In this document: piece by piece, positions 1-64,000 of the stretch
Layout: the number at the start of each line of letters is the position of its first letter
How positions within the stretch are numbered: position 1 is the stretch's first letter
Origin: a virus
Reading direction: 5' to 3' (one strand)
DNA: 64,000 nt
Virus record (IMG/VR): IMGVR_UViG_3300045988_123324
Location: 32,001 to 96,000 of that record
Notes under the pieces: model-generated
Told to the model about the DNA's origin: nothing
The model's database searches: none
The model's input: only the letters and a program-made list of their open reading frames with translations
Made by a program: the position numbers and the translations under genes

Positions 1-1447
1 TTTTATCTAAGTGCATTACTATACTTGCTGATGTGTTATCACGCCTAACTATAAACTCTATTGGGCATTTTACATCATTTCTACTTTTGTATTGCTCCTT
101 GTTTTCTTCTGATATTACAAACCAAGGACAACCAGTTCCATGAAAAACTGGTGGCGGTATCATCTGTACCTCATGACCTCCTGGTGGACACCACTGACGA
201 ATTTTTAATAAGTTACAAAACTGTTTAACACCGTCATTTGCTGTCACCCATTCATCATATCCTGTCGCTCCAAAATATTCGCATGAAAATAGGTTCTCAC
301 TAAATCCAAGAGAAACACTTACTGTTATAAACTCACCGCTATTCTTGAATAAGTTCCAATGAGTTCCATCATTACAATATTTAGACTCCCATCTCCATGA
401 TCCATGTATATCACCAGTTTTATATGATTGCTTATTTTGCTTTCCGTCTAGTGGATATTTACCATGAGTTCCAAAATATTTTGCATAAATGGTATCATTC
501 ATATTGCTTCCGACAAAATAATGATTGAATGTTATATAATAAGAATTTTTCTTTATTCCAAATAATTTCTCTATTACTTTTCTCTTTATTTTATCATATA
601 TGAACTGTAAATATCTCTTTGTGTAGTTTTCAGTTTCTACATAATAATGTTCAAAATACTTCTGCGATAATGGCTCATCTTCATTAGTTTTATATAGCCA
701 CCCATATTCTCGCTCTATCTGATCTCCTGTATATGTTCCCTCTACATGGCACTTAAACTTTATTATATTTATGTGCTTATAAATATATTCTGCAATATCA
801 AATATCAACATCTCATAATCATTTTGTCTTAACTCATTTATATGTGAAGTAAAATCATTCAATGTATTTGGTACTGTAGTAACTACACAACACTTTATAT
901 TATTTTCTGAACACAGAACATCAAGTTCTTTTAGCTTATCTCTTTTTGGCTCCGACGTATTACACACAAGGTAATCTATATCTTTATGTGCTTTTACATA
1001 ATCAATCACTTTATCTAGTGTATTTAGTTCTGTAGCCCCATTTGAATAGTCTCCAACAACGTCTATTTCTGCATTTGGGAATATATCTTTTATTTCATCC
1101 TTTACAGAATAATACTTTGTGACCGCCCACCTATTATCTAATTCTGTCATTATTCTATTATATTCTGGATTTCTATATAGAATATTTTCTGACATCAACC
1201 ACTTATCCCCAACTATTGCCACTTTAATGGCTTCTTTTCTTTGTGTTGGTGGTTCTAGTGGCACTTCATATGTACTACCATAAAAAGAGTGGAAGCGGTC
1301 ATCTACCTGCTCCCACTTCTGTAATTTATTCCCATGATCTTCTGAGGAATCAAACTTAAAGGTATCACCAATCACATAGGAGTTGGCGATATTAAAAAAG
1401 TATTTGTCAAATTCTGCAAAACTTGTCATTTTATTTATTGCATACAT
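1..1447 (-). CDS. hypothetical protein at the distal end of the tail module; C-terminus runs off the window
   Basis: Uninterrupted minus-strand frame from ATG 1447 to position 2. GGAGAGGAG lies 9 nt upstream and the ATG abuts the TAA of the upstream gene. Absent from the ORF track because no stop lies in the window. No recognisable motif. Confidence 0.55.
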   Translation of the reverse strand, partial: MYAINKMTSFAEFDKYFFNIANSYVIGDTFKFDSSEDHGNKLQKWEQVDDRFHSFYGSTYEVPLEPPTQRKEAIKVAIVGDKWLMSENILYRNPEYNRIMTELDNRWAVTKYYSVKDEIKDIFPNAEIDVVGDYSNGATELNTLDKVIDYVKAHKDIDYLVCNTSEPKRDKLKELDVLCSENNIKCCVVTTVPNTLNDFTSHINELRQNDYEMLIFDIAEYIYKHINIIKFKCHVEGTYTGDQIEREYGWLYKTNEDEPLSQKYFEHYYVETENYTKRYLQFIYDKIKRKVIEKLFGIKKNSYYITFNHYFVGSNMNDTIYAKYFGTHGKYPLDGKQNKQSYKTGDIHGSWRWESKYCNDGTHWNLFKNSGEFITVSVSLGFSENLFSCEYFGATGYDEWVTANDGVKQFCNLLKIRQWCPPGGHEVQMIPPPVFHGTGCPWFVISEENKEQYKSRNDVKCPIEFIVRRDNTSASIVMHLDK

Positions 1448-3493
1448 TTACATTATCTCCTCTCCTATGTAATATGCCAATCCATAATTATTTAGATAAC
1501 CATATCCATCATCTGTTTTTATTGGTGAATCTATATGATGAGCACCTGTAAACTGTATTTTTTCACTACACCACTTTTGATTTAGTGTCCACGGATTCTT
1601 TCTCTTGCCCAATGAAAAACAACCATGATACTCATTTACTGTCTCTCTAGGTGTTAATACTGCCAAACTACTCATATTAAACATACTACAAAAGTTTATA
1701 TCATTAGTCATTCCAATCTTACTGAATGTTCCAAAGGAATCATCTTTTGGATCATCTTTACCTTCATCCTTTAATCCTACTGGGTTTCTCCTAACATAGA
1801 ATATAGTAGGTAGTAACTCAGTGCTTGTGTTTGCTGTATTTATATCCGCATTACATTTTCCTGCACTTTTTGATATAGTCTGTGTTATAAACTTATTTTC
1901 ATTATAGTTTGGAACTTCTTGTGTAAATTGATATGATTCTAGATCTGGATTCCAAAACACACCAACACCATCTTCTGTTGTGTGTTTAGTTATTGATGTA
2001 AATAATGGCTCTGCACTAAAATTACAATTCATTGGAGATGATACATTCCCACCAAATTTTGTGTGTACGAGTGTGCCAGTCTTTCTCTTACTTGCATCAT
2101 ATCTAGGCAGGTGGTCATAGAAATTCGTCACAAACCATGTGCTTGTACCATGAACATCTACCATCTTCTTTGTTGCCATATTTAACATCTTTGTAGTCTT
2201 TTTATCCGAATCATCAACAATAACTTTTATTGCCCCCATTAGATAGTTATTATTTTCGTCTCCAAAAGAATCTATTGCCATTACATTAGTATTTATACTT
2301 ACTCCATCTATATCATCACTATCTGGCGCAATTTCAAGATTTACTATATTGTGTGTAAAATCTCCATGCCATAGCTTATGAATCTCTTTAAGCAACTCAT
2401 CTGATGGATGCTTTTTATCTTTCATCTTATCATATAAGTCTTTAATTTGCTTTTTCATTTGTTCTACGTCTTCTTTTATTGCATCCTCTAGTTGCTCATT
2501 TAGTGGTTTTGGTGGTGGTGCATATATATCTGGCTGTGTGTGATATGCTTCATCCATTTTCTGCTGCTTTGCTTTTTCCATGTAGTCTTTAGTTTTTTGT
2601 GTTATTGACTTCTTAAACTCGTCCATTATCTTATTAAGTGCATTTTTAAATTCTGAATCATCTTGTATAGGCTCATTAGCTTTTGCAAGTTCATACATCT
2701 TTATCAGATTCACTAACTTTTCTGCATCTTCTATTGCTTTATCGTATTCCTTAACTCTAACATTTCCAACACCTAAGTTAGTATATAATGGCGTAACATC
2801 ATCATATTCATCTAATCCGTATCCACTTCCATGAAAATTAGCCTTTTGTGCAAGTATAGCAAATCCACCTTTTATTAGCTTATCTTCTTGCTCAAAAAAT
2901 CCAAAAGTATAGTGGGTTGAAGTCTTTGGATACTCATTTGTTGTTAATATAAAAGAAAACAACCCACTATTATAATAACAGTCTAGGCATAGCACATTTT
3001 CATTTTTTGGAACATACAGAGAAAATGTCACCCTAACTGGAAATTTACCAGTAATTCTTCTCGGAACTTTCTTAAACTTTCTTATCTTTGATATACTTTT
3101 AGATATTTCATCCCTATAATATTCATCCGCAAATTCTTTATAATATAATCTAGTTTCTTTTATTATACTATATGCTTTACCATTTGCTTCTTCTACTTTA
3201 GCCCTTGCTTTTGCTGTCTCAACATCATCCAACTCATTAACCTTCATATCTATATGTTGATGTGAGTATATCATGTAGTCTTGTGCTTCCTCTCTTTTAT
3301 GTGGGCTATTAGTAAAATATGCGGAAGCACTTAATTCAGAATCAATATTGACCTTGACATACATTTCCTTTTCTGGATATTCAATTTTAAGAATACTACC
3401 AGAATCGATTATCTTCCTATCTGGTAGCATATCTTTTATAAACTGCTTTGCTTTTTCCTGCCAAGAATCAACATTCATATATCTTTTGTGCAT
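1448..3493 (-). CDS. hypothetical tail-tip/baseplate-associated structural protein
   Basis: 681-aa ORF tightly packed downstream of the tape measure and tail-tip genes. Function inferred from position only. Confidence 0.5.
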   Translation of the reverse strand: MHKRYMNVDSWQEKAKQFIKDMLPDRKIIDSGSILKIEYPEKEMYVKVNIDSELSASAYFTNSPHKREEAQDYMIYSHQHIDMKVNELDDVETAKARAKVEEANGKAYSIIKETRLYYKEFADEYYRDEISKSISKIRKFKKVPRRITGKFPVRVTFSLYVPKNENVLCLDCYYNSGLFSFILTTNEYPKTSTHYTFGFFEQEDKLIKGGFAILAQKANFHGSGYGLDEYDDVTPLYTNLGVGNVRVKEYDKAIEDAEKLVNLIKMYELAKANEPIQDDSEFKNALNKIMDEFKKSITQKTKDYMEKAKQQKMDEAYHTQPDIYAPPPKPLNEQLEDAIKEDVEQMKKQIKDLYDKMKDKKHPSDELLKEIHKLWHGDFTHNIVNLEIAPDSDDIDGVSINTNVMAIDSFGDENNNYLMGAIKVIVDDSDKKTTKMLNMATKKMVDVHGTSTWFVTNFYDHLPRYDASKRKTGTLVHTKFGGNVSSPMNCNFSAEPLFTSITKHTTEDGVGVFWNPDLESYQFTQEVPNYNENKFITQTISKSAGKCNADINTANTSTELLPTIFYVRRNPVGLKDEGKDDPKDDSFGTFSKIGMTNDINFCSMFNMSSLAVLTPRETVNEYHGCFSLGKRKNPWTLNQKWCSEKIQFTGAHHIDSPIKTDDGYGYLNNYGLAYYIGEEIM

Positions 3494-3494
3494 A

Positions 3495-6400
3495 TTATAC
3501 TATCAACTCCTTAAATGTTAATTCTGGATTTGCTTTACTGAATTTATCTATCTGCTCTTTCTTACAGTAGAACGGATAATGTTTCATATTTCCACTCATG
3601 TCTACTACGTGGAAAACTGTGTCTGAATATATATTAAACCTTATCTTATTATCCTTTTTAGGTTCTGGGAAGTGGTCTACATACAATAACTTTACTCTCT
3701 TACATAGATGTATTTGAACATCCCAATATTCTATATTGTGAACATCTAAATATACAGAATCTCTTACTCCCTTAAAATATATATTCTTGAATGTACTTTC
3801 ATATATGTGAATCCATGATTTTTTATCATCAACAATATTCTTCTCATAGAAATAAAAATCTGTCAAGTCATTTGGATCTTTTCTTTCGAGATTCGCTGTT
3901 CTCATTTTCCCGCCAAAGAAATCACTGCAAAAATCTTCTTTTAGTTTATTGGTCTCGCCAGTTCTCTGTAGAATCATCCACCATGTCTTGTCCTGATTTT
4001 CAAATATATCCTCAAACCTACCATTAAGTTGATAATTTACAAGACTACCTAGCCAATTACTTGATATAATCTTTTCTTCTTGACTATATCTTTCTTTCTC
4101 TCCATTTGATTCTCCTAATAATGGTTGATCTGGAACTACAAACTCTTTTCCTTCTGCATCCAGTTCAGTTTGAACTAATCCATCAATATTATACATCTGA
4201 CCTATATTTGGTTTATGATCTAAATCAAACTTTGGTCTTTCTACTGTATAATAAAAATCTGGATTTATCTTATAGTCAATTTCATCATTTTCTCTCGGAA
4301 CTGTTGCTCCATCTATACTCAAGCCACCACAAAACTTCATCACAGAGTCTACTATCTTCTTCTTATCAGTTAGCTTTTCTTTTTCGTCATATACAGGTAA
4401 TTCTTTTCTTACTGGCACTTCTGCAAAGAACTGAACAATTCCTTGATGTCTGTCTAAGTCTTCATGTAACTTAAATGTATTCTTATAACTATCATTATTC
4501 TCTGCATATATAGTGATTACATAATTTCCTTTATCTTGATATATGTGTCTCATTCGTGTTCTATATCTTCTCTTATTTACCCCATCACTATAATGTCTGT
4601 ATTCAGTTAGATTCTCCCACCCAGTGTAATACTGATACTCTGAGCCATCTCCCCAATCTACTAGTAATGTTCTTCCATCTGCATAGAATTGAAGTTCTGT
4701 TATCGTTGGATAATCAATAAACTCTATCTTATAATCTTTGGTATCGTCCCCAGTGTTGGAAATTCTTGTGATAATTTTCCGTGTTATTCCAACTGGTTTT
4801 TCTATGTGAATATATAATTCCATTAGTTTTCTTCTCTGTTCAGTATTTTCATTATCTTTTGTGATATTATTTTCTGCCCCTAAATCAAAATCTCTTATAT
4901 GTTCTACTTCACCAGTTTTTAATAACAGTTTAGTATTTATTTTATTTTCATTTCCCTCATAGTGATTTTCTCTATCATGATATGATTTATATGCTTGCTC
5001 GTTAGAAACCTGTGTGTTATAAACAGCACTATTTATTCCTGCCGCATTTTCTCCACCCCAATATATTCTTCCAACATACCAAGGATAATGCCACAGTCTC
5101 TCATCCCATCCATTAGGTACTAATACATATCTACTGTCTTTAGTCTCTAATTCTCCGCTCTCTTTATCAAAATCTGGAACTATGTAACAATTATCTATAA
5201 CGCCATGTATGTTGTGCTCGTCCTCACCTTCTTTTGGCTTTATAGATACCTCTACTGGATTCTTTAATAGGTGTCTATCCTTCAAATTATACTTTGGCTT
5301 ATTTGGTCTATACACCTCATCAAGATGTTGTTTTGGCTTATGTATGTGACTTGAATTACTATCTATATATGAGTGTTGATTTACTGGAACTCCCCATTGA
5401 TATATAGGTGCTCCGCATACATCAAAATATTTATACTCTGAATATGTCTGCTGCATACTAAACACATCTCGCCATTTACCATCATAACACAGCACTCTAA
5501 AATTAGACATATGTGATCCACCAAAATCTGTTGGATATGCTAAATTACTACTCGATAAGCATGGATTCTTCATGTCTAGCAAATATCTTAATCCGTTTAC
5601 GTGTAAATCTGGGGAAAAATAAACCCATACGTCTGGCACTAATGCTTGATTACCTCCTGCCACATACAGTGGTGGTATGGTTGAATATGTATCATATTTA
5701 AAGCATCCAAATACAAGTGTCTGCCAACAATCAGTATATATTCTACTCTTATCCATTATTCTGAACACTATAGTTGCACACTTATTAGACTTTGAAAAAT
5801 AATACTTTATCTTATTGTCTTTATCAATACCATACTGTGATTTATTTCTGTTTGATATGGTTAGCCAAGGGCATCCTGTTCCTGGATATTCTGGTATATC
5901 AAGTCTTTGATAAGGCGTTCCACCTCTAAAATCCCAAAATGGTAATAGGTTCATATGATTAGTTCCATCGTCTGCCTCTGCTTCACAGGTTATATTTCCT
6001 TGTTCTGTCATCCACAAATCTCTATCATAGGACATATGCAGTCCTACTGCAATCATTTCACCCGCATCATTAAACGCTTGTATACCATCTTTGCCGCGAA
6101 TAGATCTATTTCCAACACCTTCAACCTTGTTTATTTCTTCACTCATCACATCATGTTTTGTGCGGAAAAATTCTTCATAACTCCCACCAGTGATGTTTCT
6201 ATATTGAAATGATGTGTAATATACAGGTCTAAATGTTTTTAACATGATGTTCATGATTATGTCTATCTTTTTCATGAATCTGCTGAATGATTCTTTTCTT
6301 GGTCTATCTAGTACAGACTGTTCTTCCTCTTTTTCATTTCTATCCTTAAAGTGTTTCGGAACATCTTTCTCTCTCCAATAGATTGTAAAATTTGAAAAGA

Positions 6401-7046
6401 ATATGGAGTCATTCTTTCTCTCATACTCTTCTTGTACCCCCACAACCTCTTCCATCGGGTCATTTAGTATTTCGTCCCTAAAATAGAAAAACTGATGCTT
6501 AGACTCTCTAACATCATCTTTATACTTGTTCTTTCCATCATGACTGAAATAGAATAGTCTTAATTCTATCTTCTTTTCTTTGCACCAATCTACAAGTGCG
6601 TCATAACTATCAATGTTTCCATCTGCAAGCATTGTTTCAGTAATCCCACCAAAAAACGCAACATCTGGCAGGTCTGTTTGTTTCTTTAATGCTTTTAGTA
6701 AATTGGTTGCTGTAGCCTTATCTTCTATATTTACAACACTTATATGACTTCCATCTAGCATTTTTTCAAACATAGGAACTAAACTATCCATATGTATTGA
6801 TTTATTGTCATCAAATACTACATTATCAAAGAAATCAGATGAGTTTATCATCCATATTTTCTTATCCCTATACCCCGTGTATTTATATTCCCCAAGCGGT
6901 ATTTTTAAGGTTGAACCAAAAAATGAATCTGATCTATCATCAATGAGTTGCCATGAGACAGTAGATTCATTATATTTTTGAGCAAACACCAAAAACTTGT
7001 CCAACATTTCCTTTAGGGATATTGCTTCCCCTGTCTCATACATCAT
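3495..7046 (-). CDS. large tail-tip structural protein (1183 aa)
   Basis: Size and position two genes after the tape measure. An internal segment resembles the upstream 306-aa protein (shared CR/FRI...Y..G...P.Y(V)(C/A)GGN-like stretch). Confidence 0.5.
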   Translation of the reverse strand: MMYETGEAISLKEMLDKFLVFAQKYNESTVSWQLIDDRSDSFFGSTLKIPLGEYKYTGYRDKKIWMINSSDFFDNVVFDDNKSIHMDSLVPMFEKMLDGSHISVVNIEDKATATNLLKALKKQTDLPDVAFFGGITETMLADGNIDSYDALVDWCKEKKIELRLFYFSHDGKNKYKDDVRESKHQFFYFRDEILNDPMEEVVGVQEEYERKNDSIFFSNFTIYWREKDVPKHFKDRNEKEEEQSVLDRPRKESFSRFMKKIDIIMNIMLKTFRPVYYTSFQYRNITGGSYEEFFRTKHDVMSEEINKVEGVGNRSIRGKDGIQAFNDAGEMIAVGLHMSYDRDLWMTEQGNITCEAEADDGTNHMNLLPFWDFRGGTPYQRLDIPEYPGTGCPWLTISNRNKSQYGIDKDNKIKYYFSKSNKCATIVFRIMDKSRIYTDCWQTLVFGCFKYDTYSTIPPLYVAGGNQALVPDVWVYFSPDLHVNGLRYLLDMKNPCLSSSNLAYPTDFGGSHMSNFRVLCYDGKWRDVFSMQQTYSEYKYFDVCGAPIYQWGVPVNQHSYIDSNSSHIHKPKQHLDEVYRPNKPKYNLKDRHLLKNPVEVSIKPKEGEDEHNIHGVIDNCYIVPDFDKESGELETKDSRYVLVPNGWDERLWHYPWYVGRIYWGGENAAGINSAVYNTQVSNEQAYKSYHDRENHYEGNENKINTKLLLKTGEVEHIRDFDLGAENNITKDNENTEQRRKLMELYIHIEKPVGITRKIITRISNTGDDTKDYKIEFIDYPTITELQFYADGRTLLVDWGDGSEYQYYTGWENLTEYRHYSDGVNKRRYRTRMRHIYQDKGNYVITIYAENNDSYKNTFKLHEDLDRHQGIVQFFAEVPVRKELPVYDEKEKLTDKKKIVDSVMKFCGGLSIDGATVPRENDEIDYKINPDFYYTVERPKFDLDHKPNIGQMYNIDGLVQTELDAEGKEFVVPDQPLLGESNGEKERYSQEEKIISSNWLGSLVNYQLNGRFEDIFENQDKTWWMILQRTGETNKLKEDFCSDFFGGKMRTANLERKDPNDLTDFYFYEKNIVDDKKSWIHIYESTFKNIYFKGVRDSVYLDVHNIEYWDVQIHLCKRVKLLYVDHFPEPKKDNKIRFNIYSDTVFHVVDMSGNMKHYPFYCKKEQIDKFSKANPELTFKELIV

Positions 7047-7053
7047 ATAGTCA

Positions 7054-7974
7054 TTACTCCTCTATCTTTATAGCAAAATATGTATTTGCCCCTCTATCCA
7101 TCTGTGTGTCAAACACTATAAACTTGCTTCCATCATACTGTAAGATTCTTTCTGCATCAATATCTCTTGCGCCAGAAATCCAATAGCATCCTCTAAGTAG
7201 TCCATTTAAGTCTACAGGATCATTTGTCTGTAGCATTATTGGAATGAGCAAGAAGTTATCCTGATTGATGCTATCAGTTTCCTTGTAGTTAGGAATCAGC
7301 TTTGTGTTGTGTGAAGCATACGGGAATACTGTCCCTGTTGATGAGGGACTTGGATTTGGCTTTGTTGCATTAAACGCTCTCCAATTCCCGTCTGCTCTGC
7401 GTAGCCATCCACTGCCACCATTAGGGAATACAAACGATCCTAATCCTTGTGCTGTCCACTCTTTAGTTCCTGCTACTGTATTACCACAAACATACATTGG
7501 ATATGGATACTGCCTCTCTGATGCAATAGGGTTGAGGAATCCTAGATACATTGATTCATATACGATTGACATTCTACATACAACAACGATTCTGTATGTA
7601 TCTACAAATATCCAATAGAAAAATCTTTCATTCTTAGTTATTGTGAAAGCAGGTTCATTTGCCTTGTACTGTGGTGCAAAATTTTCTTTCTCATCATCAT
7701 ACTTGCCCTCAGACTTTAGATATTGCTGTAGGCATCCTGGCTGTTCAAAGAACCCTAGCTTATCATCGTATCCAACCGCCGAATCAATTATAATCTTATT
7801 CTCTAAGTTGTGATAACTAATCATTATATAAATCTTATCTTGCCCACTACCTGTTCCACAATAAATATAAGTATCCTCTGATAGCTTATATGGTGTCCAT
7901 CCAACTGCCACCAATGCCTTTCTTATCTCATCAAATAGTATGCCTATACTATAGGTATTTCCTGTTACATACAA
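7054..7974 (-). CDS. hypothetical tail protein (distal tail/hub position)
   Basis: 306-aa ORF between the tape measure and the large tail-tip protein. Partial similarity to the middle of the 1183-aa protein. Confidence 0.45.
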   Translation of the reverse strand: MYVTGNTYSIGILFDEIRKALVAVGWTPYKLSEDTYIYCGTGSGQDKIYIMISYHNLENKIIIDSAVGYDDKLGFFEQPGCLQQYLKSEGKYDDEKENFAPQYKANEPAFTITKNERFFYWIFVDTYRIVVVCRMSIVYESMYLGFLNPIASERQYPYPMYVCGNTVAGTKEWTAQGLGSFVFPNGGSGWLRRADGNWRAFNATKPNPSPSSTGTVFPYASHNTKLIPNYKETDSINQDNFLLIPIMLQTNDPVDLNGLLRGCYWISGARDIDAERILQYDGSKFIVFDTQMDRGANTYFAIKIEE

Positions 7975-7981
7975 TTATCAA

Positions 7982-8239
7982 TCACTCCTTTACAATTCCA
8001 TTAAGAAACTTACTCAGATCTAGTTGACTAAAATCTAGATCTTTCATCCCGTCCATTACAGTAGCTCTAATTTCAATTTCCTGCATATTGCTAATATTCA
8101 TTAAAAGCTGTGATAGCTTATAAGCTACATCAATATTATGATCTTTTGCGTCACCATAAACATTCTTTGATGCAACTCTCTTTAACTGCTCGTTAAAATA
8201 CTCCTCAATTCCACGCACAATCTCTTTTTCTATCTTCAT
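7982..8239 (-). CDS. hypothetical protein
   Basis: 85-aa ORF directly downstream of a consensus promoter, with a GAGGTGGAAAT RBS before the ATG. Confidence 0.5.
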   Translation of the reverse strand: MKIEKEIVRGIEEYFNEQLKRVASKNVYGDAKDHNIDVAYKLSQLLMNISNMQEIEIRATVMDGMKDLDFSQLDLSKFLNGIVKE

Positions 8240-8283
8240 ATTTCCACCTCAAAAAAAAATAAACCTACCAATATCACTAATTA

Positions 8284-8312
8284 TTATAGCATATTAGTAG
8301 GTTTTTGTCAAT
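8284..8312 (-). promoter_or_regulatory. sigma-A-type promoter TTGACA-17-TATAAT
   Basis: Minus strand reads TTGACA, then AAAACCTACTAATATGC (17 nt), then TATAAT, immediately after the tape-measure stop. An 8-bp inverted repeat AAACCTAC/GTAGGTTT (8262-8269 and 8298-8305) brackets the -10. Confidence 0.7.
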
Positions 8313-11300
8313 TTAGTTACTAAAGCTCATCTGTGCAAATGCACGTCCTGTTCCTCTCACTGTATCTAGTATATATCTTTCTCCCTTAGTTTTCATGAAG
8401 TGCTCCATAGCCTGTTCTTTATTATCAACAACTGCTATACTCATGTTGTTTGTAGTGGACACGCTTGTTCCAACCTTTTCAGCAAATGAGGTCATTCCTC
8501 TTGCTGTTTCTTGTTGTGCGTCTCCTACTGTACCACCATCTGCGAATCTTGGTAGATGTGCTCTAATCTTTGAAAGATTTCCATTATTTACTGCATTGAG
8601 GAAGTTTGTTCCCATCTGTCTAACTGCGCTAGCCTTTACAACAAATTCACCATTACTTAACATAGCAGGTATGCTGTCAGATGTTCCAGTTCCAATGCCT
8701 GAAATCAATCCACCATCTGCGTGCTTTCCTAAACTTGGCTTTGCACCTCTATTACCGCCACCAATTCCAAAACCTGTTATTGGTAGTCCCCCTAGCATCG
8801 ATCCACCGCCGAATCCCATACCTCCTAGGCTGTTGGTTATAGTGTTTATTGCTTGCACTAGCCCTTGTCCTGCCATCTCAAGATTTTGTCCTATGGTCTG
8901 AGTTACTTGAGCAATCTGATTTCCTGCGTCATCTCCGACTGCACTATTTGTGATGCTTTGTGCCATATCTTGTGTTGCCTTTGTTGCAGAATCCGTTCCT
9001 GCGCCAAAGTTTCCTAGATATAGTGTTGCATTTTGTAGCTGTGTGCCAAATCCAGTTAGGCTGTTTAGCGCATTACCTTTATAATCGACTTTATCCAAAG
9101 GCGAGTTTTTAACTTGAAATGCACCTTTTTTCTCCCACGGATGTAGATTTGGTTGACTAATGTCTATTCCCTGCATTGGTGAAATCGTTGTCATAACAAG
9201 AGGATTATTCTGTAACTTATGTCTACCCTGCCAAATTTGTGAGGATGTGGATTCTCCACGTAATGCCATTGTTGAAGCATACTGATCTTGTGGATTGCCA
9301 TTTTCATCGGTGCCATACTTTCTTGCACTTCTTGTTGGGAATAAAGTCTCCATTAGATTTGTGGTAAGCCTATCTGCAAAGAACTTCTGCATTGTTTTTA
9401 AGAAGTCAACAATCATGTTTTTAAGTGCATCACCAAGACTATTAGCGGAATTTATACCGTCAGTTAAGAACTTATTAAGACCATCTGCAAACGCTTGTTT
9501 TGCTTCTTTTCTTAAATCCCTTAGAAGTTCTGGTTGATGACTTTCCTCCTCTGCAAGCAGCTTTGCTGATTTTATGTCTTGACCGCGCATAACAAGTTTC
9601 TGCTTTTGTAGTCTTAATCCTTCTTGTTCACTTTTTAGAACAGCAATTTTATTTCTATATTCATTCTTCTCATTTGCGTCTTTTGCAAGTCTCTCTAGTT
9701 CGATATATTTAGCAAGACTGTTGTTTACATTCGTAAGTTGTTCGTCATACTGACCAAGTGACTTGTTTACAGCTTCAAGCCATGTTCCATATACCTGTGC
9801 TTTTTGCTCATTTTCTCTTGCTTTAATTTCTCTATGTGCAAATGTTTTCTGATAACTTGTCATATCAGTGGTGTCAACCCACTTGTCATAATTTCCATGA
9901 TATGTGGTAATTTGATTTATGTACTGATTAAATATTTCTCCAAGTGTATCAAACGCTTTTAATATTTTTTCTCTTAAATCTTGCGCTTTATCTACTTGCC
10001 CTATAGCTTCAAAGTCTCTAACCTTAGACCACATCTTATCCATTACAAAGGATGGAGACAGTGGGTTATTTACATCATCGTAAAAATACTTCATGTATTT
10101 CTGCATAAATGTAGATAGATCCATTGATCCTGGGTTTCTCTGGAATGTTTCAAATCCAGCATATTCACCCCATGTTTTAGCAGCTTTTAAGTTATAGTCC
10201 AATCTTCTTTCGAGTAATCCAGATTCAGCCTGATTTAGTTCTGCTAAGAAATTAGTTTTTAATGCCACAAGTAGCTTATCTCTATCTGCACCTTCTGGCA
10301 TCTCTGTTAATATCTTTTTAGCTACTTTTTTATATTTTTCTCTTATCTGTAGCGTCTTTGCAGCAAGTGCGGCTTTATAATCTTCTCCATATATATCTAA
10401 TATGTTTGATTGTGAATCTGCTGTTATTTGAAGTATATCTTCGTTAAATTTTTCTAGCTGTTTGTTTGTTTCAGATTCTATCTGTGTATTGCTTGCGTGT
10501 GTCTGATAAGAGCCACCTGGAACAAGACTACCACTTTGCCATCTGGCACCCATCATCTTATTATACCAATCTTCACCAGTGCTATTTGCTGTTATCTGCT
10601 GACCGCCGACACCACCCTTACCAAAGGATACGTCCCAGTGATCTCCTTCCCATCCAGCACCTACGCCGAACTGTCTAAGCAATTCTTCAAGAACTGCCTT
10701 ATTCATTAGTTTGGAGACATCCATTTTCCATCCTTGGTAGTGTCCCCAATTTCCACCGCTACTATGCTTGTCGCTACCAGTAAAGCTAGTTGGCTCTAGT
10801 CTTTCATGTGTTTGTTCATAATACATCTTAGCCAGCAAGTTGACAGCCATTCTTACATTTTCTTGTACTCTGTCTAGGCTCTCCCCAGATTCATTGAAAT
10901 CATCAAAGTTCAAATACCTTGTATCAAAACCATGAAAGTTATGCTCTTTGTCTGGTGTATATCCCATCAACTCGCCACTACTAGAAACCAATGTTTTTTC
11001 TACACCTTCCATTTGTGAAGATGCGTTATTCATGGCTTCTGCCGCGCTCTGCTGTGCTGATGCAGCTCTGTTTTGAGCATTTGCACTTGCTAAAATGTCA
11101 TTGATCGCTGGTAAGAATCTTTGTCTGCCTATTCCTTCTCCTTCTTTGTCTGCGGGTCTTTCTACAAACTTAGTGAAAGCATATGTCATAGCTTCTGCTG
11201 TCTGACCATTTTCGTTATAGTAAGCAAGTGCTTCTTCAAAATATGCTTTCTGTGTATCATTAAGCTCTTTTACTAAATATGCAAGCTGTGTAAGGATGTG

Positions 11301-14300
11301 ATATGGATCACTGTTATTTTGCGCCGCAAATTCAAACAAACCTTCACGCCGTTCTTTCCTCCACTGTGCAATTCCTGTTGCAAGACCAGCAGGTGAGCCA
11401 TCTGCATAATGATCCATATGTTCATTTTGTGGATTATCTAATGATTCGCCCTTTAGAGCAGCTATGATTCCTCTTGCAATAGCATCACTATATCCCTGAG
11501 AAGTAAGGAATCTATATGCTATTTCTTCATTTGTCATTCCTTGTGTATTTTCCGCATTAAGACCTATTGCTGGCGGTTGTCCTGGAACTGCAACACTTTT
11601 CTTTGATGACGTTGGCATACCATAACCGAATACAGCATTTATCATATCATCTCTTGATTGCTCATTTCTTGCTATTGCCTCTGATACACCACGGATTCCA
11701 TCTACTGCATTTCCAAGTTTCTTTTCATTTTCTCGTATTGCTCGTTCTACATCATGAAGTGCTTTTACTTTTTCATATTCATTATTAAACTGAGAGCCTT
11801 GTATTGTCTTTAATTCTTCTTGCGCTTCTTGTAGCCTTAGTTCAGCTTCTTGCTTTTCAATTTCTGCCTTTTGTGTGTAATAGTCTTTAATTGACATGAA
11901 TCCTTCGTCAAAGGCTATTTTGTTTTTATCTAGAATATCTTTTAAATCATCAAGTGATTCTTTCAGTGCATCTTTTAAGCCTTGAATATGCTCCCTCATA
12001 GCCGCCTGTGATGCCTTTATTGCTTCTTGCCGTGCTTTCTTATTTGCCTTTTCATCACTCTCTGGATTAGGATTACCTTTTACATCATTTAGTCCAACCT
12101 TTTTAGCCGAGCCTGTTTGACGCTCCATAGTCTTTTTAAGGTCTTTTATTCCTTGTTCTAATGATTCTGTTAATGTACCTTTCTTACTTAGTTCCCCGTA
12201 TCTTTCAGTTAAGTATTTCTGAAAACTATACCCGTCGGCTGACCATGTTTTTTCTGAAAGGTTATGATTCCATTCTACTGAATTTTTAAAGTCTTTTGCA
12301 GAATTTAGCGCCCAATTATTCACACGCCCAAGAGATTCTTTTACCCCAGTATCATCTATGCCGAAAAATTTCTTAACCCCGCTTGGTAAAGCATCAACTG
12401 CTGAAAGTAGTGCCTTTGCAATACCTGCTCCAAGCATAACAAAGGAAGAATAAAGTATTTTTACTTTCGCACCAATTAGTTGGAGTAACCTAATAACAGC
12501 CATTATTGGGGCTTCCATAATGGTAAATGCTTCAACAATTACGTCTCCAACCCATGTTGCGGCTCTTGCAAGTTCAAAGAATATTTGAATAGCATCCTTG
12601 ACAAGTTCAATAATTGCATCTATCGGATCTTCTGTTCCAGTGAGTTGTTCCAAAAATGCAATAAATCCATCTGCCAATTCTGCAATCATTTCTATTATTT
12701 CAGGCAGTGCTTCTTTTAGTTTCTCTATTGCCTCTGTTGGAATAAATTTTGCTTCTCCAACTTCACTATCTACATCAAGTCCACCTTGAACAATGTTCTT
12801 TTGTGCATCTAGTCCATAATCTTTTCCTTTTTGTTTCCACTTATTATCGACAATATCGAACTCGTTGCCCATCTCGTCTACCCATTTACCAGTAGCATTG
12901 GTAATGGTGTTAAATAGTCCCATAAACATTGGGGCTACATTTTCAACAATATCTGAGCTTACTTTTAACAATCTATCTTGCATACGTTCAAATGCACCGA
13001 CAGGTGTATTTGAATATTCTTCTAACATTTCTTTGTAGCTTTCAAACTTCTGCATTAGATAGTCAAATCTTGCATCTACATCGTCACCGAATTTTTTCAA
13101 ATCATCATTTGTAATATGTAGTGCATTTGCTACCTGTGATGAACGAGATGTTATACTATTCTGTGCTATATCTCTTGTTTCTTGAAGAACCTGATTTGGT
13201 GCTAACTGTAGTGTCTTTGCCGTCGCAGCTATGCCTTTATTTACTCTATATGCTTGGTCAAGGCTCATGCCCTTACTCATTAGCATTGGTAGAGTACCCT
13301 GCAAAGATTCAATTATTTCTGAAAAATCAAATACTGATTTTTCTGCATCAAGCATAGCCTTATTCATTAGTTTTTGGGATAGTGTTATGGAAGTTGCACC
13401 AGAAGCTTCACCATAGGCATCTTTAAATCCTTTTCCGCCAACATATCCCTGTGACTGTATCGCCGCAGCCATACCATATGTAGCCTTAGACTTCTTTACA
13501 TATAGTTCTATTCCTGGTTTTAACGCTTCATATATAAGCGACACAAGTTGCATTAGTGCATGTCCAAGAGAAGATGTAATGCTTAATAGTGATGAAAACG
13601 CCGCAAATACACCAGTAAGAACAGCAATCCCAGGAAGAATCCTAGCAGCAAATGTTCCAATAGCTCCGCTTGCTCCACCAGTGCCAGCATTTTTAGCAAG
13701 TTCTCCTAGTTGATATGCCGCAACTTCTAGTGCTGAACCAAAGCCCTTACTTGCGCGACCGATTGAGTAGATAGCATTGGAAGATGCTTTTGCATACCAA
13801 GGTGCCTCGTCAATATGATTATCTTTTCTTAGCAGGTCATCAACTTCGTATTCTCTTCCACCAGTATGTCTTTGTAGTCTACTCCTAGACCTGCGATTAG
13901 TTCCATCAGACAATCCAGTTTCTACCCTATTTGCTCTTGCATTTATATTTATATTACTGTTTCTCTTAATATCCGCAATCGCGTCTCTTATCTTTCCTAG
14001 AGTGCTTAATACGCCTTTATCTTCTAATGTTGTTGTAATCTTCTTATTTCCAGTTATTGAATCTAGGATCTTGCCAAGAGATACTGCTTTTGAGGTTGTA
14101 TCTTCAAACCCGCTTGGTTTAATGTTTACAGAATTACTCCCAGATAGTCCTTTTAATGCACTGCCTACTCTTGAGATTGCGCTCTCTGCACCCCTTGCAC
14201 TAGACGCATCAATATTTATTGACTTTCCCCTAATATTGTCTAGTTGCTTTCTAATGGATGCTATTTTTGACGTTACTTCTTTATCATCAAAATTAGTCTT

Positions 14301-14507
14301 TATCTTTGCAGTAAGTCCATCAAGTTGCTTTCTTAAACTGCTTAGTTCTTTATCTACTGATGCACTATCTACTCCTAATTTAATATTTCCTTGAAGTGAC
14401 TTTGTTGCGCCCTCTATTGCTTTGTTTAATTCTTTTATCTCTGCAATAGCTTTATCAGCTTTTGCTTTAAACTCAACTTCTTGTACTACTTTTGCCAAAC
14501 TATTCAT
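8313..14507 (-). CDS. tail tape measure protein with embedded lysozyme-like domain
   Basis: 2064 aa with coiled-coil repeats and Gly-rich hydrophobic segments, located directly after the frameshifted chaperone pair. Internal stretch EEIAYRFLTSQGYSD..GIAQWRKER resembles phage tail-tip lysozyme domains. Confidence 0.9.
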   Translation of the reverse strand: MNSLAKVVQEVEFKAKADKAIAEIKELNKAIEGATKSLQGNIKLGVDSASVDKELSSLRKQLDGLTAKIKTNFDDKEVTSKIASIRKQLDNIRGKSINIDASSARGAESAISRVGSALKGLSGSNSVNIKPSGFEDTTSKAVSLGKILDSITGNKKITTTLEDKGVLSTLGKIRDAIADIKRNSNININARANRVETGLSDGTNRRSRSRLQRHTGGREYEVDDLLRKDNHIDEAPWYAKASSNAIYSIGRASKGFGSALEVAAYQLGELAKNAGTGGASGAIGTFAARILPGIAVLTGVFAAFSSLLSITSSLGHALMQLVSLIYEALKPGIELYVKKSKATYGMAAAIQSQGYVGGKGFKDAYGEASGATSITLSQKLMNKAMLDAEKSVFDFSEIIESLQGTLPMLMSKGMSLDQAYRVNKGIAATAKTLQLAPNQVLQETRDIAQNSITSRSSQVANALHITNDDLKKFGDDVDARFDYLMQKFESYKEMLEEYSNTPVGAFERMQDRLLKVSSDIVENVAPMFMGLFNTITNATGKWVDEMGNEFDIVDNKWKQKGKDYGLDAQKNIVQGGLDVDSEVGEAKFIPTEAIEKLKEALPEIIEMIAELADGFIAFLEQLTGTEDPIDAIIELVKDAIQIFFELARAATWVGDVIVEAFTIMEAPIMAVIRLLQLIGAKVKILYSSFVMLGAGIAKALLSAVDALPSGVKKFFGIDDTGVKESLGRVNNWALNSAKDFKNSVEWNHNLSEKTWSADGYSFQKYLTERYGELSKKGTLTESLEQGIKDLKKTMERQTGSAKKVGLNDVKGNPNPESDEKANKKARQEAIKASQAAMREHIQGLKDALKESLDDLKDILDKNKIAFDEGFMSIKDYYTQKAEIEKQEAELRLQEAQEELKTIQGSQFNNEYEKVKALHDVERAIRENEKKLGNAVDGIRGVSEAIARNEQSRDDMINAVFGYGMPTSSKKSVAVPGQPPAIGLNAENTQGMTNEEIAYRFLTSQGYSDAIARGIIAALKGESLDNPQNEHMDHYADGSPAGLATGIAQWRKERREGLFEFAAQNNSDPYHILTQLAYLVKELNDTQKAYFEEALAYYNENGQTAEAMTYAFTKFVERPADKEGEGIGRQRFLPAINDILASANAQNRAASAQQSAAEAMNNASSQMEGVEKTLVSSSGELMGYTPDKEHNFHGFDTRYLNFDDFNESGESLDRVQENVRMAVNLLAKMYYEQTHERLEPTSFTGSDKHSSGGNWGHYQGWKMDVSKLMNKAVLEELLRQFGVGAGWEGDHWDVSFGKGGVGGQQITANSTGEDWYNKMMGARWQSGSLVPGGSYQTHASNTQIESETNKQLEKFNEDILQITADSQSNILDIYGEDYKAALAAKTLQIREKYKKVAKKILTEMPEGADRDKLLVALKTNFLAELNQAESGLLERRLDYNLKAAKTWGEYAGFETFQRNPGSMDLSTFMQKYMKYFYDDVNNPLSPSFVMDKMWSKVRDFEAIGQVDKAQDLREKILKAFDTLGEIFNQYINQITTYHGNYDKWVDTTDMTSYQKTFAHREIKARENEQKAQVYGTWLEAVNKSLGQYDEQLTNVNNSLAKYIELERLAKDANEKNEYRNKIAVLKSEQEGLRLQKQKLVMRGQDIKSAKLLAEEESHQPELLRDLRKEAKQAFADGLNKFLTDGINSANSLGDALKNMIVDFLKTMQKFFADRLTTNLMETLFPTRSARKYGTDENGNPQDQYASTMALRGESTSSQIWQGRHKLQNNPLVMTTISPMQGIDISQPNLHPWEKKGAFQVKNSPLDKVDYKGNALNSLTGFGTQLQNATLYLGNFGAGTDSATKATQDMAQSITNSAVGDDAGNQIAQVTQTIGQNLEMAGQGLVQAINTITNSLGGMGFGGGSMLGGLPITGFGIGGGNRGAKPSLGKHADGGLISGIGTGTSDSIPAMLSNGEFVVKASAVRQMGTNFLNAVNNGNLSKIRAHLPRFADGGTVGDAQQETARGMTSFAEKVGTSVSTTNNMSIAVVDNKEQAMEHFMKTKGERYILDTVRGTGRAFAQMSFSN

Positions 14508-14515
14508 CTCCTCCT

Positions 14516-14546
14516 AAATAAAAAAAAGCCCTACTTTTGCAGGGCT
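14516..14546 (-). terminator. intrinsic terminator-like hairpin between the chaperone genes and the tape measure
   Basis: Minus strand reads AAGCCCTGCAAAAGTAGGGCTTTTTTTTATTT. It starts right after the GT stop, and its U-tract abuts the AGGAGG RBS of the tape measure. Confidence 0.6.
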
Positions 14547-15241
14547 TTATTTTCTCATATCCTCAAGAAGTTTCGGTATCTTCTTACTTCCACCAAACGC
14601 ACCAGATATTCCGACCATTACGCCCTCGATAAAGTCGGCGTTTTGTCTCATATCATATTTTATGCACTTCTCATAAAACATGGAAATCTCATCTTTTGAG
14701 TAGGTATGTATTATTTTTTCTTTATCATGACCATGAGCAACAAGTGTATTTATTGCATCATATATGGTTACTTCTACTTCTCCTTTTTTGATCTCTTCTT
14801 CTTTGGAGTCAGGTTTGCGTTTAGCTTGCTCCAACAATTCACGAAAAAACCCTTGTTTATCTTGTAAACCTCGGTAAGTAGATCAACACCCTCAAGGCAA
14901 TCGACACTCTCTACTTCTTCCTCTGTCATATTAGTTGATTTAAGAATGATGTATCTAATAATGTCAACACTATCATCACCAATAAGTCCAAGAAGGTCTA
15001 TAATACCTGTCATGCGAACTCCATTGATTTCTTCCTGTGATGCTCCCTCTTTTCGATACATAATCTTATTGAGTGAAATATCAAATATCTCTGGATTACC
15101 TAGCACCTTTGCAACAAGATCACTAATCTTAGCCGCAATTCGGATGGTGTCAAGAAGCGCAATGCGCTTTACTGTAACCATCTTACCCCCTACACTCATC
15201 TCTTTTTCTGAGAGAAGTAGATCCATCTCTTTATTTTCCAT
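14547..15241 (-). CDS. tail assembly chaperone -1 frameshift fusion product (gpGT analogue)
   Basis: Zero-frame AAG GGU UUU UUC contains G GGU UUU. Slipping -1 reads ..GFFRELLEQAKRKPDSKEEE.., which is the 14547-14837 ORF. Confidence 0.7.
14774..15241 (-). CDS. tail assembly chaperone (gpG analogue)
   Basis: Located just upstream of the tape measure. Start taken at MENKEMD (GGAGG RBS) because the promoter at 15273-15301 excludes the longer ORF-track start. Its 3' end overlaps the -1 frame ORF. Confidence 0.75.
   Translation of the reverse strand: MENKEMDLLLSEKEMSVGGKMVTVKRIALLDTIRIAAKISDLVAKVLGNPEIFDISLNKIMYRKEGASQEEINGVRMTGIIDLLGLIGDDSVDIIRYIILKSTNMTEEEVESVDCLEGVDLLTEVYKINKGFFVNCWSKLNANLTPKKKRSKKEK
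14846..14852 (-). promoter_or_regulatory. -1 programmed ribosomal frameshift slippery heptamer GGGUUUU
   Basis: X XXY YYZ heptamer in the correct phase, located at the start of the overlap between the two chaperone frames. Confidence 0.7.
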
Positions 15242-15272
15242 GTTTATTTCCTCCTGATAATCGTTATATTTA

Positions 15273-15301
15273 ATTATATCACATTTATCTTTATTTGTCA
15301 A
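15273..15301 (-). promoter_or_regulatory. sigma-A-type promoter TTGACA-17-TATAAT for the chaperone/tape-measure operon
   Basis: Minus strand reads TTGACA, then AATAAAGATAAATGTGA (17 nt), then TATAAT. Confidence 0.7.
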
Positions 15302-15307
15302 ATACCG

Positions 15308-15616
15308 CTACCACCAGCAGGTATAAAAAACTGCCATACCGTTCTTTAGTTCAGCAATAGCTTCATCTACAAGTTCACTATCTTCTGGGTTTTCTTTGGC
15401 TATTTCTCTAAGATCTTTTTCTGTAAGGAATGTTATAGAACAATTAAAATCGTCATAATTGCCTCCTTTTTCCACGAACAATCTTTGCACAAAATCATTC
15501 AGTTTATGATTTTTTCTCCAATAAGCCAATTCGTAAGATCTAAAGTTTTTGTCTTTCTTGATATTAGACAACTTTGCTCTCGCGTCTGTTGAATACATCC
15601 ACGCATCAAGCCCCAT
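15308..15616 (-). CDS. hypothetical protein
   Basis: 102-aa ORF, compactly packed. No motif recognised. Confidence 0.5.
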   Translation of the reverse strand: MGLDAWMYSTDARAKLSNIKKDKNFRSYELAYWRKNHKLNDFVQRLFVEKGGNYDDFNCSITFLTEKDLREIAKENPEDSELVDEAIAELKNGMAVFYTCWW

Positions 15617-15618
15617 TT

Positions 15619-17115
15619 TTATGCCTCCGTATTAAGATTCATTATCCATTTCGTGTTGCCAGCTCTGTAAACTTTTTTAGCACCAAGTCTGCCCATAATA
15701 AAATCTTCTTTATTGTTTGCGTTTTCTGTTACTGCCTCTGCATATAAATCTCCATATAATTCTTTCAACAAATGCAACTGACAAGAAGTTCTTTTTAGTT
15801 CCCTGTTATTATAAAACCAGTAATAGTTTTCTGAAACACCACAATTAGAAAATCCTAACTTTTTATATACATCACCACTAAAGAAGTCATTATCAGAATA
15901 ACTTTTTATGCTTTCTGGTTGATGGTCATTGATAAAATGTTTCAATAGTTTTTCAGCCCCACCAACAATAAAATATTTATCGCTAACTACATATCTATGC
16001 AACTCATATTGATTACCACCACTTTTTGCGAACCTTGGAGTCCCAAAAGACATCAAAGAGATCAACTCATTATTATAATATAAACCATAATTTATCTTGC
16101 ATAGTCTATACCACCCCTGCAAGTGATGTTTTTCAATAAACATTTTTGCAACTTGTAAGTCCACTAATCTAACTGAACAGTTTCTTGCAAAAACCCTTTC
16201 TTTTTGTATCAACAACGATCTTATATATGTTTTTATTTTTTCTTGTTTTTCTGACTTCCAGTCCACGTCAAAAATATTCAAAAGTTTAATTCCCATTGAT
16301 AGTGCAACAGAAAATTTATCATAATGATACGTTTTATTCACATTCTTAAATGCTCCGTTTATTGTGGCATGAAATGGGCTTCCATTATACTCAATTCCAA
16401 TTTTTAGCTGTGGGATATAAATATCAATTTCTTTTCCGTTCAAAATTTTTGCCTTTTCAATGTTTTTATCACCAATAATAGAACAGATAAATTCCTTTAT
16501 TTCTTTTTCTTCTTTTGACCCACAAACATGAACAACACTATGTCCACAAGATGTTGTATGTCCTCTCCTCAGATTATTAGCAGTTACTACAACTTCTTTT
16601 CCACAAGAACATTTGCATTTCCACATCGAGTGTAGATTTTTTCTTCCTACAAATTCAACAACTGTAAGCTCCCCATATGTATGCCCAGTTAAATCATTAA
16701 ACCACTCCGTTTTTGTTCTTTCTTTGTTTATACACCCACACGATGTAACCGCACCAGAAGTAAGGTTATATCCCTGAACAATAGTTTTATTCCCACAAGA
16801 ACATATGCAATTCCAATAATCTTTTCTGTTTTTATCAAAATGGCTAAATGAAACAACACTAAGTCTACCAAACGGTTTTTTCCCCAACAGCCTTGTTGTA
16901 TTTCCATGTTCTTCTTTCCGCAAACATCCACAAGACTTTATTCTTCCAGAATTTAGTCTATCTGCTCTTACTTCACACTCATTTCCACAATCACATTTAC
17001 AGTGCCATTTTTTATTTTCGTCATTAAACCACAACGGAACAAGTCTTTCAAATCTTTTCCCTGTCAAGTCAACAAAATTCCACGGACGTTTATTCCCACT
17101 CATATGGTTCTCCAC
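15619..17115 (-). CDS. putative free-standing homing-type endonuclease: 3 zinc-ribbon repeats, a Vsr/DUF559-like nuclease and a C-terminal HHLQG domain
   Basis: Three repeats of (F.RL.V..n..W.C.C.CGN..V....L.SG...SCGC), followed by GKEIDIYIPQLKIGIEYNGSPFH. Paralogue of 40030-41709 and 46299-47384. Confidence 0.6.
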   Translation of the reverse strand: MENHMSGNKRPWNFVDLTGKRFERLVPLWFNDENKKWHCKCDCGNECEVRADRLNSGRIKSCGCLRKEEHGNTTRLLGKKPFGRLSVVSFSHFDKNRKDYWNCICSCGNKTIVQGYNLTSGAVTSCGCINKERTKTEWFNDLTGHTYGELTVVEFVGRKNLHSMWKCKCSCGKEVVVTANNLRRGHTTSCGHSVVHVCGSKEEKEIKEFICSIIGDKNIEKAKILNGKEIDIYIPQLKIGIEYNGSPFHATINGAFKNVNKTYHYDKFSVALSMGIKLLNIFDVDWKSEKQEKIKTYIRSLLIQKERVFARNCSVRLVDLQVAKMFIEKHHLQGWYRLCKINYGLYYNNELISLMSFGTPRFAKSGGNQYELHRYVVSDKYFIVGGAEKLLKHFINDHQPESIKSYSDNDFFSGDVYKKLGFSNCGVSENYYWFYNNRELKRTSCQLHLLKELYGDLYAEAVTENANNKEDFIMGRLGAKKVYRAGNTKWIMNLNTEA

Positions 17116-19354
17116 TCCAACATTTTGATACCTCTACATCACATCTTAGTGCTGCGTCTATTCCTACACCACCAGCAAGAAACTCTTTTTTCAAAATAGG
17201 TATTGCTTCTTGTAAATGTTCTTTTGGAACGCTCATTCCACATTCGTCATGTATTGTCAGAAGTATATATACTCCAAGCTCTTTTAATCTTTCATTCCTC
17301 GCAATATTTAGCATAGCCCTCTTTGTAATATATGCCGCTGTTGATTGAACAGGGTAATTATAGCATAATCTTTCTGCCTGTGCAATAAATCCACCATTTT
17401 GTTTTATCAGTATTCCTTTGCGTTCTGCTTCACTGATAATTTCTTTTTTCTCGTCTTGTCCCCAAGCATTTTTCATCTTATTCCAGTATAGATTCCTATA
17501 GTAATCAAACTGCCTATCTGTAAGAATCTTATCTTTTTGTGTTATTTCATACTCAGGAAGATTTAAGTCTGGAAGTCTGCGCCGTCCACCATAGAAGTTT
17601 TCAACGTATCCATGCTTTCTCCCAAATTCTACAACATTTTTTAGATATCTAGCAAGATCTGGAAAAGCAACCATAATAGAATCTTTTATTTCCTGTGCCT
17701 TTTCCTTTGATACGTTTAAATCCTCTGCAATAGCCTTTACTCCCTTACCATAGCAAATTCCAAGACAAATTGCCTTTGCATGCTTCCTGCGCTCTTTACC
17801 CTCTTTGTTTGTTGTCCCGTCTGCATTAAACTCTAAGCAGTCCTCATACTTTTTGTTAAATGCAATAGACGCAACATGGCTATAAATGTCTCTGCCAAAA
17901 TTAAACGATTCTAACATCTTTTTTTCATCTGCCAGTGATGCTACTGCCATCATCTCTTGTTGACTGAAATCTAAAAACACAAACACTCTATCCTCACCTG
18001 CGACAAACATATTTCTTATGTCCTTATTTTTCGCAGGGATCTGCTGGGCGTTGGGATTACTGCTTGAAAAGCGCATCGTATCGGTTCCGCACTGATTGAA
18101 ATTCGGATGAATCTTTCCACGGTGTTCAAGTGCATCTTCTGTGAGTTTATCAATGAAAGAACTTATGAGTTTATCATATTTCTTTACTTCTTCTAGTGCT
18201 GAAAAAATTTCCCTTACTCTTGTTCCTTCATATTTTTTCTGCCCCATTACTGCATTTATGACATGTTTTCCTGTCCCTCTTGGTTCTTTTTCAAATATTA
18301 CACCAGTTTTCATAATATCATAAATCAGTATTTGAAGTTGCTTTGGGCTATTGAAATTTACTGGATATTCAATATCTCCCATGACTTCCATGCGGGCGCG
18401 TATTTCTGATTCTAGCGGTTCTATTGATTTAGCAAATTTATGCTGTGCGTCAACCAACAATTTAGTGTATTTTTCTTTTAGCTTATTTGCTGTACTAAAA
18501 TCGAAATTAATCCCGCGAACCTTCATGTCACATACTAATTTCTGTATTGGCATCTCTACTTCCCAGAACAACTTTGAAATACGCTCAAGTTTATAGTCAC
18601 TACACTCTTTTGTTCCTACAGTGAGATATGGTCTAAAGAACTCTCCTAAGTCTAGGCTCATGTCAGCATCTTTAGCCGCATATGGAAAACCAACTTCAGG
18701 TGGTATATAGTTAAATGGTATGCCATCGAACAATTCAGCGAATTTATCTGCTTTTTTACCACCACTACAATACTTACCATATAGATATTTTAACCCATGC
18801 TGTTCGTTCTCATTAAGGAGATGAGATGCAATTAGTGTATCAAATGTAGCCCACAGCCATATACCAAACTGCACCTTAATCAATACTGTATCAAAGTATG
18901 CGTTGTGCATATATATGTCTGCTCCACTATCTGCAAGTATCTGTAGACCCTCTTTTACTTTTTCTTTACTGATCTGTTTATCCAATAGCATATCTGTTAT
19001 TGGGCTTGTATGTCCTATTGGAATATACATGGCTTTCTGAGACGGGCTTTTCATAGACAGACCAACAATATCACACAATATGTTATCCAGAGAAGTAGTC
19101 TCAGTATCAATAGCAAATACACCGTCTTTTGCAGCTTGTCTACAATAGTCCAACCACCAATCCTCATCTGTAATAAGAAGAAAGTTATTTTTTTCTTCTC
19201 CAAGGTTTTTTTCAACGAGCCTACTGATTGATGCAATCTTTTCTATAAGTGTTCCTTTTTTGAGTTTTATCTTTGGTTTGTGTGTTTCTTGTGTTTTCTT
19301 TAATATGTTATGTATATTCTCAGTTGTCCGACATGGTAACTTGAACAATGCCAT
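17090..19354 (-). CDS. family A DNA polymerase with 3'-5' exonuclease domain
   Basis: Exo motifs AIDTETT and HNAYFD. Pol motif A is FLDFSQQEMM, motif B is RRKHAKAICLGICYG, motif C is LTIHDE. Confidence 0.9.
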   Translation of the reverse strand: MALFKLPCRTTENIHNILKKTQETHKPKIKLKKGTLIEKIASISRLVEKNLGEEKNNFLLITDEDWWLDYCRQAAKDGVFAIDTETTSLDNILCDIVGLSMKSPSQKAMYIPIGHTSPITDMLLDKQISKEKVKEGLQILADSGADIYMHNAYFDTVLIKVQFGIWLWATFDTLIASHLLNENEQHGLKYLYGKYCSGGKKADKFAELFDGIPFNYIPPEVGFPYAAKDADMSLDLGEFFRPYLTVGTKECSDYKLERISKLFWEVEMPIQKLVCDMKVRGINFDFSTANKLKEKYTKLLVDAQHKFAKSIEPLESEIRARMEVMGDIEYPVNFNSPKQLQILIYDIMKTGVIFEKEPRGTGKHVINAVMGQKKYEGTRVREIFSALEEVKKYDKLISSFIDKLTEDALEHRGKIHPNFNQCGTDTMRFSSSNPNAQQIPAKNKDIRNMFVAGEDRVFVFLDFSQQEMMAVASLADEKKMLESFNFGRDIYSHVASIAFNKKYEDCLEFNADGTTNKEGKERRKHAKAICLGICYGKGVKAIAEDLNVSKEKAQEIKDSIMVAFPDLARYLKNVVEFGRKHGYVENFYGGRRRLPDLNLPEYEITQKDKILTDRQFDYYRNLYWNKMKNAWGQDEKKEIISEAERKGILIKQNGGFIAQAERLCYNYPVQSTAAYITKRAMLNIARNERLKELGVYILLTIHDECGMSVPKEHLQEAIPILKKEFLAGGVGIDAALRCDVEVSKCWSGEPYEWE

Positions 19355-20105
19355 CTGATTTACACCTTTTCTTATACCTACAATATTGACAAACTTTTCT
19401 ATCTACGTCTGGTTTCTCTGGAATAGTATTTTCGTCCGCGAACTTATTCGCTCTATATATCAAATCCCTAATATCATTCTTTTCTTCTTGTGTTGGTGTA
19501 AAGACCATAGCTTTCTTTGTAAGTAGATCTCTATCCTCAAACAAAAACATAACATCAGGAATCTGCATTAAGTAACTATAGCACGTTGCTTGAAGTTTAT
19601 ACTCATCTGGTATTTCATCTTTGATTTTCATAAACTTCATGCTCATCATAGTTTTTATCTCTAATATAAAATATTTTCCATTATTATTTTTGATTATGCC
19701 GTCACACATATATGATACTCTATTTTTATCATCATATAGATGTAATTCATGGTCTGTCTTTTCACCAATGCGAAGATCTAGTCCTTTTTCTTTAACATAT
19801 TCTTCAACATCTACGAACTCCCACGACGGCATATGTGTGATATACTCTTGAAGTGTCTCATGCCTATATGTTCCTATTTCTGTTATTCCCCTGAGATTGT
19901 AACTTCTCTTTTCATCCTCAACAGGTGTTGATAACAATTTATATACAATCTGCCTAATACACTTGAGGGAAGAAGGTGTTATATTTGCTGATGGAGGTCT
20001 TTCTTCCCCAAACTTCTCTATATAATTAGTAAGAGAAAACAAAAACTCTTTAGCATCATCTTTCTTTGCAGATGCAAGCAACTCATATAATGACTTTCTC
20101 CCCAT
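19320..20105 (-). CDS. PD-(D/E)XK RecB/Cas4-like exonuclease
   Basis: CDG...YFILEIKT (D..ExK) core and a C-terminal Cys cluster CQYCRYKKRC. Confidence 0.65.
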   Translation of the reverse strand: MGRKSLYELLASAKKDDAKEFLFSLTNYIEKFGEERPPSANITPSSLKCIRQIVYKLLSTPVEDEKRSYNLRGITEIGTYRHETLQEYITHMPSWEFVDVEEYVKEKGLDLRIGEKTDHELHLYDDKNRVSYMCDGIIKNNNGKYFILEIKTMMSMKFMKIKDEIPDEYKLQATCYSYLMQIPDVMFLFEDRDLLTKKAMVFTPTQEEKNDIRDLIYRANKFADENTIPEKPDVDRKVCQYCRYKKRCKSDGIVQVTMSDN

Positions 20106-20111
20106 GATTTA

Positions 20112-20381
20112 TCAAATAGCTCCCTCTACAACATATGGAACAATTTGATATTTTGATGTTATTCCACCAAAAAGTTCCTTTTCCTTTCGATTAAGTTCAC
20201 TAATTCGCACATACGCATCTGCCTCTGTCTCAAACACTTCTGGTTTATTACCAATAGTAACATATTCAACACCATTATCTGTGTCAGAAATAATAGCATA
20301 CATATTTTTCTGCACATAAACTTTCTTTGTCGATATATCAAATATATTCGATGTCTTTTTCTTTCTTGCCAAATTTATCAC
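20112..20381 (-). CDS. hypothetical protein
   Basis: 89-aa ORF whose start overlaps the upstream gene's stop by 4 nt. Confidence 0.45.
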   Translation of the reverse strand: MINLARKKKTSNIFDISTKKVYVQKNMYAIISDTDNGVEYVTIGNKPEVFETEADAYVRISELNRKEKELFGGITSKYQIVPYVVEGAI

Positions 20382-21424
20382 TCCATTACTGAAATAATGT
20401 ACCTTCCTAGGTCATCTTCAATACAAATAAAATCATCTTCAATATATAGCCTTATATCATTCTCCATGTTTTTCAGAGTACCTAGAACATAGTCCGTCTT
20501 TACAACTGCCACACGGTTTTCCATATTCACTTCTACATCAATACGCTCCTCAGATGTCCCCTGTGTATTCCTAACAACAAGACTTCTGTCCTCAACGCAA
20601 AACTTCACTGTTGGTTCTTCAAATGGATTTCTAAATACAGACTGTCTCTTTATTACATTCAACATATCTTTTTTTGACAGTATTATAGGCTGATTTTCTG
20701 AAAAATCCATCTCTATAAATGGTTTAACCACGTCAATAGGAAAATCATCCCATACCTTGTTGTTAAACTGTATTTCAAAGTTATCACAGTGCGCCCTATA
20801 TTTTCCCATGAGTATATCATTATCTAGTTTTGACAGAGACTCCACAATAAATGGTTTGATTGCACCCGTGGGAAGATTAGGTATTTTTGTCACAGCCAAA
20901 ATCATACTATTTGTAGTTACAAGTAAGCCATTATAGTTATAATACAACTTGAAATCTTCATGGCTGTCTCCATCATAAACAGCAACCTTATTTCTCTTTA
21001 TCGCAAGCTCAAAATCACTAGGCTTATATACAACCTCATTAGACAAATCATCCATAGATAGCGGCAGAACAATATCTGATCCATCCGCTTCTAACTGTAT
21101 CGGTATTTTGTATTTTCCATTCCCTTTAAACTCAATATATTTACCCATGTTCTTTATTTCTACAGTGTCTTTTGTTGTTAGTTTAAGTAGTTTAAGTAGA
21201 ATAGATAAAGAAATTACCGAATTATCAATGTCATTTTCACAATCGACCTTTGCCACAACTGTTGTAAATCCGTCAGTAGAACCAAGTTTCATTATTCCTT
21301 CTTTTGCATATAACTCAACTAACCCAGTAATAGGTTTTATAGGATTATAGGTTATCAGCGAATGTATCATTGTCACCGTGTTCAATAGCTCTTTTGTATT
21401 CACGCTGTTTCCTCTCATAATCAA
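20378..21424 (-). CDS. putative sliding clamp (DnaN-like processivity factor)
   Basis: About 350 aa. The N-terminus (L..V..I......PI.GLVEL.A....KLGSTDG) resembles beta-clamp domain 1, and the gene lies in the replication cluster. The true start is uncertain. Confidence 0.5.
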   Translation of the reverse strand: MIMRGNSVNTKELLNTVTMIHSLITYNPIKPITGLVELYAKEGIMKLGSTDGFTTVVAKVDCENDIDNSVISLSILLKLLKLTTKDTVEIKNMGKYIEFKGNGKYKIPIQLEADGSDIVLPLSMDDLSNEVVYKPSDFELAIKRNKVAVYDGDSHEDFKLYYNYNGLLVTTNSMILAVTKIPNLPTGAIKPFIVESLSKLDNDILMGKYRAHCDNFEIQFNNKVWDDFPIDVVKPFIEMDFSENQPIILSKKDMLNVIKRQSVFRNPFEEPTVKFCVEDRSLVVRNTQGTSEERIDVEVNMENRVAVVKTDYVLGTLKNMENDIRLYIEDDFICIEDDLGRYIISVME

Positions 21425-21638
21425 ACACTATGTCACCACTATCAAACAACTCTTCTAGCGTTTTATATGGTGTCATATTTTCTAAAAACCAGTATGTCCA
21501 GCAATCATTATAGACACCAGTTGGTTTATGTATACCTGGCGCCCATCTTCTATTCTTTGGTTTTTTCACACTATCCCTCTGTGACGATACTTTTGAAGAA
21601 CTTTCCCATAATTCGTCTATCTTCATGTTTTCAAACAA
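21345..21638 (-). CDS. hypothetical protein
   Basis: 97-aa ORF that overlaps its neighbours at both ends. Confidence 0.4.
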   Translation of the reverse strand: MFENMKIDELWESSSKVSSQRDSVKKPKNRRWAPGIHKPTGVYNDCWTYWFLENMTPYKTLEELFDSGDIVFDYERKQREYKRAIEHGDNDTFADNL

Positions 21639-22648
21639 TCACCTCCACTCAATGCTTCTTTTATACCACCTAAAACATATGTAGCACAAGGAATAGCAAT
21701 ACCATTTCCAATGGCTTTATATCTTGCTGAACTCCCTCCGTGAGCAGTATACCCAACTGGAAGTCCCTGTAGTTTTTCACATTCTGACAGTGACAACTTC
21801 CTAAGTATTCCAGAACGGCTTGAACTATTATATGTATGGATAACAGGTATTTGATTTCCACCCGTACCCATTCTTGCGTTTAAGGTCTGTATACAGTCCT
21901 CTCCAACATATCTAAGGGCTTCATTTGCATGAGTCATATCATAGATTGTATTTTTAATGTATCCATTAGTTCCATCGACAGAAGTATCTGATTTTCTCTC
22001 ACTCTCCGAAGTATTCCAAGACACGCTTTTGGACTTAAATAATACTTCTGCAAACCTTCCTTGCCCCCCCCCGTTGTTTGGTCTAAAATCTGCGACAAGG
22101 AAGATTCTCTTTCTTCTCTGGGGAACTCCCCAACCTCTTGCATCAGTGAGCCTCCACGAAATGTCACAGTTTTTGCTTCTAACCAATCCTGCGTTTGCCC
22201 ATCTTCCAGATCTAGGTATTGGAATATTGGTTTCTGAGATTTCTTCAAGCACAGTTCTAAAATCATTCCCTTTATTGGTTCCAAATGCGTTTTTGACATT
22301 TTCCCAAACAATGAACTTTGGGTATTCTCCATTAGTCGCTTCCCTCATCTCTCTTATAATGCGTATAGCTTCATGAAACAAGCTACTTTCTTTTCCATGT
22401 AAACCAACCCTATTTCCTGCAACACTCAAATTTTGACAAGGACTAGAGAATGTAATAATATCAACCGTCTCAATCTCTTTTCCATTAATATGCCTAATAT
22501 CTCCTAACTGTTTAACATATGGAAAATGAGCATTGCTTACTTTCATTGGAAACGCTTCAATTTCACTACTCCACAGCGGCTTTATTCCAAGTCTCTCTGC
22601 CACAAGCATCCAAGAACCAATGCCGTCAAATAGGCTTCCTAGTGTCAT
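21623..22648 (-). CDS. DNA (cytosine-5)-methyltransferase
   Basis: Motifs LFDGIGS (I), SSPCQNLS (IV), WENV (VI), QRRKRIFLV (VIII) and GNGIAIP (X). Start set at MTLGS (AGGAGG RBS) downstream of the promoter. Confidence 0.9.
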   Translation of the reverse strand: MTLGSLFDGIGSWMLVAERLGIKPLWSSEIEAFPMKVSNAHFPYVKQLGDIRHINGKEIETVDIITFSSPCQNLSVAGNRVGLHGKESSLFHEAIRIIREMREATNGEYPKFIVWENVKNAFGTNKGNDFRTVLEEISETNIPIPRSGRWANAGLVRSKNCDISWRLTDARGWGVPQRRKRIFLVADFRPNNGGGQGRFAEVLFKSKSVSWNTSESERKSDTSVDGTNGYIKNTIYDMTHANEALRYVGEDCIQTLNARMGTGGNQIPVIHTYNSSSRSGILRKLSLSECEKLQGLPVGYTAHGGSSARYKAIGNGIAIPCATYVLGGIKEALSGGDCLKT

Positions 22649-22672
22649 TTTTCTTCCTCCTTGCACATAGCA

Positions 22673-22701
22673 AGTATAACATATTTATGGATTTTTGTCA
22701 A
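22673..22701 (-). promoter_or_regulatory. sigma-A-type promoter TTGACA-17-TATACT
   Basis: Minus strand reads TTGACA, then AAAATCCATAAATATGT (17 nt), then TATACT. Confidence 0.65.
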
Positions 22702-22702
22702 A

Positions 22703-22727
22703 CAAAAAGGCAGGTTTTATCCTGCCT
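22703..22727 (-). terminator. intrinsic terminator after the SSB gene
   Basis: Minus strand reads AGGCAGGATAAAACCTGCCTTTTTG. Confidence 0.7.
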
Positions 22728-22734
22728 AATTTTA

Positions 22735-23499
22735 TCAAAATCCGTGGTTCACCGACCGTGCGCGTGGTGTAACAACTTCCTGCGGTGTTTCCTTCTTACC
22801 AGAGGGATATTCACCAGTCTCAAGATATTGATTCATTTGCTCCGCTGTCCAATTCTTGATATAAGAATCAGCGCGACCAAAAATATCGTCATTCTGTACG
22901 TTAAACTTCGCACGCAGACTTGCAACACTCTCCGATGTATCCAGTGCATTCCCTTCAAAGTCCTTTCGTGCTTCAAACAGATTCCACTGTGTCTGCGCTG
23001 GTGTTGCACCATTCACACGTTCAATCTCAATATAGTTATCAATTCCATACCGTGTCATAAACCCCATTAGATTTGTGCGATAATAATTTGTTGACCGAGA
23101 GAACAATTCATAATTATCTTCCCTCTCTCCCTTATAGTTATAAAGGCTGATAACAGGTGCATAGAAAGAATCATTCACTCGTGTAACCATCTGCGGGAAT
23201 GGATCAGATGCAAACTTCTTTGCAGCTTCACATAGCGGGCATCCATCACCAAGGCAACTAACCTCCACTGGATATGTTTTTCCATTCTTACGAGTCATTC
23301 GTACTGTATGGGTGCTATAAATCTCAATGTCCTCTGGTTTATCAACAAGCATCCGAACAATAGTGTGTGCCTTATTCTCCTTTAGCTGTACCTTATTCAA
23401 AAACTTTCGTGTAGTATTCTCAGCATGTGTATTATCATTCTTTGTTCGCTTATCAAGTCTCGCGTTCATTTCTTCAAAACTAATTCTCGCCATAATCAA
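22735..23499 (-). CDS. putative gp32-like single-stranded DNA-binding protein
   Basis: H...C..DGCPLC zinc-site-like pattern preceded by a basic OB-like region. Located between the primase and methyltransferase genes. Confidence 0.5.
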   Translation of the reverse strand: MIMARISFEEMNARLDKRTKNDNTHAENTTRKFLNKVQLKENKAHTIVRMLVDKPEDIEIYSTHTVRMTRKNGKTYPVEVSCLGDGCPLCEAAKKFASDPFPQMVTRVNDSFYAPVISLYNYKGEREDNYELFSRSTNYYRTNLMGFMTRYGIDNYIEIERVNGATPAQTQWNLFEARKDFEGNALDTSESVASLRAKFNVQNDDIFGRADSYIKNWTAEQMNQYLETGEYPSGKKETPQEVVTPRARSVNHGF

Positions 23500-24503
23500 A
23501 TTCCTCTTTCTTCTTTACAATAATTCATAAAATCATCAAATGTTTCTAAATAACCATAGTCATTTATATCTTTTCCTTTTTCCTTTATGACTAATTTAGA
23601 TATAAATTTATTTCTATCCAATTTTCTGCACAGCTTATTGCTCGCCATTTCTCCTGCTGAATCATTATCCAGACATAATATTATCCTCCTGTAGTCCAGC
23701 TCCCTTAACATATTTATCTGATAATCACTGCCTGTACCTAACAAGGCAACAGCAGGTTTACCCCATTTAACCAACATAAGTGCATTTAGTATGCTTTCAC
23801 ACACATATAGTTCAACAGATTTAGAAAAATTCTTTAACACTTGATATATCCCATATAAAGGCTTATCAACACCATCTGGTATATAAAATCTTTTTCCTCT
23901 AACACTTCTCTTAACAATAAACAAGGATCTTCCTTTTGTGTCGTGTACTGGAAAGGTTATGCAGTCAGTCAACTTATCATATCCAACATCATAGTCAACA
24001 ATCTGTTGATATTCCAGATACCGTTCTTTCATATATGGATGTATAAAGGAATATTTTGCTAGCTCATCTTCACTAACATATTCTTGTTTCTTTTCTGTAC
24101 TTTCTTGCTTGATTGGTGTAAAGAAACAAGCACGATTGTCAACGTCAGATGTAAACCTATCTATTAACCACCTAGCACCAAATGCACCACCGTCATTTAA
24201 GCCAAAACAATGAGAAATGAATTTTTCTATTGTGACCTTTTCATGACAACTGAAACAATGACAATATCCAATAGGTATAACCCTATTTATTTTCTTTATT
24301 TCTCTTGTTGTCATTCCCATAGACGGCTTCTTCTCTATGCCGCCACCATGATACGGGCAAGTAAGCATTATGCTTCCAGTATTTGCAGTCTTATAATTTA
24401 TATCATGGAGAAGATTACTGCCTGACATCCTAAGTTCTGTTTGTAATAATCTTAATATATCAGGAATATTAGCCAAAATTGGCACATCATCAACTATTAT
24501 CAT
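23496..24503 (-). CDS. DNA primase (zinc finger plus Toprim)
   Basis: CPYHGG...CHCFSCHEK zinc-binding region. Toprim elements YVCESILNAL and LCLDNDSAG. Confidence 0.8.
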   Translation of the reverse strand: MIIVDDVPILANIPDILRLLQTELRMSGSNLLHDINYKTANTGSIMLTCPYHGGGIEKKPSMGMTTREIKKINRVIPIGYCHCFSCHEKVTIEKFISHCFGLNDGGAFGARWLIDRFTSDVDNRACFFTPIKQESTEKKQEYVSEDELAKYSFIHPYMKERYLEYQQIVDYDVGYDKLTDCITFPVHDTKGRSLFIVKRSVRGKRFYIPDGVDKPLYGIYQVLKNFSKSVELYVCESILNALMLVKWGKPAVALLGTGSDYQINMLRELDYRRIILCLDNDSAGEMASNKLCRKLDRNKFISKLVIKEKGKDINDYGYLETFDDFMNYCKEERGI

Positions 24504-24684
24504 TGCTATCCTCTAATATATCATATTTAACACTGACCCGTGTTTTCAATATATCAATCAGCGTATCTTTTATGTAATCATTCCATGAATTTAAGTTGCA
24601 CTTTTCTTCTGGAATGACAAGAGTTATTTCTTTTGGTAGATGCTCTGTAACACTCTTCCAATCAAGACTTGCTTTAACTTCCAT
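24490..24684 (-). CDS. hypothetical protein
   Basis: 64-aa ORF downstream of a consensus promoter, with an AGGAGGTG RBS. Confidence 0.5.
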   Translation of the reverse strand: MEVKASLDWKSVTEHLPKEITLVIPEEKCNLNSWNDYIKDTLIDILKTRVSVKYDILEDSNDNS

Positions 24685-24708
24685 ATAATCACCTCCTGCT
24701 AAAAGATG

Positions 24709-24737
24709 ATTATATCACAAAAAGCTGAAAAAGTCAA
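24709..24737 (-). promoter_or_regulatory. sigma-A-type promoter TTGACT-17-TATAAT
   Basis: Minus strand reads TTGACT, then TTTTCAGCTTTTTGTGA (17 nt), then TATAAT. Confidence 0.65.
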
Positions 24738-24797
24738 TCTATCACAGCAAGTAAGATTCCAATTATTGCAAAAACAACAACTGTCCCAAATATCATT

Positions 24798-25673
24798 TTA
24801 GAACAACTCCTTCATTGTTTCCTTGATCTTATCTGTAACCATAACATTCAATAACTTAAAATTAACATTTGGATTCTTATACTTCTTAACGAAGTTATAC
24901 GTTTCTTCTTTTACAAACTCACGCCACACAACGCCAATAAGTCTAGGAATCATTTTACTGTTCCACTCACCAGCATCATTCACAATCTTCTCATACTCTT
25001 TTCGGATAAACTGCTCTGTGCAAAAGTTATCAACTATATCCTTTTCAACACTCTTACCATCAATAGGTTTATTTGCTTTCTTTGTCTGCTTAAACTCCCC
25101 GCGAACTATCTTAGCCCATGTAGTTCGACCATATTTATTTGTGTAGTCATATCGCTTTACACAAATACCCTCGCCAAGATTTCCTTCTGTTTGTAGAAAT
25201 GTGCATTTATCAACATATTCTCTTACTTGTTCCTCTGTCGGATTTTCAGGTTTTGCAATCAGCGGAATATACTCAATTCCAAATTCTTCGAGCATCGGAA
25301 CATATTCTTCATAAGCAAGATATGAGCCATCCTCTCGCATAACATCAAAAACATACAGCTTTCTCCAAGCATCCTCTTCGTATGTGCGAATATGGTGCTT
25401 TACAAGCCATTCACCATACAGATAAACATTTGTGTGTTTCTCAAAAAACTTCTTGAATTTTTCTTGGGATAATACATAAGCATATGATCCTGCATTATCA
25501 TTTTCTATAGTAAGTTGTCTGTTTCTGCTTCCTCCACATACAACACCATCTTTATCAAACAGCACCATGTTACTTCCATCCAACTTCGTAAACAGATACA
25601 CAGTTCCATTAAGTATTCCTTCAACCTCTGACGTTCCAAGTCTTTCGACATGCTGATACTTCTGATAAATCAT
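24798..25673 (-). CDS. ATP-dependent RNA/DNA ligase (nucleotidyltransferase superfamily, Rnl2-like size)
   Basis: KxDG adenylation motif FTKLDGSN near the N-terminus, and a later YLYGEW motif. At 291 aa it is too short for a classical DNA ligase with an OB domain. Confidence 0.6.
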   Translation of the reverse strand: MIYQKYQHVERLGTSEVEGILNGTVYLFTKLDGSNMVLFDKDGVVCGGSRNRQLTIENDNAGSYAYVLSQEKFKKFFEKHTNVYLYGEWLVKHHIRTYEEDAWRKLYVFDVMREDGSYLAYEEYVPMLEEFGIEYIPLIAKPENPTEEQVREYVDKCTFLQTEGNLGEGICVKRYDYTNKYGRTTWAKIVRGEFKQTKKANKPIDGKSVEKDIVDNFCTEQFIRKEYEKIVNDAGEWNSKMIPRLIGVVWREFVKEETYNFVKKYKNPNVNFKLLNVMVTDKIKETMKELF

Positions 25674-25683
25674 AAATATACTC

Positions 25684-25866
25684 CTATCTAATTATTTTAT
25701 ACGCAGACCACGCTATTGCTCCAAACAATGCGTGATTAACAATAGTAAACTCTGTTCCAATAAGTAGATTGCTTAATGCAAAAACTGTGCCGAATATGAA
25801 GAAATAAATCATTAAAGACACTAGAACTACTGATATTTCATAAGCAATTTTATTCAAAAGTTCCAC
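25684..25866 (-). CDS. small membrane protein
   Basis: 60 aa with two hydrophobic helices. Confidence 0.45.
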   Translation of the reverse strand: MELLNKIAYEISVVLVSLMIYFFIFGTVFALSNLLIGTEFTIVNHALFGAIAWSAYKIIR

Positions 25867-26294
25867 ATCTTTCTTGCTTTAATAAGACTGTCAATATCTG
25901 TAAAATAGTTATTAAGAGATTGGCTTTCAATAAAGCCGAGAACTTCTTTAAGATCTGATATTCGTCTGTAATCATCTTCAAATAGCGCCTCTGCTTTTAA
26001 TCTGTTTATTTCACTTGAGACAGTCTTTGCCAGTTTCTTTCTCATTTTTCTATATCTATTTGCAACATTTATCTGCAAATGGCATTTACACGGCTTTTCA
26101 TTCTTTCGCAATTTATATGCTGTCATTCTATGTAATTTGCCACAAAACAAGCACTTACATATGCACCTGTGTCGCGTTCTTCTACTTTCATTGGTATAAA
26201 ACATATCTTCTAATACGATATACCCATTTATAATTTTCCCCTTTAGCTTACTTATTCGCGGTTTATTTTTAGGTTTTTCCCCTACAAAAATCAT
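25854..26294 (-). CDS. hypothetical Cys-rich protein (one degenerate copy of the zinc-ribbon repeat)
   Basis: RHRCICKCLFCGKLH....KPCKCH resembles one repeat of the three endonuclease-like paralogues. Confidence 0.45.
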   Translation of the reverse strand: MIFVGEKPKNKPRISKLKGKIINGYIVLEDMFYTNESRRTRHRCICKCLFCGKLHRMTAYKLRKNEKPCKCHLQINVANRYRKMRKKLAKTVSSEINRLKAEALFEDDYRRISDLKEVLGFIESQSLNNYFTDIDSLIKARKMWNF

Positions 26295-26306
26295 ATAATC
26301 ACCAAC

Positions 26307-27590
26307 TTAAAACATATGCTTCAATTCACTTTTTAGTTCTTCCAACTCTTCCTTTGACGTATCGTCACTCTCAATATCTTCAAGGCTAGGAATAAACGTA
26401 TAACTCATTCTATCAATATCAAAACTATACGTATATGTTTTCCCAGCAATATTCCCACGATTCTTTGATATATAGAATTTCAGTGCATTTTCTGACTTAT
26501 TGATTGACACCATCTTTGTTGCCGCCCTGCTTACATCATAGCTATCGGCAATAGACTCTGAATCATCAAGCGCCTCATCTTCTGAACGCTTTTCTGAACT
26601 TCGTCTACGCGACTGTGCAACAACAACAACAGGAATCTTAAAGTCATTAGACAGTCTCAATAACTGCCTAGCAGCCATACCCATCTTTGCACTGATTGAC
26701 AACTTCCTTGTGTCACCATCTGGTTCAATATATACAAGACCATCAATAAACAATATATCAAGTCTCTTTGATTTAATAAACTGTCTACATTTTGAAATGG
26801 TTATATTACCATCAAAATCTTCACTGTCTGCAACAAATACGTGTTCCTCTGATAGGTTCAGTTCATCAAAATACTTTTCATACCCATTGATTAGTAGCCC
26901 CTTTTGCATGGCAGAATTAGAAAAATGTGTTCTCGAACTATCCCACCTAAAACCAATGGACTGCGTGCTCATCTCTGGGGAAATAAACCCAACTCTATTC
27001 CCCAGCTTTGATGCGTGTTCCGCACACATAGTAAGAGCGACACTCTTTCCCACGTTCGATTTAGCGAAGAACACAAACAATTCTTCACCACGTTGAAACC
27101 CAAGTAGATCTTCATTCAATTCCTTAAATGGTATCTCAATAAAGCTACTTTCAGGATCTCTCTGTCTACGTTTCCATTCCTCTAGCCTTGACCTGTCATG
27201 AATGATGTCAGTACATGAAAAATCCTCTTGTGGTTGTAGCTTATCAATCTGCGATAACAGATATTTGCTTGCTTCATTTGCATTTTTCTCATAGAGTTTT
27301 GATGCTTTATTTATAACATCCACCGCTCTGTTAAACAATACTTGCTCTCGAAGATCATCAACTATAGATTTATCTGTCTGTGTTACAATAAAAAATTCAA
27401 AGTTAGGAAATTTCTCTATAAACTTCTCTTTATCTGGGACACTACCATATTTTTTATAGAAGTCACTTAGGTATTGGAACTCTTTCTTTACCCTAGGAAG
27501 ATATTCCTCTGTAATCAGATTATCTTCAACTATATTAAAGCTCTTGTCGGAGAGGATTTTATTGATTAGCTGATATTCTCCTACGCTCAA
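26307..27590 (-). CDS. replicative DNA helicase (DnaB family)
   Basis: Walker A FFAKSNVGKS, Walker B-like ILFIDGL, RecA-like C-terminal domain, 427 aa. Confidence 0.85.
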   Translation of the reverse strand: MSVGEYQLINKILSDKSFNIVEDNLITEEYLPRVKKEFQYLSDFYKKYGSVPDKEKFIEKFPNFEFFIVTQTDKSIVDDLREQVLFNRAVDVINKASKLYEKNANEASKYLLSQIDKLQPQEDFSCTDIIHDRSRLEEWKRRQRDPESSFIEIPFKELNEDLLGFQRGEELFVFFAKSNVGKSVALTMCAEHASKLGNRVGFISPEMSTQSIGFRWDSSRTHFSNSAMQKGLLINGYEKYFDELNLSEEHVFVADSEDFDGNITISKCRQFIKSKRLDILFIDGLVYIEPDGDTRKLSISAKMGMAARQLLRLSNDFKIPVVVVAQSRRRSSEKRSEDEALDDSESIADSYDVSRAATKMVSINKSENALKFYISKNRGNIAGKTYTYSFDIDRMSYTFIPSLEDIESDDTSKEELEELKSELKHMF

Positions 27591-27593
27591 TGT

Positions 27594-28292
27594 TTATTCT
27601 CTCCTTTCATACGTTGCAACTCCTTTTCTTCTTCCATCGCCCTTGAGTTCAATTACTATATCCGTACAAGCCCTATCTGCAATTCTGCTGTTTATTTTAT
27701 ATAGTTCATCTGGATGCAGATTTGAACTATATAGCGTAGACAACGATTTTGCATATCTTGTGTTGATTATATTGGTAAGTACAGATATGTCATACTCTGA
27801 AGTTCTTACTGCTCCAATATCATCTAATATACACAACTCTCTTTTCATCAATGCCGAAATATGCTCATTTGCAGTTTCTCTATCTTCAAAGTTCTTTGCT
27901 GTCAATAGGAACGTCGGAATAAATTCAAACCAACACCTATCGGAAAATTCATTTCCTACACATATAGTAGCCATATAGGATTTCATTAACTTTGTCAGCC
28001 ACTCAGTCTTTCCATTCCCATAATTATAGCTCCAAAGATATAATGTTCTTCCATTCTTTACAAAGTTTTCTATATCATCTTTTATCTCTGCCAAAGTTGT
28101 AAAAGCATCTATATCTTCAACTGATGGAAATAACTTCTTAGCCACTTCATATCTTTCTGGCAAATTACTTGTTTTCAGTAGGTAATAAAATTCTGGCTGA
28201 ATCGTACATGACGGATCACATCCAAGTTTTTTCTCCCTTGGACACCCGCCCTTAAACACACAATTCTCTGTGTATCTATATTCCAATAACAT
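27594..28292 (-). CDS. DnaC/IstB-like AAA+ helicase loader
   Basis: Walker A YNYGNGKT and Walker B LCILDDIG. Immediately downstream of the helicase gene. Confidence 0.6.
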   Translation of the reverse strand: MLLEYRYTENCVFKGGCPREKKLGCDPSCTIQPEFYYLLKTSNLPERYEVAKKLFPSVEDIDAFTTLAEIKDDIENFVKNGRTLYLWSYNYGNGKTEWLTKLMKSYMATICVGNEFSDRCWFEFIPTFLLTAKNFEDRETANEHISALMKRELCILDDIGAVRTSEYDISVLTNIINTRYAKSLSTLYSSNLHPDELYKINSRIADRACTDIVIELKGDGRRKGVATYERRE

Positions 28293-28323
28293 TACCTCCT
28301 CTCATATAGATTCTACCACAATA

Positions 28324-28353
28324 CAAAAAGAAGGTCAAGTGTTTTCTTGACCT
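28324..28353 (-). terminator. intrinsic terminator
   Basis: Minus strand reads AGGTCAAGAAAACACTTGACCTTCTTTTTG and overlaps the stop of the 28335 ORF. Confidence 0.6.
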
Positions 28354-28544
28354 AATTCATAGTAATCTTTCATTTTCTTTGATCGCCGTATTGCCAACTG
28401 TAACTTTGAAATCAATTCCTCTTTCACAACACCATATTCCATTGACTTTACCATATCTATAATACTTTTATATGGTGCTCTAATTACTATGGTGTCAGAA
28501 GCACAATCAGCAAACACGCTCGTTTCAATCACTATATTCTCCAT
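28335..28544 (-). CDS. hypothetical protein
   Basis: Start taken at MENIVIE. The longer ORF-track start lies inside thyX in another frame. Confidence 0.4.
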   Translation of the reverse strand: MENIVIETSVFADCASDTIVIRAPYKSIIDMVKSMEYGVVKEELISKLQLAIRRSKKMKDYYELGQENT

Positions 28545-29163
28545 ACTCCTTATAAATATCTTCAAAAAACACTGGATACATTCCATGCACAAGTTCAAGC
28601 AGATCATACATAACCACACGAATATCTCTTTGTGCATGACTATCCAGCCGTAGAGTTAGAATATGTCGGAGTTCTCTAAAATTAACGTGCATAAATATAG
28701 TAGTTGCTAGGCTCTGTGGAAGTACACTCCTTGCAACCTCTGCCGACACCTTATCTTCTTGAATCATCTTCATGTAGGCTGTTTCTGCCATCAACATACT
28801 TGTATGCCATGTAGCGTATGCGTGATTATTAAGTCCTTCTGGGACGATTACCTTGATTTCACCAGACTTATTATAGTTACAGTATCTTGTAGATTCTATG
28901 CAAAATGTGGCAAGCCTATGTCTTGTTAGTTGTGCCATTGTCGCTCTGTCGATAACTAACTTTATAGTCACGCCTGCAAACTCAATCGGTGTTAAGTGTC
29001 TATTTTTAATAAGGAATCTAACTATTTTCTCTGCGCTACCCACTGAAATCTTATCTCCACTCTGATAGCAATTCCTTGCAGCTTGTTCAACTGTATTTAA
29101 GGCTTCGTCATACGAAATAGGATTTATTAGTTCAACACTTTTCTTAACTTTAAGCACTTTCAA
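28525..29163 (-). CDS. thyX: flavin-dependent thymidylate synthase
   Basis: ThyX signature LTRHRLATFCIESTRY, 212 aa. Confidence 0.9.
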   Translation of the reverse strand: MKVLKVKKSVELINPISYDEALNTVEQAARNCYQSGDKISVGSAEKIVRFLIKNRHLTPIEFAGVTIKLVIDRATMAQLTRHRLATFCIESTRYCNYNKSGEIKVIVPEGLNNHAYATWHTSMLMAETAYMKMIQEDKVSAEVARSVLPQSLATTIFMHVNFRELRHILTLRLDSHAQRDIRVVMYDLLELVHGMYPVFFEDIYKEYGEYSD

Positions 29164-29837
29164 TCTCCTTTAGTCTACCTACTGCTATGTTGTAGTATTT
29201 TGGGTCAATTTCACACCCAACAAAATCTCTATTTAGTTTCTTACACGCAATGGCTGTTGTTCCAATTCCAAATGCAAAATCACACACAACTTCTCCTTGT
29301 TTTGACGAATTTTCAATAAGAATTTCCATCAATTCCACTGGTTTACTTGTATCATGAAGGTTATTTCCATGTTCATCCTTTAATTTTACGTTCGGAACAT
29401 CAAGAACATCGGCGGTTCCACAGTTATTTATTTTTACCGCTTTTCCTTTTCTGAAAAATAGTATATACTCGAAACTATTCATGTAGTACAGTCCAGCAAC
29501 CTTGTTTCCCTTATTCCATATAAGAGATTTTATGAAATGGAAACCACAATTTTGTGCAACCGTTAAAAACTCGTACAAATTTGTATGGTTACACATAATA
29601 TAGCAATGTCCACCATCTTTTAGTACCCTAAAACATTCTGGAAACCACTCTTCACATTTAACATTATTGTGTCTAAAAACAGTCCCGTCCATACCACGCT
29701 TAGTTGCGAGAAATCCATGATTTTATGCAATTACCTCTTGCAGTAATCTTATATGGAGGGTCACATACAATTAAATCTACAGACTCATCTTTTATCTGTT
29801 TAAAGAAGTCCACGCAATCTGCATTTTCAATAATCAT
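29150..29837 (-). pseudogene. beta-class N6-adenine/N4-cytosine DNA methyltransferase interrupted by a 1-nt frameshift
   Basis: N-terminal 45-aa frame (29700-29837) carries LIVCDPPY. The C-terminal frame (29150-29692) carries FAFGIGTTAIAC. The frames meet at an A4 run (T4 on the plus strand, 29721-29724). Confidence 0.7.
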
Positions 29838-29905
29838 TTTTTATACCAACAACCACATCATACAGAACGTATATAAAAAACACAGATGTAAACAGATACA
29901 CTATA

Positions 29906-30151
29906 TCAAATATAATCATGCTCAATCACCGAAAACCTCTGAACAACATCTAGCCAACCACCATTTTTTCCTTCTTCATAAGCCTCTGTAAATGCTTTAT
30001 CAAAGTTATTCTTGTTCTTTATGTCAGAATATTCAAACATCATCTGCTTAATATCCTTATAGATATTTGGTCGCTTTCCACTTACATATTCGTCAACCAT
30101 TTCACTGATTCTATTGTATAAGTTTCCTACCTGTACTTTCAATTTCACCAT
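29906..30151 (-). CDS. hypothetical protein
   Basis: 81-aa ORF with no motif. Confidence 0.45.
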   Translation of the reverse strand: MVKLKVQVGNLYNRISEMVDEYVSGKRPNIYKDIKQMMFEYSDIKNKNNFDKAFTEAYEEGKNGGWLDVVQRFSVIEHDYI

Positions 30152-30170
30152 TCTCCTTAATCAAAAACAA

Positions 30171-30557
30171 TCAATCAATTTTCTCTTTCGCAAGTCCTCT
30201 CCTACGAATGATCTTAATTGCCAAATCTACTGGGCTATTTTCTCCATACTGTAGCCTATGAGGGCTTCCAGACGCTCTAAGCCTTGTACCATTCTTCAAC
30301 TCAACTGTAGTACCTGTAATAACATACCACTTCTCTTTTGTATTGACAATAACCCCCATCGCTGTCACCACATCAATGTTAGTGTTATCCACAAGCATAT
30401 TAAATCCATACAGAGAGCCACATTTATAAATATCTGTGTTTCCCATATATGTATAGATTCCATCTTCCTCACCAACGAAGATAAGTCCAGTATCCTTTGC
30501 TGAACACACACCGACAAGCATCATCATTGCAAATACAAATGATACAATCGTTTTCAT
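30171..30557 (-). CDS. secreted or lipid-anchored hypothetical protein
   Basis: Start taken at MKTIVSFVFAMMMLVGVCSA, which is signal-peptide-like with Cys in a lipobox-like position. Confidence 0.5.
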   Translation of the reverse strand: MKTIVSFVFAMMMLVGVCSAKDTGLIFVGEEDGIYTYMGNTDIYKCGSLYGFNMLVDNTNIDVVTAMGVIVNTKEKWYVITGTTVELKNGTRLRASGSPHRLQYGENSPVDLAIKIIRRRGLAKEKID

Positions 30558-30558
30558 T

Positions 30559-31023
30559 TTAAAGTCCTTTCTTGAACAGTCGAATATTTTCTTTTCCAAT
30601 AGGATCAATCACAGCATAGTCACCACTCGTTTCATTTGCTGTGTATGAACTCCTGCCGTGTGTAAAATAGTATGTCTTACCACCAATATATCCTGCAAAG
30701 AACGCTGGCTTCCAGACGCCGCCAATCCTCACTTCAACCTTTGTGTCAACAGGGATGCGTTCCCAATCAACACCAGACGCATCAAAGCATGGAGGAATCA
30801 ACTTTGAAACATTATCAATAGATTCATATAGTGCTGGATAATCCCACACCTTATCAATCTTAACCTCACGGAGAGGGATTATCTCTGTCTTTAGATACAG
30901 ATAGCCACCAAATGCTATGCCGATCTGCCCAGTTGTGAGCCTAACTATTGATCTATCTGGTACATTTTCACTTGTAATCGGCTTTCCTTCATTGTCATAC
31001 CCATAAATAAAAAAGTTCTTCAT
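30559..31023 (-). CDS. hypothetical protein
   Basis: Start taken at MKNFFIYG, preceded by GAGGAG. Confidence 0.5.
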   Translation of the reverse strand: MKNFFIYGYDNEGKPITSENVPDRSIVRLTTGQIGIAFGGYLYLKTEIIPLREVKIDKVWDYPALYESIDNVSKLIPPCFDASGVDWERIPVDTKVEVRIGGVWKPAFFAGYIGGKTYYFTHGRSSYTANETSGDYAVIDPIGKENIRLFKKGL

Positions 31024-31027
31024 TCTA

Positions 31028-31162
31028 TCACTCCTCACTCAATACTACAATTCCAATAAACATCATGTTTAAAATATCTTGCAACAGTCTAATTTCTGTC
31101 ACCTCTCCAAATATAGCGGAAAGAAGAATTAATGATCCAAGAATCTTAAAAATGGTTTTCAT
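31028..31162 (-). CDS. 44-aa two-helix membrane micro-protein
   Basis: Its ATG overlaps the dut stop (ATGA) and its stop lies 4 nt before the next ATG. Sequence is MKTIFKILGSLILLSAIFGE...MMFIGIVVLSEE. Below the ORF-track size cut-off. Confidence 0.4.
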   Translation of the reverse strand: MKTIFKILGSLILLSAIFGEVTEIRLLQDILNMMFIGIVVLSEE

Positions 31163-31602
31163 TTTCCCGTGCTCCCAATTCCACCAACTCTTGTTCCAGT
31201 AGGGTTATCATCATCTGTTGTAAAATACTTCATAAAAATACCCTGTGCAATCTTTGCCATCGGAGGAATTACTTGTGTTTTATTCCCAATGTTTGTAATG
31301 GCAATATGGATATGCCCCTCATTATCTGTATTATTATAGTACGAAGAATCAATAATTCCTGTCCCGTTACTCAAAACAAGCTGTTGCTTAAACCCCATCG
31401 AGCTACGAACGTACATCATAAGGACTTCATCTTCTGGAAAACAAGCCTTGATCCCTGTCTCAAAATACACAGTCTCCTGCGGTTTTATGTATGTGTCATA
31501 GTTTCTTGTGATATGAAAGTCATATCCACAACTACCAGTATCATTTCTTGTTGGTATCTTTGCTACATCTTCATACCCTGTTACTACTTCAAATTTACGC
31601 AT
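31159..31602 (-). CDS. dut: dUTP diphosphatase
   Basis: Motifs GSCGYDF, VRSSMGFK, GIIDSSY and GGIGSTGK. Confidence 0.9.
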   Translation of the reverse strand: MRKFEVVTGYEDVAKIPTRNDTGSCGYDFHITRNYDTYIKPQETVYFETGIKACFPEDEVLMMYVRSSMGFKQQLVLSNGTGIIDSSYYNNTDNEGHIHIAITNIGNKTQVIPPMAKIAQGIFMKYFTTDDDNPTGTRVGGIGSTGK

Positions 31603-32159
31603 TTTTACCCCCATATATTTTTATCTCACCAGAACCTTGTGTATCTACTGAGTGCAAAATTCCCATGTCTGCAAGGATGCTACTTAAAAGACTTGTTACA
31701 GTTTCATCTTGTGTATAAATAGTTCCTTTCCCTTCATCTATGAGGTCTTGAATGGCTTTCCTTGCTTTATTCTTGCTAGTCAAAGCTATACTAGCAAGTT
31801 CCGTAGATGTGATTCCCACTCTGTAACCCCCTAAAGAAAGCATGGATATGGTCAACAAGCACGCCCATATTCTGAAAATCAACATATTTATGAAATACTG
31901 GATTTGCATAATCAATTTTTCCGTTCTTTTTGCATTTAAAGAACATAAGCTCACAGTAGTTGTCAAGCTTTGCTAAACTACAATGGTATACAGTTCCACG
32001 AAACTCAATACCCTGATAGAGAGCACCAGTAAGACCAATACCACTACTAGATGGAAGGAAAGTATATTCCCTATTCTCTTCCTCTTTGCGTCTGCGATCT
32101 TCCCGATCTTTTGATTCAAACTCAATCCATGCAGGATCTTTTGTATAATCATATGCCAT
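31595..32159 (-). pseudogene. hypothetical protein with a C-terminal wHTH-like segment, split by a frameshift at a G5 run
   Basis: The frame from 32159 stays protein-like up to ..HIHAFFRG. The +1 frame continues GYRVGITSTELASIALTSKNKARKAIQDLIDEG. The junction is at CCCCC (plus strand, 31827-31831). Confidence 0.55.
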
Positions 32160-32183
32160 TTCAATAACCACCTTTCATTGACT

Positions 32184-32212
32184 ATTATATAGCATGTTTT
32201 AATTTTTGTCAA
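32184..32212 (-). promoter_or_regulatory. sigma-A-type promoter TTGACA-17-TATAAT
   Basis: Minus strand reads TTGACA, then AAAATTAAAACATGCTA (17 nt), then TATAAT. Confidence 0.7.
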
Positions 32213-32239
32213 GAAAAAAGTGCAAGAATTTCTTGCACC
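32213..32239 (-). terminator. intrinsic terminator after nrdG
   Basis: Minus strand reads GGTGCAAGAAATTCTTGCACTTTTTTC. The U-tract runs into the -35 of the next promoter. Confidence 0.7.
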
Positions 32240-32698
32240 TTAAAAATCTTTTCCTCTGTATAAAATTCTTTGATTTGAACTGCCCCTAAACTCAAGGTTT
32301 AAGTCTCTTAGTTCGTCAACATATCTTCCATCTACCAAGACATCTATATACTTTAGTATTTCATCCTTTCCGTTGACTTTTAGTTCTTCTAGTGTATATC
32401 CCGTGTAACACCACTTCTCCTTATTATCTATGCTTTTAGCCAATTTTAGTATAGTAGAATAGTTTTCATCTGCTAATGGCTCTCCTCCAAGAAATGAAAC
32501 TCTTTCAATGTATGGTCTTGATACAAGGTAAAAAAACTTATTTTCTATTTCACTTGTCCAAATCTTTCCTTCTTGGAAGTTCCATGTTGTCTGATTAAAG
32601 CAATTTTTACAATGAAAATGGCATCCTTGCACAAACAGTGCAACACCAATTCCACGCCCGTTGCTTATATCCATATCTCTTAAACTAGCATATCTCAT
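32240..32698 (-). CDS. nrdG: anaerobic ribonucleotide reductase activating protein (radical SAM)
   Basis: CHFHCKNCFN (CxxxCxxC) cluster, 152 aa, overlaps the end of nrdD. Confidence 0.85.
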   Translation of the reverse strand: MRYASLRDMDISNGRGIGVALFVQGCHFHCKNCFNQTTWNFQEGKIWTSEIENKFFYLVSRPYIERVSFLGGEPLADENYSTILKLAKSIDNKEKWCYTGYTLEELKVNGKDEILKYIDVLVDGRYVDELRDLNLEFRGSSNQRILYRGKDF

Positions 32699-33698
32699 GA
32701 TTATCTAAGTGAACATACCTTTCTTTTATTTCTTGTGTACGTCCTTGATTAAAGAAATTGGTGCTCAAATATCCACAAACCCTGCGTGTTATATTCATCT
32801 TCTCATGGTTTGTGTTGCCACAATTAGGACATCTCCAATCTAGCTTTCCATTATTATCGTAAATCTCAAACTCTCCTTCATACATACACTCATGACAGTA
32901 GTCGGATTTTGTGTTTATTTCTGCATATTGAGACGTTTCATAAATATACTTTATGAACTGTAACAGTGCTTCTACATTATTCATCATGTTTGCACTCTCA
33001 CAGTATGAGATGTTTCCTCCACCACTCAGTAATTGAAACTTAGACTCAATAGCCAGCTTATCAAACGGATTTATCTCTTCCCCAACAAATACATGATATG
33101 AGTTTGTGATGTAATTTCTATCAGTTATTCCTTCAATCTTTCCAAACCTACTTTGTAGACACTTAGCAAACTTATATGTGGTGGATTCTATTGGAGAACC
33201 ATAAGGAGAATAATCAATATCTTCTTCTTCTTTCCATTTATTGCAAGCATCATTAAGTTTTTGCATAACAGTAAGACCGAACTCTTCTCCTTCTGCATTG
33301 TCCGTATGTGAATGTCCAGTCATATACTTTACACACTCATATAAACCAGCATATCCTAGACTTACGGTTGCATACCCGCCTTTAATAAGTCTATCTATTG
33401 TTTCACCCGTCTTTAATCTTGCAAGCGCACCATGTTGCCATAAAATAGGTGCAACATCTGATACTGTTCCAAAAAGTCTGGATAATCTTTCCTTATGCGC
33501 CTTGTGACAAAGCTCCATTCTTTCTTCAAGTATATCCCAAAACAGATCTTTATCACCACCAGAAGATAACGCCACATCTGGTAGGTTTAATGTAACGACT
33601 CCACAATTAAAGCGACCCCAATACTTCTTACCTTTTACCCAATTATTTGCATTTGCAATGTTTGTTTCTACTCTATCTTTGGTTAAAAAACTTCTGCA
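32685..33698 (-). CDS. nrdD: anaerobic ribonucleoside-triphosphate reductase, exon 3
   Basis: Frame is open upstream of the track start and reads CRSFLTKDR..VVTLNLPDVALSSGG. C-terminal zinc site CHEC..CPNCG and glycyl-radical motif RRVCGYLS. Confidence 0.85.
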   Translation of the reverse strand, partial: CRSFLTKDRVETNIANANNWVKGKKYWGRFNCGVVTLNLPDVALSSGGDKDLFWDILEERMELCHKAHKERLSRLFGTVSDVAPILWQHGALARLKTGETIDRLIKGGYATVSLGYAGLYECVKYMTGHSHTDNAEGEEFGLTVMQKLNDACNKWKEEEDIDYSPYGSPIESTTYKFAKCLQSRFGKIEGITDRNYITNSYHVFVGEEINPFDKLAIESKFQLLSGGGNISYCESANMMNNVEALLQFIKYIYETSQYAEINTKSDYCHECMYEGEFEIYDNNGKLDWRCPNCGNTNHEKMNITRRVCGYLSTNFFNQGRTQEIKERYVHLDNHEIC

Positions 33699-34457
33699 CG
33701 TTTTTATCCTATGTCACCATAGGCACTGACTATATCATAACATAGTAACCCATGTTCTCATACGCTTCCAGCGGTGCTTATCCCCACCGTACCATCGAGT
33801 CAACCTCCCGATGCCGAGTTATTCCCTCGAAAATAGTCGATGAACTTTATTCAACAACAAATTCCCAATCAGTATAGTTATTTCTGCTACCACTCAGAAA
33901 TGTTTTGATTCTATGTCTTTCAACACCTGTAATTCTTTGTGCTTCCCGCATAGAACTACAGTGGATTATTTCTCCTGTATATTTATTTTTCACAACAAGA
34001 TTAACACTTTTCTTACTCAAGTAATACCCATTATCATAAGCGTGTTTTATATTTTTACTATGAGTGGAACGCTCTAGGTTTTCAAGTCTATTGTCTGATT
34101 TATTACCATTTATATGATTTACAACCTGTGGATTTCCTAAAAATGTTTCCCCCATAAGCCTATGAACACGTTTCCTATACCTTTTCCCACGAATATGTAG
34201 TACACAGTGCTCATATAAATCTGTTCCAATATAAGATGAAATTAGTCTCATTGTTTCCTTATTTAATATTTTTCCGCTTTTACTGATTGCATATTTATCG
34301 AATCTCTTTATGGTAGTAAATTCTTCGTTGTTGAATCTTAGCACAGACTCAAGTTTATTATTACTCATAATTAACTCCTATCTGTTAGCATGGCTCATGC
34401 CACACACCCAGCAAGCAACTGGTTCATATAAGTTTTACATGGGCTACATTTACACTT
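33699..34457 (-). mobile_element. group I intron carrying an HNH homing endonuclease ORF
   Basis: Interrupts ..WSCMG|CRSFL.. of NrdD. The upstream exon ends in U (GGU) and the intron ends in G. The 3' 150 nt are GC-enriched and ORF-free. Confidence 0.75.
33847..34368 (-). CDS. intron-encoded HNH homing endonuclease
   Basis: NUMOD4-like N-terminus (FDKYAISKSGKILN), HNH_3 core (VNHINGNKSDNRLENLE..HSKN) and a C-terminal HTH-like SMREAQRITGV. Confidence 0.8.
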   Translation of the reverse strand: MSNNKLESVLRFNNEEFTTIKRFDKYAISKSGKILNKETMRLISSYIGTDLYEHCVLHIRGKRYRKRVHRLMGETFLGNPQVVNHINGNKSDNRLENLERSTHSKNIKHAYDNGYYLSKKSVNLVVKNKYTGEIIHCSSMREAQRITGVERHRIKTFLSGSRNNYTDWEFVVE

Positions 34458-34766
34458 ACCCATACAACTCCAAACATCACCTTTGTTCTTTTTCATAACT
34501 TTAGCAGAGATGTAGTCTGGAACAAGTCTCTTTGCAGTGCATTTTGCTGCAAGTTTTGTTAAATACCAATATGGAGCATCTTCTGTTGTATTATCTTCAT
34601 CAAGAACATAAAGGAGCTTTGGAAAAGCAATAGAAAACCTCTGCCCAACGCTGTTTTTCATACCATCAATGCGCTGTTTGAAAAACTCCTCAATTAACAT
34701 GGCAAGCTCTTCTTTATATTCTTGTTCTTCTTGTGTATACATATATATGCTTAAAAATGGCGATTG
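34458..34766 (-). CDS. nrdD: anaerobic ribonucleoside-triphosphate reductase, exon 2
   Basis: Reads QSPFLSIYMYTQEEQ...FPKLLYVLDE...AKCTAKRLVPDYIS...WSCMG. 309 nt, so the introns are phase 0. Confidence 0.8.
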
Positions 34767-35081
34767 CGGATGCCATCAATCCGTAGACTATATCTTCACC
34801 ATATCACCATGTTGGTGACTTAGGTGCGGTGCGCTTCGGGTAATGAACTTTCACCACTACCCTACTCTACTCATTTACTCCCTAATAAATTATTAGGTAC
34901 ACTTTCGATAGTCGTTGCACTTTTCTGCTTTCACAGACTTAGCACAGGATTAGTTCCCTTCCCCTGTTAGCATGATACCGAGTTGTCATTTCCTACAACG
35001 CCTAAACGTGTATCATACACCCTAGATTTCTAAGTTCACACCGTTCAAATATAGTGTTTCCACCATACCGAGCCAATCTTA
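34767..35081 (-). mobile_element. ORF-less group I intron (315 nt)
   Basis: Splits ..SMTNVNG|QSPF... The 5' exon ends in U and the last intron nt is G. The segment has no ORF and is visibly GC-richer than the exons. Confidence 0.7.
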
Positions 35082-35933
35082 ACCATTAACATTGGTCATA
35101 CTATTTAGTTGATAATTAAATGTCTGAACACTATCACTTACTTCCTTCTTTATATCAATATCTGCAAACTTATTTGCCTGTTCCTCCGATAAGCCATTTT
35201 CTATGTACTTTTTATAATATAGTTTTCTGCTATCTCTTACAAATGGCGATAAATGTCCCAAACAAACAGAAGCACCACCGTAACTCATAGAAGTAACTGC
35301 AAGTATTATTTGTGTTGCTATGGTAGTCGCAGTTAAAAGTCTGTGTGGTTTATCAATTCTAACACCGTTTATTACTGTACCATTTTGTAACATATCATCA
35401 AGATTTATTAACTCGCAATTATGTATTCTCTGGCAACTATAGTCCATATCGTGTATATGGATGACACCATCGTTATGTGCTTGAATAACATCTGGTGAGA
35501 ATATATATCGCTCTGCAATATCCTTGCTGACAACTCCTGCTATATAATCCCTTTTAGTGCTAACAAGAAGTGAGTTTTTATTTGAGTTCTCTTCTTTCCA
35601 ATATTCACTTTTATCCCCGATCAAGTCCTTTAGTTCTTCATCCACAGTGTTCTTTGATCTTTGAAACTCTCTGATACTCCTATATCCTTCATAGGACTTT
35701 GCTGTTAGCTTTTGCTTATGCGAGATTAGCTTTGAGAATACAAGCGTCTCTATCTCTTGTATAGTTACAAGTTCCTTGTCTGATTCTATCAGCTCATTTT
35801 CAATTTCATCTGCTATATTATTTGCGATCTTTTCTGAATAAACATTTCCTGCTCTCATGGCTTTTAGTATAGCAACACTGATTTTATTCTTATCAAAAGC
35901 AACTATTCGTCCGTCACGTTTTTCTACTTTCAT
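35082..35933 (-). CDS. nrdD: anaerobic ribonucleoside-triphosphate reductase, exon 1 (ATP-cone plus N-terminal core)
   Basis: MKVEKRDGRIVAFDKNKI is the ATP-cone start. It ends ..YQLNSMTNVNG, followed by an in-frame intron stop. Confidence 0.85.
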
Positions 35934-35945
35934 TTAATTCCTCCC

Positions 35946-36317
35946 TCAAAATGCCATGTCATATCTTATGTTTTCTTCTTTTTCTTTTCTTACAGTTGCA
36001 TACTTCTTTAGATTTTCTTCATATGCTATGCTCCTATATCCGTAAGTTATGCTTCTTACAACCTGTTCTATTCTTGCTTCTTCTGGAAACTTCTCAAGAA
36101 CATTTAGTTGCATATTCCATGATATTTTTGAAGGAAACAGGTGTTTCTCTCTGCACATATCTAAAAACACATTTAACTGTAAGAGTAGCTTTTTGTCCTT
36201 GCCAAATCGTTCAGCAGCCATTTCCCTAAGACCAACCTTCTTTGGTTTTTCAGTCTTTGACTTCTGAATACGCATTGGCTTTGGTTTAACTAAACTCAAG
36301 TCACCAAACAGAGCCAT
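35946..36317 (-). CDS. hypothetical protein
   Basis: 123-aa ORF with an AAGGAG RBS immediately after the leader terminator. Confidence 0.5.
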   Translation of the reverse strand: MALFGDLSLVKPKPMRIQKSKTEKPKKVGLREMAAERFGKDKKLLLQLNVFLDMCREKHLFPSKISWNMQLNVLEKFPEEARIEQVVRSITYGYRSIAYEENLKKYATVRKEKEENIRYDMAF

Positions 36318-36332
36318 TTAATCACTCCTTAG

Positions 36333-36464
36333 ACATAAAAAGGGCTTATAGCCCTTATTGATTTTGATGTTATATGTAGCCCAACCACGCTACATACCGT
36401 ATGAACCTACCCGCGCTTCCTTTCATATATGTTGTGTAGCAAACTGTTCATTCCTCAACATCAT
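36333..36464 (-). ncRNA. approx. 130-nt promoter-to-terminator transcript (small RNA or cis-acting attenuator leader)
   Basis: No ORF. Helices ATGTTG/CAACAT and TATGTAGC/GCTACATA, then terminator AAGGGCTATAAGCCCTTTTTAT just before the RBS of 35946-36317. Confidence 0.45.
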
Positions 36465-36470
36465 GTATAT

Positions 36471-36499
36471 ATTTTACCACAAATCTATCTCGCAGTCAA
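36471..36499 (-). promoter_or_regulatory. sigma-A-type promoter TTGACT-17-TAAAAT
   Basis: Minus strand reads TTGACT, then GCGAGATAGATTTGTGG (17 nt), then TAAAAT. Confidence 0.6.
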
Positions 36500-36512
36500 T
36501 AGCCTCATGTAA

Positions 36513-36722
36513 TCACTTTTGTAAAGACTCTGCTGTGTCCAAAATCTGTTCATCAACCTTGCTGTTGCAATAGTCATATAACTTATCAACATATTCTTTC
36601 TTTTCATCATCACTCATGTTTTCTGTATTTGCTTCTACAGACATTTCATAAGTAAAAAATGAATCTCCTAGTTTTTCTGACCGTCTGCTTGCAACTGTGA
36701 CTTTTGTAATTCGTTCCATCAT
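36513..36722 (-). CDS. hypothetical protein
   Basis: 69-aa acidic ORF. Confidence 0.45.
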   Translation of the reverse strand: MMERITKVTVASRRSEKLGDSFFTYEMSVEANTENMSDDEKKEYVDKLYDYCNSKVDEQILDTAESLQK

Positions 36723-37060
36723 TTATTTTTCTCCCTAAAAGATACTGAATATGTTCTTGAAACATCGACACAACCAGAAAATTCTTCTGCTGAAATTTCC
36801 CCACTAGCCAGAGAATCTTCTAGTTTTTCTTCATCAATTACTGTTTTTAGTAACCACTTTGCACCTATCTTCTTGGCAATCTCTGTTGCCTTTTCTTGAT
36901 TTAGTCTCTGCGTGACACGCTCTTTTACTAATGCAACATATCTTTCTCCATCTGAACTTCCTTCTCCTGCCGACTTAATATCAGCTTTCAGATCATTCAA
37001 CTCTTTTGTGAGTTCAGTAATATGCTTATTTAGTTCAGCGGCTCTATCAATCTTGTTCAT
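36719..37060 (-). CDS. hypothetical coiled-coil protein
   Basis: 113-aa ORF with a 4-nt overlap with its neighbour. Confidence 0.45.
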   Translation of the reverse strand: MNKIDRAAELNKHITELTKELNDLKADIKSAGEGSSDGERYVALVKERVTQRLNQEKATEIAKKIGAKWLLKTVIDEEKLEDSLASGEISAEEFSGCVDVSRTYSVSFREKNK

Positions 37061-37554
37061 TATTTATCCTCTGTGTATAGATGCAGTCTCATAGCCCACT
37101 TAATTGGAACAAATTTTGTCTTAAACCACAACTTAATACGTTTTGTATTCAACTTATCAACACTGCACGGAAACTCAATTTTCTTACTACTTTCATTACA
37201 GTGAAAGTACAAATCATCCATTGGTTCTTTAAACACATATGCATTATTATATCGAGCAACACCATTTTCCATGAAAACAGAAGGGCATCGTATATTTTGC
37301 TTAACCCCATCAAATGATTCCTTCCATTCCCAATCTTCTACTGTAAGATTTGTAAGTGGTTTATAGTCAATAAGATCACAAATAATGTCCTTAACGTATG
37401 CTATAGACATTCCAGAATGTCCCTGTTTCTCAAGAACTTTAATGACTTCTAAAATATTTTCATTTATTCGTCTTTGTAGCTCTTTTTCACTATCACCATC
37501 ACAACTATTCTCAATAATTTCTAGTTCTCTCTTAGCAAATTCGTAAGCTGACAT
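37060..37554 (-). CDS. hypothetical protein
   Basis: 164-aa ORF. Confidence 0.45.
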   Translation of the reverse strand: MSAYEFAKRELEIIENSCDGDSEKELQRRINENILEVIKVLEKQGHSGMSIAYVKDIICDLIDYKPLTNLTVEDWEWKESFDGVKQNIRCPSVFMENGVARYNNAYVFKEPMDDLYFHCNESSKKIEFPCSVDKLNTKRIKLWFKTKFVPIKWAMRLHLYTEDK

Positions 37555-37556
37555 AA

Positions 37557-38075
37557 TTACCCCTTTACATAAACAGTTGTTGTATACCTTCCTTTTTGGA
37601 TTGCCTCTGATTCTGAATCTACAAAAATATCAATAACATTTCCACCCATTCCTCCGCGATCTTCCACAACGAAATCTTTTCCGTTAATTTCTACAATCGT
37701 ACCTAGTGGAAGAGAATTACACGCAACTGTTCTCCCCGCAACTGGATATGCACCGCTTGCTGTGTTGTTTCCAGTATGCGTATAATGAGTGATTTCAAAC
37801 ACAGCAGCTTCACCCTGCTCACTCTTTTCCTCTTCTCTCTTTACTTCCATATTTTGCTTTTCTTGTTGCTCAATATAGAGTAAATCATTGATTCTTTGTA
37901 GCTCAACTTTCATTTCTGTAAGTTCCTTTTCGTTATCATATAACATCTGTTGCTGTTTGTCAACAGTTTTTTCCAGTTCTTCCTTCTGATTTTCTATTCC
38001 AATCACTATAAACATACTTATACTCAAAAGTATTACCAATATAGCATACTTAACATATTTATTTACCCGTGTCAT
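37557..38075 (-). CDS. membrane-anchored 3D-domain (RlpA/MltA-like) protein
   Basis: N-terminal TM helix, then a coiled coil, then a C-terminal GRTVACN.LPLGT...G..FVVEDRGG...IDIF pattern typical of 3D domains. Confidence 0.55.
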   Translation of the reverse strand: MTRVNKYVKYAILVILLSISMFIVIGIENQKEELEKTVDKQQQMLYDNEKELTEMKVELQRINDLLYIEQQEKQNMEVKREEEKSEQGEAAVFEITHYTHTGNNTASGAYPVAGRTVACNSLPLGTIVEINGKDFVVEDRGGMGGNVIDIFVDSESEAIQKGRYTTTVYVKG

Positions 38076-39783
38076 TCACATTCCCCTTTTCTATATTTCC
38101 TTCGCCTGTTAGCATATATCTAATAACATCTTTATTTCTTACGTCATATTTAGCATCAACAATAGAATCGGACATAACACCCTTTTTCATAACAAGTTTA
38201 TGGATGTATTCATCTATTGTGTCTTTTGCCATAAGTGTAATTATATTAATTGAAGATGTTGTACCTATTCTATGTGCTCTATCTTCTGCTTGTTCTTTTG
38301 CCGCCCTAGTATATGGCTCATCCATGAATATAACTGTTGTCGCTTTTGTAAGCGTCAATCCAGTACCCATAGCAGCTACAGTTCCTATCAGTATATGACA
38401 ACTATCATCTTCCATGAATTTCTTTTTCTGTCTTTCCCTATCCTTCACCTTGCCAGTTATTACAGCCATTTTGTATTCTTGTAGTTCTCGCTCAAGAATA
38501 TCTGTTACTATTGTCCAAGATGAAAATATTAGACAGCTATCTCCATTATCAACAATCTCTTTTACAATCTCTTTTAATCTATCAATCTTTGCAGATTCAT
38601 GTATCGTTGATGAAAGTATTGAAGTATCTGCTGTTGCCTGTCTTAGCCTTATCATCTGTCCTAGTGGATCTGGTGACAGACTAATCTCGTCAATATTCTC
38701 CATAATCATCTTTAATACATCATCATAGATTTTTCTTTGCTTTTTCCCAAGTTCTACATATTCATCAATATATATCTTTGGGGGAAGATTTAATACATCA
38801 GACTTTTTCTTTCGCAAGCTAACTGAATCAAGTTTTTGTTGTAACTCACTAAGATTTTTATAAGAAACTACCTCATATCCCCCAAAGCCCCCATAATTTG
38901 CATAGCGGTGAGAAAATCCATATAAATTTGATTTTTCTTTATCAACCAGTTTCAACGGAACATACAAATCAAGAGGACTATTCATCAACGGTGTACCAGT
39001 AAGTCCATAAAAATATTTTACATACTTAGATAGTAATAACAATGCTTTTCCTTGTTGGCTTGAGCTACTTTTGCAACACTGAATTTCATCGAATATAATC
39101 ATCTCGATTACATTCTTCTTCATTAGATCTTTTAGCTTATCTCTTATCTCCTTATTTCTAAGAGATTCTACATTGGTAACAAGGAAAAATTCATTAAAGT
39201 CATTTAGGTCATCTAGCTTATCTTTTGTGCTACCAGATACCCATGTCCCTTTTTTATTTTTTCTGCTCCCAATCACTTTGACACTAGAAGTTGTGTGTTG
39301 TTCAACCTCATTCTTCCACGTATATTTCATGCCGTTTATGCCAGAAATAACTAAACAGTGTTTAACCTGACCAAGTTCTTTTCTCTTGAGTGCCACAGCA
39401 ATAGTAGTCAACCCTTTACCCATACCCATGTCATATAGCAATAAGTATTTATCAAAAGACAACAACTCATCTATTCCTTCTTTTTGATATGGATATGGTT
39501 TTGTTTTTAATTCTTTGGCAAGAGTATGTTTTACAATAACTTTCTCCCCAAATTTTTTATTATTTACTGGCTCACCAACAACATCAAAAGATTCCAGCCG
39601 TAGTTTCTCCTGGAGTTTTGACAATACATCAAATGGCATCTCCCAACTCTTGTCTTTTGGATTATATACACGCTCTGGAAAACTTCTGATAACATCTACA
39701 ATGATCGCTTTATACGGAAATGAAACAAATATACTCTGTTCACATGATAGCTTTTTTGGCTCTCCATATCTTACAGAAATCAT
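38059..39783 (-). CDS. SNF2-family helicase/ATPase
   Basis: Motif I DMGMGKG, motif II FDEIQ, C-terminal GTGLTLT....DEPYT....QAEDRAHRIG. Confidence 0.85.
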   Translation of the reverse strand: MISVRYGEPKKLSCEQSIFVSFPYKAIIVDVIRSFPERVYNPKDKSWEMPFDVLSKLQEKLRLESFDVVGEPVNNKKFGEKVIVKHTLAKELKTKPYPYQKEGIDELLSFDKYLLLYDMGMGKGLTTIAVALKRKELGQVKHCLVISGINGMKYTWKNEVEQHTTSSVKVIGSRKNKKGTWVSGSTKDKLDDLNDFNEFFLVTNVESLRNKEIRDKLKDLMKKNVIEMIIFDEIQCCKSSSSQQGKALLLLSKYVKYFYGLTGTPLMNSPLDLYVPLKLVDKEKSNLYGFSHRYANYGGFGGYEVVSYKNLSELQQKLDSVSLRKKKSDVLNLPPKIYIDEYVELGKKQRKIYDDVLKMIMENIDEISLSPDPLGQMIRLRQATADTSILSSTIHESAKIDRLKEIVKEIVDNGDSCLIFSSWTIVTDILERELQEYKMAVITGKVKDRERQKKKFMEDDSCHILIGTVAAMGTGLTLTKATTVIFMDEPYTRAAKEQAEDRAHRIGTTSSINIITLMAKDTIDEYIHKLVMKKGVMSDSIVDAKYDVRNKDVIRYMLTGEGNIEKGNVNDTGK

Positions 39784-40091
39784 TCATCTTCATCCTCTAT
39801 CTCATATGATTCTAAATGGACAGAATCCTTATCTACTTCTACAATTTCGTCTGAAAATTCTAGCCCATGAAGTAACTCATTCTTGTGCCGTTTCCAAAAC
39901 TTCTTTGCTTCTTTCTTCGATTCAAACAATCCAGTGATTCCCTCTCTAAGAGGAAACCACTGTAAATAAATATCGTCAGCATAGCAAAGAATCCTATCAT
40001 TATTTGCATTTACACCGTCTGCAACAATGTTAAATGTTGTCATAAAACTTCTCCCACTTTGTATTACCACTCCTATATACTTTGCAAGCAC
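39780..40091 (-). CDS. hypothetical protein
   Basis: 103-aa ORF. Confidence 0.4.
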   Translation of the reverse strand: MLAKYIGVVIQSGRSFMTTFNIVADGVNANNDRILCYADDIYLQWFPLREGITGLFESKKEAKKFWKRHKNELLHGLEFSDEIVEVDKDSVHLESYEIEDEDE

Positions 40092-41709
40092 CCAACTTCA
40101 ACATAACATAATCTTCTTTATTTGGTGCATCTTTGTCATATGCTTCTTGCAACAATTCTGGAAAGTCTCTTTTAAGATTTTTAAGTCTACAAGCCTCTCG
40201 TTTTATTTCTTTCCCGCCGATATACCAATAGTATCGCGGAGTACACTGACCACTGTTTGTAAAACCAAGTCTCTCATAAATATTTCCAACGAAATAGTCA
40301 TTCATGCTATAGCTAAGAATATAGGTTGGTTTATAGTCTTTTTCAAATGCTTTCAACAATTTATTTGCACCACCAACAACAGTATAACCATCTTTAACAC
40401 AATATCTGTGCAATTCATATTGCCCCTCTTTAGTTTTATTCATTCGTAGTTTTCCAAATGACATTACCGCAAGCAATTCATCGTTATGAAATAATCCATA
40501 ATTTATCTTCATTGTTGCTTTATTTGCACCTTGTATATGATACTTGTCAACAAAATCACAAGCAACCTCATCATCAATAATTGAAACAACACACTTTCTT
40601 GCAAAAATCTTATTTTGTGCGGCAATAAGCGACTTAATATACATTTTTATTTTCTCTTTATTATTTTCCCAGTCTACATCAAATATTGTAATAAGATGTA
40701 TACCTGATTTCTTTGATTCCAAAAACTTATCTCTATGATAATATTTATCTTTATCAGAGTAGATACTTCCGTAGGTTGAGTGGAAAGCAGATCCACAATA
40801 TTCAATTCCAATATTCTTTTCTGCTATCAAAATATCAATTTCCTTCCCGTGCAAAATCTTTCTGTCATGCTTTATGGTATCTACGCCAATATCAGCCACA
40901 AAATCTCCTATTTCATTTTCTGCCTTTGACCCGTTGTGTGAAACACTATTGCACCCACAAGAACTAATAAACCCATTTTTTACTTTATATGGATCATAGA
41001 TTCTCTCATTTCCGCAATCACATTTAAACTTCCACATAGCCCTTCCATTAATATATCCTGCATACTCAACCGCAACCAACATATTAAATCTACGATCTTT
41101 TATATCAATAAGATTTTCTCTTGCTAGTTCTCTTCGCAAGCATCCACAAGACCTTGTTACACCGTCAACTAAATATGCACGGCTTACAATCTTTGTGTTT
41201 CCACAGTCGCACTGGCAGAACCAATATGGCATACCGTCTTTTACGTGATGAATATAAATAGGTTTAAGCCTATCAAATTTATCTTTTGATAAATCCTTAT
41301 ATTTCCCAGTGTTTAATTCTTTTGCATTTTTTGATGCAATTTCCTTATGTAGGCAACCGCAAGACTGAGTGTTTTTTGTTCTAAGATTACCTGCACTAAC
41401 AACAACTTCATTCCCACACTCACACTTGCACCTATATTTATTACCTTCAAGTCTTTCAATAGGCATTAACCTACCACAGGGTACACCAACAAGAGATTTG
41501 ACTAGCTTTTCTTGTGGCTTGTAGCACTTTCCACAAGATACAATCCTCTTATTCGTTAGATGGCTATATCTAATTACTTTTTCTGTGCCACAATCACATC
41601 GACAAAGATAGTAAAACTGGTATCTCGAATCTTGATGGTCAAAGGCAATTATTTTCAGTCTTTCAAACCTTTCTCCAATATGAATATTTGGATCTGTCTT
41701 TTTTCTCAT
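40030..41709 (-). CDS. putative free-standing homing-type endonuclease: 4 zinc-ribbon repeats, a Vsr/DUF559-like nuclease and a C-terminal YHIQG domain
   Basis: Four C.CDCGN....SCGC repeats, then GKEIDILIAEKNIGIEYCGSAFH. The C-terminal domain is collinear with that of 15619-17115. Confidence 0.6.
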   Translation of the reverse strand: MRKKTDPNIHIGERFERLKIIAFDHQDSRYQFYYLCRCDCGTEKVIRYSHLTNKRIVSCGKCYKPQEKLVKSLVGVPCGRLMPIERLEGNKYRCKCECGNEVVVSAGNLRTKNTQSCGCLHKEIASKNAKELNTGKYKDLSKDKFDRLKPIYIHHVKDGMPYWFCQCDCGNTKIVSRAYLVDGVTRSCGCLRRELARENLIDIKDRRFNMLVAVEYAGYINGRAMWKFKCDCGNERIYDPYKVKNGFISSCGCNSVSHNGSKAENEIGDFVADIGVDTIKHDRKILHGKEIDILIAEKNIGIEYCGSAFHSTYGSIYSDKDKYYHRDKFLESKKSGIHLITIFDVDWENNKEKIKMYIKSLIAAQNKIFARKCVVSIIDDEVACDFVDKYHIQGANKATMKINYGLFHNDELLAVMSFGKLRMNKTKEGQYELHRYCVKDGYTVVGGANKLLKAFEKDYKPTYILSYSMNDYFVGNIYERLGFTNSGQCTPRYYWYIGGKEIKREACRLKNLKRDFPELLQEAYDKDAPNKEDYVMLKLGACKVYRSGNTKWEKFYDNI

Positions 41710-41729
41710 TTTTATCTCCTCCTTGTATT

Positions 41730-41758
41730 ATAATAACACAAGTTGGAAATGTTGTCAA
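41730..41758 (-). promoter_or_regulatory. sigma-A-type promoter TTGACA-17-TATTAT
   Basis: Minus strand reads TTGACA, then ACATTTCCAACTTGTGT (17 nt), then TATTAT. Confidence 0.55.
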
Positions 41759-41760
41759 CA

Positions 41761-41789
41761 AAAAAAAATAAGACCCATTTCTGAGTCCT
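41761..41789 (-). terminator. intrinsic terminator after the tail tube gene
   Basis: Minus strand reads AGGACTCAGAAATGGGTCTTATTTTTTTT (short stem with one G-U pair, U8 tract). Confidence 0.5.
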
Positions 41790-41805
41790 ATTTTTGTTGT
41801 ATTCA

Positions 41806-43023
41806 TTAATAATGTGGATCGTAAACTCCTTCGACCTTCTGCTTGCCAGATGCTCTTGAAATCATCGTAAGTTTGTAATATGGATACTTTGGATGATTCT
41901 CGTAGTCTGTTAGGAAGTTGACTGTTAGTCCGAATGAACCAAAGTCCGTTCCAATAAGTCCACTGAGATCGCCGTCTGGTGTAATCTTGACGTGCCATGC
42001 CTCAAGATTGTAAAGTCCACCTATGTTTGGATCGCCCACGAATAGTAGTTCGCCCTCAATGTCTCCTGCATTTCCACCAGAAACAGTTGGGAACGCAGCC
42101 TTTGGAACAGTGGCAGAAACCTTTACGATGTCACCAGTCTTAATGCGACTACCATCACGAATCTTGATAATACCAGCTCTGCTTTCCTGTGCATCCGTGA
42201 GGTAATCCTTACCGTCTTCATATATGCCGATTGATGCTGTTAGGACTGCTTCATTCATGTTTGCGTTTGCTGTGAATGTTTCACCAACACCAACAGTTGC
42301 TTTGATCGTTGCGCCGCTTGCAAGTGTAAATGTCTTTGTTAGTGTGCTTGCTGTTGTGACATTGAATGTCTGTGGAGCACCAACAAGTCCTTCCCTCACT
42401 TCTAGTGTTAGACCATCAAGATCACCACTTGCAGTTGGAGCAGTCTTTACTGTGATAAATACACGAACATCATCTGTTCCAGAAAATGCGCCAGTTGATA
42501 ATTCAAGAATACCGCCACCGTTATCCTTTAGTGTGTCATCTGGGTTCGTTGTTGTCTGAATACTCATATCAGATGTAACTGTTTTTGCCTTAAATGATGC
42601 AGGGATTGTGTTTGCAGGTTTAACTTTAATGTTACTTACATCAAAGTATCTGTTTCCATCTGCGTCCGCAAGTTGAATGATTCCTGGAACACTTATTACT
42701 GTGTAAGGTTCATCAACAAGTGTCTTTGCCTGTTGCACTTGAACATTCTCTACACCGAAAAGACCGAGAGCAAGATTATATGGGTTATACTCATTAAGTG
42801 TTAGCTTTGCGCTAGGCTTAATTGCAGTAATAACAGAAGCCATTAGCTCGCGCTTCTTGTTCATTGAGCTGTTCTTCTCTACCTTATCAACGTCATTGGA
42901 GATTGTAAACTCCTCTACATTTCCAAGGTGGTGAAAGCCATTCGTATCGTCATTTCTCTTAAAGTAGAGAACGCCAGCCCCTACCATGAGATCTTCGGAT
43001 ACGCTAAATGCCTGATTTGACAA
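41806..43023 (-). CDS. putative major tail (tube) protein with inserted Ig-like/Thr-Ala-rich region
   Basis: Located after the connector genes. The N-terminal GAGVLYF....LGNVEEF..S pattern and the C-terminal block are typical of siphovirus tube proteins. This call is by resemblance and position only. Confidence 0.5.
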   Translation of the reverse strand: MSNQAFSVSEDLMVGAGVLYFKRNDDTNGFHHLGNVEEFTISNDVDKVEKNSSMNKKRELMASVITAIKPSAKLTLNEYNPYNLALGLFGVENVQVQQAKTLVDEPYTVISVPGIIQLADADGNRYFDVSNIKVKPANTIPASFKAKTVTSDMSIQTTTNPDDTLKDNGGGILELSTGAFSGTDDVRVFITVKTAPTASGDLDGLTLEVREGLVGAPQTFNVTTASTLTKTFTLASGATIKATVGVGETFTANANMNEAVLTASIGIYEDGKDYLTDAQESRAGIIKIRDGSRIKTGDIVKVSATVPKAAFPTVSGGNAGDIEGELLFVGDPNIGGLYNLEAWHVKITPDGDLSGLIGTDFGSFGLTVNFLTDYENHPKYPYYKLTMISRASGKQKVEGVYDPHY

Positions 43024-43037
43024 AAGCTATTCCTCCT

Positions 43038-43514
43038 TTATTTATACCATTCTATATTTATAACTAACCGATGCTGACTTACATTCATGTTTTCGTTCTC
43101 ATCACCATCGCTCAAAATTCCTTGTAATGTTAGTTTAGACCCTATTCCTCTTTTTTGTAGATCTAGGTTAAACTTCCATAATAATTCACAAAATTCATTT
43201 TCAACATCATACATTTGCTTATAATTATTATCATTCATATCATATGCTGATGTTGCTTGATTTGTAACATATATATCAACCCATAGCTCTACTATCGCGC
43301 CGTGTACTGATGCTTGTTTTCCAGCATCTTCTTCTGAACCAAATATTATCCATATCGCAGGAAATTCACCTGTGTTCCCTTTTCCGACACGAATTTTAAG
43401 ATTATCTCTATCTGTCATTCTATCAAATGGTCTTTTCCCATTTTTATATTTATATGACTTTAGAAAATCTCTTAATCGTACTGCTATGTTATACCACTGT
43501 AAATCCTTTATCAT
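43038..43514 (-). CDS. head-tail connector/tail terminator-position protein
   Basis: 158-aa ORF between the capsid and tube genes. Confidence 0.4.
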   Translation of the reverse strand: MIKDLQWYNIAVRLRDFLKSYKYKNGKRPFDRMTDRDNLKIRVGKGNTGEFPAIWIIFGSEEDAGKQASVHGAIVELWVDIYVTNQATSAYDMNDNNYKQMYDVENEFCELLWKFNLDLQKRGIGSKLTLQGILSDGDENENMNVSQHRLVINIEWYK

Positions 43515-43517
43515 AAT

Positions 43518-43907
43518 TTAATTCCTTGAAATAGGCATTATTGCAGGAAATGTTCTCTTTTTTAGCTTTTTGCCATTGGTAAATGTGTCTGCACTCAGTT
43601 GCTTTAATAAATCATCAAGTAACTCCTTGAATAATTTATATTTAAGTGCAAAACTATCATTATCAGCGCTCTTTCCAAGAGAAAACTGTGCCTTTCCCCA
43701 AGCCGCTGTCATATATGCCCAGAACATCCCTAATTGACTTACAAGAAAAGGTGTAGGTGTAGCAATTTGTTCTGGTTCAACACCATAACTCATAGCTATT
43801 GATTCTACATATGATGATGAGTCTCTAATTATCCTTGGAGTTACATATGTTTTTAATAGCGCGTCATCTAACATTTTTGTGTTAAAATAAACTCTATAAT
43901 TTTCCAT
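43518..43907 (-). CDS. head-tail adaptor-position protein
   Basis: 129-aa ORF in the connector cluster. Confidence 0.4.
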   Translation of the reverse strand: MENYRVYFNTKMLDDALLKTYVTPRIIRDSSSYVESIAMSYGVEPEQIATPTPFLVSQLGMFWAYMTAAWGKAQFSLGKSADNDSFALKYKLFKELLDDLLKQLSADTFTNGKKLKKRTFPAIMPISRN

Positions 43908-44448
43908 CTAGTAACCTCCTGACTCCATCTTCAAATATATCATTCACCTTATCTATTGACTGGCTATAAGCATTTCCAAGAAAATCTTCGCCTCTCATAC
44001 CCCTGATACTTCTCAGTACCCATTCTGTTGGTTCTAATGGTGGTTTAAATCTTTTTCGATTAGTCCAAGGATTTATTACGCCTTTTTTAGAAAACCAGTG
44101 TAGTGCTTTTGCTCTCCTAGGAAATATTCTGCTATGTCTTATACCATATAATCCAGTTCCTTCAAGAACCCATTTCCCATGTGGAGCAAGTTTTGTGTCA
44201 ATATATACTCTGCCTATTCGCCCCTCTCTTGCTCTTGGCAAGACCATATATCTAATAGCACGTTCAAGATTTCCAGTTCTACTTGTAAAATCATGATTGC
44301 TTCGTGCTTTATCGCGAATATATTCACAAGAATCATGTAGACAGGACTTTAAGTACCTGTCTACATCGTCTTGTGTTAGAGTTATATCAGCCCGAACGCC
44401 TCCGCTATATACCACATCAATATGTGGTAATTTAGTTGGCACGCCCAT
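43894..44448 (-). CDS. head completion protein (HK97 gp10-like position)
   Basis: 184-aa ORF immediately after the major capsid gene. Contains TSRTGNLERAI, resembling the gp10-family TG.L..S motif. Confidence 0.45.
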   Translation of the reverse strand: MGVPTKLPHIDVVYSGGVRADITLTQDDVDRYLKSCLHDSCEYIRDKARSNHDFTSRTGNLERAIRYMVLPRAREGRIGRVYIDTKLAPHGKWVLEGTGLYGIRHSRIFPRRAKALHWFSKKGVINPWTNRKRFKPPLEPTEWVLRSIRGMRGEDFLGNAYSQSIDKVNDIFEDGVRRLLDGKL

Positions 44449-44450
44449 TC

Positions 44451-45509
44451 TTAGTCAATCTTTGCGATAAGAATTGAGCCAGCACCACCATCAACGTCTG
44501 CGCCGAATGAAGGAAGACAAATCTGTGATACAATAACTTCGCGGTTTACTGGATGGTCAATGAGACGTGTGTAAACTGCAACGCCCGTATCTGTAATTCT
44601 TGTATTCCCAGAAGTCTTTGCGTCTGTAAGAAGATCAATTTCCTCTGGTGTGGTACCAAATACCATGTTTCCTAGCTTGCCGCCAACAGGAAGGAGTGTG
44701 CAAACGCCCTCTGGATAGAATGGCTTACCAGCACCGCCAACTTCATCTGCATATGCAGCATCATTGATAAGAACTTGTAGACCAGTTGCATTAAGAATCA
44801 GATCCTTAACCTGTGGTGATGTTACAAGCTGATTTCCAATATTTGTTGCTGTTGGATAGAGAATAGCAATAGTTGATTCGCTCTTCTTAATGAGATTGAA
44901 TGTCTTTGTATTCATTACAACATATCCCATTGGAACATGGAACTCTGTACGGAAGTAATCAACCCAATCAATGAGATCCTGAATAGGCTTGCTGTGTACT
45001 GGATCAGTCCATGCAACACTTGCCTTAACATTCTGCTTTCTGCTGAGATTGTAGTTATAGTCTAGCTTTACACCGTTGCCGTCAATCTTAACGTGACCCG
45101 TGGAAATAAGCTCCATAGCCATTCTCTCACGAGTTGCGCGAGAGCCGCGAAGAAGATTACCTGCATCATCAAAGATGCGTGTTACATAGCCACGAAGAAT
45201 CTGGTCATTGCTGATTGCAAGAATCTGCTGACGAGTTTCCTCATCGACCTTCATTCTCTCACGGAAGAAAGGCATCTTCTGCTTTGTAACTTCGATTGAG
45301 AGACGATCTCTGTAAGTTGCCTGTGTGTCAAAAGCACTAGCCTTTAGACGAACAGGAAGTCCAGCGCGACCGCCGACCTTGCTAAGTTCTAGCCCCTGAA
45401 TCTTTGTTGCAGGGAAAAGCATTTCTCCCATATATGCTGTCTGATCTGCCTTTGAGTTATCCCAATATGCTAGAATATTAGCAGGTGTTATATAATCAAA
45501 AAAATTCAT
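44451..45509 (-). CDS. major capsid protein (lambda gpE-like family)
   Basis: 352 aa. The N-terminal pattern ..LFPATKIQGLELSKVGGRAGLPVRLKASAFD and overall layout match Phage_cap_E-type capsids. A decoration-like gene lies upstream. Confidence 0.75.
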   Translation of the reverse strand: MNFFDYITPANILAYWDNSKADQTAYMGEMLFPATKIQGLELSKVGGRAGLPVRLKASAFDTQATYRDRLSIEVTKQKMPFFRERMKVDEETRQQILAISNDQILRGYVTRIFDDAGNLLRGSRATRERMAMELISTGHVKIDGNGVKLDYNYNLSRKQNVKASVAWTDPVHSKPIQDLIDWVDYFRTEFHVPMGYVVMNTKTFNLIKKSESTIAILYPTATNIGNQLVTSPQVKDLILNATGLQVLINDAAYADEVGGAGKPFYPEGVCTLLPVGGKLGNMVFGTTPEEIDLLTDAKTSGNTRITDTGVAVYTRLIDHPVNREVIVSQICLPSFGADVDGGAGSILIAKID

Positions 45510-45536
45510 ACTATTAAAATTCCTCCTTTATGTTAA

Positions 45537-46277
45537 TTAGTCCTTGCGACCAAATACAATGTGTGGTAGCTTTGCCTTAACTGCACCACCAGGTTCGCCC
45601 TGTGGTAGATTATCCACATTAATGTATCCGTGAATAATAAGTGCGCCAGTAGCTTCGCCCTGTGTTACATCTACGCTATGATAAAGGATTCCGTCAATAT
45701 CACTAGAAACTGCCATAGCGCCACCACCAGCAAGAGGAGCTGATGCAGCGACCGCCGCAACTGTATCTTCATCTACACCAGAAACAAGTTCTGCAACTAC
45801 ATATGTGTTTGCCTCTGTGTCATTGTTGATAAGCTCAACTAGCTTTCCATATGTTGTCTTAACTGTGCCGTCTGCCTTGCAAGCGAGATTAACCTTGATT
45901 GCCTTTGTAACACCACCAGTAACCTCAACAGAAGCATTTGATACTGCATGACCAGTTGGAACATAAAATTCTACTGTATGTGCAACTGCGCCATCCTGCT
46001 TTGCTGTTAGTTTAACACTTGCATTAACTGTTAGTGCCGCCCGTGTTACTGTTGGTACAACTTCCTTTGCAACCTGCTGTGGGTTGACAAGCAAGCTACC
46101 GCTTGAACCATAAAGATACGTGCCATAGGGGATAATATAACGCCCCTTGTCTGTTGGCTGTAGCCCCGCAACTGTGTCCTTGTTTACTGTGACAGGGCGT
46201 GCAATATACCCTTCGCCAACAAGAAGTAGTTCCTTATCGAAACCATCAAACTTCTTTGTCTTAATTTGTATTGCCAT
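45537..46277 (-). CDS. putative head decoration protein
   Basis: 246-aa Ala/Val/Gly/Thr-rich ORF directly upstream of the gpE-like capsid gene. Confidence 0.45.
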   Translation of the reverse strand: MAIQIKTKKFDGFDKELLLVGEGYIARPVTVNKDTVAGLQPTDKGRYIIPYGTYLYGSSGSLLVNPQQVAKEVVPTVTRAALTVNASVKLTAKQDGAVAHTVEFYVPTGHAVSNASVEVTGGVTKAIKVNLACKADGTVKTTYGKLVELINNDTEANTYVVAELVSGVDEDTVAAVAASAPLAGGGAMAVSSDIDGILYHSVDVTQGEATGALIIHGYINVDNLPQGEPGGAVKAKLPHIVFGRKD

Positions 46278-46298
46278 ATTTTATATGACCTCCTTTGT

Positions 46299-47384
46299 TT
46301 ATGTTTTATTCCACAATGTCTTACCACACCTATATACAAGAAATCCATTATAGTTATAGGATGTCGGTTCGACTTGCCCCATTTCTTTGTACCCAAAGTT
46401 TTGTAACCATAACCCATTATCCCAATCATTATCGGTTGTGGTAATCGTTGACCTTGGTACAACTCTATTCTCATTGTTTGTAACAATGTCAAATATTCTG
46501 CTAAAAATTTCTTTTTTATTATTTAAATAATCAATATCAAAAATAGTTATCAGCCTTATTCCAAGAGACTTTGCTAAAAGGAACTTGTCTCTGTGGTAAT
46601 ATTTATCTTTATTTGAAAAAGTTCCATTCTCTGTGGCGTGACACCAACTACCATTATACTCAATTCCGATTCTTAATTCTGGTATGTATATATCTATTTC
46701 TTTTCCATTTAAGACTCTTGACTTTTTAATATCAATACCAAGCAAAATTCCTTGAAGATATTCAAATAATTCAACCTCTGGTTTTGATGTTTTATTAAGC
46801 ATCCTCAAACATCCGCAACTCGTTGTGTGTCCAGATTTTAAGTGGTCTATTGCAACAACAGTTTCATTGCCACAGTCACATTTACATTTCCAAAATGTTT
46901 TAGTATCAACATGATCTTCAGATAAAACTAATAATCTATTAAATCTCATTCCAGTTAAATCAACAAAATTACTTCTTCTTTTATTTTTTAGACAACCACA
47001 AGATTTAACAGTTCCAGAAACAAGTCTATCTTGCACAACATCAATCGTTCCACCGCAATCACATTTACAGTGCCAGTATGATCTTCCTTTACGGCGTTTA
47101 TCTTTCTTATACCCAAGAAATGAATCAACAATAAGATTTCCAAACCGTTTTCCAACCATATTGGCAGTATTTGCTTCTCTTGCCCTTTCTACTGTTATAC
47201 ATCCGCAAGATTTGACATGACCGTTTCTAAGATGTGCTGTTTTAACAAACACTTCATTACCACAATCACACTCGCATCTCCAATACTTTGCACCATCTTT
47301 AGAATATGCAAACTCAATCACAGTGAGGTTATTGAACTTTTGTCCTGTTAAATCTATCAATTTCATGTGCATACATCCTTTCAA
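46299..47384 (-). CDS. putative free-standing homing-type endonuclease: 3 zinc-ribbon repeats and a Vsr/DUF559-like nuclease, no C-terminal domain
   Basis: Three W.C.CDCG....SCGC repeats, then GKEIDIYIPELRIGIEYNGSWCH. Inserted between the scaffold and decoration genes. The true start is probably MKLIDL (47366). Confidence 0.6.
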   Translation of the reverse strand: MKGCMHMKLIDLTGQKFNNLTVIEFAYSKDGAKYWRCECDCGNEVFVKTAHLRNGHVKSCGCITVERAREANTANMVGKRFGNLIVDSFLGYKKDKRRKGRSYWHCKCDCGGTIDVVQDRLVSGTVKSCGCLKNKRRSNFVDLTGMRFNRLLVLSEDHVDTKTFWKCKCDCGNETVVAIDHLKSGHTTSCGCLRMLNKTSKPEVELFEYLQGILLGIDIKKSRVLNGKEIDIYIPELRIGIEYNGSWCHATENGTFSNKDKYYHRDKFLLAKSLGIRLITIFDIDYLNNKKEIFSRIFDIVTNNENRVVPRSTITTTDNDWDNGLWLQNFGYKEMGQVEPTSYNYNGFLVYRCGKTLWNKT

Positions 47385-47392
47385 ATATTTCT

Positions 47393-47421
47393 ATTTTACT
47401 ATATATGCACTACTTTGTCAA
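47393..47421 (-). promoter_or_regulatory. sigma-A-type promoter TTGACA-17-TAAAAT
   Basis: Minus strand reads TTGACA, then AAGTAGTGCATATATAG (17 nt), then TAAAAT, abutting the scaffold stop codon. Confidence 0.6.
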
Positions 47422-48186
47422 TCAACCAAACATATCTCCTAATGACTTTGTTTCTCCATTTCCACTCTGACCCTTCTTATCTGCGATCATAGCCTTAACG
47501 AAGTCATCTACGCCACTATCATCTTTCTTTCCCCCATTTGCGCCAGAACCACTTCCAGCACCACCACGGGTCTCTTTCTGTACGAACTCTGGATTAGCCT
47601 TTGCCCAATCTGCAATACCATCTACAACAGAAATTTCATTTCCTGCGGCATCCTTCATTGTAAGTGTTGAACCATCCTTATCAACGTCAACCTTCCCAAA
47701 GAATAGGTCAATCATCTGCTCTGGCTTGATTATCCGATTTGATACAAGGGCTTTCTGTATGGCATCACGCTTTACTGCATTAATTCGCTGTGTCTTTTCA
47801 CTCTCAAGCTGATCTGAAAGTTCCCTCACAGTTGTATTTGCCTTTTCAAGCTCTCTTTGAGCCTTTGTGAAATCACGCTTTAGGATTTTAATTTCTTCTG
47901 GTGTTGTTCCACCACCAGCTTCCTTTACGAGCTTGTCCTTGACATCATCAAGCATCTTGTCAAAATCCTCTGTTTCAAGATTGAGATCAAATGCCTTTGA
48001 AACAATGTCAAACTTTTCTGATGTTTCCTTTAGCTTTGCTTGTTCATCTTCAAGCGTCTTTACCTTCTTATTCGCCGTGTTGAGTAGCTTAGTAATCGCA
48101 TTAAATTCCTTTGTAATGGTTGCTACCTTTTCCTTGTTCTCTTCTCCCTCAAGACCAAGTGCTTTAATAAGTTCTTCCAGTGTCAT
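47422..48186 (-). CDS. scaffolding protein (GP20-like)
   Basis: 254 aa, acidic, coiled-coil, with a Gly-rich tail, located between the portal and capsid genes. Confidence 0.7.
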   Translation of the reverse strand: MTLEELIKALGLEGEENKEKVATITKEFNAITKLLNTANKKVKTLEDEQAKLKETSEKFDIVSKAFDLNLETEDFDKMLDDVKDKLVKEAGGGTTPEEIKILKRDFTKAQRELEKANTTVRELSDQLESEKTQRINAVKRDAIQKALVSNRIIKPEQMIDLFFGKVDVDKDGSTLTMKDAAGNEISVVDGIADWAKANPEFVQKETRGGAGSGSGANGGKKDDSGVDDFVKAMIADKKGQSGNGETKSLGDMFG

Positions 48187-48225
48187 GTTCTTCCTCCATT
48201 TTGTCCTAATATAATTCTAATTTAT

Positions 48226-48254
48226 ATTATACTGTATTTCTATACAAATGTCAA
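48226..48254 (-). promoter_or_regulatory. sigma-A-type promoter TTGACA-17-TATAAT
   Basis: Minus strand reads TTGACA, then TTTGTATAGAAATACAG (17 nt), then TATAAT. Confidence 0.7.
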
Positions 48255-48267
48255 CAACTATGTGTCA

Positions 48268-49770
48268 TTACATACCAGTTGGTTGAACAACGCTTACCTG
48301 TCCTGGTTCTAGTGGCTGTTTTCCTGTTGGACTCTTTTCCACACTTTCAACAAGTTTATCCACAATATTTGCATCAACATCTTTAAGCGTTGCTCTTACA
48401 ACTTGCTTACGCATTTCTTCATTATACTCTTCAGAGATATTCATTGTTAGTGCTGATGTTGCATTAGCAAGTGTTGTAGCGGCATCAATAATACCATATT
48501 GATTATTATACACAACAGAAAATTCTTTCATATCTTCATTCATATATTTTGAAAATACATACATTATAGACTTTTCTGCTTCTTGTAAACCTTGTCCTAA
48601 TTCGCTAATAGTTTGAAATAGCTGTTGATTATCCCACTCACGAGCGGTTCCACTAACATTATACTGATTTACGCCAGTAGTCATTTGTAGTGTTGCCATC
48701 CTATAAATTTCCTTTATGCAGAAATTTATCTCATTCATGATAATATCGCTAGAATCTGATGGTGGAGTTATAAACTCTGGCTTTGCCGCGCTTTTTCCTC
48801 CACGATACATTATCATGTCGGCAGTACCATATCTTAATGGTTCATCTCCATTTTCATAATCATCTTCATCTGCGATTGGATATGTGAGTAATGAAAATGC
48901 TTGTGCTCTATTTCTTTCTCTAAGCTCTGAGCACGCATTATATAGGGCATGATTCGTTCTTGCTATAGCATACAGATCCGACTGTGGTATTAAATTATTA
49001 CTGTCATTGATAGCCCCATATAAAGGTATTATTGGAATGATTCCAACAGGATTCTGGAAGGACTGTGTTTCGCCATCAACAACTTTCTTACATACCGTAT
49101 TTGTCCACGTCCATGTCTCTGGTTTATTTACCGCATTTCCGTCTTTATCAAGAACATAATTATCTATAGTATATGAAATACTGACAAGTCTGCCAAGTTT
49201 ATCAGTATACCAGTTTGTTACTTGTGCAGGACTTACAAGATAGAGATAAGGATATAGTCGCTGATCCACAACGTCTTTTTCTGTAAGTAATCTATCTTCT
49301 TCTACTTGTTCCATGTCTACAACAATAAACTCAACACCATGTAGTTTTGCCCTAATTGCCGCCTTTTTCATAAATCTTGTAAGTGTTGTCTTTTTTCCAT
49401 CAACATCTTTTTCAAACAAAGATGCAGTTGAAGATAATCCACTTCGCATTGGCTCTGTCTTAAATATAGGATTAACATGAGCATCTACAACTGGTTTTAC
49501 ATAGTTAATAAAATAGCTCATATTCTTTCTTCGCACATATTTTTCTGTTCTTTCACTAGGATGTGGAATAAGATATTCTCCTGTCTCAAATCCACCAGAT
49601 GCCCTATATGCGTTATCGAGAAGTTCATATTTTCCTATTAGTTGTCCATTGTAACTAGCAAGCATAGAAAGTTGTTTTATTAGTTCACTTTGTTGTTCTT
49701 CTACTTCTAAAAACGTATGAACTGAACCGCCAGCTTCTAATACTGTTCTTTTTTCTCCTATTTGTGACAA
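48268..49770 (-). CDS. portal protein
   Basis: 500-aa ORF immediately downstream of terL. Called from size and position. Confidence 0.75.
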   Translation of the reverse strand: MSQIGEKRTVLEAGGSVHTFLEVEEQQSELIKQLSMLASYNGQLIGKYELLDNAYRASGGFETGEYLIPHPSERTEKYVRRKNMSYFINYVKPVVDAHVNPIFKTEPMRSGLSSTASLFEKDVDGKKTTLTRFMKKAAIRAKLHGVEFIVVDMEQVEEDRLLTEKDVVDQRLYPYLYLVSPAQVTNWYTDKLGRLVSISYTIDNYVLDKDGNAVNKPETWTWTNTVCKKVVDGETQSFQNPVGIIPIIPLYGAINDSNNLIPQSDLYAIARTNHALYNACSELRERNRAQAFSLLTYPIADEDDYENGDEPLRYGTADMIMYRGGKSAAKPEFITPPSDSSDIIMNEINFCIKEIYRMATLQMTTGVNQYNVSGTAREWDNQQLFQTISELGQGLQEAEKSIMYVFSKYMNEDMKEFSVVYNNQYGIIDAATTLANATSALTMNISEEYNEEMRKQVVRATLKDVDANIVDKLVESVEKSPTGKQPLEPGQVSVVQPTGM

Positions 49771-49788
49771 ATTATTCCTCCTCTCTTA

Positions 49789-51537
49789 TTAGAATCCTAC
49801 AATTCTTGTTGCATCACTTATTTTTGACTTTGGTTGCATATACATCACACCATACCTAAGTGCATCACAATTATGTATAATAATATCTGACGTAGTGACT
49901 GCAAAACAATGAGTATCTTCTACCTCCATATTATATACATCTTCGTTTTCATGTTTATCTATATGAACAAGTTTTGTATGTGATACTGATGTTTTAATCA
50001 AATCTTCTGTTGTAATGTCTTTTGCCTCTACCCAACCACGATTTACTGTCAAAATCCTATGATCTGGTGTAACATTCAATATGTCTCTTGTATCAAATAC
50101 AAGAGAAATTACTTCTGTATCTTTTCTTGTCATATGAACATCAAAGAATCTTCTCGTGCAACAATATCCATTTTCATCACATGTGATAAGTTCTCCTGTT
50201 TTTCCAACGAGATCTTCTATTGGTATATAACCTTCTGTTGTATTTATCAATGTATCACCAGTTATGCAGGCGTGATCGTCAACCTTACGAGGAAGATCGA
50301 CTCCCCTAAGTTGCGCTTTCTCATCCCAAACGTATGTCTGTAGCTCTCTTATGAGATTTTCACACTGTTCCTCTATCAATATTTTTCCTTGTCCCATGTC
50401 AGACGCAACTGTCCTTATTCCTGGGAGAACATCATTTATAGCATTTTTTGTTTTCATGTGAAATCTTCGTGCCTGTAGTTTAAAACTACTTGCAGAAGGG
50501 TCAACAACTACAACAATCTGTCTGTATGTTCTCTGTGTTAATTCTGTTTCTTCGTTTATAAAATCTCTTAGATCATTTACATATTCTATATCTGTTTTTT
50601 GTGCTTCTTGGTTTCCGTCCTCTTCTTTTACTGCGGCTCGTCCATCAAAATAATATTCTTTGCATACATATATAGTATTATCTATGGTCTTACCGAGCAG
50701 TAAAAATGCTGTCGGGTTTGCTGTGCCTATATCACAACACACACACCAATCTATTATATCTTCATACGGAATATCCGATTGCTTTATGACATGTTCTTTT
50801 TTCTTAAACATATCATATATCAATCCGTCTGCAACCACCCATTTGCCTTCAATGTATCGTTTTGCAAACACGCCACTAAAATTTTTCTTATATCTATCAA
50901 GAACATCTTGTGGTAATGATAAATTATCTTCCATATTAAAATGAACGTATAATCCATCTTTCTCTCTTAGTTTCTTTAATACATTCTTATAAAACCAATG
51001 ATGTGGAGAAGATGGGTTACAATTTATAAACAACTTTGCTCCATCAATAGATAAACGAGATACTGCTTGATTGTAAAAAGACTCTGGCATTAGAACTGCT
51101 TCGTCTAGCAAAAGACCTGCAAGTGTCATACCTTGAATGAGATCTTGTGATGATTCGTCCTTACCACCAAAGATAAAGAAGTAATTTACTACCTCACACT
51201 TAATTATTTCTATGTAGTTCTCTGATCTGTGTTCAATAACATCATAATCTAATGCCATAAGCATCTGTTTCAATGTCATAAGCACGTTTCTTCTGAACGA
51301 TCCTACTGATTTACCACACATCGCAGCATTTTGTTGATTAAACGTGTTCATCATAAACAAAACAAAGGATAACGCCATGCTTACTGTCTTTCCGCTGCGA
51401 ATCGCGCCGTCAGCAATAAGCATAAACGAATCATTTACTGGCGATTTTTCTGTCCACCAACTTAGAACCTTTAATTGCTTGTTTGAAAAGGGTTTAAATT
51501 TAAATGCTGATAATTTCAGTTTCTTGTTATTAGCCAT
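49789..51537 (-). CDS. terL: terminase large subunit containing a mini-intein
   Basis: Walker A ADGAIRSGKT, Walker B LLLDEA, nuclease motifs VVVVDPS and DDHA|..|CDALRY, split by a 133-aa Hint domain. Confidence 0.9.
   Translation of the reverse strand: MANNKKLKLSAFKFKPFSNKQLKVLSWWTEKSPVNDSFMLIADGAIRSGKTVSMALSFVLFMMNTFNQQNAAMCGKSVGSFRRNVLMTLKQMLMALDYDVIEHRSENYIEIIKCEVVNYFFIFGGKDESSQDLIQGMTLAGLLLDEAVLMPESFYNQAVSRLSIDGAKLFINCNPSSPHHWFYKNVLKKLREKDGLYVHFNMEDNLSLPQDVLDRYKKNFSGVFAKRYIEGKWVVADGLIYDMFKKKEHVIKQSDIPYEDIIDWCVCCDIGTANPTAFLLLGKTIDNTIYVCKEYYFDGRAAVKEEDGNQEAQKTDIEYVNDLRDFINEETELTQRTYRQIVVVVDPSASSFKLQARRFHMKTKNAINDVLPGIRTVASDMGQGKILIEEQCENLIRELQTYVWDEKAQLRGVDLPRKVDDHACITGDTLINTTEGYIPIEDLVGKTGELITCDENGYCCTRRFFDVHMTRKDTEVISLVFDTRDILNVTPDHRILTVNRGWVEAKDITTEDLIKTSVSHTKLVHIDKHENEDVYNMEVEDTHCFAVTTSDIIIHNCDALRYGVMYMQPKSKISDATRIVGF
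49870..50268 (-). mobile_element. mini-intein (133 aa, no endonuclease domain) in the terL nuclease motif
   Basis: Block A is CITGDTLI, block B is TPDHRILT, and the C-terminus is IIIHN followed by the +1 Cys. Excision restores VDDHA-CDALRYG. Confidence 0.85.
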
Positions 51538-52213
51538 CTTCCTTTAATGCCTCATCAAGGTCACTATACACATTATCACCTGTCCATGTATCATCAATTC
51601 TTCCAGTAATGGCATCGAGTATTCTGCTATCTTCTTTTGCCTTATTATCCTTCTCTGCTTGCCACTCCATAAAGTCTTTTATTTTATCCCAACATGAAAG
51701 TTTATCTACAAGCTGTATAGTAACTCCATCTTTACCCTGTTTGATACTACTGACAAGAGACATATCCAAATCTTTACTGTTATTTAAGAATACTCTGCTT
51801 CTTTTATTTGTGATTGGTTCGCCAGTATCCATATTTAGAACTGGATTTCCTTCTTTATCAAGAACTGGCTTTTCTTCTTCCTCTACTCTTACATAATCTC
51901 CTATATTTGCATTTGCAGCTTTTAGAAGAAATTCTATGTACTGTGTTGGATCAATATCAAAACCAACTGACATTATCTTTCTTGCTCGCTTTATCGCCGC
52001 TCTAATATGTGGTCTTTGTAGTAGTTCACAAGCCTTAACTCTTGATGTTGTTATATTATCCATATTATATGCCTTGCGATAACTCTGAGCACCGTTGTAT
52101 GATTCTAAATACAGAAGTAGGAATGTCTTTTCATTCTCAGTCATATCACTTCCAAATATTTCTTCAAAAATTTTATCATTTACAACTTCTTTTACGTCTT
52201 TTCCCATATGCAA
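51530..52213 (-). CDS. terS: terminase small subunit
   Basis: N-terminal HTH-like TENEKTFLLLYLESYNGAQSYRKAY....RVKACELLQRPHIRAAI. Overlaps the terL start. Confidence 0.8.
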   Translation of the reverse strand: MHMGKDVKEVVNDKIFEEIFGSDMTENEKTFLLLYLESYNGAQSYRKAYNMDNITTSRVKACELLQRPHIRAAIKRARKIMSVGFDIDPTQYIEFLLKAANANIGDYVRVEEEEKPVLDKEGNPVLNMDTGEPITNKRSRVFLNNSKDLDMSLVSSIKQGKDGVTIQLVDKLSCWDKIKDFMEWQAEKDNKAKEDSRILDAITGRIDDTWTGDNVYSDLDEALKEDG

Positions 52214-52271
52214 TCTCCTTTCTAAATATTATATTTAATTATAACACAATTAATTTGTAAAGTCAATAGAA

Positions 52272-52302
52272 AACACAAAAAGCCCACCATTTCTGGTGAG
52301 CC
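52272..52302 (-). terminator. intrinsic terminator closing non-coding block A
   Basis: Minus strand reads GCTCACCAGAAATGGTGGGCTTTTTGTGTTTTC. Confidence 0.75.
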
Positions 52303-52990
52303 TTATGCGGAAAGGAGACAATTAAAATGAACTAGGACTTCATAAGACTTTCGCCTTACTCCGTCTGTGAGACTAGGCAGGTAAACGCGAATACCATTTT
52401 GCCTAGAGAACACACACGTCTGTCAAAGAACCACTTTATAAGATGTGGTAGAAATACTCCGTGTAAGTCATTTCTATAGCGGCTACATACCCAACGCGCT
52501 TTCCACATCCAGTAGCCATTGCAACAACACCATTATCTTGTTGCTCCCAATCTAGGTTGAAACCTTATCTTCTCTGTAGCAGGATTTTTGGATTTGCACC
52601 AAAGTCTTACAACTGGTTTTGTTGTATGTTCTTCTGTTAAACTAAATCCGCATGGTCGGGCATACAGGTAACGCTCCTGTGTCTTGGGTTTATAAGACCC
52701 CTGCACTCACTTTTGTGCTAATGCCCAATATTTCTTATGTAGCCCCACCCATCGCCCATAAGTTGAAGCCATTCTGACATTCTGCTTTGAGTTGTCAAGC
52801 ATGCGCTTCCTCCTGCTGTTTGTACTTTTGGCTTTTATTATCTAGGCACAGCCTACTCGCACATCATTTTGTTATATATCAGTATTTTGTTTTGCTGTTT
52901 GTGCCTACTCACAAGACGCTTATGGACACCTGCTGTGTTAGATTTGATTTCAGTTCAAATTTATAAATGATTTGCTGTCTGCGTCTTTAT
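52272..52990 (-). ncRNA. candidate large structured non-coding RNA A (approx. 0.7 kb)
   Basis: No ORF of 60 aa or more on either strand. Has its own promoter (52997-53025) and terminator. Long-range helices pair 52981-87 with 52913-19 (AAGACGC/GCGTCTT) and 52900-07 with 52843-50 (TAGGCACA/TGTGCCTA), plus CTAGGCA..TGCCTAG. GC-rich patches sit in AT-rich surroundings. Confidence 0.55.
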
Positions 52991-52996
52991 GTATAT

Positions 52997-53025
52997 ATCT
53001 TACCACATCTTTTTACTGTTGTCAA
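52997..53025 (-). promoter_or_regulatory. sigma-A-type promoter TTGACA-17-TAAGAT driving block A
   Basis: Minus strand reads TTGACA, then ACAGTAAAAAGATGTGG (17 nt), then TAAGAT. The -10 overlaps the stop codon of the upstream vWA gene. Confidence 0.6.
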
Positions 53026-54547
53026 CCCTAATTTCAAAAATTTTATCAACAATTTCGTATCGTGGTAAATTAAGTTGCTTTACAAGAGCCTTATACGGAT
53101 CTAGCTCACTTGACATCACCATATCCATAAGATTCTTGCTGAATCCACTGATAAGAATTACTCCATTTTCATTCTGCGTGAGAGGTACTGTGTTTGTCCT
53201 AGAATTTACGTTCCAGAAAACTAACTTTGGAAGTTTATATCCTTCCTTCTTGTACTTTTCCGCTATGGTTTCAAACAACGCTTTATTGCCCTTTTCATTG
53301 TAATATCCTTGCGCCATGTTGAACTCCATATCACTCACAATTAGTACAGTCTTTGGCATATCTTCTTGTGATACGCCATTCTTTACTGCGGTGTCAAGAA
53401 TAAGATCAAAAACACTCTCAATATTCGTACTTGAAATATCATCATATTTTGCAAGATATTTGAGCTTATCATGAAGATTATCAAGATGTGATACATCAAT
53501 CAACTTAGCCCATGAACTAAACGTGATGAACTTGTCTTTGAACGCTCCTTCATTATTCTCTGCACAATAAAGAGTGATTGCATCTGCAACTTCAAGTGCG
53601 GTAAGACCTGACTTATCAACTGGAACAGTCATAGATCCGCTACCATCACGAACAACAACAGTATCGCTAAACCCATTACACTTATCCTGTGCTTTCCATA
53701 GTTGCTCAAGTGTCTCGTCATAATCCTTATGCACGGCACACCATTCACCAAACTCTGCGTAAGCATGGACAATATCATGGAGAAACATAGCGTTTGCATT
53801 GATCTTTGTCTCACCCTTCTTGAGTGATTCAAGATACTTTTCTCTGCGCTCCCCATCATGACGCTCAAACGCATTACGATAGTTTACATTAGCCTTTGAT
53901 GGAACTGCTGAGTAGTCAATTTCTCCCCACTCATTTTCAGACATCTTACGCTCAACAACATCAATATATGCACGTAGTTCTGATAAAATCTTTCGATATT
54001 CGCTCTTTAGCATACCAAGATAATTGCAGATCATCTTTGCTTTTGCACAAGTTTCTTTACTGCTTGCATTGATGCTAGGAAGCCATTTTGCCAGGAGTGA
54101 TACAGATTTCTTATCATCCATATCTTGCATATCATTCACAAGTTGCTTGTCAATCTTATCTAAAATCATATTGCGAATAAAATCATTGTCTGTACGATAG
54201 GCAATATCTACGTAATCATCCCATCGACCATATTCCGCAATATCAACTTCCTTAATAAAGATATTGGCAAGATCAACATCATATGAGATAAGTTCAAGCA
54301 CAAAGTCTCTAAATGATTTACGCTCGCCGATTCCTTCTCGAACATCCCTAAGATAAAGAAGCCACTTGAGCGTCAGCTTTTCATCCTCATTGAGTGCTTG
54401 CTTAAACAAGTCCTTATCAATAGTCTTTCTAAATGAAGGTACTTGAAAATTTAGATCAACTAACTTACTTCCAGATGTTTTAAATCCAACAGCACCATTC
54501 TCTGTTACTGACTTTTCGTCATTCTCAATCATTTTCATAAAATCCAT
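53000..54547 (-). CDS. DUF2828-type protein: helical TROVE-like N-domain plus C-terminal vWA domain
   Basis: N-terminus ..SVTENGAVGFKTSGSKLVDLNF resembles the DUF2828/TROVE start. The C-terminus has a vWA MIDAS-like VVVRDGSGSM and later VLIVSDMEFN. Confidence 0.6.
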   Translation of the reverse strand: MDFMKMIENDEKSVTENGAVGFKTSGSKLVDLNFQVPSFRKTIDKDLFKQALNEDEKLTLKWLLYLRDVREGIGERKSFRDFVLELISYDVDLANIFIKEVDIAEYGRWDDYVDIAYRTDNDFIRNMILDKIDKQLVNDMQDMDDKKSVSLLAKWLPSINASSKETCAKAKMICNYLGMLKSEYRKILSELRAYIDVVERKMSENEWGEIDYSAVPSKANVNYRNAFERHDGERREKYLESLKKGETKINANAMFLHDIVHAYAEFGEWCAVHKDYDETLEQLWKAQDKCNGFSDTVVVRDGSGSMTVPVDKSGLTALEVADAITLYCAENNEGAFKDKFITFSSWAKLIDVSHLDNLHDKLKYLAKYDDISSTNIESVFDLILDTAVKNGVSQEDMPKTVLIVSDMEFNMAQGYYNEKGNKALFETIAEKYKKEGYKLPKLVFWNVNSRTNTVPLTQNENGVILISGFSKNLMDMVMSSELDPYKALVKQLNLPRYEIVDKIFEIRVDNSKKMW

Positions 54548-54748
54548 GTTTTATTCCTCCTAGACACTAAATAGTCAAACTGCTGTAAATGCCTAAATAC
54601 TCAAGACAGTATCTTGTTAGCTGATTTTAGGTCAGCACAGAATGATTGCTGTTACTGCCTTTTATTTCATATATTCTCTGGTAGGCAATTATATCCTACT
54701 ACAAGTCCGCAAACTTGTCAGCCTATTAAATGTTTCAGAGAAAAATTA

Positions 54749-54835
54749 TGGTGCTGACAGCGAGATTCGAACTCGCACCCACTTAACTAGAACGGTTTTT
54801 GAGACCGTCGTGTCTGCCAATTCCACCATGCCAGC
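54749..54835 (-). tRNA. tRNA-Leu(CAA): tRNA-Leu, anticodon CAA (type II, long variable arm, CCA encoded)
   Basis: Cloverleaf folded by hand. Acceptor GCTGGCA/TGTCAGC, anticodon stem ACGGT/ACCGT, loop CTCAAAA, T arm GCGAG-TTCGAAT-CTCGC. 87 nt. Confidence 0.9.
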
Positions 54836-54847
54836 ATTATATCATAT

Positions 54848-55087
54848 TCAAATTCCAAAGTCAAGTCTTTCTTTTGGAATTTCTTGTTCGTATTCTGTAC
54901 GATAGATTACAACCTTTTCTGCATCATACTTATTATATAACCCAGTTGATAGCAAAATCGCATCCATCTCAGTGTGTACTTCACATAGGATCATATTTCC
55001 GTGTGTTTCTACATTACTGCATAAAGTTTCTAGCTTTTCTACAAGCTCTTTGTTTACTTCTTTATAGTAAGATTTAACGAGAATCAT
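54848..55087 (-). CDS. hypothetical 79-aa protein lying between tRNA genes
   Basis: Start taken at MILVKSYYKE (AAGGAAG RBS). The longer ORF-track start would overlap tRNA-Arg. Confidence 0.45.
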   Translation of the reverse strand: MILVKSYYKEVNKELVEKLETLCSNVETHGNMILCEVHTEMDAILLSTGLYNKYDAEKVVIYRTEYEQEIPKERLDFGI

Positions 55088-55111
55088 ATTATCTTCTTCC
55101 TTATTAACAAA

Positions 55112-55187
55112 TGGTACGCCTAGAGGAACTCGAATCCCCGACAAGTGCTTTAGAAGAACACTGCTCTTCCAACTGAGCTATAGGCGT
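55112..55187 (-). tRNA. tRNA-Arg(TCT): tRNA-Arg, anticodon UCU (CCA encoded)
   Basis: Acceptor ACGCCTA/TAGGCGT, D arm GCTC-AGTTGGAA-GAGC, anticodon loop CTTCTAA, T arm GGGGA-TTCGAGT-TCCTC. 76 nt. Confidence 0.9.
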
Positions 55188-55191
55188 ATTA

Positions 55192-55267
55192 TGGAGCTTC
55201 TAGCTAGGATTGAACTAGCGACCTACTGATTACAAATCAGTCGTTCTACCAACTGAACTATAGAAGC
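55192..55267 (-). tRNA. tRNA-Thr(TGT): tRNA-Thr, anticodon UGU (CCA encoded)
   Basis: Acceptor GCTTCTA/TAGAAGC, D arm GTTC-AGTTGGTA-GAAC, anticodon loop TTTGTAA, T arm GCTAG-TTCAATC-CTAGC. 76 nt. Confidence 0.9.
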
Positions 55268-55268
55268 A

Positions 55269-55552
55269 TGGTGGAGCTGACGGTATTGAAACCGTGTCCA
55301 GAGACTACTTTCATATAAACCTTATACACGCTTGTTGAAAAGGTTTTGGTAGATTAGGTCTACCAGCCCAATGACATAGTTGGTTTTATTAGACCACTAA
55401 CAACATAACCAACTAGAAAAGTTATTAGTAGTTGCTTTTAAGCCGCTAGGCTGTAAACTTCGTTTTCGTCAGTTCTTTTGTTTGCTGTTTTACTGGTACG
55501 CCCCAGACGTGAGTTTATATGTAGTTTTCCTCTGTCGAAACCTTTCAGCCCC
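55269..55552 (-). ncRNA. ssrA: tmRNA (transfer-messenger RNA), 284 nt
   Basis: 5' end GGGGCTGAAAGGTTTCGACAGAGG and 3' end GGACACGGTTTCAATACCGTCAGCTCCACCA, matching the canonical tmRNA ends. Internal frame GCA AAC AAA AGA ACT GAC GAA AAC GAA GTT TAC AGC CTA GCG GCT TAA (55438-55485) encodes ANKRTDENEVYSLAA. Confidence 0.85.
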
Positions 55553-55570
55553 GTTACAGTTCTTATTATA

Positions 55571-56314
55571 TCACTGTGAAACATCTTTGTCAAGCATTTT
55601 TTCTGCTTTTTCTTTTGATTCTTTTATTATAGAAATATCTCTCTCGCAATCTGCCTTTATAAATCTTAGATTGATTCCATTTTTCTTGCAAGTCTTAATA
55701 AATTTTCTATATTCTATTTCACTCACAAGATTACTTCTCCCATTTATTGCTTCAACAATATAATCATCTAAGTAAAATACATCAACATTCTTTATTGGTG
55801 ATACATTCATATTTTGGCTATATGCAAAAGTATAAACAGCACACATCAAAGAAAGTTCAAGTGCGTTTATCTCTGTAATCTTAAAGAAAGGCTCTTGGTA
55901 TGTAATTTCTCCATTCTTAACAACTGTATAAGAACAAACATTCTTGTAATTGCCTAAATATATCTTTAAGTAATCTTCTTCAAAAAATAATCTAATTTTC
56001 TTTCTCTTCTTTCTCTCTATTATTCTATATTCCTCAGACAGTCTATATACTATATCTCTTTTGGCAAGACGATCTGTCATTAAAGAAAGTTGTTCTCTAA
56101 AATCTTCAAGACTATATGTATCTTTATACAAATTGCAATCGTGACAAGAAGGATTCAAGTTACTTTCATCATCAGTACCACCTTTACGTACTGCTAAGAT
56201 ATGATCTACTCTTAGATTTTTTCTATCTTCTATGAGTTTTCCACAGTATGCACACCTCTTACCATACTTCATCCACACATTCTGTCTTGTTTTATCTTGT
56301 ATTTTGCTTCGCAT
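55571..56314 (-). CDS. HNH endonuclease with an extra C-terminal domain
   Basis: CAYCGK....VDHILAVRKGGTDDESNLNPSCHDCNLYK HNH core at the N-terminus. The C-terminal 130 aa loosely resemble an RNase H-like layout (TEINALELSL..DVFYLDDYIV). That resemblance is weak. Confidence 0.7.
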   Translation of the reverse strand: MRSKIQDKTRQNVWMKYGKRCAYCGKLIEDRKNLRVDHILAVRKGGTDDESNLNPSCHDCNLYKDTYSLEDFREQLSLMTDRLAKRDIVYRLSEEYRIIERKKRKKIRLFFEEDYLKIYLGNYKNVCSYTVVKNGEITYQEPFFKITEINALELSLMCAVYTFAYSQNMNVSPIKNVDVFYLDDYIVEAINGRSNLVSEIEYRKFIKTCKKNGINLRFIKADCERDISIIKESKEKAEKMLDKDVSQ

Positions 56315-56354
56315 ATTTAACCTCTTTACATTGCAGACAATTTCTCTTTTATTG

Positions 56355-56384
56355 ATTATATCACAAGGTAAATGCTTCTGTCAA
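56355..56384 (-). promoter_or_regulatory. sigma-A-type promoter TTGACA-18-TATAAT
   Basis: Minus strand reads TTGACA, then GAAGCATTTACCTTGTGA (18 nt), then TATAAT, upstream of the HNH gene. Confidence 0.6.
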
Positions 56385-56469
56385 CACATATTTTCCATTA
56401 TCTGTCAAGTAGGTATAGTTATCCTTAAACCAACATACATATATTTTTATTTCATATTATTAAACTCCT

Positions 56470-57100
56470 AACATCGTTTACGTACTTTGTACTTCAACTC
56501 GTTAGGGCTACACAAACCTCGTTTGCTCCGCACTCTCTTCTCTATTTATTTTCTGTATTTTTTTTTCTCTGTGTAACTTAACTTTTTAGGTAAACCCTCA
56601 ATGGGAATTTCACTAGATTTAGGCTATTAGAGGGCATAGTACACCACCTAGGAAACAAAAAAGACGCTAAAAATGGACGCACGAATACACCGCAAAATGC
56701 AGTGTAATTACGATCCATAATTAGTTCTTAGTTGTTTCTCTAGGTGTCCTAACATACATACATAATCAATGAGATTTCACTGAGTTTGAGTATATCGTCA
56801 GGGTTCTGTTTTTACAGAACTAGACTTACTGTTAAGCATTTAAGCAGTCCTCATGCCAGTAAGCCGACCACCCTACCGAAGTAGCCTGCTCCCAACCTAA
56901 CCGATTATAGCCGTTACCGCAGCATATTATTTACATAATATGTCCTCTGTACGCCAGAGGAAGTCCCCATTTTAAGTGTCGCGGCTGGGATAGACCGCGT
57001 GTCCGTATGTCTTACCCTCCAGTTTAGATTTTATCTTACTATATCACTAGACCCATTAGCGAACATAGCCTTGCTAGGTAAGCCCCAATATTTAGTTTGT
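56470..57100 (-). ncRNA. candidate large structured non-coding RNA B (0.6 kb or more; 3' end undefined)
   Basis: No ORF of 60 aa or more on either strand. Promoter at 57107-57135 points into it. Hairpins: CCTCTG/CAGAGG (56944-60), CATATTAT/ATAATATG (56923-42), CTAC-UUCG-GTAG (56873-84), GTTCTG/CAGAAC (56803-20). A long-range helix pairs 56641-56 with 56734-47. GC-rich relative to its flanks. Confidence 0.5.
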
Positions 57101-57106
57101 ATATGC

Positions 57107-57135
57107 ATTATATCACAGAAAAAACCGCTTGTCAA
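57107..57135 (-). promoter_or_regulatory. sigma-A-type promoter TTGACA-17-TATAAT driving block B (divergent partner of the early promoter)
   Basis: Minus strand reads TTGACA, then AGCGGTTTTTTCTGTGA (17 nt), then TATAAT. Confidence 0.65.
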
Positions 57136-57168
57136 CAGTTTTTTAAAATTTTTTTTATTAAATTAGTA

Positions 57169-57197
57169 TTGACAAACTGATTTTATTTTGATATAAT
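57169..57197 (+). promoter_or_regulatory. sigma-A-type promoter TTGACA-17-TATAAT (first plus-strand early promoter)
   Basis: TTGACA, then AACTGATTTTATTTTGA (17 nt), then TATAAT. Its -35 lies 34 bp from the -35 of the divergent promoter. Confidence 0.7.
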
Positions 57198-57268
57198 GAA
57201 CAACAATAAGTGCTGTCCGCAAAGTATGATAGCACAGAAGGTAAATTTTGTCAATAGTAGGAGGAAAT

Positions 57269-57502
57269 ATGAAACAGAAATATAGGACGGCAATCTACAA
57301 TATTGCACACAACATTCCAGACAGCCTAAAAGAAAATGAAGAATATGTGCATCTTATTGCAAGACATTTAATGAAAAGACTTTATGATTTAACGGATATT
57401 AGTTATATATTTGTTGTTATTAATGAATTAGCAAATGGAACAAAGCATAAAAAGGATAAAGAAGTTATAAGACACTTTTATACTGAGTTAAGTGTGATAT
57501 AA
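57269..57502 (+). CDS. hypothetical early protein
   Basis: ATG preceded by TAGGAGGAAAT. 77 aa. Confidence 0.55.
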   Translation: MKQKYRTAIYNIAHNIPDSLKENEEYVHLIARHLMKRLYDLTDISYIFVVINELANGTKHKKDKEVIRHFYTELSVI

Positions 57503-57521
57503 AAATTTTCTGAAAATTATA

Positions 57522-57550
57522 TTGACATTAGCCATAATTTGTGCTATACT
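57522..57550 (+). promoter_or_regulatory. sigma-A-type promoter TTGACA-17-TATACT
   Basis: TTGACA, then TTAGCCATAATTTGTGC (17 nt), then TATACT. Confidence 0.65.
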
Positions 57551-57585
57551 CTAATATAGAATTATATGTGGTCTTGGAGGAAGAT

Positions 57586-58116
57586 ATGATACAAAAACAC
57601 ACAGGAAGTAAAAATGTTCAAGGAACGATTACTTTGAACAAGACAGCACTTTCTGATATTGGTGAGTTATACAGACTTATGCCCTCTGCTGCGCGAATTT
57701 GGTTCTTGCTTATCGCTTACGCAGACGATAATAATGCAATTATAACAGATACTTCGACAATATCAAAAATGCTTGGAATGGATATTAAGAGAGTAGAATG
57801 TGCGTTACACAAGCTAGTTGAGAATGGTTATATTACAATTATTCTTGTAAAACTAAGGCATGAAAATGATTTGATTGGCGTACAGCATGATGAAGAAATG
57901 TACGAAAACACTGAAAAAGAAGTTTGGCGTGTTGTGCGTGAGAAATATCTAGGAACAATTAAATTCTCTGAGAAGAAACTAAAGATACGAATAAATGAAA
58001 ATATAGTACAGTGTAGCAATAATCAGAGAAACAATATACTTATTGGCTTAGACAAAGATGGAAAAGTGTTTTATGACACAAGGATTAGGGATAACGAAAT
58101 TATTTGGGAACTTTAA
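57586..58116 (+). CDS. winged-helix DNA-binding protein (regulator or replication organiser)
   Basis: GGAGGAAGAT RBS. ISKMLGMDIKRVECALHKLVENGYITI is a wHTH-like segment. Confidence 0.5.
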   Translation: MIQKHTGSKNVQGTITLNKTALSDIGELYRLMPSAARIWFLLIAYADDNNAIITDTSTISKMLGMDIKRVECALHKLVENGYITIILVKLRHENDLIGVQHDEEMYENTEKEVWRVVREKYLGTIKFSEKKLKIRINENIVQCSNNQRNNILIGLDKDGKVFYDTRIRDNEIIWEL

Positions 58117-58128
58117 GTGAGGGAAGAC

Positions 58129-58299
58129 ATGAAATTACAGAACACAAATATAAATATCAGGGTTACAAAGAAGATGCGCGAACAGTTAGTTGAGATCTCA
58201 AAAGAGCGTGGAGTAAGCTATTCTTCTGTGCTACGTAAAATGATTAAGGAATATATTGCAAGGAATGGGGAGATTGATCTCCTTGATGAGGACGAGTAA
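58129..58299 (+). CDS. ribbon-helix-helix (CopG/Arc-like) protein
   Basis: INIRVTKKMREQLVEISKERGVSYSSVLRKMI fits a beta-strand, helix, helix pattern. 56 aa. Confidence 0.55.
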   Translation: MKLQNTNINIRVTKKMREQLVEISKERGVSYSSVLRKMIKEYIARNGEIDLLDEDE

Positions 58300-59099
58300 T
58301 GTTTGAGCATGAGAGACTTCTATCTTCAAAACTAGAAGAAAATGTGTTTTCGTTTCGCGCAAAGAAAGACAAAATATTTTTAGTCACCTTATCAGACTTA
58401 CACGTTGGAGCAGGGGATAGGAATTATATCAAGGAAATAATAAAGTTTATTTTATCTGTACCAAATATGTATGTAGTCCTTGGTGGAGACATGGTAAATA
58501 ATACAACAAAAACTTCAAAGGGAACTACACTTGAGGAATATGCAAGTGGACAAGAACAAATAAATCTATTGGTGGAATATTTGAAGCCTCTTGCTGATGA
58601 TAATAGAATTATTGCCGTTGTTGGTGGGGGAAATCATGAAAGACGGTCATATAATGACTGCTTTATCTCTCTACCACAGATGATTGCAACACTTCTTGGG
58701 ATACCAGATCTATATGTTGGAGAATTTGGCATTGGATATATCAATGTAAACAAAAACTGCTATATGTACGGTGTTGTCCACCAACACAGAAAGACAAGAA
58801 ACTATTATGAGCACATGAATATGGATATTCTAATCATGGAACATACGCATGAACTAGATATTCGTCAAAAGCTAGTAATGGAACACAATAAATATGCAAA
58901 AAAGACTTATCTAAAACTTATATATGAAGTAGACAATGGTTCTGCTCTTGCGTTGCCGTCCTATGCAAAATTTGCAGGATATAGACCACTGCCAGTTGGA
59001 TGCTATATCGCTGAACTTAGTGGGAACAGCAGGAATATAACTATGTGGAAGGATGTTGATTTATATAATGCAATCAAGCAAGGCTATCGAACCAATTAA
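58299..59099 (+). CDS. calcineurin-like metallophosphoesterase
   Basis: Motifs LSDLHVG, GGDMVNN, GGNHE and EHTHE, in the canonical order. Confidence 0.8.
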   Translation: MFEHERLLSSKLEENVFSFRAKKDKIFLVTLSDLHVGAGDRNYIKEIIKFILSVPNMYVVLGGDMVNNTTKTSKGTTLEEYASGQEQINLLVEYLKPLADDNRIIAVVGGGNHERRSYNDCFISLPQMIATLLGIPDLYVGEFGIGYINVNKNCYMYGVVHQHRKTRNYYEHMNMDILIMEHTHELDIRQKLVMEHNKYAKKTYLKLIYEVDNGSALALPSYAKFAGYRPLPVGCYIAELSGNSRNITMWKDVDLYNAIKQGYRTN

Positions 59100-59499
59100 A
59101 CAATTTAAGAGTATAAGAGAACTAAAAGATTGTGCTAAGTGGTGGCAAAAAAGACTGTTTTTGGAGAACTGGTTTATAAAGTATGAACTTGTGGATAAGC
59201 GACTTGCAAAAGAAAGTGGAGAACCTATTGATGGATATTGCCAATTTTCAGTAGAAAACAAGGAAGCAAAGATAGTTATTTCAAATATGCCAACAGAAGA
59301 AGGTATCGTTGAATTTTCAGCAGAACTCACACTTGTTCATGAGCTTTTACATATAAAAAGAGAGTATTTGCCAAGGTCATACAGTGAAGAAGACGTTGAA
59401 TCTTTTGAAGATATTTTACTCCATCAAAGCCAAGAAGAAATGGCTAAGACACTTCTTCTAACAAAATATGGCATTGAAAAGGATTGGTTTTTAAGATGA
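59068..59499 (+). CDS. HExxH zinc metallopeptidase-like protein
   Basis: LVHELLHI motif preceded by an SprT/ImmA-like layout. Start is uncertain (overlaps the upstream gene). Confidence 0.55.
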   Translation: MQSSKAIEPIKQFKSIRELKDCAKWWQKRLFLENWFIKYELVDKRLAKESGEPIDGYCQFSVENKEAKIVISNMPTEEGIVEFSAELTLVHELLHIKREYLPRSYSEEDVESFEDILLHQSQEEMAKTLLLTKYGIEKDWFLR

Positions 59500-60164
59500 G
59501 ATTTGACAATGACAAGGAAATCAACCTAAAAAACAACAAGGAAAGAGATAGATTCTACAAGAAAATGTCTGAGGAACAGAAGCTATTCTTTCATTCTATT
59601 AAAGGAAACATCTTTACTTTTTGCGAAGCCGTTGCGGGAACAGGTAAAAGCCATGTTTCTGTCGCGGCTATGGTTGATATGCTTGCAAATGGAGAAATAG
59701 ATAAAATCGTTTACATTCAAAAAGCATCTGAAAGATATTTAGAGCATGGATTTCTTCCTGGTGGCATTGAAGAAAAAACAGAAGCACTTTGGACACCATT
59801 TTATGACGCTATGCTAACATTAGGATACTTCCCAGAGACAGTAAGTAGGATGGTACAACAAGGCATTATTCAACTAACAACGGATTCAACCCTACGTGGC
59901 ATAAATCTTGAGAACGCAGGAGTAATACTGGACGAATGTGAGTCGATGGATACAGAAACACTTAAATTGATTTTTACCAGGTGTCATGATTCATGTCACG
60001 TAGTAATGATTGGGGATATTAAACAAAAAGATAACAGAGGACGAAATGACTATTTCGTTGCCTATGGAGACTATTTAGCAAACAGTAAATTAGGAAACAA
60101 GTGCTATCTAACGAAGAACTATAGAGGAAAGTTTAGTCAGTTAGCAGAGGATTTTGGGGGTTAA
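59496..60164 (+). CDS. PhoH-like ATPase
   Basis: Walker A AVAGTGKSH, Walker B VILDECESMD, then GDIKQKD, as in PhoH-family proteins. Confidence 0.7.
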   Translation: MRFDNDKEINLKNNKERDRFYKKMSEEQKLFFHSIKGNIFTFCEAVAGTGKSHVSVAAMVDMLANGEIDKIVYIQKASERYLEHGFLPGGIEEKTEALWTPFYDAMLTLGYFPETVSRMVQQGIIQLTTDSTLRGINLENAGVILDECESMDTETLKLIFTRCHDSCHVVMIGDIKQKDNRGRNDYFVAYGDYLANSKLGNKCYLTKNYRGKFSQLAEDFGG

Positions 60165-60166
60165 TC

Positions 60167-60346
60167 ATGAATAAATACAGAGTAGCATTTAATGTAGACG
60201 GTAAGATTAATTATATAACCGTTGACGCGACGTATTATGTGAGACAAGAAGGATTTGTTGATTTTATAAGGATCAAAGAAGATGGAGACGATGAAGAAGT
60301 GTTTTCTATCAAGATCGACCACGTTATCAGTATTTTAAAATCTTAA
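60167..60346 (+). CDS. hypothetical 59-aa protein
   Basis: ATG lies 2 nt after the PhoH-like stop. Frame is open to the TAA at 60344-60346. Below the ORF-track cut-off. Confidence 0.4.
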   Translation: MNKYRVAFNVDGKINYITVDATYYVRQEGFVDFIRIKEDGDDEEVFSIKIDHVISILKS

Positions 60347-60369
60347 CCAAATTTTAATTTAGAGATGTA

Positions 60370-60398
60370 TTGACATCTCTATTTTTATATGTTAATAT
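60370..60398 (+). promoter_or_regulatory. sigma-A-type promoter TTGACA-17-TAATAT
   Basis: TTGACA, then TCTCTATTTTTATATGT (17 nt), then TAATAT. The -35 sits inside the hairpin AGAGATGT/ACATCTCT (60361-60380), which also looks like a terminator. Confidence 0.6.
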
Positions 60399-60425
60399 GT
60401 AGACATAGAAAGAGAGGTAATAGAA

Positions 60426-60680
60426 ATGGCAACCATGATTTTATCAGTGATTTTTGTTTTTGCATCAACATATCTTTTTAAGAACAAGAAGTACATTCTT
60501 GGACTGGTTAGTTTCCTTATCGGCGGGGCATTTGCTCTATTTACACAAAACCCACCATCTGTGGTGTTCCTTGCACTGCTTATTGCTTGGTTTACCACAC
60601 CAGTAAAGCCGACCAAGGCAACAAAGAAAAGCCCAGTGGGGGGTTTCAGAAAGCCCACCATGAGTTATATGATGAGGTAA
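60426..60680 (+). CDS. three-helix membrane protein with basic tail
   Basis: 84 aa with three hydrophobic segments and an AGAGAGGT RBS. Could be holin-like or an exclusion protein. Function unknown. Confidence 0.55.
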   Translation: MATMILSVIFVFASTYLFKNKKYILGLVSFLIGGAFALFTQNPPSVVFLALLIAWFTTPVKPTKATKKSPVGGFRKPTMSYMMR

Positions 60681-60682
60681 AT

Positions 60683-60868
60683 ATGAGGGATTATACAATA
60701 AAATCGTGCAGTAGTGATATATCCTTTTGTGCAGGAAACTGCTCAAACATGGACTGTGACAGAAACATGGATGGTGCGTTATTCAACAGAGCAAAGAGAG
60801 CAAAAGATTTTTACTATGCAGTATGCGATTTTAGCAAAGAATGTAGTAAATATAAGGAGAAGAAATGA
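60683..60868 (+). CDS. small Cys-rich protein
   Basis: Start taken at ATG 60683 after GAGG. Sequence is MRDYTIKSCSSDISFCAGNCSNMDCDRN..CDFSKEC. Confidence 0.45.
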   Translation: MRDYTIKSCSSDISFCAGNCSNMDCDRNMDGALFNRAKRAKDFYYAVCDFSKECSKYKEKK

Positions 60869-61179
60869 ATTTCCATTGGTTGACAGGTCACAAATATAAG
60901 CTAAAAAAGCTATTATATCGTGCAGTGATTGAAAACAGTTATGGGGCGAACTATTATAGAATAACAGCATTTGGCTACTATGTATGTAGCTGTGGAAAAG
61001 CAAAGATAGAGCCACTAAACATAACTGATATGTCAATGGACGAAAAGAGATTTGAAGACAAAGTGAACTATCTTCGCTCACTTGGATACGTAGACGATAT
61101 GGAATTTTATGGGTGGTTAGCAAATGAAGCATCCGACGAACAAAAGACAGAGGATACTAATACAGAAGAGAAAGAATAG
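60865..61179 (+). CDS. hypothetical protein
   Basis: 104-aa ORF with a 4-nt overlap with the previous gene. Confidence 0.45.
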   Translation: MNFHWLTGHKYKLKKLLYRAVIENSYGANYYRITAFGYYVCSCGKAKIEPLNITDMSMDEKRFEDKVNYLRSLGYVDDMEFYGWLANEASDEQKTEDTNTEEKE

Positions 61180-61369
61180 AATTTTATTTAATAGAATACG
61201 TGGATATAGGTATGTAGTACCTATATGGTATAAAAATGGTGTCCCAAAGCGGTACTATTTTCAGTCAAAATACTGGAAAAACCAAGCCAACAGATACATT
61301 CGGCGCAAGAAATTAAGTAAAATCAAGCAATATAAAAAAGAATACCCATATATATGGAAGATATGGTAA
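61124..61369 (+). CDS. highly basic hypothetical protein
   Basis: 81 aa, Lys/Arg/Tyr/Trp-rich, GGTGG 7 nt before the ATG. Overlaps the previous ORF by 56 nt. Confidence 0.35.
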   Translation: MKHPTNKRQRILIQKRKNRILFNRIRGYRYVVPIWYKNGVPKRYYFQSKYWKNQANRYIRRKKLSKIKQYKKEYPYIWKIW

Positions 61370-61414
61370 TAAGGCAACAGAACAACAGGTTGCCTTATTG
61401 CTTTACAGCAAATA

Positions 61415-61443
61415 TTGACATTTATCTTTAACCATGATATAAT
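61415..61443 (+). promoter_or_regulatory. sigma-A-type promoter TTGACA-17-TATAAT
   Basis: TTGACA, then TTTATCTTTAACCATGA (17 nt), then TATAAT. Preceded by hairpin AAGGCAAC/GTTGCCTT (61371-61396). Confidence 0.7.
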
Positions 61444-61479
61444 AGTAATATAATACTTATAGAAAGGTGGAGATAATTT

Positions 61480-62169
61480 ATGCTAATGGAAGAAGATCTT
61501 TTAGCACTATCAACATTAGTGAGCAAGCTACAGATTGAGGGTTATGACGTAGCAACACTAAAGGAGATACTCAAGAAAGAGCGCAAGAAGCTCAATGAGA
61601 GACAGGCAGAGGACTTAAAGTTATACTTCCCAATCAAGTCTAACGTAGGTGTCCGTGTTTCAGAGATTGAGTATGGCTATCGCAATCTACGTCTCAATGT
61701 ACTTATTGAACTTGAGCGTGAGACAGGTGTCTTTGACATCAACAGCAAGCCAGAGCTATTTGAGAGCATCATCCGCAACACACTAATGCAGTGTGCGAGA
61801 AACATCAAGGCAGAATACATTAAGGAAGTAGCAAAGCTAACTGCTGGCACTACACCTCCTGCAAGTTCTACCAAGACAGCGAGTGCATCTAATCCAATCG
61901 TACTAACAATAGGTTCTAACTCACTACAAGTTGAGACAGGTACTATTGACACAGCAGTAGCATGGCAGATCAAGAAGATTGAAGATCATAGCGGCGTAAG
62001 CCTAGATGGTACACATAGTGCAACAACGGCAACAGCAAGCGCACCAATCAAAGTAACACTTTGGGACGGCGTAAGCACAGGCACAGAAGTAACACTAGAA
62101 GCAGTAAGCGGCAACTGGGACGGCAGCTCAATCAGCGGGGCGAGTGTGGCAATCACTGGTGGCGTTTAA
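61480..62169 (+). CDS. hypothetical protein with Thr/Ala/Ser/Gly-rich C-terminal half
   Basis: 229-aa ORF with an AAGGTGGAG RBS. Noticeably GC-richer than neighbouring genes. Confidence 0.5.
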   Translation: MLMEEDLLALSTLVSKLQIEGYDVATLKEILKKERKKLNERQAEDLKLYFPIKSNVGVRVSEIEYGYRNLRLNVLIELERETGVFDINSKPELFESIIRNTLMQCARNIKAEYIKEVAKLTAGTTPPASSTKTASASNPIVLTIGSNSLQVETGTIDTAVAWQIKKIEDHSGVSLDGTHSATTATASAPIKVTLWDGVSTGTEVTLEAVSGNWDGSSISGASVAITGGV

Positions 62170-62228
62170 CAAGTATTCATGGAGGGGGCAGGAATGTCCT
62201 CTCTTTTTAATATAGAAGGAGGAATAAG

Positions 62229-62615
62229 ATGTATATAAAACAAACAGCAGAAATGCTAGGAGTAGAACTCAATGAATATTTTGAAGTATATGACGAAGCA
62301 AACACACTAAAGGGACAATACTGCTTTGATGAAATAGGTTTCCCAGACAGTCATATACTACTAAACATACTCAATGGAACATATACAATGAAGAAGAAAA
62401 AGTTCAAGCCTAAAAACGGGCAAGAATATTTCTTCTTCGCGCCAGACGGGAACTTTTCGGGGGGAATAAACAAAAAAGAATGGAATGATTCCCTCATAGA
62501 TCTAGAACATTATTACACAGGTAATATATATAGATCAAAAGAAGAAGCAAAAAGATATAAAGATGAACTAATGAATAAACTAAGAGAAGAATACACAGGA
62601 GAAGAAAGAGACTAA
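62229..62615 (+). CDS. hypothetical protein
   Basis: 128-aa ORF with an AGGAGG RBS, followed by a terminator. Confidence 0.5.
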   Translation: MYIKQTAEMLGVELNEYFEVYDEANTLKGQYCFDEIGFPDSHILLNILNGTYTMKKKKFKPKNGQEYFFFAPDGNFSGGINKKEWNDSLIDLEHYYTGNIYRSKEEAKRYKDELMNKLREEYTGEERD

Positions 62616-62631
62616 AACAGTCTCTTTTTTT
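62607..62631 (+). terminator. intrinsic terminator ending the plus-strand block
   Basis: AGAGACTAAAACAGTCTCTTTTTTT. Confidence 0.75.
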
Positions 62632-62634
62632 ATT

Positions 62635-62956
62635 ACAGATAAAAGTAAAATACAAAAATTCAAAAAATTATAGAAAGCCTACCAAAACAATTAGAATGTC
62701 ATTAACAGTAAAAAGTTTTTCTCAAACTTGAAAAAATTATAGTGAGTGGATATTACTGCTAAGAACACAGCAAAATATTTAATGGTATTGACAGCAAAAG
62801 TCAGTTTTCAGATCTCAAAAAATTAGAGAGAGTGGATGGTTTAGACGTGTCAACACAGTAAAAAGTTTTTTTCTAAATACCAAAAAATTATAGAGAGTAT
62901 ATTAAAGGTATATACAGATAAAACTCTTTTTCAAATTTTCAAAAAATTATAGAGAG
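62635..62956 (+). repeat. array of five bipartite direct repeats: ACAG(W)AAAAG box, then 25-26 nt later the core CAAAAAATTATAGAGAG
   Basis: Cores at 62661-77, 62730-46, 62816-32, 62881-97 and 62940-56. ACAG boxes at 62635, 62705, 62791, 62855 and 62914. Core-to-core spacing is 69, 86, 65 and 59 nt. No ORFs. Confidence 0.8.
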
Positions 62957-63140
62957 CCTAGAGATACCCCACAGCCGACCCAAACTTGAATCCTACCCCC
63001 TCCTCCTTCATGTATGGAGAGCGCACCGGCTGCGTTCATGATTGACGCAAGAGCTGCTGCGTTCGTGAATGAGAAAAGCTGCGGCTGATTCGTTTTGTCT
63101 GACAATTTATCTATGGGCGGGCAGGGAATTTTCAGACAAT

Positions 63141-63169
63141 AAAAAAGAGAACGGATTTTCTCCGTCCTC
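63141..63169 (-). terminator. intrinsic terminator of the GC-rich minus-strand genes
   Basis: Minus strand reads GAGGACGGAGAAAATCCGTTCTCTTTTTT. Confidence 0.65.
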
Positions 63170-63179
63170 TAATTGAGAA

Positions 63180-63446
63180 TCAGACTTCTTCACCAATCCT
63201 TTTGAGAATGGTTATCACAGTCGCATCGGTGAAGTCTCGACGAAAAATCCGAACATATGAACTCTCAGCCGCCCGCTCGATATCGTCGAACATATCGCCG
63301 ACAGAATAAATCTCGTCGTTAGCATAGGCGCGAAGCGACGTGCCGTCATCCGTCGTGCCGATCTGGTAGGTGTCCACGTAATCCAGCCCTACCACGCGCA
63401 CGATAGCACCATCAAAAACAGCCGCCTTGATCTCTGCAAGTGTCAT
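63180..63446 (-). CDS. hypothetical protein (GC-rich segment)
   Basis: 88-aa ORF. Its codon and GC usage are clearly different from the rest of the window. Confidence 0.5.
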   Translation of the reverse strand: MTLAEIKAAVFDGAIVRVVGLDYVDTYQIGTTDDGTSLRAYANDEIYSVGDMFDDIERAAESSYVRIFRRDFTDATVITILKRIGEEV

Positions 63447-63538
63447 TATAAACCCATCCTAAAATAGCCATAAATTGCCCTAGAATCGTTCTAACGCCGC
63501 CGCCTATAGGAATGTATAGGCGGCAACGCTAAACCCGA

Positions 63539-63982
63539 TCAAACGACAAGATAAGTAATGCGGTGGTGACTTGTCATCCCGTGGCTAGGATGATGCACCT
63601 TGAGACCAATCCCAAACCGCCCGCGATAAGCCTCGCGGTATCCCGTCCCCTTGCGTGACACGTAACCACGCGCAAGCGCGGAATGATGCACAGTCAGCCC
63701 GTTATCGCCTGCCATGTCATGTAGCATTGCGACAAGCACCTTGCGGCACTCGTCAACGTCCTCGCACGCCTCACGCATGATCTTAATGTACTCGTTGAGA
63801 CGTTCCGTCGGATACGATGTCCCATGCGGGCGGTATCCGCATGAGATAACCAACCCATAGGGCGCACCGTCGATCTGGTCGAAACTGTAATAGTCACAGT
63901 TCCAACCATACACGCCCGCGCTATAGGCATAAGGCGTGACCTTGCAAAGTCGCTCCACCTCCTGCATCGCGCAATACGGCAA
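63539..63982 (-). CDS. hypothetical protein (GC-rich segment)
   Basis: 147-aa ORF with no recognised motif. Confidence 0.5.
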   Translation of the reverse strand: MPYCAMQEVERLCKVTPYAYSAGVYGWNCDYYSFDQIDGAPYGLVISCGYRPHGTSYPTERLNEYIKIMREACEDVDECRKVLVAMLHDMAGDNGLTVHHSALARGYVSRKGTGYREAYRGRFGIGLKVHHPSHGMTSHHRITYLVV

Positions 63983-64000
63983 AGAGATGAGATGTGCCGC

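What the first reader, a model, noticed from the sequence alone, without database searches (positions are those of the whole stretch)
56400..57105. Block B: second large ORF-free, helix-rich segment driven by the divergent partner of the early promoter
A TTGACA-17-TATAAT promoter (57107-57135) fires leftward into about 650 nt with no ORF. This segment is the most GC-rich stretch of the phage part of the window.

Structure seen by eye:
- a C(UUCG)G-closed tetraloop hairpin
- three perfect 6-8-bp hairpins
- a bulged long-range helix (56641-56 with 56734-47) enclosing about 80 nt.

No terminator is visible before the next promoter (56355-84). The RNA may therefore be processed out of a longer transcript that continues into the HNH, tmRNA and tRNA genes. 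I found no obvious sequence similarity to block A.
Basis: partly seen in the sequence, partly recalled or inferred. Interest (0 to 1): 0.7.

Follow-up and report, generated by a model that had tools for sequence, protein, structure and literature searches.

The report
New large structured phage RNA gene
This stretch encodes a large, intricately folded non-coding RNA (about 460-700 nt) that matches no catalogued RNA family. It sits next to the tmRNA and tRNA genes of a small group of uncultivated phages, the same genomic setting as the enigmatic ROOL and GOLLD RNAs.

Summary
Window 57100 to about 56405 (minus strand) has no conserved ORF and lies behind a perfect TTGACA-17-TGnTATAAT promoter. 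It folds far better than shuffled sequence on the minus strand only (z -9.8 against -2.7).

I found 13 further copies in metagenomic phage contigs, in three forms: about 700-nt long, about 430-nt short, and one very divergent. All have the same promoter.

On a 12-sequence alignment, 26 of 71 proposed base pairs change on both sides (shuffles 14.4 +/- 2.3, 0 of 500 reach it; slid controls 5-10). A 5-bp pseudoknot is kept in all 14 copies in four sequence versions. A 27-44-bp hairpin is kept with unrelated sequences.

Rfam 15 gives no match, even at E up to 10, so it is not ROOL, GOLLD, HEARO, RNase P or an intron by that test.

It is therefore a real, uncatalogued structured RNA class. A tmRNA gene follows it in 11 of 12 loci with enough downstream sequence, usually with tRNA genes. 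Function is unknown. My best guess is a trans-acting folded RNA of the ROOL/GOLLD kind, linked to the phage's translation-RNA island.

The parts
57107..57135 (-). Promoter of the RNA: TTGACA, 17 nt, TG-extended TATAAT, with an A/T-rich stretch upstream.
   Evidence: The same perfect promoter (spacer 17 or 18, TGn before the -10) precedes all 12 aligned homologues. L040 and L041 also carry TTGACA and TATAAT.
56405..57100 (-). Predicted RNA, long form, about 696 nt. The 5' end is inferred from the promoter (+1 near 57100). The 3' end is not defined; conservation fades near 56405-56395.
   Evidence: Alignments. Folding z -9.8. No Rfam family.
57005..57100 (-). Variable 5' arm. It comes in at least three unrelated versions among close relatives, each with its own hairpins. 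In the window, AGGCUAU (57065-57071) can pair with AUAGCCU (56621-56627).
   Evidence: module swapping. (pairing in the MFE fold; inferred, without covariation).
56965..56999 (-). H-type pseudoknot. Hairpin P1 is CGCGGU/GCCGCG (56994-56999 with 56980-56985). Its loop UCCCA (56986-56990) pairs with UGGGG (56965-56969).
   Evidence: all 5 pseudoknot pairs change on both sides; kept in 14 of 14 copies in four versions (UCCCA/UGGGG, CUUAC/GUAGG, GCUGA/UCAGC, GCUGU/ACAGC).
56923..56960 (-). Two variable hairpins (CCUCUG-GCGUA-CAGAGG and CAUAUUAU-GUAA-AUAAUAUG). Relatives have other hairpins at the same place.
   Evidence: different sequences, hairpins retained; for coordinates.
56888..56920 (-). 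Most conserved segment, GCGGUAACGGCUAUAAUCGGUUAGGUUGGGAGC. It is nearly invariant, with a small internal stem (AAUC/GGUU inside GCU/AGC).
   Evidence: Pair counts (mostly invariant, so uninformative on pairing).
56873..56884 (-).
   Evidence: all 4 pairs change on both sides somewhere in the family, for example CAGC/GCUG in L001.
56823..56865 (-). P2 (GGCUUACUG/CAGUAAGUC) enclosing P2a (GCAU/AUGC), with the conserved loop GAGGACUGCUUAA.
   Evidence: P2 is 100% paired with 5 of 9 pairs changed on both sides; P2a has 2 of 4. One search is similar.
56803..56820 (-). Hairpin H3, GUUCUGU-AAAA-ACAGAAC, preceded by a near-invariant GUCUAG. The loop is AAAA, AGAA or UGAA in 13 of 14 copies; the divergent L040 has ACAUAAA.
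   Evidence: 100% paired, 3 of 7 pairs changed on both sides..
56749..56802 (-). Variable insert between H3 and P5, with different hairpins in different subtypes.
56643..56748 (-). P5, a long irregular hairpin (40 bp in the window).
   Evidence: a 27-44-bp hairpin in all 14 copies, with an unrelated sequence in L040; 6 pairs changed on both sides.
56575..56642 (-). Segment after P5. GUACU (56638-56642) may close the core by pairing with GGAC (57001-57004). The rest can pair with the 5' arm.
   Evidence: closing helix 94% paired, variation on one side only: weak. (MFE fold).
56531..56574 (-). Purine-rich linker (84% A+G), predicted unpaired. Its length and sequence vary between long forms, and it is absent from short forms.
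   Evidence: composition; alignment, no consensus pairs.
56405..56530 (-). Conserved 3' tail of the long forms. It includes the hairpin GCAAAC-GAG-GUUUGU (56512-56526), GUU-GAA-GUAC-AAA-GUAC-GUA-AAC (56476-56498) and the conserved UUUAAGGAUAACUAU.
   Evidence: Alone it folds no better than shuffles. No long-range covariation was found.
56355..56384 (-). Next promoter (TTGACA-18-TATAAT), serving the HNH gene. It marks the outer limit of the RNA gene in this window.

Best explanation
Block B is a gene for a large non-coding structured RNA of a class not in Rfam.

How it is made and folds:
- Host sigma-70-type RNA polymerase would start at a perfect extended -10 promoter. This promoter lies back to back with the early-gene promoter, so the RNA should be made from the first minutes of infection.
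- The transcript folds into a core of about 460 nt: a swappable 5' arm, an H-type pseudoknot, two variable hairpins, a near-invariant junction, a UUCG hairpin, a P2/P2a-H3 junction, a variable insert and a long hairpin P5.
- In the window's clade, a purine-rich unpaired linker and a conserved 3' tail of about 125 nt follow.

What I think it does:
- It most likely works in trans as a folded RNA particle (scaffold, decoy or assembly, possibly multimeric).
- It occupies the same biological niche as ROOL and GOLLD: phage-borne, beside the phage's tmRNA and tRNA genes. That suggests a role in how the phage handles translation RNAs.

Shown: promoter, strand, conservation, base-pair covariation, pseudoknot, genomic association.

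Inferred: that it is transcribed and stable, where it ends, that it acts in trans, and what it acts on.
For: Real structured RNA:
- MFE z is -9.8 on the minus strand against -2.7 on the plus strand.
- I found 13 homologues in three forms.
- On alignment A5, 93.2% of cells are paired, against 83.7% in shuffles and 33-44% when partners are slid.
- On A5, 26 of 71 pairs change on both sides, against 14.4 +/- 2.3 in shuffles (0 of 500 reach it) and 5-10 in slid controls.
- A covariance-model alignment of the core gives 15 of 31 such pairs against 7.6 +/- 1.8.
- The pseudoknot is kept in 14 of 14 copies in four versions.
- P5 is kept as a 27-44-bp hairpin with unrelated sequences.

Strand:
- 91 of 848 helix cells are G.U. 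Pairing falls from 93.2% to 82.4% if the other strand is read.

Own gene:
- A perfect promoter precedes all 12 aligned copies.

Not coding:
- The 43-46-aa ORF inside P5 is missing in L028, L030 and L029. It is hit by a 1-nt indel between the window and L027.
- No Pfam or PHROGs match.

Niche:
- A tmRNA gene lies downstream in 11 of 12 loci with enough sequence, and tRNA genes were found downstream in every one of those loci except L031.
- ROOL and GOLLD are described as phage or prophage RNAs near tRNA islands, with an internal disordered linker (PMC5737381, PMC12286853).

Not tied in cis to one gene:
- The next gene differs between loci: an unrelated 124-aa or 135-aa ORF, RNase H, RlaP, or an HNH gene with its own promoter.
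Against: - There are no expression data of any kind.
- Only 14 loci from few lineages are known, so several helices are invariant and untestable.
- No terminator or defined 3' end is visible.
- The 3' third is not thermodynamically structured on its own and shows no long-range covariation.
- The functional analogy to ROOL and GOLLD rests on context and general architecture only. Neither their covariance models nor direct comparison with ROOL env-120 shows any similarity.
- The shuffle control ignores relatedness of the sequences. The slid controls do not have that weakness.
Confidence: 0.55

Rival explanations
1. Cis-acting leader. The folded RNA is the 5' part of the leftward operon transcript and controls it, for example by processive antitermination in the manner of HK022 put RNA, or as a giant regulatory 5' UTR.
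For: - No terminator lies between the RNA and downstream genes.
- In most loci an ORF with a ribosome-binding site starts a few tens of nucleotides after the conserved RNA.
- The RNA heads the leftward module that runs towards the terminase.
Against: - The downstream gene is different and non-homologous between loci.
- In this window a new perfect promoter follows directly, and the tmRNA and tRNA-Leu have their own as well.
- A size of 430-700 nt with a pseudoknot and multi-helix junctions is far beyond known antitermination RNAs (my knowledge of put and EAR RNAs).
Confidence: 0.15
2. Ribozyme or RNA-processing cofactor for the adjacent tmRNA and tRNA transcripts, for example an RNase P-like activity brought by the phage.
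For: - A tmRNA gene lies downstream of the RNA in 11 of 12 loci.
- The L038 and L039 relatives lack both the RNA and a tmRNA in this region.
- By eye, short motifs recall RNase P conserved regions: ACAGAACCC, GGUAAGGGUG in L029, and GAGGA. This is a lead from memory only.
Against: - RNase P models, and every other Rfam ribozyme model, give nothing at E up to 10 on three divergent members.
- The topology differs. There is no long-range P4-type pseudoknot joining such motifs. ACAGAAC is simply the 3' strand of hairpin H3.
- L040 has the RNA but no tmRNA in the 5 kb downstream.
Confidence: 0.08
3. Replication element. A transcript that primes or opens the phage origin (in the manner of ColE1 RNA II), or a DNA-level origin or packaging structure.
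For: - It lies at the divergent promoter region where GC skew changes sign.
- Relatives without the RNA have about 700 nt of AT-rich repeats with a long inverted repeat at the same place.
Against: - The skew change coincides with the switch in gene orientation.
- Compensatory changes, a pseudoknot and strand-specific G.U pairs point to selection on a folded RNA, not on DNA.
- An iteron-like array of five repeats lies elsewhere in the window, at 62634-62961.
Confidence: 0.05
4. Decayed protein gene, or neutral intergenic DNA that happens to fold.
For: A 43-46-aa ORF recurs inside P5 in several copies.
Against: - That ORF is absent from three members and is frameshifted by a 1-nt indel between close relatives.
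- No Pfam or PHROGs hit.
- Covariation is far above controls.
- A perfect promoter is conserved in all copies.
Confidence: 0.02

Closest known systems
ROOL RNA (Rfam RF03087)
   Same: - Large: ROOL averages 581 nt, and env-120 is 659 nt. Here the RNA is 430-710 nt.
- Many helices and at least one pseudoknot.
- Encoded in phages next to tRNA genes.
- An internal linker without conserved sequence or structure (here purine-rich, 56531-56574).
- No associated protein and no known function (PMC5737381, PMC12286853).
   Different: - No covariance-model match at E up to 10 on three divergent members.
- No sequence similarity to env-120.
- I found no covarying terminal helix joining the 5' and 3' ends, whereas ROOL pairs position 1 with position 659.
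- One pseudoknot is supported here, against three for ROOL.
- Oligomerisation is untested.
- The family is far rarer.
GOLLD RNA (Rfam RF01998)
   Same: - Phage-borne and near tRNA islands.
- One part universally conserved and another part variable (here a conserved core with a swappable 5' arm).
- A linker region (PMC12286853).
   Different: - No covariance-model match.
- Here the variable part is the first 100 nt or so, plus inserts, and the 3' tail is optional.
- GOLLD exceeds 800 nt.
- tRNAs embedded in the RNA are seen in the window's other ORF-free block A relatives, not in block B.
HEARO / IscB omega RNA (Rfam RF02033)
   Same: A structured RNA of a few hundred nucleotides lying upstream of a gene with an HNH domain in this window.
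   Different: - No covariance-model match.
- The HNH protein is 247 aa with only an N-terminal HNH domain and no RuvC.
- That gene has its own promoter.
- It is not the adjacent gene in most homologous loci.
Bacterial RNase P RNA (RF00010 / RF00011)
   Same: Comparable size of the core (about 430-460 nt), a position next to RNase P substrates, and a few short look-alike motifs.
   Different: No covariance-model match, and a different helix topology with no P4-type long-range pseudoknot.
phi29 pRNA (packaging RNA)
   Same: A phage-encoded non-coding RNA made from a strong promoter and acting as a folded, multimeric particle.
   Different: pRNA is about 120-174 nt (my knowledge). No Rfam match here. 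There is no evidence of any link to the packaging motor.

Membership tests
ROOL | Scores against the Rfam ROOL covariance model | tested here: not met
   No hit at gathering score. No hit at E up to 10 on the window, L029 and L001 copies.
ROOL | Sequence relatedness to a verified member (env-120) | tested here: not met
   Short-word blastn gives only 11-14-nt chance words. nhmmer with the family profile gives no hit at E up to 10.
ROOL | Phage or prophage location near tRNA genes | tested here: met
   A tmRNA gene lies downstream in 11 of 12 loci, usually with tRNA genes beside it.
ROOL | Homo-oligomeric nanocage | not testable with these tools
   Needs native gels, mass photometry or cryo-EM of the transcript.
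GOLLD | Scores against the Rfam GOLLD covariance model (conserved 3' region) | tested here: not met
GOLLD | Phage location near tRNA islands | tested here: met
HEARO / IscB omega RNA | Covariance-model match, and an adjacent IscB-type protein with both RuvC and HNH domains | tested here: not met
   No model hit. The neighbouring protein has an HNH domain only and is not conserved at that position.
RNase P RNA | Covariance-model match, and a P4 pseudoknot formed by conserved regions CR-I and CR-V | tested here: not met
   No model hit. The covarying helices define a different topology.
Group I / group II intron | Covariance-model match and flanking exons of an interrupted gene | tested here: not met
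   No model hit. The element starts at its own promoter and interrupts no gene.
Structured non-coding RNA (generic) | Base pairs maintained by compensatory change, above controls, on one strand | tested here: met

The most novel reading that the evidence does not exclude
Block B is a third, evolutionarily independent class of large phage RNA that works as an RNA-only machine. It would be either a self-assembling multimer like the ROOL and GOLLD cages, or a catalytic RNA acting on the phage's own tmRNA and tRNAs. Its near-constant pairing with a phage tmRNA would then point for the first time to what such RNAs are for: taking over or protecting translation during infection.
Probability: 0.15. 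Interest if true: 0.85.

Novelty: new variant of a known kind. Interest (0 to 1): 0.62.

Why it matters
- Bacterial and phage non-coding RNAs larger than about 400 nt with complex conserved folds are rare, only about a dozen classes. They have repeatedly turned out to be ribozymes or remarkable assemblies. ROOL and GOLLD were shown in 2025 to form RNA-only cages, yet still have no known function.
- An unrelated RNA in the same niche (a phage tRNA/tmRNA island) would be an independent handle on that open question.
- Three natural size variants define a minimal core of about 430 nt.
- The tight linkage to a phage tmRNA suggests concrete experiments on trans-translation and tRNA handling.
- The RNA is also small and modular enough for structural work.

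Tried and rejected
**Searches that found nothing**
- Similar DNA in 50,697 GenBank phage records, by both blastn and megablast.
- Looser DNA patterns in IMG/VR. They returned only the same three contigs.
- Supplementary data of the 10,006-candidate viral RNA catalogue (PMC10690425). These are not held as text, so I could not check whether this RNA is already listed there anonymously.

**Hits rejected as chance**
- Most of the 18-mer hits in metagenome and genome collections. L021 lies inside a 574-aa ORF, and the others match only 20-26 nt.

**Homology to known RNAs, rejected**
- ROOL, GOLLD, HEARO, RNase P and intron membership, by covariance models and by direct comparison with ROOL env-120.
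- RNase P look-alike motifs seen by eye, rejected on topology.

**Links to neighbouring genes, rejected**
- A functional pair with the downstream ORF. The 124-aa and 135-aa ORFs are unrelated and have no informative domains.
- An RNA-guided HNH nuclease. The protein has an HNH domain only and is not syntenic.

**Structure proposals dropped**
- A helix GGGU/ACCC closing the P2-H3 junction, and an alternative register for H1 proposed by RNAalifold. Both conflict with better-supported hairpins.
- Long-range pairing of the 3' tail with the core. No covarying stack was found.

**Analyses that were uninformative**
- RNA-tmRNA duplex prediction. Unrestricted duplexfold gives meaningless full-length duplexes.
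- An automatic hairpin picker for a 14-sequence helix table. It failed and was replaced by the covariance-model alignment.

Full report
**1. What is in the window**

Between the HNH gene (55571-56314, minus strand) and the first rightward early gene (57269-57502) lies about 950 nt with no ORF longer than 46 aa on the minus strand or 55 aa on the plus strand. None of those short ORFs matches Pfam or PHROGs.

A perfect TTGACA-17-TATAAT promoter with a TG extension lies at 57135..57107 on the minus strand. It is back to back with the perfect rightward promoter at 57169-57197. The next perfect leftward promoter is at 56384..56355. Between the two leftward promoters the scan finds no credible terminator.

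- the CUAC-UUCG-GUAG hairpin (56873-56884);
- three perfect hairpins of 6, 8 and 7 bp (56944-56960, 56923-56942, 56803-56820);
- the bulged long-range helix, which is the base of a 105-nt hairpin (56643-56748).

The minus strand folds to -211 kcal/mol against -167 +/- 4.5 for dinucleotide shuffles (z -9.8). The plus strand gives z -2.7.

One statement is wrong. The segment is not the GC-richest phage stretch; its peak is 0.447 against 0.473-0.49 at three other places.

**2. Not a known family**

Rfam 15 at gathering thresholds finds only the tmRNA (55269-55552) and tRNAs in the window. A permissive scan at E up to 10 over 56200-57300, and over two divergent homologues, returns only sub-threshold noise, mostly miRNA-precursor models matching the long hairpin.

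ROOL, GOLLD, HEARO, RNase P, introns, pRNA and Y RNA are therefore not supported.

I took the ROOL env-120 sequence from the supplement of PMC12286853. It shows no similarity by short-word blastn or by nhmmer with the family profile.

**3. Relatives**

GenBank phages hold nothing similar. I found homologues by three routes:
- through the neighbouring DUF2828 protein;
- with invariant DNA words scanned in IMG/VR, metagenomes and genomes (chance hits removed);
- through the neighbouring HTH_36 early protein and the contigs that encode its relatives.

This gave 14 distinct-locus copies including the window, and 13 distinct sequences, in contigs of up to 140 kb. They fall into three forms:
- long, 654-713 nt (the window's clade, 59-97% identical among themselves);
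- short, about 430 nt (L029, L025, L041; about 50% identical to the long forms and lacking the last 270 nt or so);
- one very divergent copy (L040, 423 nt).

Phages whose HTH protein is about 48% identical (L038, L039) have AT-rich repeats instead and no such RNA.

The family is rare. Three looser patterns found nothing more in IMG/VR.

**4. It is a structured RNA read from the minus strand**

All 12 aligned copies keep a perfect TTGACA-17/18-TGnTATAAT promoter.

I derived a structure from RNAalifold and a covariation scan and counted it on the 12-sequence alignment A5:

| Measure | Observed | Shuffles | Slid partners |
|---|---|---|---|
| Cells forming a standard pair | 93.2% | 83.7% | 33-44% |
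| Pairs changed on both sides (of 71) | 26 | 14.4 +/- 2.3 (0 of 500 reach it) | 5-10 |

The best-supported helices are:
- P2: 9 bp, 100% paired, 5 pairs changed on both sides;
- H3: 7 bp, 100% paired, 3 pairs changed on both sides;
- P1 and P2a;
- a 5-bp pseudoknot between the P1 loop and a segment 10-14 nt downstream, in which all five pairs change on both sides.

The pseudoknot is present in all 14 copies in four sequence versions.

A covariance model of the junction-H1-P2-P2a-H3 region realigned all copies. It gave 15 of 31 pairs changed on both sides against 7.6 +/- 1.8 in shuffles. The alignment is fitted to the model, so it leans towards the structure, but the slid controls remain at 1-7.

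P5 folds as a 27-44-bp hairpin in every copy, with a completely different sequence in L040.

G.U pairs make up 91 of 848 helix cells, and three positions are G.U in all 12 aligned sequences. Read from the other strand, pairing drops to 82.4%.

The recurrent 43-46-aa ORF inside P5 is absent from three members. It is broken by a 1-nt indel between the window and its 82%-identical relative L027. A decayed gene is excluded as far as sequence can tell.

**5. Anatomy (window coordinates, minus strand)**

| Element | Coordinates | Note |
|---|---|---|
| Promoter | 57135-57107 | +1 inferred near 57100 |
| Variable 5' arm | 57100-57005 | three unrelated versions among close relatives |
| P1 and pseudoknot | 56999-56965 | |
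| Two variable hairpins | 56960-56923 | |
| Near-invariant junction | 56920-56888 | GCGGUAACGGCUAUAAUCGGUUAGGUUGGGAGC |
| H1 | 56884-56873 | |
| P2/P2a | 56865-56823 | conserved loop GAGGACUGCUUAA |
| H3 | 56820-56803 | preceded by GUCUAG |
| Variable insert | 56802-56749 | |
| P5 | 56748-56643 | |
| Weak closing helix | 56638-56642 with 57001-57004 | GUACU with GGAC |

In the long forms only, three more parts follow:
- a segment that can pair with the 5' arm (56637-56575);
- an 84%-purine unpaired linker (56574-56531);
- a conserved tail with small hairpins (56530-56405).

The core of 463 nt carries the thermodynamic signal (z -7.4). The last 233 nt alone do not (z +0.17). I found no covarying long-range contact for the tail. 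The 3' end is undefined.

**6. Context**

In the window the leftward order is:
- RNA;
- HNH gene with its own promoter;
- tmRNA with its own promoter;
- tRNA-Thr, tRNA-Arg and tRNA-Leu;
- a DUF2828/DUF7788 protein with weak Ro60-vWA similarity;
- a second ORF-free block;
- terminase.

A tmRNA gene lies downstream of the RNA in 11 of 12 loci with enough sequence. That count includes the short-form locus L041. tRNA genes accompany it in all of these except L031. L040 has a tRNA but no tmRNA. L038 and L039 lack both the RNA and a tmRNA in this region.

The gene immediately downstream is not conserved. It is an unrelated 124-aa or 135-aa ORF, RNase H, RlaP, or HNH.

**7. Interpretation**

The sequence evidence establishes a promoter-equipped, strand-specific, covarying, pseudoknotted RNA of 430-700 nt. 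I put about 0.9 on that.

Its function is not established. The closest known things are ROOL and GOLLD. Both are large phage or prophage RNAs near tRNA islands, with variable modules and an internal disordered linker. They have no protein partner and no known function, and were recently shown to form RNA-only cages (PMC5737381, PMC12286853).

Block B shares the niche and the general architecture, but fails every membership test I could run. I therefore file it as working like that kind, not as a member.

I commit, at about 0.55 overall, to a trans-acting folded RNA connected with the phage's translation-RNA island.

The rivals are:
- a cis-acting leader or antiterminator (0.15), weakened by the non-conserved downstream gene and the fresh promoter;
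- a ribozyme for tmRNA and tRNA processing (0.08), attractive by context but unsupported by models and topology;
- an origin or primer RNA (0.05);
- a decayed gene (0.02).

**8. Novelty and caveats**

I found no Rfam family and no similar GenBank phage. No paper in the held library describes it. I could not check the anonymous candidates of PMC10690425, because its supplements are not held.

The family is small and from uncultivated phages. Several helices are invariant and therefore untested. There is no expression evidence.

Noticed in passing
It carries a tRNA-like element at 52656-52727 (Rfam tRNA 47 bits, odd T-loop, not called by ARAGORN). In L002 exactly this spot holds four ordinary tRNA genes, reminiscent of tRNAs in the GOLLD linker. 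The block ends in a hairpin plus U-run near 52270-52302 and matches no Rfam family.
   Followed up: partly
window 55269-55552 (-), and tmRNA genes in L001, L002, L005, L013, L019, L026-L028, L030, L031, L041: A phage-encoded tmRNA was found by Rfam (79.5 bits) but not by ARAGORN. Relatives carry two size classes, about 284-288 nt and about 357 nt, and L041's is about 311 nt. It co-occurs with the block-B RNA in 11 of 12 loci.
   Followed up: partly
window 53000-54547 (-): A 515-aa protein with DUF2828 and DUF7788 domains and a weak Ro60-vWA match lies between the tRNA genes and block A. Relatives below 37% identity occur in 711 GenBank phage records; one is annotated 'RNA-binding protein'. A Ro-like protein flanked by a tRNA-like RNA recalls bacterial Ro/Y-RNA systems. 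That is my recollection and was not tested.
   Followed up: no
window 62634-62961, and from about 62960 onward: Five direct repeats of about 57 nt, each ending in AAAAAATTATAGAGAG-like words, are followed by an abrupt rise in GC from about 0.3 to above 0.5. This may be an iteron-like origin, a genome end, or an assembly join with foreign DNA.
   Followed up: partly
window 57135-57107, 56384-56355, 55593-55565, 54864-54836 (all -), and 57254-57226 (-): Each RNA gene and the HNH gene has its own perfect or near-perfect TTGACA-17/18-TATAAT promoter with a TG extension. A further leftward promoter-like site lies inside the early-gene leader.
   Followed up: no
window 49789-51537 (-); L031:4588-6348: The terminase large subunit carries intein/HINT-like matches below Pfam's curated cut-offs. 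In L031 the PhoH homologue carries an intein with a LAGLIDADG domain. Together with the movable HNH genes, this suggests heavy traffic of selfish elements in this phage group.
   Followed up: no
L038:3001-4000 and L039:3001-4000 (minus strand): Relatives without the RNA have, at the equivalent divergent-promoter region, about 700 nt of AT-rich repeats. These enclose a long inverted repeat (TATATACGAACGTAGTGAGTATA ... TATACTCACTACGTTCGTATATA), possibly an origin.
   Followed up: no
window 55571-56314 (-) compared with L001:7862-8976, L026:3816-4543, L028:496-1718: The window lacks the 124-140-aa ORF that follows the RNA in most relatives. Instead it has a 247-aa HNH protein with its own promoter. 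HNH genes of 118-283 aa sit at varying positions in relatives.
   Followed up: partly
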